Positions 1 to 64,000 of a stretch of 64,000 nt of DNA are shown piece after piece (within the stretch, counting starts at the first letter, position 1; each line of letters opens with the position of its first letter). The translations under genes and the position numbers were made by a program. The DNA comes from an uncultured Actinomycetota bacterium (GTDB lineage: Bacteria; Actinomycetota; Actinomycetes; JAHEKZ01): contig CAWHIJ010000003.1 of NCBI GenBank assembly GCA_963829525.1, positions 2,752,001 through 2,816,000 on the forward strand, read 5' to 3'. The notes under the pieces are model-generated. The model saw nothing but the letters and a program-made list of their open reading frames with translations. It did no database searches and was not told where the DNA came from.

Positions 1-1590
1 CCACTTGCCGCCGTACTGCTCGTACGACTGCGTGTCGTGCCTCTCGGGGCCATGGCCCATCGGGAGTACGTAGTCGGCGAACATTGCCGTCTCCGACCAC
101 GTGGGCGTCAGGGCTACGTGCAGCCCGACCAGACTCTCGTCGGTCAGCGCCTCGATCCAGCTGAAGCCATCGGGGTTTGTCCAGATCGGGTTGTAGACGC
201 GGGAGAAGTAGGTATCGACCTTGCCTCGTCCCTCTTTGAGCAGGTGGGGTAGCAGGATCGACATCTCGTTGGTCGAGAGCGGATACTCCGCCGGCCACAG
301 CTTCTCGTTCCACTGGTCGTGCCCGCTCGGCATGTTCGGGCCATGCGGGATGAACTTGTTCCAACCATTGGGGCTGGTGCCACCAACGGTGCCGACGCTG
401 CCGGTCAGCACCGTGAGGAAGAAGAGCGCACGCGCCACCATCCAGCCGCCGAGGTTGCCGGCCGTCGCCGCCCGCCACACATGCGCGGCCAGTCGCCCTT
501 CAGCACCTGCGACGAGCTTGGCTAGCTCCTCCACCTGCTCGGCAGGGATCTGCGCCTCCTGGGCGGCGTACTCGAAGGTGTACTGGCGGTACTCATCGGT
601 CAGGGCAGCCTTGAACGCGTCGAAGTCGCCGGGGTCGGCATCAGGCTGCAGCTCACGAAGGTAGACGTCCCAGTTGACCCAGCGACGCACGTAGTCCCAC
701 GCCACCTGGTCGGTGCGCAGCAGGTAGGACGCAATGGCCAGCAGGATCGCCGCCTCGCTGCCCGGCCACGGGCTCATCCAAAGATCGGCGTGCGACGCGG
801 TGTTCGAAAGCCGCGGGTCGAGGACGACGAGCTTGGCATTGCCCTTGACCTTGCCCTTCCATGATGCGCTGCGCATGGGGGTTGAAGTAGTGGCCGGCCT
901 CGAGATGGCTGGAGATCAGCAGGATGACCCTGGCGTTGGCGTAGTCCGGCGACGGTCGGTCGTATCCGCCCCAGAGGGTGTAGCCCAAGCCGTGCGCCCG
1001 CAGAGCAGATGTTGGTGTGGCTGTTGTGCCCGTCGACTCCCCAGGCCAGCAGCACCCGTTCGGCGAAGCCGTCCTCGCCCGGGCGACCGACGTGGTAGAT
1101 CACCTCGTCGCGGCGGTCCTCGGTCGATCGCCGTTGCGGATCCGCCCAGCGATGTCGTCGAGCGCCTCGTCCCACATCACCGGCTCGAACTGGCCGCTGC
1201 CCCGCTCGCCGACGCGACGGAGCGGGGTGAGGATGCGCTCGGGGTCGTTGACCTGGTTGACGGTGGCCGGTCCCTTGGCGCAGTTGCGACCCCGGGAACC
1301 CGGGTGCGCCGGGATTTCCCTCAAGCTTCTTGATCGTGAGGTCGTCCCGGTCGACGTACGCCAAGCAGCCCGCAGGCCGACTCGCAGTTGAAGCAGGTCG
1401 TCGGCACGAGCATGTAGTGCTTCTCGACCTTGCGCGGGTGCGCCTTCGCATCGTTGAGCACGACGTCGTCCCACGTGTCTCGACCGGCGGGAAGTTGGAA
1501 ACGGTCTCGCGGAGTGCGCAAGCCGAACGCCTCCGGGGCATCTGGGCCAACGGGCGAGGCTGCCGGGCGGGACTCTGGGTGCGTGGTCAT
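1..1590 (-). CDS. Molybdopterin (bis-MGD, DMSO-reductase superfamily) oxidoreductase catalytic subunit; runs off the left edge; several apparent indels
   Basis: Pieced across frames: NFPPVE(T)WDD..KHYMLVPTTCFNCESACGLL(A)YVD..EGNP(A)HPGSRGRNCAKG gives an FS0 CxxCxxxC..C motif. Also RILTPLRRVGERGSGQFEPVMWDEALDDIA, HNSHTNICSAGAR (putative Mo-ligand Cys) and SSHLEAGHYFNPHAQRI. ATG at 1590 with RBS AGGAG. Confidence 0.85.
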
Positions 1591-1598
1591 CACAGCTC

Positions 1599-3120
1599 CT
1601 AGGACAGCGGGACGTCTTGCGCGGCTTTGACGAACACGGACTCGTACGGCAAGCAGTGGCACCTGAACAAGCAGCCCGACGGCCACGCCGAGCCACACCG
1701 AGGCGCCCATGCGCCAGCGCGAGGCCGCCCGCAAGGACCACGAGCGACAGCAGCACTGAACCGAACCAGAACGTCTTGGCGTACCTGCCGCGCACGATGA
1801 TGTGAGCGGCTACCTCGGCATTGCGGGTGGAGTGCGTGCCGCCCAGCTCGACGAGGAGCATCAGCAGGTGAGCTGCCGTCGCGACGGTGAAGGTCACCCC
1901 GATCGCGGCGACCGTGCTCGGGGACGTGTCCAGGAAGGGTGCAACCACCAGCAGGGCCCCGCCTCCGGCCATCAGGGCCTGTGCTTGGAGGTGCCAGAAC
2001 AGCACGGGTGACTGCCAGAGGTCACGACCCTCAGCCTGGCCGAACAGGAACGCGGTGTATCCGGCTGTCATGACAGCGGCGGGGATGGCCGGCCAGGCCA
2101 TCGCTTCGACCAAGCCGTCCGCACCGAACACTCCGCCGAGGAACCAGATCCCGACGACAGCGGCGAAGACGCCCAGGATCACCCCGCCCCAGACCAGCCA
2201 CGAACTGAGGTTGGGCTTGGTGAGCAGGTAGTAGAAACGCTCAGGCCTCTTGAGGTCGGAGATCAGCAACACGGCCGTGACTGCCGCGAATACCGCGCCG
2301 ACAAGTGGCGCAGCAATCCCGGTAAGCGTCGTCGGGGACTGGTCGACCACCAGCAGGAAGGCGGCGATCATGACAGCGCCTGCCGCTATCGACTTGGTCC
2401 ACAGGTACGACCACACCTTCCAGCCCCACGGCCGCGGGTGCGCGGTGTTGAGCGTGGTGCGCGCGTTCGTCTTCGGATTGACCGCGAAAGTCGCCCCTGT
2501 TCTCAGCGCGCTGTGCGTCGGGCTGCGCCCAGATGTACGTGTCGTCCACCGGGGCCGCGAGCGGGGTCGAGCACTGCCTCACTTGCGCCGACGTAGAAGA
2601 CGTTGGGACCTGTCTTCTGCTCGGGAGTGCGGGTCTGCACAGGGGTGATGCTCAGGAACTTGCGAATACCACTGTCGGGGTCATCGAGGTCGCCCATCCA
2701 GATCGACTCGGTGGGGCATACGACCACGCATGCCGGCTCCAGACCTTGGTCGATCCGGTGGGCGCAGAAGTTGCACTTTGCCGCCGTGTGGGTGTCCTCA
2801 TCGATGTACAGGGCGTCGTAAGGGCAAGCTTGCATGCAACTCTTACAGCCGATGCAACGGTCGCCGTCGAAATCGACGATGCCATCTTCGCGCTTGAACA
2901 ACGCCCCCGTGGGGCAGATGGAGACGCAAGGTGCATCTGTGCAGTGGTTGCAGCGCATGACACCGAACTCGCGCGTTGTCGATGGATACTCGCCCTTGTC
3001 GACGTACTTCACCCAGGTGCGGAACTGCCCAACCGGAACCTCGTGCTCGGTCTTACACGCCACCGTGCACGCGTGACAACCGATGCAGGTGCGCTGATCG
3101 ATGGCGAAGCCGTACTGCAC
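1599..3120 (-). CDS. 4Fe-4S dicluster (DmsB/NrfC/PsrB-like) domain apparently fused to an NrfD/PsrC-type membrane anchor; frameshifted
   Basis: 2503..3120 has CIGCHACTVAC, CNHCTDAPCVSICP, CIGCKSCMQACP and CNFC..CVVVCP. The sequence continues across frames (LDPLAAPVDDTYIWAQPD..HPRPWGWKVWSYLWTKSIAAG) into NrfD motifs DLKRPERF, SWLVWGG and YTAFLFGQAEGRDLWQSP, ending QDVPLS-TAG at 1599. Confidence 0.8.
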
Positions 3121-3122
3121 TA

Positions 3123-3362
3123 TCAGTCACTTCTTCCGGATGGTGTAGCGTGATAGACCGGACCTTCGGTCTCACTCTCCACCAACTCGTGCCCCATATC
3201 CCTGGTCCATGACGGGATGTCGCTCTTCGACCCGGCGTCGGTCGACTCGACCAGCATCAACTGCCCGACTCGACCTCGTCGATCCCCTTTCGTGCGAGCA
3301 GAACCGGCATGGGGCACGACAGGCCCTTTGGCGTCAACGACCTTGCTGATCTCGTCGGCCAT
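3123..3362 (-). CDS. tusA: TusA-family sulfur carrier (CPxP motif recovered after indel correction)
   Basis: MADEISKVVDAK, then in a shifted frame GLSCPMPVLLARKGIDEVE, then GQLMLVESTDAGSKSDIPSWTRDMGHEL. RBS GGAGGAG upstream. About 3 indels. Confidence 0.8.
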   Translation of the reverse strand: MADEISKVVDAKGPVVPHAGSARTKGDRRGRVGQLMLVESTDAGSKSDIPSWTRDMGHELVESETEGPVYHATPSGRSD

Positions 3363-3387
3363 GTCTCCTCCAGTGCTGCGTCGAGCA

Positions 3388-3880
3388 TCAGATGAAGAGC
3401 TGGATCTTGGACCGGGACATCTCGCTGAGGGCGGTGGCTGCTCCCGCTGGTTCACCCAGACCGGGCCGGAGCTGGTCAGGGCGAAGTGCCCAACAGGTCC
3501 ATCGTCATCTGGCAGGGCCAAATCTTGACGCCCATGTCGAGGCACATATCGAACAGATCCTCCGGCGGCATGACGTTGTGCTGACCCGCCAGCTTGCGCA
3601 TCATCCACTTGCCGGCACCACCCATGTTGAGTTTCGACAACTTTGCACGCCGGAAGCCGGGCGGATTCATCCCGGACAGCATCTTGGTCATCGCGTTGTC
3701 TCCGGTGAGCCGCACGTCGTCTCGCACCAGGGGGAAGAGTCCCCAGAAGGTGTGGAAGACGGTCACGTCCATGCCGTACGCCGCACCGGTCGAGCTCAAG
3801 ATCATCGTCGGCCACAGCTTGTCGAGGTCACCGCTGAAAGCGATGATCGTCATCTTGTCGGGAGTCTTGTCCTCTGACAT
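3388..3880 (-). CDS. DsrE/DsrF/DrsH-like (DsrE2/YrkE-type) sulfur relay protein; one indel near 3490
   Basis: IIAFSGDLDK..GMDVTVFHTFWGL..LSKLNMGGAG..GVKIWPCQMTMDLLG. The C-terminus ..GAATALSEMSRSKIQLFI-TGA is in another frame. RBS GGAGG. Confidence 0.85.
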
Positions 3881-3932
3881 CAGCAGCGCCTCCTGGTCTC
3901 AGGCGCCCTGCCCGACGCCGACAGCGTCACCG

Positions 3933-3954
3933 TACTTGCGTAGATGCGCATGTA
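3933..3954. promoter_or_regulatory. Putative ArsR operator box 1 (TACTTGCG-N6-CGCATGTA)
   Basis: 8-6-8 inverted repeat with 7/8 matches, upstream of dsrE; related boxes at 4008 and 6794. Confidence 0.6.
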
Positions 3955-4007
3955 GCAAGGACTTCGAGCAAGCTCTGATCCGTAAGTTCTTCCACAATCA
4001 GTGACTC

Positions 4008-4029
4008 TGTATTAGCGTCTGCGCAAGTA
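4008..4029. promoter_or_regulatory. Putative ArsR operator box 2
   Basis: The reverse complement TACTTGCGCAGACGCTAATACA resembles box 1; upstream of the rhodanese-MBL gene. Confidence 0.55.
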
Positions 4030-4057
4030 GAGAGGTTCTGGCTCTTGGGAGGTCCCC

Positions 4058-5188
4058 GTGGTCCGTACCGTGACCCCGACCGAGCTCTTCGCTGAGATCG
4101 AGCACGGTCACGTCCCGTTCATGCTCGACGTGCGCAACCCCGACGAGTTCGCCAACTGGCAAGTGGAGGGCGCCCGTCCGGTCGAGACCGAGAACTTGCC
4201 GGTGTGGCGAGCTCTTGATGCCGTCGACGAGCTGGCGCAGACGCTGCCGGACAACAGCGTGCTCATCTGCGCGCACGGAAACGGCAGCGAGCTCATCGTC
4301 GACATGCTGGCCGAACGAGGCAAGCCAACGCGAAACCTGGAGGGCGGGACAGCGGCGTGGGCCTCGCTGCTCGTCCCAAGACCCATGCCCGGCCTGCCGG
4401 AGGGGCTGGTCGGCTGGCAGATCCAGCGCCCGGCGAAAGCCTGCCTCTCTTACCTGATCGGCGTTCCTGGTCATGGCTGCGTCGTGGTCGACCCAGCACG
4501 ATTCCCTGATCCTTACGTCGGTCTGGCGACCGAGCACGGCATGACCATCAATTACGTCGTCGACACCCATGTGCACGCCGACCACATCACCGGCGGCCCT
4601 GCTCTGGCCGATGCAGTCGGAGCCAGCTACTCGGTTCCGCTGGAGGACACCGGCGGCTCCACACCCTTCCCGAACCATCCGCTCCAGGACGGACAGACCC
4701 TCGATCTCGGTTCGGTGCAGCTCGAGGTGCTGGGGATCAAGCTCCCGGGGCATACTCCCGGCACCACCTGCGTGCTGGTCCCCGGTCACGCCCTGCTGTC
4801 GGGTGACACGATCTTCGTTCGGGGTGTTGGACGCCCCGACCTCACCGGCCAGGCCGAGGATCTCGCTCGCGAGCTGTTCCACACCGTCCACGAGAAACTG
4901 CGTCCACTCAACCCCGAGACACAGGTCTTCCCAGCACACTGGTCGAGCAGCGACGAGATGGGAGCTGATGGGCTGGTGCGGACGACGATGGAGGAGGTCT
5001 TCGAATCAACGCTGATGAATGAGGCAGACCTGGTCCAGTTCGTCAGCGAGATCGTCGGGTCGCTGCCGTCGGCGCCGTCCTTCTACGACACCATCCGCGA
5101 GGTCAACGCCGGAAGGGCGGTGTCCGCCGAGGAGATCGAGGTCCTGGAGATCGGCAAGAACCAGTGCGCTGCATCCACGACGCTCTGA
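4058..5188 (+). CDS. Rhodanese + MBL-fold persulfide dioxygenase-like fusion (YrkH-like)
   Basis: N-terminal LDVRNPDEF..ICAHGNGS rhodanese. MBL motifs DTHVHADH, PGHTPG, GDTIF..GRPDL and PAH. C-terminal EIGKNQCAA. Confidence 0.85.
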   Translation: MVRTVTPTELFAEIEHGHVPFMLDVRNPDEFANWQVEGARPVETENLPVWRALDAVDELAQTLPDNSVLICAHGNGSELIVDMLAERGKPTRNLEGGTAAWASLLVPRPMPGLPEGLVGWQIQRPAKACLSYLIGVPGHGCVVVDPARFPDPYVGLATEHGMTINYVVDTHVHADHITGGPALADAVGASYSVPLEDTGGSTPFPNHPLQDGQTLDLGSVQLEVLGIKLPGHTPGTTCVLVPGHALLSGDTIFVRGVGRPDLTGQAEDLARELFHTVHEKLRPLNPETQVFPAHWSSSDEMGADGLVRTTMEEVFESTLMNEADLVQFVSEIVGSLPSAPSFYDTIREVNAGRAVSAEEIEVLEIGKNQCAASTTL

Positions 5189-5192
5189 TCCA

Positions 5193-6758
5193 CTACGCCT
5201 GTCGTTGGGCCTCATCGCCGTCGGAAAATTGCGCCTTGCACTCCTCGGCGAGGTCGTCCAGCAGCACCCGGCCAACAATCCGTCGCAACTGCGGTGGCAC
5301 GTTGCAAACTTCGGCGACGATTCCAGCCTCCCGCACTTCCTCCAAGAGGGTGCGCAGCGCCATCGCCCCGGTCACGTCGAGGCGCCCCAGACCGTCGAGG
5401 TCAACCCTCAGTCGCTCGGTTCCGGGGTGTTCGGCAAGCAGGTTGTTGACGGCATCCTCCATGCCGGGAGCAGACGCGAAGTAGAGAACCCCGGACGGGC
5501 GTACATGCAGGACACCGTCCTCGAAGTCGGCCGGCACCTGGATGTGCAGCTCACGCCATAGGTGAACGAGCGCGGCCACCCCTACGCCCAAGACGACGGC
5601 GAGGTCCAGTCGGGGGGCCAGGACAAGCGCACCCACGTACGTGATCGCGGCAGTCGCAAACTGGACTCTGCCCAGTTTCCAGAACCCAAGTACCGGACGC
5701 GGGTTCACCAACCTCAGCACCGAGGCAATGACGATGCCGGCAAGCACAGACTTCGGAAGCGACTCCAAGAGCGCGGCGAACGGGAGGAACGCCAAGACCA
5801 GCAAGCCGGCCACCAGGCTGCTCCAGCGAGTCCTGGCCCCGGCGAGCCGGTTCAAAGTGCTCCGAGAGAACGAACCTCCCACGGGGTAGCCGCCGGCGAG
5901 CCCGGAAGCCAGGTTGGCGACGCCCTGCGAGATCAGCTCGCGGTCCGAGCTCCAGTACTGCCGGTCCTCGGCCGCGAGCCTGCGGCAGATGGCGGCCGGC
6001 TCGGCGAACCCAACGAGTGCGATCACCAGGGCGGGGATGATGAGCCTGAGTGAGTCAGACCACGGAAGGTCGATGGGGTTCGGGATGCCCTCGATGCTCA
6101 CCGCACCGACGACAGGACCACCCGCACCAGTTGTCGAGGCCACGATGACTGCCCCGACGACCAGCATCGGAACGATGGGAAAGGTCGCAGGCAGCCTGCG
6201 CACAAGAAGCATCGCGGCGATCGTGACCACAGAAAAGGCAACAGCGCTCAGATCCCAGACGCTCGGGTCGGTCAGAGCATCGAAAGCAGCGCGCCCTGGC
6301 CTAGCGCTGTCGGATGGTACCCCAACAGCCGCAGGAACCTGCGACAACAGGATCAATAGAGCGGCGGCGGCGGTAAAGGCCGCCAGCACCGGCTGCGACA
6401 TGAGGTAAGCGAGAACCCCACCGCCGTAGAGCCCGAGGACGAGACGCACGAGACCCACGAACAGCGCCAGCAGAGCGGCCAGCGCGACGTACTGGGCGCT
6501 GCCCTCCCCCGCAAGCCCGCTCAAACCACCCAGCACCAGCAGTGAGGTGATCGCAACAGGCCCGGTAGCCAGATACGGCGACGAGGCAAAGAAGGACGCC
6601 GCGATGGGTGCGGCGAAAGCAGCGAGCAAGCCGGTGGCAGGCGGGAGTCCTGCGAGCGAGGCATAGGCCACCGCCTGCGGGATCAGTACGACAGAGACGC
6701 TGATTCCCGCGACCAGGTCACCGACGACCGGACGCGTTGGTACCTCGCGGCGTGCCAT
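5193..6758 (-). CDS. SulP/SLC26 anion permease with STAS domain
   Basis: GDLVAGISVSVVLIPQAVAYASLAGLPP, GGSFSRS, GARTRWSSL; C-terminal STAS LYFASA..LDVTGAMAL. Confidence 0.9.
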   Translation of the reverse strand: MARREVPTRPVVGDLVAGISVSVVLIPQAVAYASLAGLPPATGLLAAFAAPIAASFFASSPYLATGPVAITSLLVLGGLSGLAGEGSAQYVALAALLALFVGLVRLVLGLYGGGVLAYLMSQPVLAAFTAAAALLILLSQVPAAVGVPSDSARPGRAAFDALTDPSVWDLSAVAFSVVTIAAMLLVRRLPATFPIVPMLVVGAVIVASTTGAGGPVVGAVSIEGIPNPIDLPWSDSLRLIIPALVIALVGFAEPAAICRRLAAEDRQYWSSDRELISQGVANLASGLAGGYPVGGSFSRSTLNRLAGARTRWSSLVAGLLVLAFLPFAALLESLPKSVLAGIVIASVLRLVNPRPVLGFWKLGRVQFATAAITYVGALVLAPRLDLAVVLGVGVAALVHLWRELHIQVPADFEDGVLHVRPSGVLYFASAPGMEDAVNNLLAEHPGTERLRVDLDGLGRLDVTGAMALRTLLEEVREAGIVAEVCNVPPQLRRIVGRVLLDDLAEECKAQFSDGDEAQRQA

Positions 6759-6793
6759 CCCTGACCCTCCTCACGTCACTCCTACCGTACGCA

Positions 6794-6815
6794 GACATGC
6801 GCAGATACTGAAGAA
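6794..6815. promoter_or_regulatory. Putative ArsR operator box 3 (GACATGCG-CAGATA-CTGAAGAA)
   Basis: Shares ACWTGCGYAGAY with boxes 1 and 2; lies between the divergent sulP and arsR genes. Confidence 0.5.
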
Positions 6816-6862
6816 TGCTTGTTGATCATTACACTGATGAGCACCATCACCAGGGAGGGCCT

Positions 6863-7222
6863 ATGGATCGGGAGACCGAGCGCGAGATCCATGAGCTTCA
6901 TGCACGGATCTGTAAGGCCATCGCTGACCCCAAGAGGCTGCTGATCATCAACGAACTCCGGAACGGTCCACTGACCGTTGGTGAGCTCTCCGATGCCCTG
7001 GAGATCAGCCAGTCAAACTGCAGCCAGCACCTGGCCATCCTGCGCGATCGTGGCGTTGTGATGTCCGAACGCAACGGGACGAGCGTCAGCTACGCGCTCC
7101 GCAGCGAGAAGGTGCTTCGGGCCGTCGACCTGCTGCGAGAGTTTATGGCCGAGGACCTCGGCACGCGTAGTCGGCTTGGCAAGGCCGCGACCAAGATCCC
7201 CCGAGGGACTAGTCGCCGCTGA
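6863..7222 (+). CDS. ArsR/SmtB-family transcriptional regulator
   Basis: CKAIADPKRLLIINEL..TVGELSDALEISQSNCSQHLAILRDRGVV..ERNGTSVSY; RBS GGGAGGG before ATG 6863. Confidence 0.9.
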   Translation: MDRETEREIHELHARICKAIADPKRLLIINELRNGPLTVGELSDALEISQSNCSQHLAILRDRGVVMSERNGTSVSYALRSEKVLRAVDLLREFMAEDLGTRSRLGKAATKIPRGTSRR

Positions 7223-8348
7223 CCATCGGTCCGCGCACCGCCAGATACCGCTCGGCAAATCGCGCCAACAGAGCGTCCTGGGGCGGGTAGACGCCCTGGA
7301 TGAACCCGGGAGAAGACACCCCTCGCTGCGCGCGTTCACACACCGCCCAGTCTTGTCTGCTCACCAGGTCGAGGAACTCGACCATGTCGGAGCAGTCGAA
7401 TCCCGGGGCCTCGATCGTCTCAGGCCGGAAGAGATACTCCGAGACGATCGTCGTGTGCCCGGGCCCCCGAGGGAACATCGTGTAGACCATCGCACCCGTC
7501 GAGAGCAGGTTCATAGCCACGTTGGGGAACACCGAGTAGCCCCAGTAGGTACGGCAGTCAAGTTCGGTGAGGTCAGGCAGCTGGGGCAGTGATGACGTAC
7601 CACTGAGCGTGAAAGTCGTCAGACCATCGTCCAACGTCGCGCCGAGGTCAGGACGGTCGGGCTCGAACACCATTCCTTTGCGGTACATCGGTACCAGGTT
7701 TGCCAGCTCGGGATGGACCCCCGGACAGTGCAGGCACTCGTTGAAGTTGTCGTGGATGATCTTCCAGTTCGCCGCCACCTCGTAGACGATCTTGTGCCCC
7801 GTTAGCAGCTCGCCGACCTTGTAGCGCTCGTAGTCGAGTGGCCCATCCGGCTCGTCTGCCAACTGGTCGCGAAGCGGCTGGGGCTCCGTTCCTGGATGCA
7901 CGAAGACGAAGCCCTCCCACGTGTCACATGCCATTGAACGCAAGGGGTACTGCGTGCGGTCGAAGTCGTCGCCCGCACGGACATTGGGCGTACCGATGAG
8001 CTTCCCTTCCAAGTCATACACCCAGTTGTGGTACGGGCAGCTGAATGCGCCTTTGGTGCTGCCAGCTCCTTCATCGCAGAGGACCGAACCGCGGTGCCGA
8101 CACACGTTGTAGAACGCGCGGATGACCCCGTCCTTACCATGAGCGACAAGAACGCCAGTTCCGGCAACGTCGCGGGCGAGGTAGTCGCCGGGGTCGGGCA
8201 TCTCCTCGATCCGACCGACGCAGAACCAACTCCTCTGGAAGACCGTCTCGCGCTCGAACTGCCATACGGACTCGTCGTAGTAGTCCCGACCCGGCAGTCC
8301 AGGAAAGGTGCGGTCGATGGCGACTCCGGCGATCGTCTCGTCAAGCAT
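7209..8348 (-). CDS. Rieske non-heme iron oxygenase alpha subunit (GbcA/choline-betaine demethylase-like group)
   Basis: Rieske motif NVCRHRG..CPYHNWVY; mononuclear Fe motif NWKIIHDNFNECLHCPGVHPEL; QDWAVCERAQRGV. Confidence 0.9.
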   Translation of the reverse strand: MLDETIAGVAIDRTFPGLPGRDYYDESVWQFERETVFQRSWFCVGRIEEMPDPGDYLARDVAGTGVLVAHGKDGVIRAFYNVCRHRGSVLCDEGAGSTKGAFSCPYHNWVYDLEGKLIGTPNVRAGDDFDRTQYPLRSMACDTWEGFVFVHPGTEPQPLRDQLADEPDGPLDYERYKVGELLTGHKIVYEVAANWKIIHDNFNECLHCPGVHPELANLVPMYRKGMVFEPDRPDLGATLDDGLTTFTLSGTSSLPQLPDLTELDCRTYWGYSVFPNVAMNLLSTGAMVYTMFPRGPGHTTIVSEYLFRPETIEAPGFDCSDMVEFLDLVSRQDWAVCERAQRGVSSPGFIQGVYPPQDALLARFAERYLAVRGPMVSGD

Positions 8349-8412
8349 CGGAGGACCTACCCTTCTTGTGAGTACGCGCGGGGCGTAGGAGACGAACCAG
8401 TAAACGATGAAA

Positions 8413-9405
8413 TCAACGGTCGATGCTGTCTATCTGCAGCAGTACCTTCCCAATATTGTCACCACGTTCGAGGACGCGATGAGCCTCCGCAACGTCCGTC
8501 CACGGCAGGACGCGATCGATGACCGGGAAAACAGTGCCGGCCTCAACGGAGGGCCACACATGCTCGAGGACCTGCGTCACGATGGCACCTTTCTCCTCTG
8601 GAGAGCGTGCTCGCAATGTAGAACCGTGGATGGAGGCACGCCTGGCCAGTAGCCGCCCCATGTCGAGCTCACCCTTCGTCCCCCCCTGGAGACCGATCAT
8701 CACAAGTCGCCCACCGAACGCCAGCGACCGGGTGTTCGCCTCCAGGTACTTCGCTCCGATGACATCGAGGATCACGTCTGCCCCACGCCCATCAGTGACC
8801 TCTTGCAGCACCGCGGCCCAGTCCTGATCGCGGTAATTGATCGCCACGTCGACACCCAACTCGGCACAGGCGTCAATCTTTCGCTGTGAGCCGCACGTCA
8901 CGATCGAACGAGCTCCGATCATCGCCGCCAACTGGATCGCCATGGTGCCGATGCCCGATCCACCGCCGTGGACGAGCAGTGTTTCACCCCGGCTCAGCCC
9001 AGCGATCATCACCAGGTTGGACCAGACCGTGCACACAACCTCGGGAAGTGCAGCGGCTTCGAGCAGTGAGACTGACGCAGGAACTGGCATGACCTGGACC
9101 TTTGGAACGGCCACGCGCTGCGCGTACCCCCCACCGGCAAGCAGGGCAGCAACCTCATCACCCACTCGCCACCGGTCGACATTGACGCCGAGGGCAGAGA
9201 TGACCCCTGAGCACTCCAACCCGAGATAGGGCGCGGCGCCCGGAGTCGGCGGGTATCGGCCCTCACGCTGCAGGAGGTCCGCACGGTTGACGCCGGCGGC
9301 CACGACGTCGATGACGACCTCGTCGGGGCCGGGATCGGGATCGGCGACCTTCGTAAGCTCCAGGACTTCGGGCCCACCAGGCTTCGAGCTCGTGATTGCC
9401 AGCAC
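8413..9405 (-). CDS. NAD(P)H:quinone oxidoreductase (PIG3/zeta-crystallin type)
   Basis: GVNRADLLQREGRYPP, LGLECSG, LVHGGGSGIGTMAIQLA; leaderless TAGGGT-N6-GTG. Confidence 0.9.
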   Translation of the reverse strand: MLAITSSKPGGPEVLELTKVADPDPGPDEVVIDVVAAGVNRADLLQREGRYPPTPGAAPYLGLECSGVISALGVNVDRWRVGDEVAALLAGGGYAQRVAVPKVQVMPVPASVSLLEAAALPEVVCTVWSNLVMIAGLSRGETLLVHGGGSGIGTMAIQLAAMIGARSIVTCGSQRKIDACAELGVDVAINYRDQDWAAVLQEVTDGRGADVILDVIGAKYLEANTRSLAFGGRLVMIGLQGGTKGELDMGRLLARRASIHGSTLRARSPEEKGAIVTQVLEHVWPSVEAGTVFPVIDRVLPWTDVAEAHRVLERGDNIGKVLLQIDSIDR

Positions 9406-9510
9406 TCCACGACCCTAGACGGATCGCCTTCACTGGAAAAGATCAGTGACCAACTCAGCCCTCCGTCGCTAGGGTGGCGCAGAGTTCCCCCACACCTTCG
9501 GAGTTCACCC

Positions 9511-11694
9511 ATGGAACGGCTCGCCGATTTCGTCCTGCACCATCGCAAATGGGTGATGGTCTTCTGGGCTGTCATGTTCGTCATCGGAGTCGTCGCCTCG
9601 GGCAAAGCGACCGACCGACTCACTACTGACTTCTCGCTTCCCGGCCAGCCAGGATACGAGACGTCGAAGCAGATCATCGAGCAGTACGGCAACGGCGGGA
9701 GCACCCAGCCCTTTATCCCGATCGCCACGGTGCCCGAGGGTGAGACGGCGCTCCAGAACATGGACCAGATCACTTCAGTCTTCAAAGAGATCGACTCAAA
9801 GTTCCCCAACTACCGCTTGGCGTATTACGCCAACAGCAACGACGACGTGTTCCTGACCGATGATGGCCGCACCACGTACGCACTGGTCTTCGTACCCTTT
9901 CCGGAGAGCTTCGCCGCCCCGCTCCCCAGCGAAGAGATGGCTCCCATTCTTGAAAAAGCCAGCCAAGAGACTGGCTTCGAGTGGACGCTGACCAGCTACG
10001 ACATGCTGGCGGCAGGCGAGACTTCGGAGACGGAGGCCCCCAGCGTCCTCTTCGAGACGCTCCTCGGTGCGCTTGGTGCACTTGCCGTCCTGCTCTTCCT
10101 CTTCGCCTCCTTCCTCGCACTTGTGCCGCTGCTGATCGCCGCTGTCTCCATCCTGACCACCTTCACAGTGGTTCTCCTTCTCACCTATGTCACCGACATG
10201 AGCTTTATCGTGCAGTTCCTCATATCCCTGGTGGGGCTCGGTGTCGCGATCGACTACTCGCTCTTGCTGGTCACGAGATGGAGGGAGGAGAGGGACCACG
10301 GTCGCGAGAACCACGAGGCAGTGAAGATCGCCATGAGTACGGCCGGACGCGCTGTGGTGTCCAGCGCCGGAACCGTTGCCATCAGCTTGATCGCACTCCT
10401 CGTCATCCCCGTCCCGTTCCTTCGCAGTATGGGGTTGGGTGGAATGCTCATCCCGGTGGTGAGCACGATCGTCGTTCTCACCCTTCTGCCTGCGCTGCTG
10501 GGGGGAATAGGCCCGCGCGTCGATTGGCCGAAGTTTCGCCATGAGAACAAGGCGTCACGCGCTTGGTCACGCTGGGCGGCAATGATCGTCCGACGACGCT
10601 GGATAGCTGCTGGCGTGGCGTTGGTGCTGCTCGGGCTGCTCATCTTCCCGGTCTTCGGGATCAAGATCGGACAGGCACAGACGTCGTCGCTGGCCTCATC
10701 GGGTCCAGCCTTCGAAGCGCTCCAGCTCCTCAAGGACGGCGGCGTCCCAGATGGCGTCGTCTCTCCTCTCGAGATGCTTGTCGAGAATGACTCCGAGGAA
10801 ACGCGCAACGCCTCGACGAATGACGTCGTTGGAAACACCAAGGGGGTGGAGGGGATCGATGCCGCCTTCGCGCCCGACAGCGAGTCATGGTCGACCGATG
10901 CCAGCCAGATCTCGATCGGCATCCCCGTTGAAGAGGCGGTCGACAGCACGAACGCGTCGGTCGTCACCCGAGTCAATGAGGTCAACGCAGAGGTATCCGG
11001 ATTTGCCGGAACCGCCGGCGCAGCCGCCATCGTGCTCGACTACATCGATGCCGTATACGGCAACTTCCCACTGGTCATCGGCATCGTCGCCCTCGTCACG
11101 TTCTTGCTTCTGGCCCGCGCCTTTCGCTCACTGCTGCTGCCCATCAAGGCTGTTGTCCTCAACATCGCATCGGTTGCGGCGACTTTCGGTGCGGTCGTCT
11201 GGTTCTGGCAAGAGGGCAACGGCTCTGAGGCGATCTTCGGTATCTCAGCCACCGGCTCGATCACCTTCTGGCTGCCTGTACTCATCTTCGCCTTCCTCTT
11301 CGGCCTCTCGATGGACTACGAAGTCTTCATCTTGACGCGGATGCGCGAGGAGTACGACGACACCGGGAACACCGGAGCTGCCGTCACGCTTGGGCTCGGA
11401 AGAACCGGACGATTGGTCACTGGTGCTGCGCTGATTCTCTTCTTTGCTTTCTTGGCTCTGGCATCGTCGCCTGGCACTGATATCAAGGTCTTCGCCACGG
11501 CTCTGGGATTCGGCATCCTGCTGGACGCCACACTCGTGCGGGCACTACTCGTCCCGGCGCTTGTCTCGCTCTTCGGACGCTGGAACTGGTGGCTCCCGGC
11601 ATGGGCGGCCCGCCCGCTTCGTGTTGAGCCGCATGCTGCAGTGGTCGAGGCGGCGTCGGTCGTCGAGGAGGCCGAGGCCTCCGTACGTCCCTGA
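9511..11694 (+). CDS. MMPL/RND-family membrane transporter
   Basis: GLGVAIDYSLLLVTRWREE and FGLSMDYEVFILTRMREEYD; DATLVRALLVPA..GRWNWW. Confidence 0.92.
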   Translation: MERLADFVLHHRKWVMVFWAVMFVIGVVASGKATDRLTTDFSLPGQPGYETSKQIIEQYGNGGSTQPFIPIATVPEGETALQNMDQITSVFKEIDSKFPNYRLAYYANSNDDVFLTDDGRTTYALVFVPFPESFAAPLPSEEMAPILEKASQETGFEWTLTSYDMLAAGETSETEAPSVLFETLLGALGALAVLLFLFASFLALVPLLIAAVSILTTFTVVLLLTYVTDMSFIVQFLISLVGLGVAIDYSLLLVTRWREERDHGRENHEAVKIAMSTAGRAVVSSAGTVAISLIALLVIPVPFLRSMGLGGMLIPVVSTIVVLTLLPALLGGIGPRVDWPKFRHENKASRAWSRWAAMIVRRRWIAAGVALVLLGLLIFPVFGIKIGQAQTSSLASSGPAFEALQLLKDGGVPDGVVSPLEMLVENDSEETRNASTNDVVGNTKGVEGIDAAFAPDSESWSTDASQISIGIPVEEAVDSTNASVVTRVNEVNAEVSGFAGTAGAAAIVLDYIDAVYGNFPLVIGIVALVTFLLLARAFRSLLLPIKAVVLNIASVAATFGAVVWFWQEGNGSEAIFGISATGSITFWLPVLIFAFLFGLSMDYEVFILTRMREEYDDTGNTGAAVTLGLGRTGRLVTGAALILFFAFLALASSPGTDIKVFATALGFGILLDATLVRALLVPALVSLFGRWNWWLPAWAARPLRVEPHAAVVEAASVVEEAEASVRP

Positions 11695-11754
11695 TCTGAC
11701 CGGAGCACTCGGCGCGCCAAACCGGCACCTGATGTGCACTGAGCAGCGGGCATG

Positions 11755-11787
11755 AGGAAGGCCCCTCCCGGTGGGAGGGGCCTTCCT
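11755..11787. terminator. Bidirectional hairpin terminator between the convergent MMPL and fasciclin genes
   Basis: Perfect 15-bp stem AGGAAGGCCCCTCCC-ggt-GGGAGGGGCCTTCCT. Confidence 0.8.
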
Positions 11788-11793
11788 GTTCGC

Positions 11794-12435
11794 CTAGGAG
11801 ACGGGGAGCAGCCTCGGCAGCAGCACCCGGTCGATTGCGTGGGCGATCTGCTTGTTGCCCTTGTTGATGTCGGTGACGATCACCTTCGGGTTGTCAACTT
11901 CCTTGTTGTTGTCCTTGAGGAAGATGGCCTTCTTTGTGACGTTGACGACGACCTTCTGTCCGTTGGCCATCTCCAGCTTGGCGCCGTCGGACGCAGCGGC
12001 CGCCTTCGCGTTGATCTTCACGCCCGGAACAACGTGGTAGAGCAGGATGTCCTCGATCTGGGGAGCACCCAGGGCCGTTACCAACTTGCCGGTCAGCTTC
12101 GCCTCGGTCTTTGCGGCGATACCGAGATCACCGGCGGTCCGCTCGAACGCAGCGTCCGTAGGAATGAAGGCAGTGAGCGTGGTCGTCCCGTCGAAGAGCA
12201 GATTGACCGATGAGCCTGGGTTGCTGTCCAGAACTGCGAGCACGGCCGCGGTGAGAATGTCGAAGTCGCCGCCATTCTTGTCGAAGCTGGGCTGGCCCGA
12301 GACAGTGTCGGCGAGCAGTACGTCACCGAGAGAGTTGGTGCCGGGCGCGGCTTGAGCGGGGCTGGCCATCATCAGCGGTGCTGCGGCGAGGCCAGCGGCA
12401 GCGGCGATTGCCACGGCGCGGGAAGGGAGCTTCAT
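11794..12435 (-). CDS. Secreted fasciclin (FAS1) domain protein
   Basis: Signal peptide MKLPSRAVAIAAAAG..AQA; FAS1 motifs TAFIPTDAAF, ILLYHVVPG and HAIDRVLLP; RBS GGAGG. Confidence 0.88.
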   Translation of the reverse strand: MKLPSRAVAIAAAAGLAAAPLMMASPAQAAPGTNSLGDVLLADTVSGQPSFDKNGGDFDILTAAVLAVLDSNPGSSVNLLFDGTTTLTAFIPTDAAFERTAGDLGIAAKTEAKLTGKLVTALGAPQIEDILLYHVVPGVKINAKAAAASDGAKLEMANGQKVVVNVTKKAIFLKDNNKEVDNPKVIVTDINKGNKQIAHAIDRVLLPRLLPVS

Positions 12436-12471
12436 TGGTGTCCTCCAGAAGTGGTTGCTTGACACCCCCCC

Positions 12472-12498
12472 TTCTGTCCGAAGGTGCCCGCTGGATGC
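12472..12498 (-). promoter_or_regulatory. Possible SigK-type ECF promoter (GCATCC-N16-CAGAA)
   Basis: Resembles the CCATCC..CCGAA promoters of mycobacterial fasciclin genes mpt70/mpt83. Confidence 0.35.
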
Positions 12499-12517
12499 AC
12501 AACCTCTGAAGAACTTT

Positions 12518-13096
12518 CTAAGCCCTACCGGCTGCCTCGTCCTCCATGTCGAGAACTCCAGGGATCCGGCCGCCCAGGACGGTCGCCAGGTCCATGGCCA
12601 GCTCGAGGTCTTCGCCGGTGAACGGCGGGACGCCCTCCTCCCGCGTGAGGAAGAGTTCGCCGAACACGCGTCCACCCGCGACGATCGGGACCCCCAAGAA
12701 GCTTGCCGGAACGACTCCCGGATTCTGTTCGATGTACTCCGTCACGACCGCGAGTGTGTCAGTGCTGACGTACCCCCGGTGCGACAACAGCCGTTCAGCG
12801 GCAGCTGGATATGCGTCGAGTGAGTAGTACTGGTTGACGGGGAAGACCTCCTGATCAGGATCGAGCTCTCCCACGTTGACCAAGTCGCAGAACTTGTCGT
12901 CGACGATCAGTGTGATGTGCGCGCTCGTGGCCACCATGATCTCCGATATGGAGACGGCCGCGCCGTAGGCCAGCGACGTGAGCTCTTCAAAGGGATCGAC
13001 CGTGATGACCAAGTGCCGGATGATCTCCGAGCGTCCAGCCCCTGTCCAACCGCGGTGATACCGCGCGGCAGAGTTCTGGGGCGGCGTCCAGCCCAC
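12518..13096 (-). CDS. Stand-alone GAF-domain protein
   Basis: SFLGVPIVAGGRVFGELFLTREEGVPPFTGEDLELAMDLA is a typical GAF C-terminus; GGAGG RBS before GTG 13096. Confidence 0.75.
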   Translation of the reverse strand: MGWTPPQNSAARYHRGWTGAGRSEIIRHLVITVDPFEELTSLAYGAAVSISEIMVATSAHITLIVDDKFCDLVNVGELDPDQEVFPVNQYYSLDAYPAAAERLLSHRGYVSTDTLAVVTEYIEQNPGVVPASFLGVPIVAGGRVFGELFLTREEGVPPFTGEDLELAMDLATVLGGRIPGVLDMEDEAAGRA

Positions 13097-13137
13097 TTTC
13101 TTCCTCCGGTCCAGCTCGTCGTCCCCCGACCGTGGGG

Positions 13138-13165
13138 GTATCGGCTGGTTGCCCAGCTCCCTTAA
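13138..13165 (-). promoter_or_regulatory. Possible sigma28/WhiG-type promoter (TAAG-N15-GCCGATAC)
   Basis: Close to the TAAA-N15-GCCGATAA consensus; about 40 nt upstream of the GAF gene start. Confidence 0.45.
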
Positions 13166-13175
13166 CCCGGCGGGA

Positions 13176-14656
13176 CTAGGGCGTCGGGTGTCCCGGTGCG
13201 GTGTAGCTGGTCTTGACCACCGTGTAGAACTCCCGGGCATATGCCCCCTGCTCACGTGGTCCATAGGACGAACCTCGCCGTCCACCGAACGGAACGTGGT
13301 AGTCGACGCCAGCTGTGGGGACGTTCACCATGACCATGCCAGCACCGGAGTGACGACGGAAGTGGGAAGCAGCAGCCAGCGACGTGGTGACGATGCCGCT
13401 GGAAAGGCCGAACTCCGTGTCGTTGGCAACCGCCAGGGCCTCCTCGTAGTCGGCGACCTCAACGACAGAGGCGACCGGGCCGAAGACCTCCTCGCGATTC
13501 ACCGTCATGGTGTTGTCGGTCCCCACCACCAGCGCCGGTGACAGGAAGTGGCCATCGGTCGAGCGCTCGACGCGCTCTCCACCGACAACCTGCCCACCTT
13601 CCTCCCGGGCGATCGCAAGGTACCTCTCGTCCTGAGCAAGCTGTGTGGCGTCGACCACCGGGCCCATGTGAGTTCCGTCGGCTACGTGCATCCCCGACAT
13701 GCCAGGCCCGCATCCGCTCGGTGAGGGCTCCGACGAAGCGATCGTGGATCCCCCGGGTGACGACCAGGCGGCTCGACGCTGTGCAGCGTTGACCGGTCGA
13801 TCCGAACGCCCCCTGAAGGGCAACGTCGACAGCGACCTCGATGTCGGCGTCGTCGAGCACCACGAGGGGGTTCTTTCCGCCCATCTCCAGCTGCACGCGC
13901 GTGCGCTGGGGTGCCGCGGTCGCCAGGATGTGCGACCCGGTGACCACCGACCCGGTGAACGAGACGCCGTCGACGTCGGCGCTCCCGGTGAGCACCGGGC
14001 CCACCTCACGCCCCGATCCCATGACCAGGTTGAGCACCCCGTCGGGCAGACCAGCGCGGCGCAAGATGTCGACCAGCTCCCAAGCGCATCCGGGAACCAG
14101 CTCGGCGGGTTTGAACACCACTGTGTTGCCGTAGGCCAGGGCTGGCGCGATCTTCCAGGCCGGAATGGCGATCGGGAAGTTCCACGGGGTGATGATGCTC
14201 ACCACCCCCAGCGGCTCTCTGGTCATCGTCACCTCGAGGCCAGGGCGAATGGAGTCGACCACCTCGCCGGTGTTGCGCAACGCCTGGCCCCCGTGAAACT
14301 TCAGGATCTGGCCAGCGCGTGCCACTTCTCCCCGCCCCTCGGGAAGCGTCTTGCCTTCCTCCCGGGCCAGCAGGTCGCCCAGTTCGTCGGCTCGCCGCAG
14401 AACCTCGTCCCCAGCTCGGTCGAGTACATCGGCGCGTTCTTGCGGCGTGGCGAACGACCACCGCGGCAGTGCCTCACGCGCGGCAGCAACAGCGGCTTCC
14501 GCATCAGATGCGCTCGCATGCGCGAACTCGCCGATGACATCACTGGTGTCGCTGGGGTTGATGTTCGGTGTCCAGGTCACGCCGCCCACTTCGGCGCCGC
14601 CGATGATGTTCGGCCGCCGCACGGACCCGGTCGCCGGACCCGCTGCTCTGGGTCAT
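13176..14656 (-). CDS. Aldehyde dehydrogenase (alpha-ketoglutaric semialdehyde dehydrogenase-like); indels near 14625 and 13690
   Basis: ITPWNFPIAIPAWKIAPAL, FTGS, LEMGGKNP, FGSTGQRCTAS, EEVFGPV, PFGGRRGSSYGPREQG; leaderless TAGGCT-N6-ATG at 14656. Confidence 0.9.
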
Positions 14657-14727
14657 GCCCAAAGCCTAGGACCCGCGCCTGCGCCGCCGTGACACCGGCC
14701 ATTGACTCCCAGTGACGCCGTGGCCCT

Positions 14728-15089
14728 TCAGACCCTGGCCAGAATTTCGTCCTCGGGGAGGCCGCCCTGCCAGCGACCGATCTCCTCGCCGCCTGGAGAG
14801 AGAAGCACCCGTTGGCTGCCCGGTGATCTCCAGAGCCTGCCACGACTCAAAGCCCGGGTCCCACAGCATCTGCGGAGAGCTGACGCCGTAGGTGCTGACA
14901 AAGTCCTCCGCGAGGGCGAGGTCGTCTTGGGTTCCGATCCCCACCACCGTCACCATCGGCGTTCTGCTTCGAGAAGGCCTCGACCCGGGCTCGGCGCCGC
15001 AAGCGCTGATGACCAGCCCGAGCGCAACGTGGGTTGAACGCCGCCACCATGCCGGCGGTGAGCGCAACGAGCAGGGTGCTGAGGTCCAC
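14728..15089 (-). pseudogene. Collapsed remnant of ccdA (N-terminus) and a TlpA/ResA-like thioredoxin lipoprotein
   Basis: Fragments in different frames: VDLSTLLVALTAGMVAAFNP (CcdA start), VALGLVISACG (lipobox), and VEAFSKQN..VTVVGIGTQDD..WQALEITGQP..GRWQGGLPEDEILARV (TlpA C-half). No intact CxxC. Confidence 0.55.
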
Positions 15090-15157
15090 TCCTGCAGGCA
15101 CGCTACGTAGCCGCATGCGTGGGCTCGCGAGCCGAAATGGCGCTGAACGCAGATAGG

Positions 15158-16417
15158 TCACCGGGCTGTAAGAACTGCGTCCAGCGCATCCCAGCAGGAG
15201 ACGACGAACCTCTTCAGCTCTTCAGGGGTCACGACGAACGGCGGAGACACCTGGAGCGACCCGTCAACCAGCGGCCGGGTCAGCACACCGCGCGCGCGCA
15301 GCTCCGCGACAACGGCAGGAACCACCGATGCGTCACGCTTCACAACATCCGGATCGATCTGGACGGCGGCGAGCAGACCGACACCTGACCGCACCTCAGC
15401 GACCAGGCGATGCTCGACCAGACCAGCGAGCGTCTCGGTGAGAACCGGTTCGAGCTCGCGAACCCGCGCCACCAGCCCTTCGCGTTCGATGATGTCGAGG
15501 TTCGCGAGTCCAGCAGCCGCGGCAACGGCGTGACCCGAGTAGGTGTATCCGTGCCGCCACGCACCAGCCGTGCCCTGCCAGAACGGCTCGGTCACCGTTG
15601 GCGCGACGAGCACGGCGCCCATGGGCGCATAGCCACTGGTCAGTCCCTTGGCACTCAGCACCAGGTCTGGCTCGAGCCCGTACCGGGTGCTGGCGAACCA
15701 CTCCCCGGTACGGCCATAGCCAGTGATTACCTCATCACTGACCCAGAGCACGCCGCGCTCACGGCAGAGCTGGCGCGCCTGCTGTAGGTACTGCTCTCCG
15801 GCGAAGTGGACTCCACCAGCGCCCATCACCGGCTCGCAGAAGAATGCCGCTACCGTCTCGGCGCCTCGTTCCTCGAGCACCCGCTCCAGATCGGCGACGG
15901 AGTCCCACTCCACGTGCGCGACATCGGCACCCCATTCCCCGTATCCATGACGATTCAGCTCGATCCCACCCATCGCCGTTCCGCCCCAGTGCATGCCGTG
16001 GTAGGCCCGGTCGCGAGTGATGATCGTGGTCCGTTGCGGCTGACCGCGCAGGCTCCAGTACCGACGCACGAGCTTGGCGGCAGTGTCGACCGCGTCGGAT
16101 CCCCCGGAGGTGAAGAACACCTTGCTGTCCGGAACAGGAGAGATTTCGGCCAACCGATCGGCGAGCGCCAGGACTGGCTCGTTGGCCATGTCACCGAACG
16201 TGGAATAGGCGGCAAGTCTGCCAGCCTGCTCTGCCATCGCTTCGGCGATCTCGGCGCGACCATGTCCGACGTTGGCAAACCACAGACCAGCGGTCAGATC
16301 CAAGTACTCGTTCCCCGCACGGTCGAAGACCGATGCCTGAACGCCACGGGTCAGGACGAGCTCGCCGTCTCGTTCGACGGCCGCCATGTCAGCGAAGGGG
16401 TGCCATAGATGCGTCAC
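15158..16417 (-). CDS. Class III PLP aminotransferase (omega-amine/putrescine:pyruvate-like)
   Basis: LWHPFADM, YLDLTAGLWFANVGHGR, FFTSGGSDAVD, AYHG, EPVMGAGGV, DEVITGYGRTG, AKGLTSGYAPMG, HGYTYSGH. Confidence 0.92.
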   Translation of the reverse strand: MTHLWHPFADMAAVERDGELVLTRGVQASVFDRAGNEYLDLTAGLWFANVGHGRAEIAEAMAEQAGRLAAYSTFGDMANEPVLALADRLAEISPVPDSKVFFTSGGSDAVDTAAKLVRRYWSLRGQPQRTTIITRDRAYHGMHWGGTAMGGIELNRHGYGEWGADVAHVEWDSVADLERVLEERGAETVAAFFCEPVMGAGGVHFAGEQYLQQARQLCRERGVLWVSDEVITGYGRTGEWFASTRYGLEPDLVLSAKGLTSGYAPMGAVLVAPTVTEPFWQGTAGAWRHGYTYSGHAVAAAAGLANLDIIEREGLVARVRELEPVLTETLAGLVEHRLVAEVRSGVGLLAAVQIDPDVVKRDASVVPAVVAELRARGVLTRPLVDGSLQVSPPFVVTPEELKRFVVSCWDALDAVLTAR

Positions 16418-16428
16418 AGCCGCCAAGG

Positions 16429-17172
16429 CTAGGCCAATGCTGTCTGTAGCCCGAGCAGCACCGCGGCACCCACCATGAGGGCTGCAAATGCCTGCCGGAG
16501 CCGTTCGCGAGGCATGTGCGGTGCAAGCTTGGCGCCGGCGAACGATCCGGCGACCGCTCCGAGTGCCATCGGCAGCGCCATCGCCCAGTCCAGGTACTCC
16601 GGTCCTCGGACCGCAAGAGCCGCTATCGCATTGATCGAGATCACCAGCAGCCCGGTTGCAGTCGCCTCCCGGATGCCGAACCCCAGGACGAGAACCAGAG
16701 CCGGAACGATGACAAACCCACCGCCGACACCGAAGAACCCCGTGATCAGCCCGACGCCTAGTGCCGCAGCCGTGACTACGAGATACGAGCGGCGCTGGCT
16801 CCGTTCCTCTCTGCCAGCGGGCTGCCGAAACATCGCCACAGCTGCCACAAGGAGCAGAATCGAAAAGCCCCCGGTGAGGACTCGGTCGGGAAGAACCGTT
16901 GCGAGCCATGATCCGGCGACGGCAGCGATCGTGCCGACGGCCCCGAACACAGCACCCTCGCGCCATTTGACGGTGCGCGCCCCCCGATGACCAAGCAGTC
17001 CGCTTGCAGCGGCGAGTAGCACCACGACAAGGGACACGGTGGTGGCCTCACGAGGAGGGACACCGAAGGCGAAGATCAGGAGCGGTGCGGTGAAAATGGC
17101 TCCGCCAGCACCGAGCACCCCTAGGAGCAGACCGATGAAGGCACCGGCGAGCACAAGTTCGGTGACCACCAT
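16429..17172 (-). CDS. Sulfite exporter TauE/SafE family
   Basis: GLLLGVLGAGGAIFTAP and GFFGVGGGFVIVPAL repeats; about 8 TM segments. Confidence 0.9.
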   Translation of the reverse strand: MVVTELVLAGAFIGLLLGVLGAGGAIFTAPLLIFAFGVPPREATTVSLVVVLLAAASGLLGHRGARTVKWREGAVFGAVGTIAAVAGSWLATVLPDRVLTGGFSILLLVAAVAMFRQPAGREERSQRRSYLVVTAAALGVGLITGFFGVGGGFVIVPALVLVLGFGIREATATGLLVISINAIAALAVRGPEYLDWAMALPMALGAVAGSFAGAKLAPHMPRERLRQAFAALMVGAAVLLGLQTALA

Positions 17173-17174
17173 GC

Positions 17175-17534
17175 CTAGGTCACCCGGCCCGGCTTACCTG
17201 ATCGATCGACCAAGCCCTCTCCCGAGCGCTGCCATGCGTTCATTCCGCCCGAGAGGTTTACGGCGTCATAGCCGGCAGCAATCAGCTGCTTGGTAGCGCG
17301 CCGGGAGCGGTTTCCGCTGCGACATACGACCACAGCCTTCTTGTTCTGCGGGATGCGTCGTTGCTTCTGACTCAACTGGTCCAGCGCCAGGTGGAGGGCG
17401 AATGCGCAGTGCCCCGCGTTCCACTCTTGGGTCGTGCGCACATCAACCATGACAGCGCCGGAATCTAGGAGTTCGCGCGCTTCACCGGCCGAGACCGAGG
17501 GAACACCACCAAAGAGCCGACCCAGAAGACTCAT
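17175..17534 (-). CDS. Single-domain rhodanese
   Basis: VDVRTTQEWNAGH..VVCRSGNRS..NLSGGMNAW. Confidence 0.9.
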   Translation of the reverse strand: MSLLGRLFGGVPSVSAGEARELLDSGAVMVDVRTTQEWNAGHCAFALHLALDQLSQKQRRIPQNKKAVVVCRSGNRSRRATKQLIAAGYDAVNLSGGMNAWQRSGEGLVDRSGKPGRVT

Positions 17535-19060
17535 GCGTTGGAACGCTCTGTTGCTTCCTGAATGACCTCGGTTTCCTCACGCGGCACGAACGTACGAGCC
17601 GTGCCGCGAGACTCCAACCAGGTCCAACCTCTTTGGCGGCCGGCGGCAGCGCTCTGCTCGATCGGGAGCGTCGTGGAAGAGGCATTCGTCCAGTCATCAT
17701 CGACATGGACCAGGTTCTCCAAAGCCGGACCATTCGAGAACACAGTGCTGCGAAGCAGCGAGATCACTACAGCTGCGCGGTATCCCGAGCCACACGCTAC
17801 GTACACGGGTCGATCAGTGGGGATCTCCGAGATCCGGTCCGGCACCTGGTAGAAGGGCAGGTGGTGGGAGCCGGCTATGTGACCTTCTTCCCACTCAAGG
17901 TGCTGGCGCACGTCGAGGATGTATGTGTCCGGTCGCTCGGCGACGACCGCGGCGAGCCCGCCGAAGTCGACTCGATCAGTGGTAGAGAGAGTTGCAACAT
18001 CCTCGGTCCAGAACACCGGGCCGCCAACGGCCTGAGCTACCGGACGGTCGATGCCGATCCGCACGAGCTCACGTTGCGCGGCCTGCACCTGCTCGGTCGT
18101 CTCCCCAAGCAACGTCACCGGCGCACCCCAGGGGATAAGCCACCCGACGTATGCGATGAATGCGCCATCGAGGTCGAATGAGAGTGACCCACGTAGGTGC
18201 CCCGTGGCAAACACCTCACGTGAGCGCAGGTCGATGACCCACTCCCCGCGTTCGATTCGGGCGCGAAGCTGCGCCGGATCTGCGGGCGAGGGCAACGAGA
18301 GGTCGACCGGCGCCGGACCTGCAGCATTGGCTGGGCCCATGTGCGCGTAGTAGGCGGGGAAGACGTCGAGACCGGCTAGCGTCTCTTCGACGAACGCCTG
18401 CTCATCATTCGTCAATGCCGGATTGTTGGCACGCTCGTCAGCGATGGTGCCGGCCGCGCCCTCGTTCTGGGTCGCTGCGCAGAAGGACCCGAAGCCGTGC
18501 GTCGGATACACGTTCGTGTCACTTGCGAGTTCGCCAGCCAACCGTCGCACTGAGTGCCACTGATCATGTGCCAGGCTCTCGGTGAGCTCGGGGTTGACCA
18601 GGTCGGGTCGCCCAACGGCCCCGTAGAGCATCGAACCACCGGTGAAGATCACCCCTGGGTGGACATCGGATGCACCCGAACGCTCCACTGAGTACGCCAC
18701 GTGGTGCGGGGTGTGACCTGGGGTGGCCAGCACGGTCACCACAAGGCCGCCAAGTGCAAAGGTGTCCCCATCCCTGACAGGGGTGTGCTCGAACGAAACA
18801 TCAGCGTCCGCCGGCACCAGATAGGCGGCGCCGTGACGCCGCGCCAACTCGAACCCACCGGTGACGTAGTCGTTGTGCACGTGCGTCTCGACGACGTGGG
18901 TCGCCACGAGACCGTGCTCGGCAAGCAGTTGCTCGACACGATCGATGTCGCGCTGTGGGTCGATCACGACGGCATGCTCACCGTCGTGAGCGAGGTAGCC
19001 ACGGTTTCCCAGCCCCGGGGTCTCGATCACAAGAACATGGGGTGTGCTGGTGTAGGTCAT
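17531..19060 (-). CDS. Persulfide dioxygenase (MBL) with two rhodanese domains, CstB-like
   Basis: ETHVHNDY, TPGHTPHH, GRPDL, PTHGFGSFC, PAYYAHM; C-terminal LDVRQHLEWEEGHI..ACGSGYRA; ATGA coupling at both ends. Confidence 0.88.
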   Translation of the reverse strand: MTYTSTPHVLVIETPGLGNRGYLAHDGEHAVVIDPQRDIDRVEQLLAEHGLVATHVVETHVHNDYVTGGFELARRHGAAYLVPADADVSFEHTPVRDGDTFALGGLVVTVLATPGHTPHHVAYSVERSGASDVHPGVIFTGGSMLYGAVGRPDLVNPELTESLAHDQWHSVRRLAGELASDTNVYPTHGFGSFCAATQNEGAAGTIADERANNPALTNDEQAFVEETLAGLDVFPAYYAHMGPANAAGPAPVDLSLPSPADPAQLRARIERGEWVIDLRSREVFATGHLRGSLSFDLDGAFIAYVGWLIPWGAPVTLLGETTEQVQAAQRELVRIGIDRPVAQAVGGPVFWTEDVATLSTTDRVDFGGLAAVVAERPDTYILDVRQHLEWEEGHIAGSHHLPFYQVPDRISEIPTDRPVYVACGSGYRAAVVISLLRSTVFSNGPALENLVHVDDDWTNASSTTLPIEQSAAAGRQRGWTWLESRGTARTFVPREETEVIQEATERSNA

Positions 19061-19407
19061 GAGTGGGCTCCCCCGATTGGTCCAACGCCCGCGCCAGCTG
19101 ACACGGTCTCGACGGCGAACCCGGCCGATCGCCACGCCATCGTTCCGCCACTGACGTTCGTGGCGGTGATCCCGTGCTCGATCAGGTAGTGGCACACCTG
19201 CCAGCTGCGGTTCCCGGCTTCACAGATGATGAACACATCTCGGTCGACCGGGATCTCATCGACCCGGAGCGGGACAAGGTGCATCGTCATCGGCACGGCA
19301 CCAGGTACATGGCCGGATGCGTACTCAAATGGCTCACGAACATCGATGACGAGGGCACCAGCGGCAAGCGCCGCGGAGAGCTGGCGAACATCGGCTTGGG
19401 GGACCAT
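19057..19407 (-). CDS. Single-domain rhodanese
   Basis: IDVREPFEYASGHVPGA..ICEAGNRS..NVSGGTMAW. Confidence 0.9.
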   Translation of the reverse strand: MVPQADVRQLSAALAAGALVIDVREPFEYASGHVPGAVPMTMHLVPLRVDEIPVDRDVFIICEAGNRSWQVCHYLIEHGITATNVSGGTMAWRSAGFAVETVSAGAGVGPIGGAHS

Positions 19408-19424
19408 GCCGGCGATCCTTTCTC

Positions 19425-19440
19425 ATACCCCAGGGGGTAT
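19425..19440. promoter_or_regulatory. CsoR/CstR-family operator ATACCCCAGGGGGTAT
   Basis: 7-2-7 inverted repeat with C/G tracts; upstream of the rhodanese operon. Confidence 0.8.
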
Positions 19441-19481
19441 TGTCGACTCAAGATTCTGCGTGGGTCGTGCTCGGCGGGCTC

Positions 19482-19751
19482 CTACGCGAGAGCGAGGAAG
19501 AGCTTCTCCATTTGTTCCCGAGTCAGGGCGGGCTGCTCGCCCCGCAGCTCGGCGTCCTGGCACTGCCGAATTCCGCTGGCCACGATCTTGAAGCCGGCTC
19601 GATCGATCGCGCGCGACGCTGCGGCGAGCTGCGTGACGATGTCAGAGCAGTTGCGACCGTCCTCGATCATCGCGATGATGCCGCCGATCTGGCCTTGCGC
19701 GCGACGCAGTCGGTTCACGACCTCCTGCGACACTGAGTCGTCGATCTGCAT
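19482..19751 (-). CDS. CsoR/RcnR-family repressor, CstR-like (two Cys, no metal-ligand His)
   Basis: NRLRRAQGQIGGIIAMIEDGRNCSDIVTQLAAASRAIDRAGFKIVASGIRQC. Confidence 0.88.
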   Translation of the reverse strand: MQIDDSVSQEVVNRLRRAQGQIGGIIAMIEDGRNCSDIVTQLAAASRAIDRAGFKIVASGIRQCQDAELRGEQPALTREQMEKLFLALA

Positions 19752-19786
19752 GACCGGTCTCCTGCTCGTTGGGAACACCTGATCTT

Positions 19787-19802
19787 ATACCCCTGGGGGT
19801 AC
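19787..19802. promoter_or_regulatory. CsoR/CstR-family operator ATACCCCTGGGGGTAC
   Basis: Second copy of the operator; sits within the minus-strand TTGTCA-N18-TAAGAT promoter of the repressor gene. Confidence 0.8.
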
Positions 19803-19804
19803 CC

Positions 19805-20404
19805 GTGACAAACACCAACGAGGGGCTAGCGCGTCGCACGGTCGTGATCTACGCAGCGAGCAGCCTCGACGGTTACCTAGCACCAAACGACGGCTCGGTG
19901 GCATGGCTGGAACCCTTCGGCAGTGGAGCCGACCTGGGCTTTGACGACTTTCTCGGCACGGTCGGTTCGTTGGTCACCGGTCGCACCACCTTCGAGCAGG
20001 TGCGCACCTTCGGGGCGTGGCCGTACGGCAGAAGACCAACCGCCGTCCTCACTCATCGCGCCGGTCTGAAGGACCTCCCGCCGGGCGTCCGCACCGACGA
20101 TGGAAGCGATCTGCGCACCCTGGTTGCGACGTTGCAAAGGGAGTCAGGCACGGGCACCACATGGTTGCTCGGAGGGGGTTCCCTCCACCAGAGTTTCCTG
20201 GCCGAGGGCCTGGTCGACGAGATCTGGACGCACATCATGCCGGTGCTGCTGGGTGACGGTATCCCGATGTTCCCGGCCCCCTACCCGGCCACCAACCTCC
20301 ACCTGATGAAGTCCGTGGCGTACGAGAACGACGTTGTGCTTGTCCGATACCGCGTCGAGTCGGCCGACAGTGGCCGCTCAGCCCACCGCGACGAACACGT
20401 GTGA
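19805..20404 (+). CDS. Dihydrofolate reductase/RibD C-terminal family protein
   Basis: YAASSLDGYLA, GRTTFEQV..WPY, WLLGGGSL, LVDEIWTHIMPVLLGDGIPMF. Confidence 0.85.
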   Translation: MTNTNEGLARRTVVIYAASSLDGYLAPNDGSVAWLEPFGSGADLGFDDFLGTVGSLVTGRTTFEQVRTFGAWPYGRRPTAVLTHRAGLKDLPPGVRTDDGSDLRTLVATLQRESGTGTTWLLGGGSLHQSFLAEGLVDEIWTHIMPVLLGDGIPMFPAPYPATNLHLMKSVAYENDVVLVRYRVESADSGRSAHRDEHV

Positions 20405-21058
20405 AGCCATGGCGCTGTCGAGCTCGGCATACTCCATCCCGCTGCCCACCATGACTCCGACTTCGGTGCGGCGCACCTTCACGACCTGACCGGGGAGGAC
20501 ACCGGCCCGACTCAGCGACGCCATGAGGTCGTGGTCGTCTTGGATTGGCTCACCGATCCGGCGCACGGTGACCCGTCGCGACTCCTCCGTCGCTACGGAG
20601 TCAAGACCCTTTAGCTCACCTGACTCGGCTACAAGAGGTTCGCCCAACTCATCCAGCCCAGGAATCGGGTTGCCGAACGGGGAGTGTGTCGGCTGGTTGA
20701 GCAGCTCGAGGATGCGTCGCTCGACCGTCTCGCTCATCACATGCTCCCAGCGGCACGCCTCGGCATGCACCTCTTCCCACGGAAGCCCGATCACATCAAT
20801 AAGCAGGCACTCGGCGAGACGATGTTTGCGCATGACCCGCATCGCCATGGCGCGCCCCCGCACCGACAGCTCCAGGTGCCGATCGCCCTCAACGGTCAAG
20901 AGCTCATCGCGCGCCATTCGGGCGACCGTCTGGCTCACCGTGGGCCCCGACTGCTGAAGCCGTTCGGCGATGCGGGCACGCAGCGGGACGACGCCTTCCT
21001 CCTCCAGCTCGAAGATCGTCCGGAGGTACATCTCCGTGGTGTCGATGAGATCGCTCAC
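20378..21058 (-). CDS. ideR: Iron-dependent repressor IdeR/DtxR
   Basis: SDLIDTTEMYLRTIFELEEEGVVPLRARIAERL.QSGPTVSQTVARM; RKHRLAE; EACRWEHVMS. Confidence 0.93.
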   Translation of the reverse strand: MSDLIDTTEMYLRTIFELEEEGVVPLRARIAERLQQSGPTVSQTVARMARDELLTVEGDRHLELSVRGRAMAMRVMRKHRLAECLLIDVIGLPWEEVHAEACRWEHVMSETVERRILELLNQPTHSPFGNPIPGLDELGEPLVAESGELKGLDSVATEESRRVTVRRIGEPIQDDHDLMASLSRAGVLPGQVVKVRRTEVGVMVGSGMEYAELDSAMASHVFVAVG

Positions 21059-21065
21059 ACCCTGA

Positions 21066-22760
21066 TCATCCCTGCCTGTGCATGGTTCGGCCACCCACCA
21101 CTGTCTGCAACACCGAGGCGTCAAGAAGCCGGTCAGGATCGGATTCAGTGACGTCGGGGGCGACGACGAGGAAGTCTGCGTGCCGTCCGGGCGCAATGGA
21201 TCCCATCTGGTCCTCTTCAAAGCACGACCATGCCGCATTTGCTGTCGCGTACCGGATGGCCTCCTGCAGCGGCAACGCGTTCTTGGGCTCATTGGCCGGC
21301 AGCGCCGGGTCCATCGCCGAGCGGCGCGTCGTTGCTATGAACAGGTTCGGAAGCGGCGCGTACGGGGCCGTCGGAGCGTCCGTGCCCAGCACCAGGCGAG
21401 CCCCGGAGGCAACTAGTGCCGCGGCCGGGAACCCCGCGGGCGAGCGCTCCGGCCCCAACATGGCCCGCCAGTTGTCCTGGATCGCCGGGTCGGCGTGCAC
21501 CGGCTGCATGGACGCGGTTACCCCGAGTTCGGCAAAACGCGGGATGTCGGACGGGTCGCAGTACTCGATATGCTCGATCCGGTGGCGACGCTCGACGGAG
21601 CCGCCTGGCCCCGATCGACCGGGCCCAGTGCCATTCTCGCGGTAGGCGTTCTCGATGGAGTCGAGAGCGGCACGCACAGCGGCGTCGCCGATGGCGTGCA
21701 GGGCAATCTGGACGCCAGCCTTGTCTGCGGCGGCAACCACCGGGGACAACGCTTCGTAGTCCCAGATCGGGTCGGGCATCGCGCCCGTGGTGTAGGGCTC
21801 GGAGACATGGGCGGTGCAACCGTCGATCACGCCGTCGACGATGAACTTGATGCCCGTCATCCGAAAGCGGTCGGAGTTGTGAAGGCGCTTCAGCTCGACT
21901 GCCTCTGAGACCTGAGCCAGGTGAGTGGCGGTCGATCCCTCACGCGACATCAACCAGTGGCCGATCACCCGAAGATCGAGCTCGCCATCTGCTTCGGCCG
22001 CGGCAATGGTCTGCAGTGAGGTCGGCCCGAGTCCCATGTCGATCACCGTCGTCACGCCCGCCGCATGCAGAGCCGACATGGCGCTGCGCAGATGCTGTCG
22101 ATGCCCCTCGCCGGTGGTGACGCGTTCTAGGTGCGCCCAGGCCAGCTCGGCAGCCGTCTCCTCCAAGAAGCCGGTCGCCCGGCCGGACGCGTCTCGAGCA
22201 ATACGGCCACCAGCCGGGTCCGGTGTCGAGTCGGTGATCCCCAGCGCCTCCAGCCCGAGCGAGTTCACCCAGGTCGAGTGGTAGTCATTGGCGTCCAGGA
22301 GTACGGGGCGGGTGGGAACCGCCGTGTCGAGCATCGCCGCTGTCGGTTCGCCACCAGGAATCGCGTCGAAGAGCCAGCTCTTGCCGAGCACCCAGTGACT
22401 CTGCAGGTGCCTGACGGCGTGCTCACGGACGAGATGCTGAATCTCGTCCAACGACCGCGCCCGCACCAGGTCGACGCGTTGAAGTGACTCACCCATCCCC
22501 ATGAGGTGAAAGTGACCGTCGATGATGCCGGGGAGGACCAAATTGCCCTGGAGATCGACCTCTTCGACGGCCCCACCGGTTCCATCCGTCGCGCCAGCTG
22601 CCGCCTTGGCTGCTGCGGCTTGGACCTCCTCCAAGCAGCCGGCCACCAGAAACCGGCCTTCGTGCACGGCAAAAGCAGGAGCCCATGGCCGATCAGGGTC
22701 AGCGGTGAAAGCCTTCGCGTTGCGATAGATAACCGGAGCATCAGCGGCGAGTTGGGTCAC
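21066..22760 (-). CDS. Amidohydrolase 3 family (YtcJ-like)
   Basis: PGIIDGHFHL, IKFIVDGVID, HAIGDAAV, RHRIEHIE, SMQPVHA, GTDAP, GSIAPGRHADF. Confidence 0.9.
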   Translation of the reverse strand: MTQLAADAPVIYRNAKAFTADPDRPWAPAFAVHEGRFLVAGCLEEVQAAAAKAAAGATDGTGGAVEEVDLQGNLVLPGIIDGHFHLMGMGESLQRVDLVRARSLDEIQHLVREHAVRHLQSHWVLGKSWLFDAIPGGEPTAAMLDTAVPTRPVLLDANDYHSTWVNSLGLEALGITDSTPDPAGGRIARDASGRATGFLEETAAELAWAHLERVTTGEGHRQHLRSAMSALHAAGVTTVIDMGLGPTSLQTIAAAEADGELDLRVIGHWLMSREGSTATHLAQVSEAVELKRLHNSDRFRMTGIKFIVDGVIDGCTAHVSEPYTTGAMPDPIWDYEALSPVVAAADKAGVQIALHAIGDAAVRAALDSIENAYRENGTGPGRSGPGGSVERRHRIEHIEYCDPSDIPRFAELGVTASMQPVHADPAIQDNWRAMLGPERSPAGFPAAALVASGARLVLGTDAPTAPYAPLPNLFIATTRRSAMDPALPANEPKNALPLQEAIRYATANAAWSCFEEDQMGSIAPGRHADFLVVAPDVTESDPDRLLDASVLQTVVGGRTMHRQG

Positions 22761-22837
22761 GGGGGCATCCTGCCGCACCCGACGGGAGTCGTTCACCTCC
22801 CTGGGCAGATTCTTCCTCGATCCCATAGCGTCGAACC

Positions 22838-24241
22838 GTGGCTCCTTCCCGGTCGGTGATGTGGTTCAGGCGTGATTTGCGTCTAGCCGACCACCCGGCG
22901 CTGAACGGCGCTGCTGATGCGGCGGACGAAGTAGTACCGCTGTTCGTCATCGACCCGTCGCTGTGGCGTCCAGCTGGAGCACCTCGACGCCAGTACCTGC
23001 TGCGCTCGCTCAGGAGCCTCGACGCCGACATGGGTGGCGCGCTTGTTCTGCGCGACGGCGATCCCGTCGAGGCCGTTGTCGCGTTGGCGCGCGAGGTCGG
23101 GGCGTCCAGCGTCCATGTCTCGGCCGACCACGGACCCTATGGAGCTGCCCGCGACGCAAGGGTCGAGCGCAGCCTTGCTGACGTCGGCGCCGGCGTCGGC
23201 GTCGGCGTCGAGATGGTCCGCACTGGTTCGCCCTACGCAGTCGCGCCGGGACGCGTAGTGAAGGGGGACGGCACTCCCTACCGTGTCTACTCACCGTTTT
23301 ACCGGGGGTGGACCGCGCACGGTTGGCGAGCGCCCGCAGCACCGCACGACCGCTTCACTTGGGTGCGTGACCTTGACAGTGATCCGTTACCCGAAGTCGG
23401 ACTGGGAGGGGACGAGGCCGACCAGAGCGCAAGCCTCGACAACCTTCCTCCGGCAGGAGAGGCAGCTGCACTCTCCCGCTGGCACGATTTCCGCGACTCC
23501 GCGCTCGACGCGTATGCCGACGACCGCAACCGACCGGACATCGACGGGTCGTCGCGCTTGTCCGTTCACCTGAAGTACGGCGAGATCCATCCGCGCACCA
23601 TCCTGGCTGAGCTCGGCGACAGCAAGGGACACGAGACCTTTCGCAGGGAGCTGGCATGGCGCGAGTTCTATGCCGACGTCCTGCATCACGCGCCCGAGAC
23701 CGCCCGCGAGTACCTGCGGCCGGAGTTCGCAGGTATGCCCTACGACTCCGGACCCGACACTGATGCGCGTCTCCTGGCGTGGCAGCAAGGACTAACGGGC
23801 TATCCCATCGTCGACGCCGGGATGCGCCAGCTGTTGCACGAGGGCTGGATGCACAACCGCGTCCGGATGATCGTGGCGTCATTTCTGGTCAAGGATCTTC
23901 ACCTGGAGTGGCAACTCGGGGCCAGATGGTTCATGCGTCATCTGGTCGACGGCGACATCGCATCTAACTCGCACGGCTGGCAGTGGACGGCCGGCTGCGG
24001 AACCGACGCCTCGCCCTACTTCCGGATCTTCAACCCGATCACCCAAGGCCTGCGCTTCGACCCAGAAGGGGACTACGTGCGACGCTACGTCCCAGAACTC
24101 GGTCATGTCTTGGGCGCTGCGGCCCATGAGCCGTGGAATACAACCGATGGCTACCTCACCGGTTATCCAGAGCGCATGGTCGACCACAGCACGGAACGGG
24201 GTGAGGCGCTCGCACGGTACGCCCTCATCAAGGGCACCTAA
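22838..24241 (+). CDS. phr: Deoxyribodipyrimidine photolyase
   Basis: WFRRDLRLADHPAL, SRLSVHLKYGEI, WREFY, TGYPIVDAGMRQL..GWMHNRVRMIVASFL, PYFRIFNP. Confidence 0.93.
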   Translation: MAPSRSVMWFRRDLRLADHPALNGAADAADEVVPLFVIDPSLWRPAGAPRRQYLLRSLRSLDADMGGALVLRDGDPVEAVVALAREVGASSVHVSADHGPYGAARDARVERSLADVGAGVGVGVEMVRTGSPYAVAPGRVVKGDGTPYRVYSPFYRGWTAHGWRAPAAPHDRFTWVRDLDSDPLPEVGLGGDEADQSASLDNLPPAGEAAALSRWHDFRDSALDAYADDRNRPDIDGSSRLSVHLKYGEIHPRTILAELGDSKGHETFRRELAWREFYADVLHHAPETAREYLRPEFAGMPYDSGPDTDARLLAWQQGLTGYPIVDAGMRQLLHEGWMHNRVRMIVASFLVKDLHLEWQLGARWFMRHLVDGDIASNSHGWQWTAGCGTDASPYFRIFNPITQGLRFDPEGDYVRRYVPELGHVLGAAAHEPWNTTDGYLTGYPERMVDHSTERGEALARYALIKGT

Positions 24242-24317
24242 CGCTTCAAGGGCACCTAGCGCTTCAAGGGCACCTAGCGCTTCAAGGGCACCTAGCGCTT
24301 CAAGGGCTCCTAGCGCT
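24228..24317 (+). repeat. Tandem repeat, 5 x 18 bp (TCAAGGGCACCTAGCGCT)
   Basis: Units start at 24228, 24246, 24264, 24282 and 24300; the first contains the phr stop codon. Confidence 0.95.
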
Positions 24318-24344
24318 CACGACTTTGCCTAGTGCGAGCTCTCG

Positions 24345-24866
24345 TTATCCAAGCATCGCCGCAAGGTACCTTCGGGCGGCCAGGGTCTGTGTGGCACGAG
24401 CGACCGGGCCACCAGCCTTCGTGTACCACTGGGCTGGCTGGGAGAACGCCGCCACGGCGCCTACTACCGTGTTGTCCTCTCGCCACCTGACCAAAAACGC
24501 CTCTTCCCCGCACTCGGGGTGCCGGGCGAGGGTGCCGTACGCGAAGCCACTTTCCCTCGCTTCGTCGACGACGGATACAACGCGGCATTCGGCGACGATG
24601 CGGAGCGGTCCGGCACCGATGCCCAGCTTGACGTCGACACCCTCCGCCGCTTCGGAGTCGGCTTCCACGTTCACACCAGCGTCACGGTGCATCTGCCAGG
24701 ACCGGACCCGTTCTGAGGCGAGGCGGAAGTCGAGCTCACCAGCGCCGATCACTCGCGTCCGCACCATGACGTGCCATGGCCCCGCTATGTAGACCGCACC
24801 CCGGGCCAGAGGCAGAGACCCGCCCCGCAACCTCGCGGGGTAGGAGAGGCCGGACACAGCGCTCAT
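24345..24866 (-). CDS. DUF1990 family protein
   Basis: W.MHRDAGV..AECRVVSVVDE..GFAYGTLARHPECGEEAFLV..AFSQPA. Confidence 0.85.
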   Translation of the reverse strand: MSAVSGLSYPARLRGGSLPLARGAVYIAGPWHVMVRTRVIGAGELDFRLASERVRSWQMHRDAGVNVEADSEAAEGVDVKLGIGAGPLRIVAECRVVSVVDEARESGFAYGTLARHPECGEEAFLVRWREDNTVVGAVAAFSQPAQWYTKAGGPVARATQTLAARRYLAAMLG

Positions 24867-24975
24867 GGTCGCACCATTTCGGCAGCCGTCACACGTCGAC
24901 GCCCATTGCGCTGCGGGTCAGACGTCGCCCATGGCGCTTCGCGCCCAGGGAACTCAGGTTTGGTACGCGCCGCCG

Positions 24976-26568
24976 TCACTCAGGCGGCAGGAGCCTTCGG
25001 GTGCCGTCAGGTTCGACGACCACCCGCCACTGTTTCAAATGAACCAGTCCGTGGTGCCTGCGGCAGAGGAGCACGGTGTTGGACAGCGACGTCTCACCGC
25101 CGTGCTCCCAGAAGACGATGTGATGCACGTCGCAGTGCTCCGGAGGACGATGACAGCCGGGGCCAACGCAGGTGCGGTCTCGAGCGGCGACCGCACGGCG
25201 GAGCGCCGGCGGGATTGTCCGCGTGGCCCTTCCGACATCGAGGATCTGTGACGCGCCGTCGGTGACGATGCGCGACACTGTGGCGTCACACCCGACCAGC
25301 TGCGCCTGCGTCGCCGTGATCGGACCGGCCCAGGCTAGCTGCGCAGGCTCGACACCCGCCGGTGAACCATCCCCCACCCGGGCCGCCGCCAAAGTCGCGT
25401 AGTCGACCATCACCGACAGGTGCGGACGCACGCCACCGACCGTCGCCTCGTTGGTGTCCTGTAGCCACTCCTGACAGATCTCTGCCAGCGCATCAGCACT
25501 GCGCTGCGCCCAGGTACGCACCTCGTCGGTCTGCGCTGAACTTCCCTGAGCCGCTCCACCGGTGTTGTCAGTGTGGCCGTCGCCGCGGTCGCTCCCTGAT
25601 GTCGGACGGAGCTTCACGTCCAGTGCGGTCATGAGAAGCGCACCAGTCGAAGGATCGAGAAGACCGTTGACGGACACCATCCCGTCTATCGTCTCGGCCA
25701 CCGACAGTCCTCGGCGGTCGAGCTTGCGGATAGCTGCCTCGTCGGCGCGCTCACGGTCGAAGCAGTGCACCAACCGGTCGCCGACGCAGCGGAGCTGTCC
25801 AGGGTCGAGCTTGCTCGCATGATCGATGAGTGAGCCTTCTGCCTCATCGCGGTGCTCCACAGGCACCTGCGCCAATGCTCGGTCGATGACCAGCGCATGC
25901 CGCCAGGTGACGCTGCCGTTGAGCATCGCCTCCGCGGTCGCACCGAGCTGGCCCGTTACCGCGGTGGCTACCTTCGCGCGGCCCGAGGCCTCCCCCGGCG
26001 CAAGCCGACAAGTGTGCCGCATCCACGACGCCAGCGTTCCGAACCCAGCCTCTGCGATGGCACCGGAGCTGTCGAGGTCTGCCGCGGCCCCGAGCCAGAG
26101 TGCCTCGAACTGGTCGATGAGGTGACGCATCGCGACCACTTGGCCGGCTGGTGTCGCATGCTCAGCATCTGCGGCGAAAGTCGCAAACAGCTCCGCAGCC
26201 TGCGGAACCAGGCCGGCCGCACCGGCACCCCGCGACAGACCGGACGGAAGACGCTGGCCCGGAACGGCCCAGGCAGGCGACTGCGCGGATGCCTCGTTGG
26301 CGACCGCGCGTGCGGGTTCGTCCGCGGTGTGGCCCATTGGAGCCTCCAGCCCAGGCGGGTGCACCGGTCTGGAGGCCGAAAGCAGCCGGCTGACGGAGCA
26401 CGTAACGGAAAATGGGGTGCGTCGACAGCCGACGCTTTCGCCTGGGGAGCGCTCATCGCCCGGCTCGTGGGCTGGGCAGGAGTCGCACTCAGTCATTGAC
26501 CCGGTTGCACTGCTGATCTTTGCGTGATCGTTGCGCCATTGCCGGCCGAGGGTCCGTCTCCCGTCCAT
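24976..26568 (-). CDS. DUF222 (13E12-repeat family) protein with C-terminal HNH endonuclease
   Basis: GLLDPSTGA, QRSADALAEIC, RPHLSVMVD, LDVGRATR, RDRTCVGPGC..CDVHHIVFWEHGGETSLSNTVLLCRRHH; exact start uncertain. Confidence 0.9.
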   Translation of the reverse strand: MDGRRTLGRQWRNDHAKISSATGSMTECDSCPAHEPGDERSPGESVGCRRTPFSVTCSVSRLLSASRPVHPPGLEAPMGHTADEPARAVANEASAQSPAWAVPGQRLPSGLSRGAGAAGLVPQAAELFATFAADAEHATPAGQVVAMRHLIDQFEALWLGAAADLDSSGAIAEAGFGTLASWMRHTCRLAPGEASGRAKVATAVTGQLGATAEAMLNGSVTWRHALVIDRALAQVPVEHRDEAEGSLIDHASKLDPGQLRCVGDRLVHCFDRERADEAAIRKLDRRGLSVAETIDGMVSVNGLLDPSTGALLMTALDVKLRPTSGSDRGDGHTDNTGGAAQGSSAQTDEVRTWAQRSADALAEICQEWLQDTNEATVGGVRPHLSVMVDYATLAAARVGDGSPAGVEPAQLAWAGPITATQAQLVGCDATVSRIVTDGASQILDVGRATRTIPPALRRAVAARDRTCVGPGCHRPPEHCDVHHIVFWEHGGETSLSNTVLLCRRHHGLVHLKQWRVVVEPDGTRRLLPPE

Positions 26569-26584
26569 TCGAACGTATGTTCGA
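26569..26584. promoter_or_regulatory. Actinobacterial LexA (SOS) box TCGAACGTATGTTCGA
   Basis: Perfect TCGAAC-N4-GTTCGA adjacent to the ATG of the HNH gene. Confidence 0.9.
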
Positions 26585-26606
26585 TTCTAGCTCACCCCAC
26601 GGACAA
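26584..26606 (-). promoter_or_regulatory. RecA-NDp/PafBC-type DNA-damage promoter TTGTCCGTG-N8-TAGAAT
   Basis: Matches tTGTCRgtg-N8-TAnnnT with one mismatch. Confidence 0.65.
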
Positions 26607-26764
26607 GCGCAACCATCCAAAGGGAACCCACCGGCAGAATCTGAGCGTAGATCTCGGGCACGCTAAGTCATAGCCAGCACACACTGAGTAACGACCGATC
26701 ATCCGAACGGTGCGAAGAATCAGGTCCGGGCGCCGCGTCGGGGCCCGCCCCGTACCCTTCGGCC

Positions 26765-27547
26765 ATGCGAGTTCTCAGCGTCCTGAGCCTGAAGGGCGGC
26801 GTCGGCAAGACGTCGGTGACGCTGGGCCTCGCCAGCGCAGCGAACGCCCGTGGCCTGCGCACACTCGTGATTGACCTCGACCCCCAGGCAAACAGCTCGG
26901 TCGTCCTCGATCCGCAGCGGGTGCAGTTCACCAGCAACGATGTGCTGGCCGACGGGCGCTCGGGGGTCATGGAGCAAGCGATCGTCGCCAGTGGCTGGGG
27001 AGAGCGGCTCGACCTGGTCGCCAGCGAGCGGGCCCTCGAGCACCGTGCCGTCCCAGAGGGAGCCGGAAACGTACGCCTACGGGTGACCATGCAAGGCCTT
27101 GCCGGCTACGACCTCGTTCTGATCGACACTCCTCCCGCGCTCGGCGAGCTCACCCGGAATGCCCTGACTGCCAGCGACCTCGGGCTCGTGGTCACCGAGC
27201 CCAGCCTCTTCGCGCTGCAGGGCGCGCAACAGGCGCTGGACGCAATGAGCGTCGTGCGTGACACGAACCTGCGCCTCCAGGTGGCCGGGATCGTCGTCAA
27301 CCGCGTTCGGCCGACGTCGTCAGAGCATCGCTACCGGATGGCCGAGCTCGCTCTCGCCTATGGTGACCTGCTCTGGCAGCCACCCTTGCCCGACCGTGCT
27401 GTGCTTCAACAAGCCGCGGGAGCCTGCACGCCCGTCCACGCCTGGCGTACCCAGGCCGGACGCGAAGTTGCCCGCATTTTCGACACCTACCTCGACCTCG
27501 TACTGGCACCCCATGTCGAGCCCAAACCGCTCCGCCCGGTCTCATAG
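26765..27547 (+). CDS. Orphan ParA/Soj-family ATPase
   Basis: Deviant Walker A SLKGGVGKTS, VIDLDPQAN, LIDTPPALG; leaderless TACCCT-N6-ATG. Confidence 0.92.
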   Translation: MRVLSVLSLKGGVGKTSVTLGLASAANARGLRTLVIDLDPQANSSVVLDPQRVQFTSNDVLADGRSGVMEQAIVASGWGERLDLVASERALEHRAVPEGAGNVRLRVTMQGLAGYDLVLIDTPPALGELTRNALTASDLGLVVTEPSLFALQGAQQALDAMSVVRDTNLRLQVAGIVVNRVRPTSSEHRYRMAELALAYGDLLWQPPLPDRAVLQQAAGACTPVHAWRTQAGREVARIFDTYLDLVLAPHVEPKPLRPVS

Positions 27548-27616
27548 TGCCCAGCGGGTCACAGTGCCCACTGGCATAGTGCACGGGAGAAGCCAACGGA
27601 CGGAGAGGACAAAGCC

Positions 27617-27979
27617 GTGAGTCGTCCCGAACCACGTCCCGCACTACAGAGATCTGGAGACGGGTCCGTTCATCCAGCGGCTCCGCGAGTCGCAGCCGAG
27701 CAGCACGTCCACCCGGAACCGCACGCTCCTTCGGCCGCCAACAAACAGTCCAAGAAGAGCAAAGGCGTCAAGCCGATCGACCGGGCTGATGACACTGCTC
27801 GCCGGGACAAGGAACCTGAGGCACCGCTACCGGCCTTCGAGGGCAAGCCAGTCGAGTTGACCGTGGCACTTCCCAAAGACCTACGCAAGCAGGTGCGGAA
27901 GGCAGCCGACAGGGATGGGACAACAGTCGACATGCTCGTGGTCGAAGCGCTGACCCGCTTCGTGGCAGGCCGCAAATAG
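27617..27979 (+). CDS. Small protein with probable C-terminal ribbon-helix-helix domain
   Basis: Disordered N-terminus, then VELTVALPKDLRKQVRKAADRDGTTVDMLVVEALTRFV; RBS GGAGAGG. Confidence 0.6.
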   Translation: MSRPEPRPALQRSGDGSVHPAAPRVAAEQHVHPEPHAPSAANKQSKKSKGVKPIDRADDTARRDKEPEAPLPAFEGKPVELTVALPKDLRKQVRKAADRDGTTVDMLVVEALTRFVAGRK

Positions 27980-28002
27980 CGAAACGTAGCGAAGCGGTCG
28001 CG

Positions 28003-29139
28003 TCAGAAGATGCCCTGATCCATCTCGCGCAGCAGACCATCCACCACAGCGCGAAGATCGCCGTCAGCGGCAGCAGCGGTTGCGCGCTGGCGCTGGTAGC
28101 TGGCGCCGATCTCCATCAGCTGCTCCACCTTCATGAGCTCTTCAGCACAACCAAGCTTTCGGGCAGTCGGCTCAAGATCTTCGGCAAGGTCGAGAATGGC
28201 CTCTTTGATGGGCTTGACGTCTTGGCCCAGATCGTCCACGACGATCTCAGCGTCGAGGCCGTAACGCGCAGCCCGCCACTTGTTCTCGCGGACGAGCCAC
28301 ATGCGTGGCTGCGGCAGCGTGTATCCCTTGTCCAGCTGACGGTCGAACGACTCGACCAGCGACTGCGCCATCGCAGCAATCACCGAGATCTCGTCAAGGG
28401 TCGGTATGCCGTCGCAGATACGAAGCTCGACGGTCCCAAAGTTCGGGTGCGGGCGGATGTCCCACCAGACCTCGCGGATGGACTCGATGGTCTTCGACGA
28501 GATCAGCGTGTCCATGTACTCCTCGAACGCGTCCCACCCGGAAAGGGAGTACGGCAGGCCCGCCGTCGGTAGACCCTCGAATACCTTGCTGCGCGCCGAC
28601 GCAAGCCCGGTATCTGAGCCCATCCAGTAGGGCGAGGAGGACGAGAGCGCCAGGAAATGCGGGATGTACATCATCAATGCGTTGTTGATCGGAATCGCCT
28701 TTTCGGGCGCACGGACACCGACATGTACGTGGACGCCGAAGATCTGCAGACGACGCGCGAGCCACTGCATCTGCTCGACCAGCTGGGCATATCGAGGATT
28801 CGGGCTGATCTGCTGTGTCGACCAGTCGGTGAAGGGGTGCGTCCCCGAACACATGACTCCGAGGTTCCGCTTGGCTGCGGCGACCTGCACTTCCTTCAGT
28901 GTGCCTGCGAGATCCTCGCGCGCTTCGGCGACCGTTGAACAGATCCCGGTGATGATCTCGATCGTCGACTCGAGCAACTCGTGCTTGGCCTTGGGATGCT
29001 CTTCGCCAGGCACGGGGGCGATCTCAGTCAGGATCTCCGTCGCACCGCTCGTCAGCTCACGGGTGTCATGATCGATGAGCTCAAGCTCCCACTCGATGCC
29101 CAGGCTCGATCGCTCTGACGGCTGAAACGGAATGTGCAC
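28003..29139 (-). CDS. Carboxylate-amine ligase (YbdK / glutamate-cysteine ligase 2 family)
   Basis: LGIEWELELID, GTHPF, FGVHVHVGV, WWDIRPHPNFGTVELRICD, ENKWRAARYGLD. Confidence 0.92.
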   Translation of the reverse strand: MHIPFQPSERSSLGIEWELELIDHDTRELTSGATEILTEIAPVPGEEHPKAKHELLESTIEIITGICSTVAEAREDLAGTLKEVQVAAAKRNLGVMCSGTHPFTDWSTQQISPNPRYAQLVEQMQWLARRLQIFGVHVHVGVRAPEKAIPINNALMMYIPHFLALSSSSPYWMGSDTGLASARSKVFEGLPTAGLPYSLSGWDAFEEYMDTLISSKTIESIREVWWDIRPHPNFGTVELRICDGIPTLDEISVIAAMAQSLVESFDRQLDKGYTLPQPRMWLVRENKWRAARYGLDAEIVVDDLGQDVKPIKEAILDLAEDLEPTARKLGCAEELMKVEQLMEIGASYQRQRATAAAADGDLRAVVDGLLREMDQGIF

Positions 29140-29242
29140 GCCTACAGGCTATGGCCGAAGGCAGTGCCGGGTCACGGGTTGGCGGACTCTTCTTGAAGAT
29201 ATTGCGCCCAGCGCCTACCTCAGCGACCGTTTGCGTCGGCAG

Positions 29243-30478
29243 CTATGCCACCGGGTGACGAGCGTCGTAGCGGACGAAGCCACCGTTGCGCAGGGCGAAG
29301 AAGATCGTCGCCGCGATGCACGAGACACCACCGATCACGATTGCCGCGTGCTCACCAAACAGACCCGCAGTGCTCCCGATCAGTGCATCACCGAGACGTG
29401 GCCCTCCCGCCACGACCACGACGAAGACGCCTTGCAGACGTCCTCGCAGCTCGTCGGGTGTCGCCACCTGCAAGATCGTCGAGCGGAAGACCGCGCTCAC
29501 CATGTCGGCGGCTCCGGTGAGCGCCAGGAAGAAGAGCGCCCACGTGAAGATGTCGGTCAGACCGAAGAAGGCGACGGCTGCGCCGTAGCCGCAGACCATC
29601 ACCACCACCATGAGTCCCTGGCGGCGCACCGTGCCGAGCCATCCGGACAACACGCCAGCAAGCACCGAACCGACAGCGGGGGCCGCCGCCAACAGCCCGA
29701 CCGTGCGGGCGCCACCGCCGAAGGTCGTGGCGGCGAGCGCGGGGAAGAGTGCTCGAGGTTGGGCCAGCACCATGGCGCACAGGTCGATGATGAAGGTCAT
29801 CAGCAGATTGCGTCTGGTCGAGAGGAACCGTAGCCCCACCCACACTCCGGCCCAACCAGTGCGATGGACGTCGGCCTCGGGTGCGATGGCGGGCAGTCTG
29901 AAGAGCCCGTACATCGCGGCGCTGAAGAGCAGCGCGTCGATTGCATAGGCCGCGGTCAGGCTGTAAGCGTCGATGACAAGGCCACCAAGCAGTGGACCAA
30001 GCATGAACCCCGCGCTGAACGTCAGCGTGGTGAGGGCGTTGGCCGCAGGCAGCAGACTCGGCTCGATCAGCCGAGGCACGATCGCCGACCTCGCGGGAGT
30101 GTTGACTGCGAAGAACGCCGACTCCGCGGCGATCACGACATAGAGCAGCCACACCTGATCCAGCCCAAGCCAAGCCTGGCCGACCAGTACCAGCGAACAG
30201 AGCCAGAGGCCCGTCGACGACCACAGTGCGACCTGACGACGGTCGTGGGTGTCCGAGATGGAGCCCCCGTAGAGCCCAAAGATCACGAGGGGGAAGAAGG
30301 CAGCGAGTCCGATCATTCCGACCGCGAAGCTGGAGCCGGTGATCGCGTAGACCTGGATGCCGACGGCGACGGCGGCCATCGACTGGCCCACCTGTGCCAA
30401 CGTCCAACCACCCCACATCCGCCGGTACTCGGGGCTGACCCGCAAGGGACGCAGATCGAGCATCAGACGGCGGGGCAC
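29243..30478 (-). CDS. MFS transporter (EntS/H+ antiporter-like)
   Basis: DLRPLR..AVAVGIQVYAITGSSFAVG; STILQVATPDELRGRLQG; GGPRLGD. Confidence 0.9.
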   Translation of the reverse strand: MPRRLMLDLRPLRVSPEYRRMWGGWTLAQVGQSMAAVAVGIQVYAITGSSFAVGMIGLAAFFPLVIFGLYGGSISDTHDRRQVALWSSTGLWLCSLVLVGQAWLGLDQVWLLYVVIAAESAFFAVNTPARSAIVPRLIEPSLLPAANALTTLTFSAGFMLGPLLGGLVIDAYSLTAAYAIDALLFSAAMYGLFRLPAIAPEADVHRTGWAGVWVGLRFLSTRRNLLMTFIIDLCAMVLAQPRALFPALAATTFGGGARTVGLLAAAPAVGSVLAGVLSGWLGTVRRQGLMVVVMVCGYGAAVAFFGLTDIFTWALFFLALTGAADMVSAVFRSTILQVATPDELRGRLQGVFVVVVAGGPRLGDALIGSTAGLFGEHAAIVIGGVSCIAATIFFALRNGGFVRYDARHPVA

Positions 30479-30588
30479 TTGGCACATCCTGCCCGGTCAT
30501 AGGGGTCGACGCCGATTCTGAGGTGACCACAGACCCCCGCATGATCGGACCGGCGACATCACCTCCGCATCGTGGGAGGCTGATGGCC

Positions 30589-31179
30589 ATGACCGACACC
30601 CCACACAAGGACGACCTGCACGGCTACCTCACAGGCGCGCGTAAGGCGCTGCTCTGGAAGCTCGACGGTCTCTCCGAGTACGACATGCGGCGTCCGCTGG
30701 TTCCGACAGGAACCAACCTGCTGGGCATCGTCAAACATGTGGGCAGCGTTGCCGCCGGCTACTTCGGCGAGTGCTTCGGACGTCCGTTCCCCGAACCACT
30801 GCCCTGGTTCGCCGACGACGCCGAACCGAACGCTGACATGTGGGCCACTCCAGAGGAATCAAAGGAGTTCATCCTGGGTGTTTACGAACGCGCCTGGGCA
30901 CATGCCGACGCAACCATCGAGGCACTTCCTCTCGATGCCACCTCGAACGTGCCTTGGTGGCCAGACGGCCACAACACCCCCACGCTGCACACCCTGCTCG
31001 TCCACATGACGGCCGAAACTTACCGGCATGCTGGGCAAGCCGACATCGTGCGCGAGCTCATTGACGGCGCCGTCGGATGGCGCGACGGCAACTCGAACGT
31101 GCCAGACCTCGAAGAGCGCGCATGGGTGGAGTACTACGAGCGGCTACAGACTGCTGCGGAGCGGTTCAAGGAAGCCTGA
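30589..31179 (+). CDS. DinB/DUF664 family protein (thiol S-transferase-like)
   Basis: LWKLDGLSEYDMRRPLVPTGTNLLGIVKH..HMTAETYRHAGQADIVRELIDG. Confidence 0.88.
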   Translation: MTDTPHKDDLHGYLTGARKALLWKLDGLSEYDMRRPLVPTGTNLLGIVKHVGSVAAGYFGECFGRPFPEPLPWFADDAEPNADMWATPEESKEFILGVYERAWAHADATIEALPLDATSNVPWWPDGHNTPTLHTLLVHMTAETYRHAGQADIVRELIDGAVGWRDGNSNVPDLEERAWVEYYERLQTAAERFKEA

Positions 31180-31227
31180 GTGTGAACTGTTGGCCGCGAT
31201 GACCGCGGCTAGCTCTTCACACTCAGG
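31175..31227. repeat. REP-like palindrome / bidirectional terminator carrying both stop codons
   Basis: CCTGAGTGTGAA...TTCACACTCAGG perfect 12-bp inverted repeat, plus inner stem TGGCCGCG/CGCGGCTA. Confidence 0.75.
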
Positions 31228-31870
31228 GCGAGAGCCGCTCGATCGTCCAGTCGCCAGCCGACCGCCGGTAGCGCACGCGGTCGTGCAGCCGGTTCGGGCG
31301 TCCTTGCCAGAACTCGATCTCGTCAGGGACGAGGCGGTAACCACCCCAGAACTCCGGAACCGGAACAAAGGCGCCGTCGGGGTACTGCTCGCTGAGGGCG
31401 AGATAGCGCTCACCGAGCACCTGACGCGAGGAGACCACCTCGCTCTGCCGCGAGGTCCACGCACCGAGCTGGCTGCCATGTGGGCGGGAGTGGAAGTAGT
31501 CGGCCGTCTCTTCCGCACTCACCTTCTGCACAGCACCGGTGACAGTCACCTGCCGCTCGAGGTCAAGCCAGGGAAAGCAGAGCGAGGCCTGAGGGTTCTC
31601 GGCCAGATGTTGACCCTTCGTCGAACCGTAGTTGGTGAAGAAGGTAAAGCCTTCCGAGTCGGCGACCTTCAGCAACAACGTCCGCGCTCTTGGGCGCCCC
31701 GAAGCGTCAGCCGTGGCCAACACCATCGCGTTCGGCTCCATCAGGTCGGCGGCAACGGCGTCCCGCAGCCAGCGCAGGAACTGGGCAACCGGGTCCTGGT
31801 CGACGTCGGCCACGTCGAGGCCGGCGAGTTCGTAGCTACGCCGCAGCGCGGCGAGAGCGGCGGGGTCCAT
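31223..31870 (-). CDS. pdxH: Pyridoxamine 5'-phosphate oxidase
   Basis: [54 protein letters not shown]. Confidence 0.95.
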
Positions 31871-31987
31871 GGGACCATTCTGGCGCCCCGTCCCGGGCCG
31901 CGCATACCGCCAGCAGCAGGGTCGGGTTAGATAGCGGTGAGCAGCGACCCTGCCGACCCAGACCCACCGCGTCGAGGAGTGCCCACC

Positions 31988-33109
31988 ATGGCGAACTCGG
32001 ACTTCGTGCCCGGCCTTGAAGGCGTTATCGCCTTCGAGACGCAGATTGCCGAGCCCGACAAAGAGGGTAGTGCCCTGCGCTACCGCGGTGTCGACATCGA
32101 AGACCTAGTCGGACGAGTCACATTTGGCAACGTTTGGGGCCTGCTGGTCGACAACGAGTTCAATCCCGGGCTTCCGCCCGCCGAGCCGTTTCCACTGCCT
32201 GTGCACTCCGGTGATGTACGCGTCGATGTGCAGAGTGCCCTCGCGATGCTGTCACCGTCATGGGGCCTGCGCCCACTGCTCGACATCGACCACGACCAGA
32301 CCCGTGACGACCTCGCGAGGGCCAGCGTGATGGCGCTGTCCTACGTTGCGCAGTCCGCGCGTGGGCTCGGCCTGCCGATGGTGCCCCAGCGCGAGATCGA
32401 CAAGTCCACCAGCGTCGTCCAGCGGTTCATGGTCCGCTGGCGTGGCGAACCCGATCCGAAGCACGTCAAGGCCGTCGACGCCTACTTCGTCAGTGCGGCC
32501 GAGCACGGTATGAACGCCTCGACCTTCACTGCGCGGGTGATCGCGTCCACGGGCGCTGACGTCGCTGCGGCTCTGTCCGGAGCCGTTGGCGCGATGTCGG
32601 GCCCCCTTCACGGTGGCGCACCATCGCGCGTGCTGCACATGCTCGAAGAGGTCGAGCGCACCGGCGACGCCGAAGGGTTCGTGCGCAACATCCTGGACAC
32701 CAAGCAGCGCCTCATGGGGTTCGGCCACCGCGTCTACCGAGCCGAGGACCCTCGCGCCCGAGTACTGCGGCGCACCGCACGCGACCTCGGCGCCCCCCGC
32801 TACGAGGTCGCCGAAGAGCTAGAACGCGCCGCACTGAAGATCCTGGCTGAGCGAAAGCCAGACCGAGTCATTGCCACCAACGTCGAGTTCTGGTCGGCCG
32901 TCGTCCTGGACTTCGCCGAGGTTCCCGCGCACATGTTCACGCCAATGTTCACCTGTGCACGCACTGCCGGGTGGAGCGCGCACATCCTGGAACAGAAGGA
33001 GACCGGTCGCCTGATCCGTCCGTCCGCCCGATACGTGGGGCCCGCACCGCGCAAGCCCGAGGCCGTCGAGGGATGGGACCGCGAGGTCAAGCCCTCGTAC
33101 GCGATCTAG
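31988..33109 (+). CDS. citA: Citrate synthase 2
   Basis: [47 protein letters not shown]. Confidence 0.93.
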
Positions 33110-33193
33110 ACCCGCAGGACTGTGTTGTTTCACCCAGCGGAAATGTGTGCCGCCCCGGGGCGCAGTCGCTGGTCGGCCTCATAGGCTGGTCAC

Positions 33194-35328
<2,135 letters not shown>

Positions 35329-36634
35329 CCGGGGAACTCGACGGCGAAAGTCGCCAGCCGGGGCGAACGGCGTCCAGGTCATCGGGCTCAGCAATGTGCA
35401 GATGTGGCCGCGGGCGGGCGTGGGCGCGGACCTCCAACCCGGAGCGACGAACGTGGAGGACGGCAACGGTCAACGCTGCAAGAGCCGACACGATCCCCCC
35501 CAATGCAATCGACCAACGCGGTCCGAACGTCTCGGCGACCCAGCCGATCAGCGGAGAGCCGAGCGGAGTTCCGCCCAAGAAGAGCAGCGTATAGATACCC
35601 ATCACGCGTCCGCGCAGCTCTGGCTCGGAGTTCAGCTGCAAGAACGACTGGGTGGCGTTAATGAGCGTGAGGGCGCCCATGCCCACCAGTGGCAGCGCAA
35701 CCAGGAACATCAGATAGCTCGGCATCAGAGCCACCACCACGGCGGCGGCTCCAAAGGCGAGCGCCGCCAGAACGACCAGGCGGATTCGAGGTGCACCGCG
35801 TCGCGCGGCCGCGAGCGATCCGGCCAGGGACCCCACGGCCAGCACCGTTGACGCAACACCGAAGGCGGCCGGCCCGAGCTCGAACTCCCCGGTCACCATC
35901 GCAGCGATCGTCAGCTGGAAGTTCAGGCCGAAGGTACCGACGAAGAAGGCAATGATCAGCACAAGGACGAGGTCTGGGCGCGCCCAGACGTACCTGATCC
36001 CCTCGCGCAGGCCTCCAGCGTCAGCATTCGGGCGTACCGGCACGGCCAGGTCGTCGGGTCGGATGCGGGAGAGGGCGACGAGCACAGCGAGGTAGCCCAC
36101 CGTATTGAGGATGAAGACCCAGCCGGAGCCGACTGCGGCGATCAGCAAGCCGGCAACGGCAGGCCCGAAGACGCGGCCGAGGTTGAACGACGCGGTGTTC
36201 AGCGCAACTGCGTTGGGCAGGTCCTCGACGTCGACCATCTCAGAGACGAAGGCCTGCCGGGCCGGCCCGTCGAATGCTGCGATCGAACCGACAAGGAAGG
36301 CCATCAGCATGACGAGCGGGACGGTTGCCGAGCCCGTGAGCACGAGGACTCCCAGGCTGAAGGCGGCGACACCAAGAAGCGCAGTCGTGACGAAGAGCAG
36401 CTGACGCCGGCCGAAACGGTCGGCAAGACCGCCGCCCCAGAGGCTGAAGAGCAGCATGGGAAGGAACTGCAGACCGACAGTGATTCCGAGCGCGGTCGCT
36501 GAACGGTCGGTGAGTTCAAGCACGAGCCAGTCCTGGGCAACGCGCTGCATCCAGACGCCGGTGTTCGCCAGCAGCTGCCCAGAGGCATACAGCCGGTAGT
36601 TGCGAACGCGGAGGGATCGGAAGGTAGGACTCAC
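35329..36634 (-). CDS. MFS transporter
   Basis: TFRSLRVRNYRLY..WMQRVAQDWLV..PARQAFVSEMV..LRGRVMG..GGTPLGSP; no stop codon before the downstream secreted domain. Confidence 0.88.
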
Positions 36635-37122
36635 TCGCTGATCAGTGTCTCCAGAATCGGCACGACTTCACGCAGGGCACGTCGCTGTTCGGCGTCGAGG
36701 GTGGCCAATCGCTGGGCCAGCCAGGCCTCCCTGCGCTCGCGGTCGGCGCGCAGCATGGCGCGGGCATCGTCGGTGACGGCAACCAGTACCTGGCGGCCGT
36801 CCGTGGGATGGGCGGTCCTGACGATCAGACCGCGCTCACTCAGCCCTGCGAGCACCCGCGTCATCGACGGCGGGCGTACCCGCTCGACGGTGGCGAGGTG
36901 GCCGGGGGTCGTTGGGCCGCAACGCTCGAGGGCCGCGAGGGCCGACAACTGGGTCAACGTGAGGTCGAGGTCTGCGCGCTCGTGACGGAGCCGGCGGGCC
37001 AGTCGCATGACGGCCATTCGCAGGTCTCCGGCCAGCGGCAGCGCGGCCGCCCCAGCGGAGCCCGACCCTCGAGCCCGAACTGTGGCTGTGGCTGTGGATG
37101 TGGCGGCGGCTGAAACTGACAT
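36631..37122 (-). CDS. MarR-family regulator (Rv0880-like)
   Basis: LRMAVMRLARRLR..LTQLSAL..ERVRPPSMTRVL..HPTDGRQ; leaderless TATGCT-N6-ATG. Confidence 0.9.
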   Translation of the reverse strand: MSVSAAATSTATATVRARGSGSAGAAALPLAGDLRMAVMRLARRLRHERADLDLTLTQLSALAALERCGPTTPGHLATVERVRPPSMTRVLAGLSERGLIVRTAHPTDGRQVLVAVTDDARAMLRADRERREAWLAQRLATLDAEQRRALREVVPILETLISE

Positions 37123-37125
37123 GCC

Positions 37126-37153
37126 GTTAGCATACGTCATTACTCCTGCTAAC
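37126..37153. promoter_or_regulatory. Putative MarR operator GTTAGCA-N14-TGCTAAC
   Basis: Perfect 7-bp inverted repeat overlapping the marR -10 element. Confidence 0.55.
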
Positions 37154-38343
37154 GAAACTCCAGCAGGTCCGCAAGGCGCGGCCGAAGGCTCCACTCCTCC
37201 ACCAGTTGCCGGTACTCCGCTTGCTGCTCGGCTGTGGACGCTGAACCGGTGCGCTGCGCCCGCAGCAGAACGTTGCGCGGGGTGTGCCTGCTGTCGACGA
37301 ACTCAACGAGGTCGGTGCGGTAGCCCTCTCTCCTCAGCAGCTGGGCACGGAGCGCATCGGTGACGACGTCCCCCCAGCGCTCCCGAAGCAGACCGTGGCG
37401 GGTGACGAGCCCGTAAGGCGCTGGCGGAGCGGCTGCCCGCAGCTGTCGCTGGATGTCGTGATGACAGCAGGGAGCAGCAAGAATCAACTCGCTCTTCCAG
37501 CCGACGCCCCGCGCCAGCGCGTCATCGGTGGCCGTGTCGCAGGCATGCAGGGCAAGGGTGATGTCGGCCGGGGAGCTCGACGTCGGCGTCTCCGATTGTT
37601 GCCTCGACAAAGTGCACATCAGCCGACCAGCCGAGTCGTCCCGCGACCTTGTGTTGTGCTGGAGTGCCTGTTGCTTGACGTCCACCCCGACCAGCTCGAC
37701 CGAGAGCCCAAGGCCAGCAGTCAGGTGCTGGTACGCGGCGAAGGTGAGATAGGCGTTTCCGCACCCGAGGTCGACAACGCGCAGCCTCTCGCGCTGGAGG
37801 CGGCCGGCATCGCGAGCGTCCCGAACTGCCGCGTCGAGTAACCGGACAAACTCTTCGACCTGGTGGTACTTGTCAGCGCGCGACCTCTTGACGGCCCCAG
37901 AGCTGTCGGTGACACCGAGCTCGCGGAGGAAGGGAGCGGCAGGATCGACGAGGCGGCTCTTGACGCGGTCGTGCGAGATGTTGCGGGCCCGTCCGGTTGA
38001 CGACCGCGTCACCAGAACGCTGCCGCTCTTGGAGACCCGGTAGCCCAGCTCGCCATCGGTGCTGGCCACGTGCCAGTGCCCGAACGGTTCACTCAGCAAG
38101 CTCTTGAACCACCCGCTCGGCATCGGCGTTCCATGGGTAGTTGTTGGTGAAGGACTGACGCTCGTCGTAGGTGACGACCTGCAGATGCGAGCCACTCTTC
38201 AACTCGACGGGACGGAGCTCGACCCGGCGCCATCGGGGCCGCTGACCACGCAGCGCGCCACCGGCCGTCGCCCGGACCAGCCGCTCAGCGTCCAGGACGC
38301 GCTGCTGAATCTCCGCTCGTGCGGTGGCGAGGTCCGTGGGCAC
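37149..38343 (-). CDS. Class I SAM-dependent methyltransferase (Methyltransf_32-like); about 3 indels
   Basis: DKYHQVEEF, VVDLGCGNAYLTFA, ALHACDTATD, APCCHH, EFVDSRHTPRN; N-terminus in ORF 38089..38343. Confidence 0.85.
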
Positions 38344-38360
38344 GCGCCTACTGTCTCACC

Positions 38361-39332
38361 ATGGAATACACACACATAGGACGCACAGGGTTGGAGGTCT
38401 CGCGGCTCTGCCTCGGCACCATGAACTTCGGGCCGCAGACACCCGAGCCTGAGTCGCACGCCGTGATGGACCATGCGCTCGAAGCTGGGATCAACTTCTT
38501 CGACACTGCGAATGTCTACGGCTGGGAGATCGGCAGGGGCACCACCGAGACGATCATCGGAAACTGGTTCGCCCAAGGTGGTGAGCGACGCGACAAGGTG
38601 GTGCTCGCCACCAAGCTCTACGGCTCGATGACCGAGTGGCCGAACGACACATTTCTTTCGGCGCGCAACATCCGGCGCGCCTGCGACGCGTCGCTGAAGC
38701 GCATGCAGACCGACTGGATCGACCTCTACCAGATGCACCACGTCGACCGTTCCACACCGTGGGAGGAGATCTGGGAAGCCTTCAGCGTGCTTCGTCAGCA
38801 GGGCAAGGTCCTCTACTTCGGGTCGTCCAACTTCGCCGGGTGGCACCTCGCACAGGCGCAGGAAGCGGCTCGGCGCCTCGGGATGCTCGGCCTCGCCAGT
38901 GAGCAGTCGATCTACAACTTGGCCGTGCGCACTATCGAGCTCGAGGTTCTCCCAGCCGCTCGGCAGTACGGAATCGGAGTGATTCCTTGGTCTCCGCTCT
39001 ACGGAGGCGTGCTCGGCGGCATCCTGAAGAAGACCGACGAGGGACGAGCCGTCGGCGAGGGGACGCAAGAACGGCTTGCCAAGTATCGGCCGCAGGTGGA
39101 GCAGTACGAGGAGTTCTGTCGCGACCTTGGTGAGCACCCGGCCGACGTCGGTCTCGCCTGGCTGCTCGCCCAACCAGGGGTCACAGCACCCATCATCGGG
39201 CCGCGCACGAAGGCACAGCTGGACGGCAACCTCCACGCTCTCGAGGTGACTTTGACGGACGACGCTCTGGCGAGGCTCGACGAGATCTGGCCCGGGCCAG
39301 GGGGCACCGCACCTGAGGCCTACGCCTGGTAG
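38361..39332 (+). CDS. Aldo/keto reductase
   Basis: VSRLCLGTMNFG, GINFFDTANVYG, DWIDLYQMHH, GKVLYFGSSN, IPWSPL. Confidence 0.93.
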   Translation: MEYTHIGRTGLEVSRLCLGTMNFGPQTPEPESHAVMDHALEAGINFFDTANVYGWEIGRGTTETIIGNWFAQGGERRDKVVLATKLYGSMTEWPNDTFLSARNIRRACDASLKRMQTDWIDLYQMHHVDRSTPWEEIWEAFSVLRQQGKVLYFGSSNFAGWHLAQAQEAARRLGMLGLASEQSIYNLAVRTIELEVLPAARQYGIGVIPWSPLYGGVLGGILKKTDEGRAVGEGTQERLAKYRPQVEQYEEFCRDLGEHPADVGLAWLLAQPGVTAPIIGPRTKAQLDGNLHALEVTLTDDALARLDEIWPGPGGTAPEAYAW

Positions 39333-39348
39333 GCACCAGCGCACCCGG

Positions 39349-39435
39349 CTAACCAACCACAGCAACAATTACGACGACCATCACGAACGCCACCAGCACG
39401 AGCGGAACCAGCCAGCGACGCGTCCGGGGATTCAC
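39349..39435 (-). CDS. 28-aa single-pass membrane peptide (below the ORF-track cutoff)
   Basis: GTG..MNPRTRRWLVPLVLVAFVMVVVIVAVVG-TAG; leaderless TAGGCT-N7-GTG. Confidence 0.65.
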   Translation of the reverse strand: MNPRTRRWLVPLVLVAFVMVVVIVAVVG

Positions 39436-39477
39436 GGAGCTGAGCCTAAGCGACCCCGGTGGTCTATCGTCGCCGAC

Positions 39478-39741
39478 GTGTCAACGGAGCAGCCACAGCC
39501 CACCCGTCGTGTCGAGCCGCTCGACCTCGATGCTGTGCGCACGGTGCAGATCGGCACCGCCCTATGGGCAGTTGCGTTGATTGCGTCTCTCATCGCTCGT
39601 GACACCCTCGAGGCCCAAGACCGAACCTGGTGGATCTGGACGTGTGTTGCCGGGGTCGTCCTTGGGATCTTCGGCCTTCTGGTGACAACCAGGCGAAGAC
39701 GCCGTATCGCCAGTTCCCGATCAGCAAATCAACGGTCGTAA
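39478..39741 (+). CDS. DUF2530 family membrane protein
   Basis: VEPLDLDAVRTVQIGTALW..WWIWTCVAGVVLGIFGL..RRRRR; fits local synteny. Confidence 0.8.
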   Translation: MSTEQPQPTRRVEPLDLDAVRTVQIGTALWAVALIASLIARDTLEAQDRTWWIWTCVAGVVLGIFGLLVTTRRRRRIASSRSANQRS

Positions 39742-42714
39742 AGGCGCTCGATCGCGAAGCCATCCGCCGACTCAGGCCGCTCGAGACCAGCAGCGAACTC
39801 AAATCGGCGTGACCACTGTCCGCTGGCCCATGCAAGTGCGCGTGCCAACCCCTCCAGAGTTGCGGCGTGAACCTCACCGTCGTCGGTCACCCACCAGTCG
39901 ACAACCACGTCACCGATCACGAGCTCGTCGTGCTCACGGTACGTCTCTACGGACGCGTCACCGACGAGGAGCGGCGGCACTGGTCGTTCGACGCCCGACC
40001 CTTCGATCGTCGAGGCTGCACATGAAGCATCGTTGCTGATGTCTACGTCCAGCAGGTCGGCTAGTGCGCGAGTTCCGGGGATGTGAGGCGTTCGGAGGAC
40101 AAGGGCATGATGCGGAGCGCCTGCCACGATCACGTCTTCGGCATCGGAGAACACGATGGCTGCATCGACGACAGCGCGCACCTTCGATGGTGGATCCACG
40201 AGCTCGGGGCGATCGGTCGCTGCGATCTGCGAATACAGCTGCGCGAGCAGCTCGATGCCGATTTCGGTGTCAGCATCTGCCATCGAATCGAACAGCTCAT
40301 TGACTCCGTCGGGAGCCTGTAGCCAACGCTCGAGGGTGCTGTGCACGCCGATCGCCTCGAGCAGCTCCTGGCTGACCCCTGATGGTGTCTCGACCACAGG
40401 GAAGAACGGGGCAAGCCGATCGTCGCCGGGGATACGCACCTCGATCGGACTGAGGCCCTGCAGCAGCGGAGCCTCGCTGAGCCACCACGCGCCAGGTGAC
40501 GGCACTGCTACCCGGCGCCCGTCGCCGGCCAGCACGATGGTTGGTGCCAAGAGTGCGCGCATCACCTCCGGAACGGCGAGAAGCCCGGCGATGTCGGCCA
40601 GCGAGGAGCCATCGACCAATTCAATGCCACGCACGATGGTCACCTCCGGCGCGAGCAGCTCACCTGGGTCGTTGCTACCAGTGCGTTCGGCGACTGAGAT
40701 GCACCAGTCGCCCCCATCGGTCATCAGGTCGTCCCACGACTCAGGGTCGAGTGGCAGCTCGTGCAAGGTGACGGGCGTCAGTTGCGCCAGGACGCCGAGC
40801 GCGGCCCAAGCGGAGGCAGGTGCGGTGTCGGCAGCCGCATCGGCCAGGCGCGGCGCCTCCACTCCTGCAACCGCATCGAGCGCCGAACCCGGAAGCACTA
40901 CCGAAGCCGCCGGACTCCAGCCTCCATCACGCGTGGGCACCGGGAGATCAGCAAGATCCACGAGTTCGCCGGGGGTGACATCTGCGTCCATCAGAAGGCG
41001 GACAGCGGCCGAAACCATCGCACGAGCTTCGGCAGGATCAAACTCGACGGCATCTTGAACCCTCCGCACGAATGCGCCGTCGAGAACCGTGACGACGTCG
41101 AACGAACGCGCACCGAGCCGCTCCAGCAATGGATGCTCCGCATCGGTGTGCACGACATCGACCCCGAGCTGCGCGAGCAGGCTGCCGTGTTCTGCGGCAA
41201 GCATGGTGGTTCGGGCACCACGTACCAGCCGGCCATCGGCCAAGGGCACCGGCAAGCCTTCCCAGACCCGAGCATCCAGGCGCTGCACCTCGTCGTAGAT
41301 GGCCCTCCACTGGGCTGGCGAAATGTCCAGGGGCGCCAGCGAGTCCCACACCTCGGACATCGGGCGGGTCACCAACCCGAGACTGCGAAGCTCCTCCCCA
41401 ATCCAATCGGGATCGACGAGGTCCACCAGATGATCGGCAAGGACCCGCACGACACCAGGATCAGCTGGCTCGAGCGCGACCAGATCAGCCGGGCGTTCCA
41501 GATGGCCGTCGCAGGCTCGAGGCACCCAGCTAGACCCCGCCAGTCGGTCGCGGACCCGTTCTCGAACCAGATGGTCGATCGGCCCGACGAGCGCCGCCGG
41601 CGGAACGAGCGTGAGAGCCACCCTGCCGTGCTCGCGCGCGATGTCCAGCACCAGCGAGGCGTAGGCGATCGCAAGCGCTTCGACCACGGCTGTCGTCCGT
41701 GCTCCTTCGGCTATGTGCCGACGTGACGAGTCCAGACGAAAGTCGGCGATTGCCACAACGGGCAGACCCCATGGCTCAACGGTCGGCGTCGGTGCATTGA
41801 CGACCCGGGCCAACGAGCCCGGCAACGGCAGTGGCATCCCGAGCTCGGTGACTGGCAGCACCACGGACGCAATCCACTGCCGGCGCAAAGCTTCTTCGTG
41901 CGCGATGGTCTCGTCATCGTCGGTGACCCCGCCCACGATGCCCGCCCATTTCCACCACGACGACTGTTCGTCGCGCCGTATCAACCACGGGCTGGTGCTG
42001 CGGTCGACCACCCAGGTATGCCCTTCGAAGGTTTCCGTGCCGGCAGTTTCCGTGCCGGCGATCTCGATCCTCACCTCGCCCAGGTCGGGCAACGAAAGCA
42101 GCAGCACCTCGTCGATTGCGCTAACAGCTTCGATCGCCAGCTGTCGTGCTGCGTCGTCACGCCACGGCAGCACGACAGCTGTGTCGTATTCATCTGGTGG
42201 AGCGGCATCAGTCGGAAACGGAACTCGCAGTGCCGGCGGTTGGCGCTGCTCGAGGAGCAAGGCAAGTTCGGCATCCTCATGCATGAGCTGCGTCGTGGCT
42301 GCTCTGTCGAAGCGAACACCACCATCGCGTGATCGCACCTCGGGAGTGTCGGTGATGGCGAGGACTGCGGCGAAACCAACCCCGAACCGGCCGACCGACC
42401 CCTCCGACTTGCTCGATGCGCGCATCGCCGCGAGTGACTCGACGCCAGCGCGGTCGAGGGGCGCGCCGACGTTGGCTGCGGTCAGACCGTCGGCATCGAG
42501 GCGGAGCAGCAAGCGCCCACTTACCCCCGGCTCGAGCGGCGTCCGAGGCGTTCTGGGCAAGCTCGACGACCAACCGATCTCGATAGGCGCCCAGGGCGTA
42601 GTCCTCTTCGACATTGGCGTCCTCGCGAAATCTCGTCGGCGACGCTCGCCACGCTTCGAGCACCGCGGCACGCAGTCGCGCAGTGCCGAACGGGTCAGCT
42701 TTGGTCGAGCTCAA
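39729..42714 (-). CDS. Sacsin/GHKL (HATPase-like) N-terminal domain protein; one indel near 42520
   Basis: DPFGTARLRAAVL.AW..PTRFREDANVEED..YRDRLVVELAQNASDAA, AANVGAPL, SSK, VGRFGVGFAAV. Confidence 0.82.
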
Positions 42715-43591
42715 CGGCCAGCTCGGGAGCGACCGACGTCTCGCGGGCAACCGGCTCGAAGCCGACTTCGTCGATCACCGGCTCCGGCCGCTCGGCCATG
42801 GCGGGAACGACGACCGCCTCCGAGTGGGCACCGCAGCCGTGCCCAAGGCTGACGACGTGACCGTCGCTTGGCGAGATCTCGTTGGCGCACAGACCGAATG
42901 CCTGCCCCAGCGTTCCCCGGATCGGAACCCGAAAGCCGCAGGTCGCGCACAGGGCTGGGGCCGACTGTGCGATGGGGGCATCGGCGCCGTGAGGGCCGGC
43001 GCTCCACCGGTCGACAGCGTCATCGAGGCCTATCGGGCTGAGAACCCGTGGACGCATAAGGTCGAGCTCGACCGAAAGGGCCAAGATGGCGTCGGCATCG
43101 ACCCAGCCATCGAGGCGGCCTTCATCGCCGCTATCACCTTCGTCGATCTCATCATCGGTCCCACCTTCGATCTCGGCGATCTCGGCGTCGATGTCTTCTC
43201 TCGCGTTCCAGCCTGGCTCGAGCCTGGGGTCGTCCTCATCGGTCGGAAGAAGATCGCCAACCCCGAGGTCGCCGGGGCGAAGCCTCTCAGTCCAAGGCAC
43301 CCAGGGCGGCGACAGTAATGACTGCGAGCCGGGAAGCAGCACGGCCTCGCCAACGCTGACGCTCTTGCTGCGTGAGGCTCGCATGATGGTGACGGCCCAA
43401 CGCCAGCCGCGGTATCCAGGAAGAGTCGCCTCGAACGAGTGCAGCACCATGCGCTCCTCTTCGGGCTCGACGCCCAAGTGCGCACCGACGGTGCCGTCGG
43501 GCGCAACCTCCGCGAGCGCTTCGCGCGCCACCTCAACGGCATCGGCGCAGATGGGGTCGAGGACGGGGGTCTTGCCGGACAAGAGGGTCAC
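42695..43591 (-). CDS. DUF3027 family protein
   Basis: PGYRGWRWAVT, PWVPWTERLRPGDLGVGDLL, CATCGF..FGLCANE..GHGCGAHSE. Confidence 0.9.
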   Translation of the reverse strand: MTLLSGKTPVLDPICADAVEVAREALAEVAPDGTVGAHLGVEPEEERMVLHSFEATLPGYRGWRWAVTIMRASRSKSVSVGEAVLLPGSQSLLSPPWVPWTERLRPGDLGVGDLLPTDEDDPRLEPGWNAREDIDAEIAEIEGGTDDEIDEGDSGDEGRLDGWVDADAILALSVELDLMRPRVLSPIGLDDAVDRWSAGPHGADAPIAQSAPALCATCGFRVPIRGTLGQAFGLCANEISPSDGHVVSLGHGCGAHSEAVVVPAMAERPEPVIDEVGFEPVARETSVAPELAVELDQS

Positions 43592-43677
43592 AACCAGCAA
43601 GGGTAGCCTCGAGTACCGGTGCGAGAGGCGCCGCGCCCTCCAACACTTGCCCCAGAGCGAATCGGAGCCGTGTCCTG

Positions 43678-44187
43678 ATGCCGTCCCGTCGTGCCCGTCG
43701 TGCCCTTCTGGCCGCGCTGGCAGGCGTCCTGAGCCTGCTGTCCCTCTCAGCCTGCGAGGAGCCCGCCCCTGGGGCAACGGTGTTCTCCGGGTCCACCTCA
43801 GCCCATCGTGAGGCGATCTGCTGGTCATTCGATGCCTCCCAAGCCGCCGACAAGAGCGACTGCTCGCTCGACCTCGACACGCAACCCGCAGGTGATGCGG
43901 CTCAGGCGCTACTCGACGAGATCGCGATCATCCCCACGACTCCCGGCGAGACGGTGGGCATGAGTGTCGACCCCGATGTCGCAGCCAACGGTTGGGTTGT
44001 CTCGATCAACGGCAGGTCTTTGAACCGCAAGCCCGTGACCGAGAAGTACTTCCGCTTCACGATGCCCCCGCAACCGCTCCGGCAAGGCGACGCACAGCTG
44101 GTCATTCAGGCGTTGACCGAGGATGGTTCGGAGGTACGCGGTTCTTGGCTCTTCGGCCTCTCGGACGCAAGCAGCGACGAGAGCTAG
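43678..44187 (+). CDS. Lipoprotein, DUF2771-like
   Basis: Lipobox LSAC; P.ATVFSG; VGMSVDPDVAANGW; fits local synteny. Confidence 0.6.
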   Translation: MPSRRARRALLAALAGVLSLLSLSACEEPAPGATVFSGSTSAHREAICWSFDASQAADKSDCSLDLDTQPAGDAAQALLDEIAIIPTTPGETVGMSVDPDVAANGWVVSINGRSLNRKPVTEKYFRFTMPPQPLRQGDAQLVIQALTEDGSEVRGSWLFGLSDASSDES

Positions 44188-44565
44188 CTAGTCGAGGTCG
44201 TCGGCCACCGCGCGCAGCAACTTGGCGACTTTTTCCGCCTCAGGAGCTGCCGGTGCCTTGCCGCGTCGGAGCCCGTTGCCGAGCTTGTCGAGCAGCTTGA
44301 TGAGGTCCTCGACGATGATCGCCATGTCCTCAGGGGGTTTGCGCGCAGTTGTCACGCCAACCGGTACGTCGAGAACACGCACCGACAGTGCCTGCTCGCC
44401 GCGACGCCCTTCAGCGACGCCGAACTCGACGCGCGAACCCGGCTTGAGGGCGGTGAGGCCCTCCGGCAGCGCGGACTGGTGGACGAAGACCTCGCCGCCG
44501 TCGTCCCGACTGAGGAACCCGAATCCCTTTTCGGTGTCGAACCACTTGACCTTGCCCGTGGGCAC
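44188..44565 (-). CDS. cspB: Cold-shock protein with C-terminal extension (CspB-like)
   Basis: PTGKVKWFDTEKGFGFL..VFVH; IIVEDLIKLLD..LLRAVADDLD. Confidence 0.9.
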   Translation of the reverse strand: MPTGKVKWFDTEKGFGFLSRDDGGEVFVHQSALPEGLTALKPGSRVEFGVAEGRRGEQALSVRVLDVPVGVTTARKPPEDMAIIVEDLIKLLDKLGNGLRRGKAPAAPEAEKVAKLLRAVADDLD

Positions 44566-44708
44566 GGCACACCTCACACGTCTCGTTGAACCCTCGCCCC
44601 GACCAAGCAGGACGCAGCCCCGCGGCTGCAGGGTGACCCCCAGGGTAGTGACAGAACAGGGCGCAGCCCCAACCGGTTTCGGCCAAGGGCCCTCCCTACC
44701 CTGGATTC

Positions 44709-44969
44709 ATGAGCGCACCCGGCGACACCAGCCCTTCCCGTTCGGACGTCGCAGTGCGCGTCGGAGCTGTCCTCGTCGCCATCGGCGCTCTGGCCGCGAT
44801 CGCCACGCTGGTGCCGCTCTTCTCAGGTCTTGATCCGCTTCCGGTCGGCGTCTACCTCCTCTGTTTCCTGGCCCCACTTGGCCTGGCAGTGATCTTGGTT
44901 GCCCTCTGGCAGCGCGCCAGAACGCGTTCGGAACGCATCCGGGCGGCTGCCCAAGATCACCCTGAATAG
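44709..44969 (+). CDS. Small two-TM hypothetical protein
   Basis: Two hydrophobic segments; leaderless TACCCT-N6-ATG. Confidence 0.7.
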   Translation: MSAPGDTSPSRSDVAVRVGAVLVAIGALAAIATLVPLFSGLDPLPVGVYLLCFLAPLGLAVILVALWQRARTRSERIRAAAQDHPE

Positions 44970-45012
44970 CTAGCGACCACCGCTTCGACCGGCATCGCCT
45001 ACCGTGGGGCAG

Positions 45013-47304
45013 ATGACCACGCGACCACCCGGACCACGCAGCCTTGCCGAGGACCTGCGGGGACGCGATGACCGGGCCCTTCAGTCGCTGGTCCAACGTC
45101 GACCCGACCTCGCCGTCCCCGCGCCAGGCGATCTCTCGCAACTGGCCGGACGCTCGGTCACAGCGGCTTCGACGTCGCGGGCGCTGGACCACCTGACCCG
45201 CTTCGGACTGCAGGTCCTGGAGGCTGCTGTCGTCTGTGCAGAACCCTTCTCAGCGGCAGAGCTTTTCGCGCTGCTACCCGACACCCCGCAGGTCGACGTG
45301 ACACGGCAGCTCGACGACCTCGTCCTGCTGGCCCTGGTGTGGGGCGAGCCGGACGGCTGGCGTCCCACCGTCGCCGCCCGGGAGACGGTGGGGCGCTTCC
45401 CCGCTGGCCTCGGGCCCCCGTTGGCGCTGCTCGGTGGCGGGGGCCTCGAGCCCCTGGTCGCAGCGATGGACGAGGCCCCCGCCGACGCACGTGAGGTCGT
45501 CGACGCCCTTACCTGGTCGAACCCCACGGGCCGCGTCAAGGATGCCGACCGCGTCGTGACGCCCGAGTCGGCCAAGACACCCGTCGAGTGGCTGCTGGCC
45601 AGGGGGGTCCTGCGACCGCTCGACAGAGGAACCGTCGTACTTCCGCGCGAGGTGGCCCTGCACCTGCGGTCCGGACGTCTGCACCTAGCAGTAGCCACAG
45701 AGGCGCCGGCGGCCGAGCTGCACCATCACGATCCTGTCGTCGTCGATCGTCTGGCGACCGGTACCGCCGACGAGCTCGTTCGCCGCGTGACCACCCTGCT
45801 GGAGCGCTGGGCGGTGGCTGCACCACGGGTGCTTCGATCCGGGGGGCTCGGGGTCCGAGACCTTCGCGCCGCTGCGGTCCTGCTCGATGTCGACGAGCAG
45901 CTCGCGGCCCTCGTCGTTGAGGTCACGTGGGCAGCTGGCCTGCTCGCAACAAGTGGTGAGGCTGACGACGAGTGGCTGCCGACCCCTGCCTACGACCTGT
46001 GGCGCACTCGCTCGGTCGCTGAGCGATGGGTCCAGGTGGTCGGGGCGTGGCTGAGCACATCACGTGTGGCCAGCTTGGTCGGCACCGTCGCCGCGGCTGA
46101 CACGCGCATCAACGCCTTGACTGCGGAGGCCGAACGTGTGGTGGCTCCCGACATTCGACGTTGGGTACTGCAGGACCTGGCCGAGTTCGATGCTGGAACG
46201 GCTGCCAGTGTCGAGTCGATGGTGCACCGTCATGAGTGGCGGCGCCCACGACGCGGTGGTCGCCTCCGCGACGACCTCGTCCGGTGGACGCTTCATGAGG
46301 CCAACGCTGTTGGAATCTGCGCTCGCGGAGCCCTGAGCGGTTTCGGCCGCCTGCTGCTCGATGGTGCGACGGCCGACGCCGAGTCGGCGTTGTCGGCGCT
46401 ACTCCCCGACCCCGTTGACCACGTTCTGTTGCAGGCCGATCTCACGGCGGTTGCGCCAGGACCACTCCGCGACGACCTGGCCCGGTCACTGTCGCTGCTC
46501 GCCGACGTCGAGTCCTCAGGTGGTGCAACGGTCTACCGGTTCAGCGAGGGTTCGGTGCGTCGGGCGCTGGACGCGGGGCGTTCAGCAAGCGAGTGTCAGG
46601 CATTCCTTGCAGGAGTCAGTCGCACTCCGGTTCCGCAGCCACTCAGCTACCTCATTGACGATGTCGCGCGACGCCACGGCCTCTTGCGCGTTGGCAGCGC
46701 CAACTCCTACCTCCGCTGCGACGACCCGGCTGTGCTCGATGAGCTGATGGCCGGCCGCTCCAGTGAGACGCTACGACTGCGCCGGCTGGCTCCGACCATC
46801 GTGGTGACCCCCACCACCCCAGATGTGCTTCTCGAGCGCCTCCGCGAGCTCGGGCTGGCGCCAGCCGCTGAGGGGGGCGACGGAAGCGTCGTCGTCTCCA
46901 GCCGGGAGGAGCGCCGCACGGGTCCGCGCGGCGTCCCTGCGGTGCTGACCAACGACCCACCAGCCCCGCCGGAGGCCGTGGCCGCGTCTCTCGTTCGGGC
47001 GCTCCGGGCTGCCGAGCGTGGGGCATCCCGCGGGCCTCGCACCTTGGGCCCCGGCCTCGGTGCCCATGTCCCTCGAACGGCGATGACCGAGACCATGGAC
47101 GTGCTGCGACAGGCGGTTGAGTCGGGGGCGTCGGTGTGGCTGGGCTACGTCGACAACGACGGCATCTCGGCAGAGCGAGTCGTCGACCCGGTCACTTTGT
47201 CCGGTGGACAACTGACTGCGTACGACCACCGATCCGACGGCGTGCGCCGGTTCGCGGTGCACCGGGTGACCGGAGTTGCACCGCTTGCCGAAGCGGGCCG
47301 ATAG
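45013..47304 (+). CDS. XPB-associated helicase-C3 domain protein with C-terminal WYL domain (Rv0862c-like)
   Basis: RRPDLAVP.P, LRSGGLGVRDLR, LLQADLTAVAPGPL, ESSGGATVYRF, PQPLSYLIDDVARRHG; WYL GYVD..ERVVDP..FAVHRV. Confidence 0.9.
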   Translation: MTTRPPGPRSLAEDLRGRDDRALQSLVQRRPDLAVPAPGDLSQLAGRSVTAASTSRALDHLTRFGLQVLEAAVVCAEPFSAAELFALLPDTPQVDVTRQLDDLVLLALVWGEPDGWRPTVAARETVGRFPAGLGPPLALLGGGGLEPLVAAMDEAPADAREVVDALTWSNPTGRVKDADRVVTPESAKTPVEWLLARGVLRPLDRGTVVLPREVALHLRSGRLHLAVATEAPAAELHHHDPVVVDRLATGTADELVRRVTTLLERWAVAAPRVLRSGGLGVRDLRAAAVLLDVDEQLAALVVEVTWAAGLLATSGEADDEWLPTPAYDLWRTRSVAERWVQVVGAWLSTSRVASLVGTVAAADTRINALTAEAERVVAPDIRRWVLQDLAEFDAGTAASVESMVHRHEWRRPRRGGRLRDDLVRWTLHEANAVGICARGALSGFGRLLLDGATADAESALSALLPDPVDHVLLQADLTAVAPGPLRDDLARSLSLLADVESSGGATVYRFSEGSVRRALDAGRSASECQAFLAGVSRTPVPQPLSYLIDDVARRHGLLRVGSANSYLRCDDPAVLDELMAGRSSETLRLRRLAPTIVVTPTTPDVLLERLRELGLAPAAEGGDGSVVVSSREERRTGPRGVPAVLTNDPPAPPEAVAASLVRALRAAERGASRGPRTLGPGLGAHVPRTAMTETMDVLRQAVESGASVWLGYVDNDGISAERVVDPVTLSGGQLTAYDHRSDGVRRFAVHRVTGVAPLAEAGR

Positions 47305-47314
47305 CCTCATTCCC

Positions 47315-48418
47315 GTGACCGAAGAGACACAGGCCTCGTTCCTGCAGCGTGCTGTCTCCGGGGCTGTGGACGCCACTGTCGGTCGGGTCGAGGATCGGGT
47401 CGTCGCTTCGACGAAGGGCGTCATCGACGACCTTGAGCCGTACCTCGCCGAAGAGACGGTTCCACGGATCGTCGACGCTTTGATGCCGTACCTCATCGAG
47501 CGAGTGGTTCCCGAGGTCATCGCGGGGCTGACCGATCGGCTGGCTACCGAGACGGGGCCCGAGATCGTCGAGGGGATGACCCCCCAGCTGGCTGACGAGC
47601 TGGTTCCCGTCCTGCTCGAGCGGATGCGGCCCTACCTGGAGACCGAGCTCGTGCCTGCCGTCGTCGATGGCCTGACGCCGTACATCATCGACAAGGCCGG
47701 ACCGCAGATCGTTGCGGGACTACTCCCCTACATCCAGGCGGAGGTCGTGCCGCAGATCCTTGACGAGTTCGTCGACGACCCCCGGGTGCGCGACCTGATC
47801 CGCGAGCAGAGCCTCGGGTTGCTGTGGGACGCAGTTGAGGCATTGCGCTCCGGGCTAGCCAGAGCAGACGACCTCGTTGAACGCGTGGTTCGCCGGCTCT
47901 TCTTCCGCAGTCCAGTGCCGGATGGGGTGCCCAGCGACAACATTCCGCCCAAGCGCCACCGCTCTCACGCCGGGATCATCTCGCGCTCAGCCGGTGCCGG
48001 ACTCGATCTGCTGATCATTTCGCTCGTTGCCGCGCAAGGCTTGGCTACCGCCCTCTCGCTCATTGGATCAGTCGTCGACCCAATTCCGAAGTGGCTCATT
48101 GCCATCCTCAGTTTCCTTTTCGCGTGCCTCGGGCCGCTCTACCTCGTCGTGGCCTGGCGAGCCATCGGGCGCACCATCGGTGGCGCCGTCGCCGGCTACG
48201 CCGTCATCGCCCCGGACGGTGAGCAGCTGGGAGTCTTCCGGGCGCTGGTACGCGCGTGCTTGAGCTTCTTCCTCATGCCGGTCTGGGCGTTTGGCATGTT
48301 GGGGACGGTGTTCAACCCGCTGCGGCGATCCTGGGGCGACCAGTTATTGGGGTCGCAAACGCCCTATCTCGTGCATACCGAGAACAGGACTTCCCGCATG
48401 CCTTCCCAGTGGGTCTGA
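47315..48418 (+). CDS. RDD-family membrane protein with N-terminal 16-aa helical repeats
   Basis: HAGIISRSAGAGLD..GRTIG..RALVR..RRSWGD RDD domain; seven L.PY-type repeats upstream. Confidence 0.75.
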   Translation: MTEETQASFLQRAVSGAVDATVGRVEDRVVASTKGVIDDLEPYLAEETVPRIVDALMPYLIERVVPEVIAGLTDRLATETGPEIVEGMTPQLADELVPVLLERMRPYLETELVPAVVDGLTPYIIDKAGPQIVAGLLPYIQAEVVPQILDEFVDDPRVRDLIREQSLGLLWDAVEALRSGLARADDLVERVVRRLFFRSPVPDGVPSDNIPPKRHRSHAGIISRSAGAGLDLLIISLVAAQGLATALSLIGSVVDPIPKWLIAILSFLFACLGPLYLVVAWRAIGRTIGGAVAGYAVIAPDGEQLGVFRALVRACLSFFLMPVWAFGMLGTVFNPLRRSWGDQLLGSQTPYLVHTENRTSRMPSQWV

Positions 48419-48421
48419 GTC

Positions 48422-49708
48422 CTACACCAGGTAACGCAGCCACAGATAGGGAACGCAGAGCGCGACACTCACCACCACGATGAGTAGCCCGTAGCGGGTG
48501 AACTGCCAGAACGAGATCGGATGACCGTAGCGCTTGGCGATACCGATCACGACGACGTTGGCGCTGGCCCCGATGGCCGTTGCATTTCCACCGAAATCGG
48601 CGCCAAGTGCCAGCGACCACCACAGCACGTTTCCGGGGTTCAGCGCCGGGTCGTTGGTGGCGAGCTGGTCGACGACCGGCGACATCGTTGCCACATAGGG
48701 AATGTTGTCGACGATGGCCGACAGCGCAGCGGACCCGAAGAGGATGCCAAAGGTGGCGGCGACCGGGTCGCCGCCAACGGCGTCGGTCAGTGCCGTGGCG
48801 ATCGCATCGATCGCGCCGACCTCAACCAGCGCCCCGACGAGAACGAAAAGCCCCATGAAGAAGACGAGTGTCTCCCACTCCACCTGCTTCATGTACTCAT
48901 CGGTTGGACCAGGGACGGCAAGCATCATCGCCCCGCCGCCGAGCAGGGCGACGATCGACGGCTCGATCCCCAACGTCCGCTGCAGGACGAAGCCGATGAG
49001 CACCAGCGCAAGAACCGCCAGACCGCGGACCAACGCCTGTGGGTCCTCGATGGCTTCACGCTCGTCGAGCCGCATGACTGACTGGGCTGCCTCGGGGTCA
49101 TAGGTGAACGCGTCCCGGAACACGAACCGGGACAGCAGAAGGAACGCGACCATGACGATCACGACGATGGGCCCGAGGTTGACCACGAAGTCCATGAACG
49201 ACAGGTCGGCGCGGCTCCCGATGATGATGTTGGGCGGATCACCGACCAGCGTCGATGTGCCACCGATGTTGGAGGCGAGCACCTCAGCGATGAGGAAGGG
49301 GATCGGGTTGAGCTTCAGCCGGCTGCAGACAAGCAGCGTTACCGGAGCGACCAGCAGCACCGTCGTGACGTTGTCGAGGAGCGCGGAGGCAACCGCCGTC
49401 AGAGTGCAGAGCAGTACGAGGAGCGGATACGGGTGTCCCCGTGTGCGTTTGGCGCTCCAGATCGCGAGGAACTCAAAGAGTCCGGTCCGCCGCAGCCCGG
49501 CGACCACAAGCATCATTCCCAGCAGCAAGAAGATGACGTTCCAGTCGATGCCGGTCTCCCGCGAGTAGAACGCCTCCTGCGCGCCCACGATCCCGAGCAC
49601 GAAGACGGCAGCAACACCACCCAGCGCTGCAACTACGCGGGGAACACGCTCGGTGGCGATCAGCGCGTAGACGACGACAAAGACCGCGACTGCGAGCGCT
49701 GCAGTCAT
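48422..49708 (-). CDS. ArsB/NhaD-family (P-protein-like) transporter
   Basis: IDWNVIFLLLGMM, SALLDNVTTVL, SNIGGTSTLVGDPPNIII, SAIVDNIPY, GGNATAIGASANVV. Confidence 0.92.
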   Translation of the reverse strand: MTAALAVAVFVVVYALIATERVPRVVAALGGVAAVFVLGIVGAQEAFYSRETGIDWNVIFLLLGMMLVVAGLRRTGLFEFLAIWSAKRTRGHPYPLLVLLCTLTAVASALLDNVTTVLLVAPVTLLVCSRLKLNPIPFLIAEVLASNIGGTSTLVGDPPNIIIGSRADLSFMDFVVNLGPIVVIVMVAFLLLSRFVFRDAFTYDPEAAQSVMRLDEREAIEDPQALVRGLAVLALVLIGFVLQRTLGIEPSIVALLGGGAMMLAVPGPTDEYMKQVEWETLVFFMGLFVLVGALVEVGAIDAIATALTDAVGGDPVAATFGILFGSAALSAIVDNIPYVATMSPVVDQLATNDPALNPGNVLWWSLALGADFGGNATAIGASANVVVIGIAKRYGHPISFWQFTRYGLLIVVVSVALCVPYLWLRYLV

Positions 49709-49715
49709 GTGTCTG

Positions 49716-50168
49716 TCATGCCTGCGTCATGGCAGCGCCGAGAACGTGGCGGGCCGAGACCGTCCCGATCGCCCTCCCGTCAGGGCCGGCAACCACTAGT
49801 AGCGGGACGTGCAGCCGGGCCATCAGGGCGGCCACCTCGAGCAGAGTGGCATCGTGGGCGACAGTGCCCAGAAGATCGGGCTCGGCATCGTCGAGAACGG
49901 CCTGGACGGTCAATCCCGCTAGTTCATCGACCAGCCGGTCCGCGGCTGCTTCATCGACGACTCTGGCCAGCGACGGGTCGTCCTTGATGTAGGTGGGCAC
50001 TGCCAGACCGAGAACTTGCGACGCGGGCAGGATGGCCAGAGGGCGCCCGTCATGGGAGACCACGGCCAGCCCCGGGAGCGCTTCTGCAACCAAACGACGC
50101 GCCGCATCCAGCACCGTGTCGGTGGTCAGCACCAGCCCGACGGGCTGGGCCAAATCAGCGGCGATCAC
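49716..50168 (-). CDS. CBS-domain protein (Rv2683-like)
   Basis: LDAARRL..LPGL.V..PASQVL..VP.YIKDDPSLARV..ATLLEVAALMAR; leaderless TACGCT-N6-GTG. Confidence 0.85.
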   Translation of the reverse strand: MIAADLAQPVGLVLTTDTVLDAARRLVAEALPGLAVVSHDGRPLAILPASQVLGLAVPTYIKDDPSLARVVDEAAADRLVDELAGLTVQAVLDDAEPDLLGTVAHDATLLEVAALMARLHVPLLVVAGPDGRAIGTVSARHVLGAAMTQA

Positions 50169-50272
50169 GGCCGTAGCGTACTGCCGGAACAGCGGGCCCC
50201 GACGCGATGTTGGACACTGAGGCAGGACCCTTTGGTTCCGTACACCGTTCAAACACCATTCGAGGAGCACGC

Positions 50273-51940
50273 GTGACCGATGGTCCGCTGATCGTCCAGA
50301 GCGACAAGACCCTGCTCCTGGAGGTCGAACACCCGCTCTCGGACGACTGCCGTCATGCGATTGCGCCCTTTGCCGAGCTCGAGCGTGCACCCGAACACGT
50401 CCACACCTATCGCGTCACACCGCTGGGCCTCTGGAACGCGCGGGCTGCCGGCCATGACGCTGAGCAGGTGGTCGACACTCTGCTCAAGTACAGCCGCTAC
50501 GCAGTACCGCACGCACTGCTCGTCGACATCGCCGAGACGATGGCTCGCTACGGGCGGTTGCAGCTGATGGCGCACCCGACCCACGGACTGGTGCTGCACA
50601 CCAACGACCGACCGGTCCTAGAAGAGGTGCTGAAGTCCAAGAAGATCGCACCACTGGTTGGTGAGCGGATCGACCAGGACTCCGTCATCGTGCATCCGTC
50701 CGAGCGCGGGCATATCAAGCAGGTGCTGCTCAAGCTTGGCTGGCCCGCCGAAGACCTTGCCGGCTACGTCGACGGTGAAGCGCACGCGATCGCACTGGAC
50801 GAAGGCGACTGGCACCTGCGCGACTACCAGCGGCACGCCGCCGAGAACTTCTTCCACGGTGGCTCCGGGGTCGTCGTACTGCCGTGCGGAGCGGGCAAGA
50901 CGATCGTCGGGGCTGCCGCCATGGCGATGGCTCAGGCCACAACGTTGATTCTGGTGACAAACACCGTTGCCGCCCGCCAGTGGCGCGACGAGCTGCTGCA
51001 CCGCACCAGCCTTACCGAGGACGAGATCGGCGAGTACTCCGGCGCCAAGAAGGAGATCCGTCCGGTCACCATCGCCACCTACCAGGTGATGACCACCAAG
51101 AGAAAGGGCACGTATGCGCATCTCGAGCTCTTCGACGCTCGGGACTGGGGGCTGATCCTCTACGACGAGGTGCACCTACTGCCGGCGCCGATCTTCCGTT
51201 TCACCGCCGACATTCAAGCGCGTCGAAGGCTTGGCCTGACGGCCACATTGGTCCGTGAGGATGGACGCGAAGGTGATGTCTTCTCGTTGATCGGGCCGAA
51301 ACGCTTTGACGCTCCGTGGAAGGAGATCGAGGCGCAGGGTTACATCGCTCCAGCGGAGTGCATCGAGGTCAGGGTCACACTTCCCGAGCGCGAGCGGCTG
51401 GCCTACGCCACCGCCGAGCCAGAGGAGCGTTATCGGCTCTGCTCCACGTCGCAGGAAAAGTCGCGCATAGTCGAGCGGTTGGTCGAACAACATCGTGGTC
51501 AGCCGACACTCGTGATCGGCCAGTACATCGATCAGCTGGACGAGCTGGCCGGCCGGCTGGACGTTCCGGTCGTCAAGGGCGAGACAACCGTGAAAGAGCG
51601 CGAACGACTCTTCAACGCCTTCCGTTCGGGCGAGATCACCACACTGGTCGTCAGCAAGGTCGCGAATTTTTCCATCGACCTGCCAGAGGCCAGCGTCGCC
51701 ATTCAGGTGTCCGGCGCCTTCGGCTCACGGCAGGAGGAAGCCCAGCGCCTCGGCCGCATCCTCCGGCCCAAGGCCGACGGTCGCTCGGCGCGTTTCTACG
51801 CCGTGGTGGCGCGTGACACGGTCGACCAGGACTTCGCCCAGCACCGCCAACGTTTCCTCGCTGAGCAGGGGTACAGCTACACCATCACTGATGCCGACGA
51901 CCTGCCGGCCGCCGACCTCGGCTCTGCTGATGACCGCTGA
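50273..51940 (+). CDS. xpb: DNA repair helicase XPB (ERCC3)
   Basis: TDGPLIVQSDKTLLLE, VLPCGAGKT, DEVHLLPA, GLTATL, QRLGRILR. Confidence 0.95.
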   Translation: MTDGPLIVQSDKTLLLEVEHPLSDDCRHAIAPFAELERAPEHVHTYRVTPLGLWNARAAGHDAEQVVDTLLKYSRYAVPHALLVDIAETMARYGRLQLMAHPTHGLVLHTNDRPVLEEVLKSKKIAPLVGERIDQDSVIVHPSERGHIKQVLLKLGWPAEDLAGYVDGEAHAIALDEGDWHLRDYQRHAAENFFHGGSGVVVLPCGAGKTIVGAAAMAMAQATTLILVTNTVAARQWRDELLHRTSLTEDEIGEYSGAKKEIRPVTIATYQVMTTKRKGTYAHLELFDARDWGLILYDEVHLLPAPIFRFTADIQARRRLGLTATLVREDGREGDVFSLIGPKRFDAPWKEIEAQGYIAPAECIEVRVTLPERERLAYATAEPEERYRLCSTSQEKSRIVERLVEQHRGQPTLVIGQYIDQLDELAGRLDVPVVKGETTVKERERLFNAFRSGEITTLVVSKVANFSIDLPEASVAIQVSGAFGSRQEEAQRLGRILRPKADGRSARFYAVVARDTVDQDFAQHRQRFLAEQGYSYTITDADDLPAADLGSADDR

Positions 51941-52268
51941 TCCCGAGACAGCGCTCGTCGATGCGAGGGCACGCGTCCTGCACGACCTGTCCGCGACCCT
52001 GCCGACGACGCCCCTCGTGATCGACGCCCTGGATGCCGCCATCAGCGAGCGACGCGACTGGGTCGAACCCTGGCCAGAGGGTGCCGCCTTCCTCGCCTGC
52101 CTGGTGGCACAAGACGTCCAGGAGGCGATCGCCCCGTCCGTTGGGCGCTGGCCTCGCTGCCGGACCAACGGCGACCACACCCTGCACGTCGAACCCGATC
52201 TCGGTGAGGACCCGTCCTGGGTCTGCGAGAGCTGTTCGGCGGTTGTTGCCGCAATCGGCGAACTCTGA
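51930..52268 (+). CDS. Conserved hypothetical protein with Cys/His cluster
   Basis: W.EGAAFLACLVAQDVQ..RWPRC..H.LHVEPDLG..WVCESC; overlaps the xpb stop. Confidence 0.7.
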   Translation: MTADPETALVDARARVLHDLSATLPTTPLVIDALDAAISERRDWVEPWPEGAAFLACLVAQDVQEAIAPSVGRWPRCRTNGDHTLHVEPDLGEDPSWVCESCSAVVAAIGEL

Positions 52269-52315
52269 CGCTGGTTCGCGCCACTGCGCGAGCCGATTCA
52301 CGCCACACTGGGGCC

Positions 52316-52930
52316 ATGCGCGAGCCAACCGAACGCGAAGCACGCCTCCTCGATGCCGCCGTTGTGACCGGTGGCCTCGGCCCCAGGTACGCCCAGCCAC
52401 ACCGGGAGTACCACAACCTGATGCACATCGAAGACGTCCTGCTCCGGATCGAAGAGCTGGAACCTCCGCTTGAGCATGAGCTCTCGCTGGCGCTTGCCGC
52501 CTGGTTTCACGACGCGGTCTATCAACCGGGACAGGACGACAATGAGGACCGCAGCGCCTACGCGGCGTATGACGCCCTCGAGCAGGTGGGTGCTGACCCC
52601 GAGCTGATTTCCGAGGTCGTGCGACTCATCCGATTGACAGCGGAGCATGATCCTGAGGATGACGATCTCGCCGGCGCCGTGCTCTGCGATGCCGACCTCG
52701 CGATCCTCGCTGCTGTGCCAGACCGCTACGCCCAGTACGCCATGGCCATTCGGCAGGAGTATGTCCACGTGACCGAAGCAGACTTCCGCGCCGGGCGAGC
52801 CAAGGTGTTGCGCCGATTCCTCGACCGGCCAACCATCTACCACACGGCGCATGGCTGCGAGCATTGGGAAGCGGCAGCGCGCGCCAACATCGCCACGGAG
52901 ATCGCTTCTCTCGAGCGAAGCGATGAGTGA
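52316..52930 (+). CDS. HD-superfamily phosphohydrolase
   Basis: YAQPHREYHNL.H, AWFHDAVY, NEDRSA, LCDADLAIL, IRQEY. Confidence 0.88.
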   Translation: MREPTEREARLLDAAVVTGGLGPRYAQPHREYHNLMHIEDVLLRIEELEPPLEHELSLALAAWFHDAVYQPGQDDNEDRSAYAAYDALEQVGADPELISEVVRLIRLTAEHDPEDDDLAGAVLCDADLAILAAVPDRYAQYAMAIRQEYVHVTEADFRAGRAKVLRRFLDRPTIYHTAHGCEHWEAAARANIATEIASLERSDE

Positions 52931-53288
52931 CAGCGCCCCACACGTCGTTGACCTGCGCATGGTGTGCTTCGACGCTGCCGACCCGCCAGCCCTTGCCGGA
53001 TTCTGGGCGAGCCTCCTGGGCGGGGAGATGTCCGTCGACGGGGAGGGTGACGCGTGGGTCACGGTGGGTTCTGGGCCACGGCTGGACTTCCTTCGCGTGC
53101 CAGAGGTGAAGACGCTGAAGAATCGTCTCCACCTTGACATTGCGGTCACCAATGTAGAGCTGGCCACTTCCGAAGCTCTGGCGCTTGGGGCATCCTTGGC
53201 CGGCGACGTCCACCACGGCGGACCCTGGCAGGTGCTCCGTGACCCCGAGGGCAACGAGTTCTGCCTGCTCCCCCCTGACCTGTCCTGA
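52923..53288 (+). CDS. VOC/glyoxalase family protein
   Basis: FDAADPPALAGFW..KNRLHLDI..LRDPEGNEFC. Confidence 0.88.
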   Translation: MSDSAPHVVDLRMVCFDAADPPALAGFWASLLGGEMSVDGEGDAWVTVGSGPRLDFLRVPEVKTLKNRLHLDIAVTNVELATSEALALGASLAGDVHHGGPWQVLRDPEGNEFCLLPPDLS

Positions 53289-53300
53289 AAGGTAACCCGA

Positions 53301-54983
53301 ATGAAAAGCCTGATGCCGGAGTGGACACAGGGGTACTCCCGCACGTACGTCGCGAAAGACATGGTGGCCGGCGGCACTCTGGCCGCGGTCGCCATCCCTG
53401 AGGTTCTCGGGTACACCTCGATCTCGCAGACACCCCTGGCTACGGGTCTCTACACGATCATCTTCCCGACGATCGTGTTCGCACTGTTCTGCTCGTCTCG
53501 CCTTCTCGTGGTGGGGGCTGACTCGGCAACAGCGGCCCTGATGTCGGCCGGGCTCCTGACCCTGGGGTCGGTGAACCTGACGCCGTACTCCGACAAGTGG
53601 GTGGCTTACACGAGCATCGTGGCGATCACCTGCGCCGCCTTGCTGCTTCTCGCCCGCATCCTCAAGCTCGGCTTCCTGGGTGACTTCCTGTCAGCATCGG
53701 TGCTGATCGGCTTCCTCACCGGTGTCGGCATCTCGGTGCTCAGTGGTCAGATCCCCGACATGCTCGGGATCCCCAAGGGAACGGGCAACTGGTTCGAGCA
53801 GCAGTGGGCCTGGATCAGCTCGCTTGGCGACATCCAGTGGGAAACCGCCGCCTTCGCGGCGGCCACGATTCTGATCATCGTCGGTTTCAAGAAGTTTGCA
53901 CCGCGGGTCCCCGGAGCACTGATCGCCGTCATCGTCCTCACCGGGATCTCGGCAGCAACCGACGCCGCTTCGCAGGGAGTCGCCGTCGTCGGCACCGTAC
54001 CGGCCGGCTTCCCACCTGTTGGTCTCCCGAAGGGGTTCAGCCTCTCTGAGGCATTCTCAGTGCTGGCCATTGCGCTCTCCTGCCTGGTCCTGATCATTGC
54101 TCAGAGTGCGGCAACGGGCCGCAGTTTCGCCATGAAGCATGGCGACAAGGTCGATATCAACCGCGACATTGTGGGCCTGTCCGGAGCCAACCTGGCGGCA
54201 GGGCTGACCGGAACCTTCGTGGTCAACGGCTCACCGACCAAGACCGAGATTCTCGATGAGCAGCACGGCCGATCGCAGGTCGCGAACCTCACGATGGCTG
54301 CCATCGCGCTGCTCTTCACGATGTTCTTCACCACGTTGCTGGCCGACATGCCGAAGGCTGTTCTGGCCGGAATCGTGTTCCTGATCGGCGTAGGGCTCAT
54401 CGACATTCTCGGCATGCGCACCATCAAGATGATGCGGGTGAGCGAGTTCTGGATTGCCGTCGCAACGACCGTGGTGGTCTTCGCAGTTGGCGTCGAGCAG
54501 GGAATCATCGTCGCGATCGTTGTTTCCATCCTGGACATCATCCGGCGCCAATACCGACCCGCGTCCTTCGTGGTCAGTGAGACCCACGACGACGAACCGG
54601 TCTACACGAAGGCAGCGCCCGGAACCCAGAGCGAACCAGGCTTGGTGGTCTTCCGCTATGACTCTGAGCTCTTCTACGCCAACGCGAACCGGTTCGTCGA
54701 AGACGTCCAAGCGGTCATTGCCGGCGCACCAGATCAGGTGCGATGGGTCGTCCTTGACACGACTGCCATCACCGACCTGGACTACTCAGCCGGCATCGCC
54801 TTCAAGGGGCTGGCCAACTACCTCGAGGCCAACGGCATCGCACTTGGCGTCACCAGCGTCGATCCTGTGCTCCTCGAGACGATGAAGCACTACGGGCTCG
54901 GCGACCTCATTCCGGAATCGATGATGTTCGACACCATCGAGGAAGCCATCGCCGGCTTCCGGGCGGCTCCCCACCCTGCGTGA
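53301..54983 (+). CDS. SulP-family anion permease with STAS domain
   Basis: DMVAGGTLAAVAIPEVLGY, VVGADSATA, VVNGSPTKT, LFYANA. Confidence 0.9.
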   Translation: MKSLMPEWTQGYSRTYVAKDMVAGGTLAAVAIPEVLGYTSISQTPLATGLYTIIFPTIVFALFCSSRLLVVGADSATAALMSAGLLTLGSVNLTPYSDKWVAYTSIVAITCAALLLLARILKLGFLGDFLSASVLIGFLTGVGISVLSGQIPDMLGIPKGTGNWFEQQWAWISSLGDIQWETAAFAAATILIIVGFKKFAPRVPGALIAVIVLTGISAATDAASQGVAVVGTVPAGFPPVGLPKGFSLSEAFSVLAIALSCLVLIIAQSAATGRSFAMKHGDKVDINRDIVGLSGANLAAGLTGTFVVNGSPTKTEILDEQHGRSQVANLTMAAIALLFTMFFTTLLADMPKAVLAGIVFLIGVGLIDILGMRTIKMMRVSEFWIAVATTVVVFAVGVEQGIIVAIVVSILDIIRRQYRPASFVVSETHDDEPVYTKAAPGTQSEPGLVVFRYDSELFYANANRFVEDVQAVIAGAPDQVRWVVLDTTAITDLDYSAGIAFKGLANYLEANGIALGVTSVDPVLLETMKHYGLGDLIPESMMFDTIEEAIAGFRAAPHPA

Positions 54984-55256
54984 TCACTGGCCCTTGGCGC
55001 TGCGGGGACGCCGGCGACGCAGCCCTGACGCGTTCAGCCTGGCCACCAGGTCGCGGGAGGTGACAGGTATCGCGCCCGCGGCGATGAGGTCGTCGCGACG
55101 CTCGACGGGGACGTCGTAGTGGTCGCCGTCAAAGCCACGTGCAGGAACGTCGAACGGGGCGACGAACGCGTGCAACTCATCGAATGACGTGTCGCTGGCC
55201 AGGTGGCACCAGAACCGACCGTGCGCCGGCACCTGAGCATCGTCGATAACAATCAC
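54984..55256 (-). CDS. DUF4031 family protein
   Basis: IDD..PAHGRFWCHLASDTSFDELHAF..FDGDHYDVP. Confidence 0.85.
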   Translation of the reverse strand: MIVIDDAQVPAHGRFWCHLASDTSFDELHAFVAPFDVPARGFDGDHYDVPVERRDDLIAAGAIPVTSRDLVARLNASGLRRRRPRSAKGQ

Positions 55257-55356
55257 GATGCGCTGACCACCAGCTGGGCAGGCAGGGAGACGACCACGTG
55301 CCCATCGAACCAGGTCGGGTCGATAATGGGGCCCCGAACCGAACGGAGCCAGCCTC

Positions 55357-57315
55357 GTGACCGCCTTCCCCCAGCTCTTTTCACCGATCCAGATCGGCTC
55401 GCTCACGGTGAAGAACCGGATCTTGTCGTCGGGCCACGACACCGTCATGGCCGAGGACGGAAAGATCGGCGACCGGCTCGTGGCCTACCACGAGGCACGC
55501 GCATTGGGCGGGGTCGGACTGATCGTCGCGCAGGTTGCCGGTGTCCATCAGAGCGCGAAGTATTCCGCGAGCATCTTGATGGCCGACACCGACGACTGCA
55601 TCGCCGGCTACCGCGCGCTGGCCGACACCGTGCATCCCCACGGAACGGCGCTCTTCGGTCAGCTCTTCCACGACGGGCGCGAGATGATGGAGAGCCAGGA
55701 CGGGTCATTGTCAGTGGCGCTCGCCCCCTCGGCGGTGCCGACCGAACGCTTCCATGTGATGCCGCGCGCGATGCCGGTCTCGCTGATCGACGAGATCGTC
55801 GCGTCCTTTGGCTCCGCCGCCCGTCGGTTGCAGACCGCCGGTCTCGACGGCGTCGAGATCGTGGCCTCTCACGGCTACCTTCCCGCGCAGTTCCTCAACC
55901 CGCGGGTGAACCTCCGCGAAGACCAGTACGGAGGATCGGCTGAGAACCGGCTGCGCTTCCTGAGGGAGGTGATCGCGTCGGTCCGCGAGCAGGTTGGCCG
56001 GGACTTCGTCGTCGGCGTCCGCGTCTCAGCGTCGGAGGAGTCTGAGGCCGGGTTCAGTGCCGACGAGATGCTCGACGCCCTTCGGGCGTTGGACCGAGAA
56101 GGCACCATCGACTACATCAGCGTCGTGGCCGGGACATCGGCCACGCTCATCGGCTCAGACCACATCGCGCCGCAGATGAGCTTTGCACCCGCCTATCTCG
56201 CACCGATGTCGGCAAGAGTCAAAGCAGCTATCAACGTCCCCGTCATGGTCGCGGGCCGGATCAACCAGCCGCAGGAAGGCGAGCAGGTGCTCGCCAACGA
56301 GCAAGCCGACATGGTCGTCATGACCCGCGCGCTGATCTGTGACCCTCTCATGCCGGCCAAGGCCGAACAGGGGCTAGCTGACGAGATCCGCGCCTGCATC
56401 GGCTGCAACCAGGCGTGCATCGGCCACTTCCATGCCGGCTATCCCATCTCGTGCATCCAGCATCCGGAGACAGGACGCGAGCGCACCTACGGCATCCGGC
56501 GTCCGGCGGCAGCGGCGAAGGACGTCATGGTGGTCGGCGGTGGCGTGGCAGGCTTGAAGGCGGCCGTCGTCGCGGCAGAGCGCGGGCATCGCGTCACGGT
56601 GTACGAGGCTGGCCGCCGCCCTGGCGGCCAGGTGTTGCTGGCCGAACAGCTGCCAGGGCGCGCCGAGTTCGGTGGCGCCGTAACCAACCTGCTGAGCGAG
56701 GTCGACCGGTACGGCGTCAAGGTTGTCACCGGTCAGCGCGTTGATGATGCCTTCGTCCGTGACCAGAAGCCAGATGCCGTCGTCGTCGCAACTGGAGCGA
56801 CGCCACGAGTTCCCCACCTCGAGCTGATGGACGACCCCACCGTGCTCACGGCATGGGACATCATCAACGACGCGAAGCTCGCGTCCGGACGCGTCGTGGT
56901 CGCCGACTGGAGGTGCGACTGGATCGGTCTCGGGATCGCGCAGCGGCTGGCGCAACAGGGTCACAAGGTGACGCTCGCCGTCGACGGCTACATGCCAGGG
57001 CAGCGCATCCAGCAGTACGTGCGTGACGAGATGACCAAGCAGGTGCTGCTCGTGGGCGTCGAGATCATCACGCTGGTTCGGCTTTACGGCGCAGATGCTG
57101 ACAGCGTCTACCTGCAGCATGTGCTCACCGGAGAGCCCGTGGTGGTAGACGACGTTGCGGCGCTGGTGCTCTCACAGGGGCACGACTCGGTCACTGAGCT
57201 GATCGACTCCCTTGCCGACTACGCCGGCGACGTGCACGCGATCGGCGACTGCCTGGCGCCGCGCACCGTCGAGGAGGCCATCCTCGAAGGCCTGCGTGTG
57301 GGGTCAGACCTCTGA
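55357..57315 (+). CDS. NADH:flavin oxidoreductase (OYE-like TIM barrel + 4Fe-4S + FAD; StcD/DgcA-like)
   Basis: LFSPIQIG..KNRI, DGVEIVASHGYL.AQFL, CIGCNQAC..C, VVGGGVAG, IGDCLAPR. Confidence 0.9.
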   Translation: MTAFPQLFSPIQIGSLTVKNRILSSGHDTVMAEDGKIGDRLVAYHEARALGGVGLIVAQVAGVHQSAKYSASILMADTDDCIAGYRALADTVHPHGTALFGQLFHDGREMMESQDGSLSVALAPSAVPTERFHVMPRAMPVSLIDEIVASFGSAARRLQTAGLDGVEIVASHGYLPAQFLNPRVNLREDQYGGSAENRLRFLREVIASVREQVGRDFVVGVRVSASEESEAGFSADEMLDALRALDREGTIDYISVVAGTSATLIGSDHIAPQMSFAPAYLAPMSARVKAAINVPVMVAGRINQPQEGEQVLANEQADMVVMTRALICDPLMPAKAEQGLADEIRACIGCNQACIGHFHAGYPISCIQHPETGRERTYGIRRPAAAAKDVMVVGGGVAGLKAAVVAAERGHRVTVYEAGRRPGGQVLLAEQLPGRAEFGGAVTNLLSEVDRYGVKVVTGQRVDDAFVRDQKPDAVVVATGATPRVPHLELMDDPTVLTAWDIINDAKLASGRVVVADWRCDWIGLGIAQRLAQQGHKVTLAVDGYMPGQRIQQYVRDEMTKQVLLVGVEIITLVRLYGADADSVYLQHVLTGEPVVVDDVAALVLSQGHDSVTELIDSLADYAGDVHAIGDCLAPRTVEEAILEGLRVGSDL

Positions 57316-57391
57316 CCGTCGAGGCTCTCTGAGGGCGTGAGCCACCGGCCCACGTTGACGGCTGATTGAGTGTTCAGTCAGGATTGCCCTC

Positions 57392-59458
57392 GTGAACCTC
57401 GACCGTCTTCTCGCCCCCCGCTCCGTCGCCGTCGTCGGTGCATCGCCGCGTGTCGACACCTACGGACACCAGGCGCTCGACAACCTCGTTGCTGCGCAGT
57501 TCAACGGGCCGGTCTTCGGAGTCCACCCTCGCGAGACCGAGGTGCTCGGTGTTCGTTGCTACCCGACGCTCTCCGATCTCCCCGAAGTTCCCGATGCGAT
57601 CGTCATCGCAACGCCGGCGGCCACGGTGCCCAACCTGATCGACGAAGCCGGACGCCTCGGGGTAGGCGGTGCCGTGGTCATCGCAGCCGGCTTCGCTGAG
57701 GTCGAGCATGGCCGCGACCTGCAACGACAACTTCGTGAGAACGCGCTGCGGTACGACATGCCCGTCTGCGGTCCGAACGGAAACGGTCTCGTCTCTGTCG
57801 TCCGCCGCGCACCCCTCTGGGGCGACGGCTACAACATCGCGTCGGCCGGCGGTGTCGCACTGGTGTCGCAGAGCGGCAATGTCGCGGTGAACGCGATCGG
57901 GGCGGCGCGCGCGCTTCACCTGCACACCGTCATCTCATGCGGCAATCAGGCCGTGCTTGACGCCTCCGACTACGTCGTCGCTCTCGCCGAGCAAGAGGGT
58001 GTTCGCTCAATCGCGTTGTACCTCGAGGCCGAGGGTGACGGCGTGCGGCTCACCGAGGGATTAGCGATGTGCGCCGAGCGCGAGATCGGCGTCGTGGTGT
58101 TGAAGTCGGGCCGTAGCGCACTTGGTGCAACGGCAGCCGCAGCGCACACCGGCGCCGTCGCCGGCGACGCGCAGGTCCTCCGCGCACTTATCGAGGACGC
58201 TGGTGGGGCTTGGGTAGACGACCCGCACGAACTGCTCGAGACCGCCAAGGCGATGGCCCACGGGCGCCGCAAGGTCGGCGCCGGAGTCGCCGTCATCACC
58301 TGCTCCGGCGGTGACGCGGCGATCAGCGCCGACGAAGCCGACCGCCTCGGGATCCCGCTGCCGCCACTCGCCGACGCGACGAAGGCCGCACTTGAGCCGA
58401 TCGTTCCGGACGCCGCGACCATCGGGAACCCGCTCGACTACACCGCCATGATCTGGGGCGACGTCGAGGGCATCGCCAACATCGTCCGCGTGACCGCCTC
58501 TGATCCATCGCTCGGCCAGGTCCTCGTCTACTACGACATGCCGCAGAAGATGGGAGCCGCCGCCAGCTACAGCTGGAACAGCCAGCTTGACGGGATTCTG
58601 CTGGGAGGTCAGGACTCCGACGCACCGGTGATCGTCGCATCAACACTGCCTGACCTCCTGCCGGAGGACTTGGTCGACAAGTGCCTGCAGCGCGGTGTGC
58701 CAGCGGTGTGGGGACTGACCACCGGCATCAAGGTTGCCGATGCCATGCGCCGTCCGTTCGGCGACCCCGTTCGGCTACGCGGGGTCGGAGCGATCGCCGG
58801 ACCGGCCAACCCTGGCGAGTGGCTCGCCGAGCACGAGGCGAAGTACCTGCTGGCCAAGGCGGGCGTTTCCGTGCCACGTGGTGGCGTCGCCTCGACCACG
58901 GACGAGCTCGCCGCGCTGATCTATGAGTTTGATGGTCCGATGGCGATGAAGCTGAGCCACGCATCCCTGCAGCACAAGAGCGACATCGGCGCACTCGAGC
59001 TTGGCGTCGTTGGCACTGACCATGCACGTGCAGCCTTCGACCGACTCCGCGCGATCGACGGTCATCACGACTCCCCAGTGCTCGTCGAGCAGATGCAGGC
59101 GCCCGGTGTGGAGCTGCTTATCGCCGCGCGCCGTGACTCGGTCGTGCCGTGTCTGGTCATCGGGCTCGGCGGCCTCTGGGTCGAGGCCGTGGGTGACGCA
59201 GCCGTCATCCCGTTGCCAGCCGATGCCGCTCGGGTAGAGGCAGCGATCGGCTCTCTGCGCGGCGCTTCGCTGCTGACCGGCGGACGCGGGCGCCCACCCG
59301 TCGACCTCGAGGCAGTCACCGATGTCGCGGTACGGGTCGGTCAGCTGTTGATCGACGAAGATCTGATGCTGGTCGAGCTCAACCCGGTTTTCGCGCGCCC
59401 CGCTGGCGCCGACTCTGGGGCCGTCGCCGTCGACGCGGTCATCCGTCGCACCGCCTGA
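57392..59458 (+). CDS. Acetate--CoA ligase family (ADP-forming acyl-CoA synthetase, alpha/beta fused)
   Basis: LLAPRSVAVVGAS, GPNG.G, SQSG, AHTGAVAG, NPLDY, HKSDIG, ELNPV. Confidence 0.9.
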   Translation: MNLDRLLAPRSVAVVGASPRVDTYGHQALDNLVAAQFNGPVFGVHPRETEVLGVRCYPTLSDLPEVPDAIVIATPAATVPNLIDEAGRLGVGGAVVIAAGFAEVEHGRDLQRQLRENALRYDMPVCGPNGNGLVSVVRRAPLWGDGYNIASAGGVALVSQSGNVAVNAIGAARALHLHTVISCGNQAVLDASDYVVALAEQEGVRSIALYLEAEGDGVRLTEGLAMCAEREIGVVVLKSGRSALGATAAAAHTGAVAGDAQVLRALIEDAGGAWVDDPHELLETAKAMAHGRRKVGAGVAVITCSGGDAAISADEADRLGIPLPPLADATKAALEPIVPDAATIGNPLDYTAMIWGDVEGIANIVRVTASDPSLGQVLVYYDMPQKMGAAASYSWNSQLDGILLGGQDSDAPVIVASTLPDLLPEDLVDKCLQRGVPAVWGLTTGIKVADAMRRPFGDPVRLRGVGAIAGPANPGEWLAEHEAKYLLAKAGVSVPRGGVASTTDELAALIYEFDGPMAMKLSHASLQHKSDIGALELGVVGTDHARAAFDRLRAIDGHHDSPVLVEQMQAPGVELLIAARRDSVVPCLVIGLGGLWVEAVGDAAVIPLPADAARVEAAIGSLRGASLLTGGRGRPPVDLEAVTDVAVRVGQLLIDEDLMLVELNPVFARPAGADSGAVAVDAVIRRTA

Positions 59459-59480
59459 CCCTCACCCGACAAACCCCAGA

Positions 59481-59551
59481 CGTCAACCAGGTGTGCACTC
59501 GGCGGGCTTGGGCGTCAACCAGGTGTGCACTCGGCGGGCTTGGGCGTCAAC
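59481..59551. repeat. Tandem repeat, 2 x 32 bp plus a 7-bp partial (CGTCAACCAGGTGTGCACTCGGCGGGCTTGGG)
   Basis: Exact copies at 59481 and 59513; the partial third copy contains the EEP gene stop codon. Confidence 0.93.
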
Positions 59552-60950
59552 TGATGGTGAAGTCGGTGGCGGCCAACGATTTCGGCAGGTCATCCATCAG
59601 CAGATGTGCGGTGTAATCCCCGGTTGGTAGCGGCCACTTCTTGGGATGCGAGACCTCGTCGAAGATCAGCTGCCCTTCGACGGTTGCACCTGTCGCCGCC
59701 GTCAGGGACGGTTTCGCCGCACCCGGCACTGCGCCCCGTCGGTAGATCGCAACCCAGTCGGCCCGGTTTCCCGGTGACCAGGTCCATTGGACGTCGACCG
59801 CCTCACCTGCGGCGTAGTGCGGAGAGCCAGTCGTCACATCCGGTGTGGCGCCAACCGCAGCAATCCAGAGTGTCGACCTGGCGACCTCTCCACGAGCATC
59901 GTCCGCGGCAACGAGATCGAACACTCCGACCCCAAGGGTGGCGGTGTCGAGTTGCCACACACTTGCGTCACCTCGAGGCAGCTCGACGAGTATTGCCTCC
60001 GCACTCCCACCTCGTGGAACGACCCGTAGGGCGGACAGTCGGTCGGCGATGGCCCGCACAATGACTTCGTCACCAACGACCGCCAGCCGCCGCGACACCG
60101 AGACCACCGTTGGGGGCTGAGCGGGAGTCAGGTGCAACGCCGCGAGCAATCCACGGTGGTCAGTGGGCCAGGGCGTCACCGACATCTCGCTGAACGGGGA
60201 CTCCTGCTCGCCGACGATCTGGATCCCAGCCACCGAGATATCCGGACTGACGTGCATGAAGTCGATCCGGTCTGGGCTCTGACCATCGGCAGCGGGGTTG
60301 TACCCCTCGACGAACGGACGCGCAGCTGGCCATGTGAGCCCAGGATGAGTCACCGGGTCGGGGTGGGCAGCGCGGTAGGCGTCCACCAATCCCGTCGTCT
60401 CCACCGCCACGCTCGTCGGCCAAGGGACGGCCTGCGTCACCTGCGGCAACGCACCTACCGCGGCCTCGGTCCAGTCGAGGTGCGACGGCGCGTTGAAGTC
60501 GCCGAGCAGGATGACCGGAACACCATCTCGCATCAGCAACACCGCGGCGTCCAGTGACGGCTGAAGCTCAGCGAGGCGCAGCCGCCGTTCCCGGCGGAGG
60601 ACCCGGCGCAGCGGTTCTCCCTTGGCGAGCCGAAACGGTCCGTAGCGGCGTGACGCCGGATGCACGTTCACGATCGCGACAACGCGACCCGGCTCTAGCT
60701 CCACGAACACCACACCCGCTGCCGGTACGGGCGGGTCGAGCAATGGCAGCTGTGACACCACCTGGGTGCGCACGTCGAAGTAGGGCCACCCAAGGTCCGC
60801 CGCAATCTCTGGTACCCGGCCACACCCTTCCTGAAGCGCCACAACCGACGCGCCGGACTTGTTGATCACCGCAATAACCGCCGCGAAGTCGACCCCGGTG
60901 CCGCCGTACTCGATGTTGAGCTGCAGAAGTTGCAGCGGCGTCACGGTCAC
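59547..60950 (-). CDS. Endonuclease/exonuclease/phosphatase (EEP) protein with C-terminal beta-sandwich-like domains
   Basis: LNIEYGG, VALQE, LGDFNAPSHLDW, GLVDAYR, DRIDF, WPTDH. Confidence 0.85.
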   Translation of the reverse strand: MTVTPLQLLQLNIEYGGTGVDFAAVIAVINKSGASVVALQEGCGRVPEIAADLGWPYFDVRTQVVSQLPLLDPPVPAAGVVFVELEPGRVVAIVNVHPASRRYGPFRLAKGEPLRRVLRRERRLRLAELQPSLDAAVLLMRDGVPVILLGDFNAPSHLDWTEAAVGALPQVTQAVPWPTSVAVETTGLVDAYRAAHPDPVTHPGLTWPAARPFVEGYNPAADGQSPDRIDFMHVSPDISVAGIQIVGEQESPFSEMSVTPWPTDHRGLLAALHLTPAQPPTVVSVSRRLAVVGDEVIVRAIADRLSALRVVPRGGSAEAILVELPRGDASVWQLDTATLGVGVFDLVAADDARGEVARSTLWIAAVGATPDVTTGSPHYAAGEAVDVQWTWSPGNRADWVAIYRRGAVPGAAKPSLTAATGATVEGQLIFDEVSHPKKWPLPTGDYTAHLLMDDLPKSLAATDFTIS

Positions 60951-61248
60951 GTGCGAATCCCCTTCGACGCGGTCCGGCCGCCCGGCCGGTGATGGAGACC
61001 CACGCTAAGGGCATGCCATCAGCTGCGGTCCCGGCAATGTCACCTTTTGGTATCCAACCGTGAACCTGGGGACGAATCGGTCGCGACCCTTCTACCCTGG
61101 CTCTACCCTGGCCCAGAAGAACAGCCCGAGGACACCCAGAGGACGTCGACTGTTCACCTCACCGTGTTGCCCTGGCGGCAACGAATGATCATGTCCTGAT
61201 CTACGACGCACCTAGGCTCACCGCGACACCCGCTCACCGGAGGAACAC

Positions 61249-63043
61249 ATGAACCGCACAGGCCGACGGCTCCTCGCTGTCGCTGGCATCGGCGCCGTTC
61301 TCGCGCTGGCGGTACCACTCTCCTCAGCGACATCGGCGTCCTCCTCAGAGGCAGAGCCCAAGGTCCTTCGGGTAGGCGTCCCCAACGACCTGACCACGGC
61401 AAACCCACTTTCCCTTCGCTCTGGAAGCGATTGGAACGTGGCAACCATCCAATACGACATGATGCTGCAGTTCGGCAACGAAGACCTCTCCCCGCAGCCG
61501 GGTCTTGCCGAGGGGTGCGAGCCCAACAACGACAAGACCGAGTGGACATGCACCCTTCAGGATGGCGTGCTCTGGAGCGACGGGGAGCCATTCACGTCGC
61601 AAGATGTCGCATTCACGTACAAGTTGGTGATCGACCAGGGAATCTCCACGTACGCCCAGTACTTCAGCGAGGGCACCACCTTCGAGACACCAGACGACAC
61701 CACGCTGATCTGGAAGTCACCAACGCCGACAAGCCAACCGCTGACCCCGCCCTGGATCTACATTCTTCCTGAGCACGTCTGGTCCCAGTACGCAGACCTC
61801 GACAAGGCCGATCTGCGCGCAGTTGAGAATGTGCCATCAGTCACCACCGGTCCGTTCACACTCACCGAGGTCAATCGGGGACAGAACTGGACGCTAACCA
61901 AGAACCCGAACTACTGGGGTGACGAGCCCAACTTCGACGAGATTCGTTTCCAGCTCTTCACCAACCAGGACGCGATGGCGCAGGCTCTTAAACAAGGCGA
62001 CATCGACGTGGCAACGTATCTCGAGTCGTCGCTGCTTCCCTCGCTCGACAGACGACACCAACATCACGGTCCAGCGCAACGTCTCCGACTGGTGGCTCAA
62101 CCTGGCCTTCAACTTCGGAGGCCAGAGCGCCGACGCCGACCCGCTACCCGCGCTTCAGGACAAGACCGTGCGGACGGCGATCGCGATGGCGATCGACAAG
62201 CAGGGCATCGTCGACAAGGCTTACGACGGAGCGGCTACCCCAGGGACGTCTCTGATCCGTGAAGTTCCCGCGCAGTGGCACTACGACGTGCCCGAAGAGG
62301 ACCAGTTTCCCTACGACCCGGACGCGGCCAACGCGATGCTCGACGACGCCGGGTACACCAGGGGCGGGGACGGAGTGCGCGTTGACCCAGCTACCGGCGA
62401 CCGGCTTTCACTCCGCATGCCCATCTCACAGGAGACCGCCGGGGCGCTGCCTGCCGGTCAGCTGATCGTCGGTTACCTCGATCAGATCGGGATCGAGGTC
62501 GAGATCCTGCCGGTGAACGAGGGGAAGATGTACTCGTATTGGAACACCGGTGACTGGGATGCCTACATCTGGTACTGGACCGGTGAACCGGATCCGAACT
62601 ACCAGCTCACGACCTTGATGTCTGACCAGTGCGGCGAGCTCAGCGACGGCTGCTGGAAGAACGCCGAGTACGACGCGCTCGTCAAGCAGCAGAAGACGAT
62701 CATCGACAGCGAAGAGCGGCAGGCGGTCGTCCACGATGCGCTCGCCCTCTCGTACGCCGAGTTGCCGTCGATCGCCCTCGCCTACCCGAACAACATCGAG
62801 GCCTATCGCAACGACCAAGTCACCAACTTCACACCCGTCCCGGGCGACGCCGGGTACCTCATCCCCAACTACAACAACGTCGGAATGGTGACCGTCGAGC
62901 CGGTGACGGGCAGCGGCGCGTCGAGCTCCGATTCGTCCGGCGGTATCCCACCCTGGGTGTGGGCCGCGTTGGTCGGAGCGGCAGCCGTCGCCGGCTTTGT
63001 CTCCTACCGTCGACGTTCACGTGTCGATGACGAAGAGGGCTAA
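61249..63043 (+). CDS. Peptide/nickel ABC transporter substrate-binding protein (family 5), C-terminally TM-anchored; indel near 62050
   Basis: WSDGEPFTSQDVAFTY, TGPFTL, NPNYWG, VRTAIAMAIDKQ, YDPDAANAMLDDAGY; C-terminal hydrophobic segment followed by RRRSR. Confidence 0.9.
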
Positions 63044-63062
63044 CCGTGACTAACGGCCGGCG

Positions 63063-64000
63063 ATGAGGGTTCGCTACGTCGCGCGAAAGCTCGGTTGGGC
63101 AGCAGTGACGCTGATGTTCGTCCTCTGCTTCAACTTCTTCCTCTTCCGGATCATGCCCGGGGATCCAGCCGGGCTGCTGGCTCGAAGCCAGCGCCTGACC
63201 GAGACCGAGATCGCCGAGCAACGGGCGATCTTCGGCCTCGACAAGCCACTCATATCCCAGTTCTGGACCTACCTGCAGGAGACGTTCACCGGAAACCTGG
63301 GGACGTCGTACCTGACCGGACAACCGGTGGTCGAGACCATTTCCAGCCGGGTGTGGCCGACGGTCCTTCTGGTTGGCGTCGGAACCTCGGTCGCCATCTG
63401 GCTCGGCCTCAAGATGGGCATCAAGGGTGGGTGGCGACGAGGGTCGGCCTTCGACCGAACGAGCCTCTACGGGTCGCTCACGCTGTACTCCACTCCTGAG
63501 GGGTGGCTGGGCATGATGTTGCTGATCATCTTTGCCGGTTCACTTGGATGGTTTCCCGTCGGCGGATATGACTCCGGCGAGGACCTCACCGGCATGGCGC
63601 ACGTCATCGACGTCGCCAAGCATCTCTTCCTTCCAGCAGCAACCCTCGCGCTTGGCTACGGGGCCTCGTACATGATCGTGATGCGTTCCTCGCTGCTCGA
63701 GGTAAAGGACGAGGACTTCGTCGCAACCGCAAGGGCGAAAGGACTCACCGAGACGATGGTGCGTCGACGTCACGCGGTTCCCAACGCATTCCTGCCCTCG
63801 TTCACCCTCATCGTGCTGAGTTTCGGGTTCGTCCTCGGTGGGTCGATCGTGATCGAGACGATCTTCTCCTACCCCGGGATCGGGCTGCTGACCTACCAGG
63901 CCATCGACGCCTTCGACTATCCGGTCCTCCAAGGGGTCTTCCTCATCAGCAGCGTGGCCGTCGTACTCGCCAATCTGTTGGCCGATGTCACCTACGGATT
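63063..64000 (+). CDS. ABC transporter permease (DppB/OppB-like), runs off the right edge
   Basis: MRVRYVARKLGW..FRIMPGDP; EAA-like loop EDFVATARAKGL..HAVPNA; IETIFSYPGIG..DYPVLQG. Confidence 0.9.
   Translation, partial: MRVRYVARKLGWAAVTLMFVLCFNFFLFRIMPGDPAGLLARSQRLTETEIAEQRAIFGLDKPLISQFWTYLQETFTGNLGTSYLTGQPVVETISSRVWPTVLLVGVGTSVAIWLGLKMGIKGGWRRGSAFDRTSLYGSLTLYSTPEGWLGMMLLIIFAGSLGWFPVGGYDSGEDLTGMAHVIDVAKHLFLPAATLALGYGASYMIVMRSSLLEVKDEDFVATARAKGLTETMVRRRHAVPNAFLPSFTLIVLSFGFVLGGSIVIETIFSYPGIGLLTYQAIDAFDYPVLQGVFLISSVAVVLANLLADVTYG

What the first reader, a model, noticed from the sequence alone, without database searches (positions are those of the whole stretch)
1..7222. Candidate undescribed cytoplasm-facing sulfane-sulfur redox system: DsrE-TusA-(FeS/NrfD)-Mo enzyme with PDO, SulP and ArsR
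Seen: one operon places the sulfur carriers DsrE and TusA directly ahead of a CISM-type molybdoenzyme (FeS-NrfD plus a catalytic subunit with FS0 CxxCxxxC..C and HTNICS). It is divergent from a rhodanese-persulfide dioxygenase, with SulP and ArsR alongside and shared operator-like boxes. No twin-arginine signal is visible at the catalytic N-terminus. Known: TusA and DsrE relay persulfides in sulfur oxidisers, PDO releases sulfite, and NrfD anchors couple to quinones. Inference: this is a quinone-coupled pathway that oxidises or reduces protein-bound sulfane sulfur, sulfite or thiosulfate inside the cell. I do not recognise the active-site region as SoeA, PsrA, TtrA or ArrA, so it may be an uncharacterised MopB clade.
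Basis: partly seen in the sequence, partly recalled or inferred. Interest (0 to 1): 0.78.

Follow-up and report, generated by a model that had tools for sequence, protein, structure and literature searches.

The report
Cytoplasmic molybdoenzyme operon beside sulfur-detox genes
A real and probably working operon for a widespread but unstudied membrane-bound molybdenum enzyme sits among sulfur-handling genes, and its many apparent frameshifts look like assembly errors rather than gene decay.

Summary
On the minus strand lie dsrE-like, tusA, a fused 4Fe-4S/NrfD gene and a Tat-less MopB catalytic gene that runs about 1.3 kb past the window start. Rhodanese-PDO is divergent, with SulP and ArsR beside it.

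In this 3-contig assembly the operon carries 20 one- or two-base indels. Read through, it has no in-frame stop in about 1,700 codons and dN/dS of about 0.05. Contigs from four public runs of one study lack the indels at 11 or more of the 18 sites inside the window. I read them as assembly errors (about 0.85).

Intact copies (FeS-NrfD 505 aa, Mo 961 aa) occur in same-genus genomes and on Rhodococcus jostii RHA1 plasmid pRHL3. They also occur across Actinomycetota, Chloroflexota, Acidobacteriota, Bacteroidota and haloarchaea, at 50–96% identity.

No NCBIfam equivalog cut-off is reached (PhsA 155 bits against 694). The family forms its own clade beside Psr/Phs-like proteins.

PDO-like, SulP, TusA and DsrE genes are enriched nearby, mainly in Actinomycetota.

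Best guess (about 0.45): a cytoplasm-facing sulfite:menaquinone oxidoreductase, working like SoeABC but not shown to be a member. I found no description in print.

The parts
1..1590 (-). MopB (bis-MGD molybdopterin) catalytic subunit, N-terminal ~530 codons. It continues about 1.3 kb beyond the window start (to G000:C3 ~2750703). It has the FS0 Cys motif, a Cys ligand in HTNICSAG, and no Tat signal. It is broken here by one-base indels near 1514, 1481 (2 bases), 1364, 1314, 1133, 1123, 988 and 858, and outside the window at -38 and -1106.
   Evidence: Pfam. tblastn of the intact 961-aa orthologue falls in three frames. Indel list. C194 aligns with Cys173 of PsrA 2VPW.
1602..3120 (-). Fused four-cluster ferredoxin (about 200 aa) and NrfD-type quinone-binding anchor (about 8 helices). 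The protein is 505 aa in intact relatives. It is broken here near 2566, 2489, 1710 and 1647.
   Evidence: PF13247 + PF03916 on one 505-aa frame in relatives. Hydropathy and Lys/Arg count. Indels.
3130..3362 (-). TusA-type sulfur carrier (77 aa in relatives) with the conserved CPxP cysteine. It is broken here near 3323, 3262, 3154 and 3149.
   Evidence: PF01206. Alignment A3 has invariant C16, P17 and P19. Indels.
3391..3880 (-). Soluble DsrE2/DsrE-like sulfur transferase (165 aa in relatives). It is broken once, near 3486.
   Evidence: PF13686. NCBIfam DsrE2 scores 75 bits, below the 210 cut-off. Nearest solved chains are 3PNX and 2QS7.
3933..4029 (.). Divergent promoter region between dsrE and the PDO gene. 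It holds two inverted copies of TACTTGCG(C/T)AGA, at 3933-3944 and 4018-4029.
   Evidence: the repeat finder I1 and D1. Pattern search. One copy is kept in 5 of 9 related loci.
4058..5188 (+). Rhodanese + metallo-beta-lactamase fusion (persulfide-dioxygenase-like), intact, 376 aa.
   Evidence: PF00581 + PF00753. The HxHxDH motif is visible in the translation. NCBIfam Blh and GloB cut-offs are not reached.
5193..6758 (-). SulP-family anion transporter with a STAS domain, intact, 521 aa.
   Evidence: PF00916 + PF01740. TIGR00815 scores 245 bits, below the 380 cut-off.
6794..6805 (+). Third, weaker copy of the box (GACATGCGCAGA, 2 mismatches) in the sulP/arsR gap.
   Evidence: not significant on its own.
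6815..7222 (+). ArsR/SmtB-family regulator, intact, 135 aa, with two cysteines.
   Evidence: PF01022. NF033788 scores 83 bits, above its cut-off of 55. BigR scores 53.8, below 155.

Best explanation
The locus encodes a working, three-module membrane enzyme of the complex iron-sulfur molybdoenzyme (CISM) kind. The molybdenum subunit and the ferredoxin domain face the cytoplasm. The ferredoxin is fused to its own NrfD-type quinone anchor.

Proposed pathway:
1. The divergent rhodanese-PDO turns persulfide sulfur plus O2 into sulfite.
2. TusA and the DsrE-like protein hand sulfane sulfur between thiols, the rhodanese domain and PDO.
3. The molybdoenzyme oxidises the sulfite in the cytoplasm to sulfate.
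4. The electrons pass through five Fe-S clusters to menaquinone in the anchor.
5. SulP moves the oxyanion out.
6. ArsR switches the two divergent units.

In function this would be an analogue of SoeABC built from a different MopB clade.

**Shown here:** the gene identities, the fusion, the lack of export signals, the N-in topology, the clade's separateness, and the neighbourhood enrichment.

**Inferred:** the substrate, the direction of electron flow, the roles of TusA/DsrE and SulP, and the regulation.

The roughly 20 frameshifts in this assembly are consensus errors in a poorly supported patch. They are not biology (my odds about 0.85).
For: **Artefact**
- After the G000-specific indel columns are dropped, all four genes read through with 0 in-frame stops in about 1,712 codons.
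- dN/dS of G000 against four intact same-genus relatives is 0.051-0.057 for Mo and 0.061-0.068 for FeS-NrfD. That is no higher than for the intact G016 against the same four (0.084-0.087 and 0.100-0.126).
- Seventeen of the 20 events are insertions, and they are not in homopolymers.
- Contigs of four public runs (one study) leave out one base at 1125, 1136, 1309, 1366, 1480, 1482, 1513, 1647, 1712, 3150 and 3154, and add a T behind 3263. This matches 11 of the 18 in-window events. Seven more rows were not shown.
- In the listed records the operon part has 21 gaps and the flank 3492-7300 has none.
- Broken frames also cluster elsewhere in G000, in hutH and hutU.
- A second few-contig same-genus assembly, G001, has about 25 one-base insertions in the same operon.

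**Enzyme**
- Domains; no Tat motif; fusion; positive-inside pattern; Cys194 aligns with PsrA Cys173.
- No equivalog cut-off is met.

**Context**
- 80 named loci: PDO-like 36-38, SulP 29, TusA 20, DsrE 19, ArsR 17.
- Recurrent extra neighbours: TauE in 8 loci, an SQR-like flavoprotein in 6, a NarJ/TorD-like chaperone in 12, Mrp/NBP35 in 30.
- 35 phylum loci: SulP 20, PDO-like 17, DsrE 13, TusA 7.
- In G000 itself the same queries find 7 SulP-like, 5 PDO-like, 1 DsrE and 1 TusA place in 2.96 Mb. A random 17-kb stretch would therefore hold one about 4%, 3% and 0.6% of the time.
- The same cluster is on R. jostii RHA1 plasmid pRHL3.

**From established knowledge (recalled)**
- Sulfite/sulfate is reducing enough to reduce menaquinone. 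Thiosulfate/tetrathionate and arsenite/arsenate are not.
Against: - No assay and no SoeA comparison were possible.
- Outside Actinomycetota the sulfur link is weak. Of 23 loci labelled with other phyla, only 6 have any of PDO-like, SulP, DsrE or TusA within 7 kb, and many have only FeS-NrfD plus Mo.
- Some loci carry a TauE sulfite exporter (8 of 80). This window also has TauE plus a second rhodanese protein 10 kb away. Sulfite could simply be exported.
- G000 also has one PF00174 (sulfite-oxidase-fold) gene.
- The public contigs are not the same allele as the window in the operon. They differ at about 1.6-2.1% of letters there, against 0.1-0.4% in the flank. Thirty-four of 37 listed differences are at third codon positions. 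The contigs therefore show an intact sister allele, not G000's own reads.
- All four runs come from one study and may include the source sample.
- Kin are not independent, and the 80-locus set overlaps my earlier sets in at least 5 loci.
Confidence: 0.45

Rival explanations
1. The enzyme takes a protein-bound substrate. TusA (with DsrE) presents a cysteine persulfide or thiosulfonate to the cytoplasmic molybdenum site. The site oxidises it and passes the electrons to quinone. This would be an oxygen-independent, molybdenum-based route from sulfane sulfur to sulfite or sulfate.
For: - dsrE and tusA sit directly upstream in one operon in 9 of 10 same-genus or same-family loci and on RHA1 pRHL3.
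- TusA keeps its CPxP cysteine in all 18 aligned sequences.
- Archaeal DsrE3A is described as an established thiosulfonate carrier in PMC11094781 (passages read).
Against: - TusA and DsrE are missing within 7 kb in 60-61 of the 80 named loci and in 22-28 of the 35 phylum loci. The enzyme is 56-60% identical across phyla regardless, so its substrate is probably a common small molecule.
- PDO-like genes are a commoner neighbour than TusA.
Confidence: 0.15
2. It runs as a reductase. Menaquinol reduces polysulfide, persulfide, thiosulfate or tetrathionate on the cytoplasmic side (an inward-facing Psr/Phs-like enzyme), for example to remove excess sulfane sulfur.
For: - The nearest characterised relatives by sequence are reductases: Thermus PsrA 2VPW at E 2.7e-29 and NCBIfam PhsA as the best model.
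- The Cys ligand is shared with PsrA.
- Sister sequences P0128 and P0179 carry Tat signals, like periplasmic reductases.
Against: - PhsA scores 155 bits against a cut-off of 694.
- Identity to plasmid PhsA is 23%.
- The hosts are mostly aerobic heterotroph lineages, and the partner PDO needs O2.
- A cytoplasmic reductase would release sulfide inside the cell.
Confidence: 0.12
3. The substrate has nothing to do with sulfur (formate, as some automatic names say, or another small molecule). On this reading the sulfur neighbours in Actinomycetota are a lineage-specific accident of gene order.
For: - Some source names call close homologues 'formate dehydrogenase'.
- A published survey tentatively names an uncharacterised NrfD complex of Actinobacteria, Chlorobi and Crenarchaeota 'FqoABC' (PMC8076601, passages read).
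- Seventeen of the 23 loci labelled with other phyla show no sulfur gene within 7 kb.
- The haloarchaeal plasmid copy sits by lpdA and acyl-CoA genes.
Against: - The Fdh models score far below their cut-offs: 121.9 against 666, 88 against 814, and 79 against 1400.
- The residue after the ligand Cys is Ser, not the His of formate dehydrogenases (the dyad is recalled).
- G000 has a second, separate FeS (305 aa) + NrfD (469 aa) system. It fits the 'FdnGH-like + NrfD' description better.
- The sulfur neighbours recur in Saprospiraceae and Longimicrobiales as well.
Confidence: 0.15
4. The operon is truly dead in this strain. The indels are real mutations, and the intact allele in the public runs belongs to a sister strain.
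For: - The public contigs are a roughly 2% different allele in the operon, so they do not test G000's own reads.
- Flanking genes are intact.
- Only 6 of the 14 same-genus genomes searched (G000 included) have a match at all, so the trait is dispensable.
Against: - 20 indels with 0 stops, no large deletion, and dN/dS about 0.05.
- An insertion bias of 17 to 3, opposite to the deletion bias of bacterial pseudogenes (recalled).
- Only 3 of 37 listed differences are off third codon positions.
- The same pattern appears in a second few-contig assembly, G001, and in another patch of this genome.
Confidence: 0.12

Closest known systems
SoeABC, the cytoplasm-facing sulfite:quinone oxidoreductase of Allochromatium vinosum and Aquifex aeolicus (as described in PMC8076601 and PMC5114278, passages read)
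   Same: - A three-module CISM enzyme with a Mo subunit that has an N-terminal Fe-S site and no export signal.
- A four-cluster ferredoxin and a haem-free quinone anchor predicted to be inverted in the membrane.
- It sits in a pathway where sulfite is made in the cytoplasm.
   Different: - Here the ferredoxin and anchor are one 505-aa protein, and its gene precedes the Mo gene.
- The anchor matches PF03916 (NrfD).
- A Burkholderia arboris Tat-less Mo/FeS/DmsC (PF04976) set, which has the SoeABC layout as I recall it, is only 30% identical over 273 residues.
- The published survey found SoeC only in Proteobacteria, Clostridia and Aquificae.
- A. vinosum SoeA found only an E 4e-13 hit in a Rhodococcus genome (PMC5218467).
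- Clade membership could not be tested.
PsrABC / PhsABC polysulfide and thiosulfate reductases (PDB 2VPW-2VPZ; NCBIfam NF012032)
   Same: - Best solved and best curated sequence matches.
- A Cys molybdenum ligand at the aligned position.
- An NrfD-type anchor.
   Different: - Those enzymes are Tat-exported, periplasm-facing reductases of about 760 aa.
- This one is 961 aa, Tat-less and fused differently.
- It scores 155 bits against the PhsA cut-off of 694.
- It forms a separate clade in the quick tree.
'FqoABC', an uncharacterised NrfD complex tentatively named formate:quinone oxidoreductase in Actinobacteria, Chlorobi (CT0494) and Crenarchaeota (PMC8076601)
   Same: - An uncharacterised CISM-type complex with an 8-helix NrfD anchor, reported in 7% of Actinobacteria. 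This family was found in 39 of 401 phylum genomes.
- From memory, CT0494-0496 is the green-sulfur-bacterial 'PSRLC3', once proposed for cytoplasmic sulfite oxidation.
   Different: - The paper describes FdnGH-like peripheral subunits and a separate anchor.
- I could not fetch CT0494-0496, so identity with this family is untested.
- G000's second NrfD system may be the better fit.
Persulfide-detoxification clusters with PDO-rhodanese fusions under ArsR-type repressors (BigR/Blh type; recalled)
   Same: An ArsR-family regulator, a rhodanese-MBL fusion and an anion or sulfite transporter in divergent units.
   Different: - BigR and Blh cut-offs are not reached (53.8 against 155; 31 against 625).
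- Those clusters have no molybdoenzyme.

Membership tests
Complex iron-sulfur molybdoenzyme (CISM) / MopB superfamily | Catalytic subunit with Molybdop_Fe4S4, Molybdopterin and Molydop_binding domains | tested here: met
   PF04879, PF00384 and PF01568 are all above their cut-offs on the intact 961-aa orthologue. PF00384 is found on the window fragment.
Complex iron-sulfur molybdoenzyme (CISM) / MopB superfamily | FS0 cysteine motif and a protein ligand to Mo | tested here: met
   C66, C69, C73, C103 and C194 are invariant in 25 sequences. C194 aligns with PsrA Cys173. That Cys173 is the Mo ligand is recalled.
Complex iron-sulfur molybdoenzyme (CISM) / MopB superfamily | Four-cluster ferredoxin subunit and a haem-free NrfD/DmsC-type anchor | tested here: met
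   PF13247 + PF03916 lie on one 505-aa protein, and four Cys groups are visible.
SoeABC sulfite dehydrogenase | Catalytic and FeS subunits without export signals (N-side) | tested here: met
   No Tat motif. Lys/Arg-rich loops lie on the FeS side.
SoeABC sulfite dehydrogenase | Three separate genes soeA-soeB-soeC | tested here: not met
   The fused FeS-NrfD gene precedes the Mo gene in relatives. In most of the 80 named loci the FeS and NrfD queries hit the same frame.
SoeABC sulfite dehydrogenase | Sequence membership of the SoeA and SoeC clades | not testable with these tools
   No SoeA model appears among the NCBIfam hits, there is no solved structure, and no named sequence could be fetched. 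The indirect signs point away:
- 30% identity over 273 aa to a Burkholderia protein with the SoeABC layout.
- SoeC was not reported in Actinobacteria.
- SoeA gave only E 4e-13 in a Rhodococcus genome.
SoeABC sulfite dehydrogenase | Sulfite-dependent quinone reduction | not testable with these tools
   Needs an enzyme assay.
PhsA / PsrA thiosulfate or polysulfide reductase | NCBIfam equivalog score (NF012032, cut-off 694) | tested here: not met
   155.2 bits. Identity to a plasmid PhsA is 23%.
PhsA / PsrA thiosulfate or polysulfide reductase | Twin-arginine signal, periplasmic catalytic subunit | tested here: not met
   The N-terminus lacks the motif. PhsA and the Psr-like representatives P0203, P0211, P0218, P0266 and P0271 carry it.
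Formate dehydrogenase (FdhF, FdnG, actinobacterial FDH) | NCBIfam cut-offs (666, 814, 1400) | tested here: not met
   121.9, 88.2 and 79.3 bits.
TtrA, ArrA, DmsA/YnfE, QrcB, NapA, NarG, EbdA, TorA | NCBIfam cut-off of each model | tested here: not met
   All are far below their cut-offs, for example TtrA 80 against 1750, ArrA 84 against 1600 and DmsA/YnfE 153 against 778.
TusA sulfur carrier | TusA fold with the CPxP active cysteine | tested here: met
   PF01206 at 76.7 bits. C16, P17 and P19 are invariant in 18 sequences. The NCBIfam TusA equivalog scores 56.7, below 78.
DsrE2 sulfur carrier (NF047629) | Equivalog cut-off 210 | tested here: not met
   75.1 bits. It belongs to PF13686 (149.8 bits). 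The nearest solved chains are 3PNX and 2QS7.
Persulfide dioxygenase with rhodanese (Blh/CstB type) | MBL fold with metal motif plus a rhodanese domain | tested here: inconclusive
   PF00753 + PF00581. HVHADH is visible. Blh scores 31 against 625 and GloB 76 against 201. Activity is untested.

The most novel reading that the evidence does not exclude
This conserved family is found in six or more bacterial phyla and in haloarchaea. On the most novel reading it is a molybdenum-based, oxygen-independent, quinone-coupled oxidase of carrier-bound sulfane sulfur. Its substrate would be a TusA or DsrE persulfide or thiosulfonate. That would make it a third cytoplasmic sulfur-oxidation engine beside reverse Dsr and sHdr, operating in ordinary aerobic heterotrophs.
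Probability: 0.1. Interest if true: 0.9.

Novelty: new variant of a known kind. Interest (0 to 1): 0.58.

Why it matters
Heterotrophs that detoxify sulfide with SQR and PDO make sulfite inside the cell. In Actinomycetota and many soil and freshwater phyla it is not known what becomes of that sulfite.

This family is a strong candidate for the missing step. It is a cytoplasm-facing, quinone-linked molybdoenzyme, 56-96% identical from Rhodococcus to Saprospiraceae, and it is present in about one in ten Actinomycetota genomes sampled. It would also feed electrons from sulfur detoxification into respiration.

It is directly testable, because the same cluster sits on plasmid pRHL3 of the tractable strain Rhodococcus jostii RHA1.

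The case also carries a warning. In few-contig metagenome assemblies, patches that follow a minor allele can carry dense one-base indels. These can mimic pseudogenes.

Tried and rejected
**GC content as the cause of the error patch.** The operon's GC (0.658) is about the genome mean of 0.652. Rejected.

**TusA docking on the Mo subunit.** Complex prediction with residues 40-961 plus TusA, each as my own alignment, returned 'no answer' (score 0.00; controls not run). This is no evidence either way.

**Getting a named SoeA.**
- NCBIfam lists no SoeA model among the hits, and the PDB has none.
- Both protein-atlas calls gave only generic names.
- Cluster look-up of ten distant representatives gave generic names or none, apart from 'thiosulfate reductase/polysulfide reductase chain A' for P0211.
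- tblastn against plasmids, followed by 13 annotated regions, gave PhsA, NapA and several unrelated MopB genes. The Phaeobacter, Pseudohalocynthiibacter, Thioclava, Rhizobium, Variovorax and Mesorhizobium hits were not of the SoeABC layout.
- The one scan of genome contigs kept only the 80 best hits, all within the family.
- The Dahl 2013 paper is not held.

**The 14 control genomes of the genome search.** They give no loci.

**The careful tree.** It did not finish within 300 s, so only the quick tree is reported.

**The frameshift survey.** It compared 144 orthologue-like frames out of 195 queried, and 13 rows showed more than one frame. This overstates the breakage. Several rows break only in the first ~100 residues of stop-to-stop frames, and two rows are the same gene.

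**A joint in run X4.** It runs from 1912 to 4845 with 7 letters between, at depth 2. It is too weak to read as a deletion variant (table 5c).

**Tools and files not available.** Supplementary files of PMC8076601 (lists of NrfD sequences per group) were not opened. They could show whether this family is its 'FqoC1'.

**Literature.** Eight full-text searches found no description of this actinobacterial operon or enzyme.

**Unpublished genomes.** G033 is one of the 13 hits tallied. G159 is one of the 39 hits, and its locus L079 is one of the 35 loci. No other claim rests on them.

Full report
**What is there**

The window is G000:C3:2752001-2816000, in a 2.96-Mb, 3-contig genome of 65% G+C.

Between window 3880 and a point about 1.3 kb before the window start, the minus strand carries four genes (Pfam; coordinates):
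- a DsrE-like gene (PF13686);
- tusA (PF01206);
- a gene fusing a four-cluster ferredoxin (PF13247) to an NrfD anchor (PF03916);
- a MopB catalytic gene (PF04879, PF00384, PF01568).

A rhodanese-metallo-beta-lactamase fusion (4058-5188) is transcribed divergently. A SulP-STAS transporter (5193-6758, minus) and an ArsR regulator (6815-7222) follow.

The catalytic N-terminus has no twin-arginine motif.

**The frameshifts**

Same-genus genomes G003, G005, G009 and G010, and same-family genomes G016 and G019, hold the same cluster with open frames. These are DsrE 165 aa, TusA 77 aa, FeS-NrfD 505 aa and Mo 961-962 aa.

Aligned with five of them, G000 has 20 private indel events over 5.2 kb. Seventeen are insertions and three are deletions. 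All are of one base except one of two bases, and none is in a homopolymer run.

G001, another few-contig assembly of the genus, has about 25 private one-base insertions in the same operon.

The flanking PDO, SulP, ArsR, Rieske oxygenase, quinone oxidoreductase and MMPL genes are intact.

Four tests bear on artefact versus decay.

1. *Read-through.* With the private indel columns removed, the four genes have no in-frame stop in about 1,712 codons.

2. *Selection.* dN/dS of G000 against four intact relatives is 0.051-0.057 for Mo and 0.061-0.068 for FeS-NrfD. This is not above the values for the intact G016 against the same four (0.084-0.087 and 0.100-0.126).

3. *Other broken frames.* They occur in patches elsewhere in G000. 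The clearest cases are hutH (four or more pieces) and hutU (three pieces) at C3 1.964-1.971 Mb. Most of the 144 orthologue-like frames compared are whole. Local G+C does not explain the patches.

4. *Public reads.* Four runs of one study hold 34-42% of the sampled words of window 1-4100.
   - Their contigs, laid on window 1-7300, omit one base at 1125, 1136, 1309, 1366, 1480, 1482, 1513, 1647, 1712, 3150 and 3154, and add a T behind 3263.
   - These places correspond to 11 of the 18 in-window events. Seven further rows were not printed.
   - In the listed records the operon part carries 21 gaps and the flank 3492-7300 carries none.

There is a caveat. The contigs are not the same allele as the window in the operon.
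- In run X1 they differ at 47 of 2,215 laid letters in the operon, against 14 of 3,161 in the flank. In run X2 the figures are 31 of 1,899 against 3 of 2,424 (listed records only, 32 of 99).
- Thirty-four of the 37 listed differences fall on third codon positions.

So they are real synonymous differences from a sister allele. They are not proof from G000's own reads.

My reading is that the assembly path here follows a minor allele, about 2% diverged and supported by few long reads, and that its consensus kept insertion errors. A true pseudogene with 20 indels should also show stops, deletions and many non-synonymous changes. It shows none of these. I put the artefact at about 0.85.

**What the enzyme is**

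The intact catalytic protein has these features:
- It reaches no NCBIfam equivalog cut-off. Scores are PhsA 155 against 694, DmsA/YnfE 153 against 778, Fdh-alpha 122 against 666, ArrA 84 against 1600 and TtrA 80 against 1750.
- Its best solved relative is Thermus PsrA, over residues 64-356 only (E 2.7e-29).
- Its Cys194 aligns with PsrA Cys173.
- Close homologues (71-95% identical) carry only generic names. They occur in Rhodococcus, Nocardioides, Actinomadura, Amycolatopsis, Saccharopolyspora, Kribbella and 'Candidatus Nanopelagicales'.
- It is found in 39 of 401 sampled genomes of the phylum, and in 13 of 41 nearer relatives.

A scan of one genome per species found at least 594 relatives. 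The best 80 (56-100% identical) come from Actinomycetota, Chloroflexota, Acidobacteriota, Gemmatimonadota, Bacteroidota, Planctomycetota and one gammaproteobacterial MAG.

Plasmid records add three more cases:
- R. jostii RHA1 pRHL3 (76%), with the whole cluster;
- three haloarchaeal replicons (about 51%);
- Sulfurovum (38%).

Several distant relatives differ in informative ways:
- P0128 and P0179 carry Tat signals.
- P0127, P0133 and P0155 have lost the ligand-Cys motif.

In a quick tree the family plus P0128 and P0179 form one group (support 82). The Psr/Phs-like representatives, a plasmid PhsA and a Burkholderia arboris protein form the other (support 93). NapA is the outgroup. The careful search did not finish.

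**Orientation**

Neither the Mo subunit nor the FeS-NrfD protein has a signal.

A hydropathy scan finds the anchor helices after residue 240. The Lys/Arg-rich loops (4 and 5 K+R) lie on the same side as the N-terminal ferredoxin domain. The opposite loops have 0-1.

This fits an N-in topology with the redox subunits in the cytoplasm. A published survey predicts the same for SoeABC and contrasts it with all other NrfD complexes (PMC8076601, passages).

**Neighbourhood**

*Ten same-genus or same-family loci.*
- DsrE, TusA, PDO and ArsR accompany the enzyme in 9.
- SulP accompanies it in 8.
- The tenth locus is a 5.8-kb contig.

*Thirty-five loci from the phylum sample.*

| Neighbour | Loci |
|---|---|
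| FeS-NrfD directly upstream | 33 |
| SulP | 20 |
| ArsR | 18 |
| PDO-like | 17 |
| DsrE | 13 |
| TusA | 7 |
| None of these five sulfur-linked genes (PDO-like, SulP, DsrE, TusA, ArsR) | 4 |

*Eighty named loci, 7-kb flanks.*

| Neighbour | Loci |
|---|---|
| FeS | 74 |
| NrfD | 76 |
| PDO-like | 36-38 |
| Mrp/NBP35 directly downstream | 30 |
| SulP | 29 |
| TusA | 20 |
| DsrE | 19 |
| ArsR | 17 |

Clustering of flank frames adds more recurrent neighbours: DUF202 (16 loci), a NarJ/TorD-like chaperone (12), TauE (8), an SQR-like flavoprotein (6) and MoeA (6).

As a yardstick, the same queries find 7 SulP-like, 5 PDO-like, 1 DsrE and 1 TusA place in all of G000.

The link is concentrated in Actinomycetota. 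Only 6 of 23 loci labelled with other phyla have any sulfur neighbour.

The sets overlap in at least five loci, and kin are not independent.

**Mechanism**

The invariant core is FeS-NrfD plus Mo, often with maturation factors (Mrp/NBP35, a NarJ-like chaperone, MoeA). This is what a cytoplasmic Mo enzyme needs.

The commonest functional neighbours make sulfite (PDO) or move sulfur oxyanions (SulP, TauE). From textbook potentials (recalled), only very reducing donors such as sulfite or formate can reduce menaquinone.

Formate dehydrogenase membership fails on score and on the residue after the ligand Cys.

I therefore favour sulfite:menaquinone oxidoreduction, with TusA and DsrE as accessory sulfane-sulfur carriers feeding the rhodanese-PDO (0.45).

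The rivals are:
- oxidation of carrier-bound sulfur (0.15);
- a reductase direction (0.12);
- a non-sulfur substrate (0.15).

**Comparison with the known**

It works like SoeABC in layout and probable role, but it is not shown to be a member.
- The gene order and the fusion differ.
- The anchor is of the NrfD rather than the DmsC type. That SoeC is DmsC-like is my recollection. It is supported only by a Burkholderia Tat-less Mo/FeS/DmsC set, which is 30% identical over 273 residues.
- Two papers suggest that actinobacteria lack close SoeABC homologues.

It may coincide with the survey's tentative 'FqoABC'. However, G000 has a second system with separate FeS and NrfD that fits that description at least as well.

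Eight literature searches found no account of this operon.

**Verdict**

The 'dead locus' worry is very probably an assembly artefact.

The enzyme is a new variant of a known kind. It is widespread, conserved, unnamed and readily testable in R. jostii RHA1.

Noticed in passing
G000:C3:1192147-1195980 (outside the window; locus L043): This is a second NrfD system in the same genome. It has a separate 305-aa ferredoxin and a 469-aa NrfD protein. It may be the FdnGH-like 'Fqo' type described for Actinobacteria. The catalytic gene was not looked for.
   Followed up: partly
G000:C3:1964570-1970703 (outside the window): The urocanase (hutU) and histidine ammonia-lyase (hutH) orthologues are split over 3 and 4 or more frames. 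A chorismate-binding gene next to them is also split. This is another dense patch of frame breaks, like the one in the operon.
   Followed up: partly
window 16429-19195, minus strand: A TauE/SafE sulfite-exporter gene (247 aa) lies next to a 554-aa protein that has a rhodanese domain and tblastn similarity to the PDO-like genes. This is a second sulfur-detoxification unit, 10 kb from the operon.
   Followed up: partly
L017 (G001:C5:429000-448000): A second same-genus, few-contig assembly carries about 25 private one-base insertions in the same operon. The pattern looks like the same kind of assembly error.
   Followed up: partly
proteins P0127, P0133, P0155 (database representatives): These are full-length relatives (30-40% identical) in which the HTNICS ligand-Cys motif is replaced. 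They may be non-catalytic paralogues, like the cofactor-less MopB subunits of other complexes.
   Followed up: no
proteins P0128, P0179: These sister sequences of 1,115-1,123 aa keep the family's N-terminal 'YPPFExW' region behind a clear twin-arginine signal. Exported versions of the clade therefore exist.
   Followed up: no
L081 11820-12989; L082 11903-13063; 30 of 80 loci: An Mrp/NBP35-family ATPase gene directly follows, and often overlaps, the Mo gene from Rhodococcus to haloarchaea. It is probably a dedicated Fe-S maturation factor. It is absent from the window's genus.
   Followed up: partly
window 1912 to 4845 (run X4, table 5c): One contig piece at depth 2 joins 1912 to 4845 with 7 other letters between. 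It could be a variant lacking FeS, tusA, dsrE and the start of the PDO gene, or it could be a chimera.
   Followed up: no
window 517-3258 versus 3492-7300: The public contigs differ from the window at about 2% of letters inside the operon, almost all at third codon positions. They differ at 0.1-0.4% in the adjoining genes. The boundary is sharp, which suggests allele replacement by recombination or a switch of haplotype in the assembly.
   Followed up: partly
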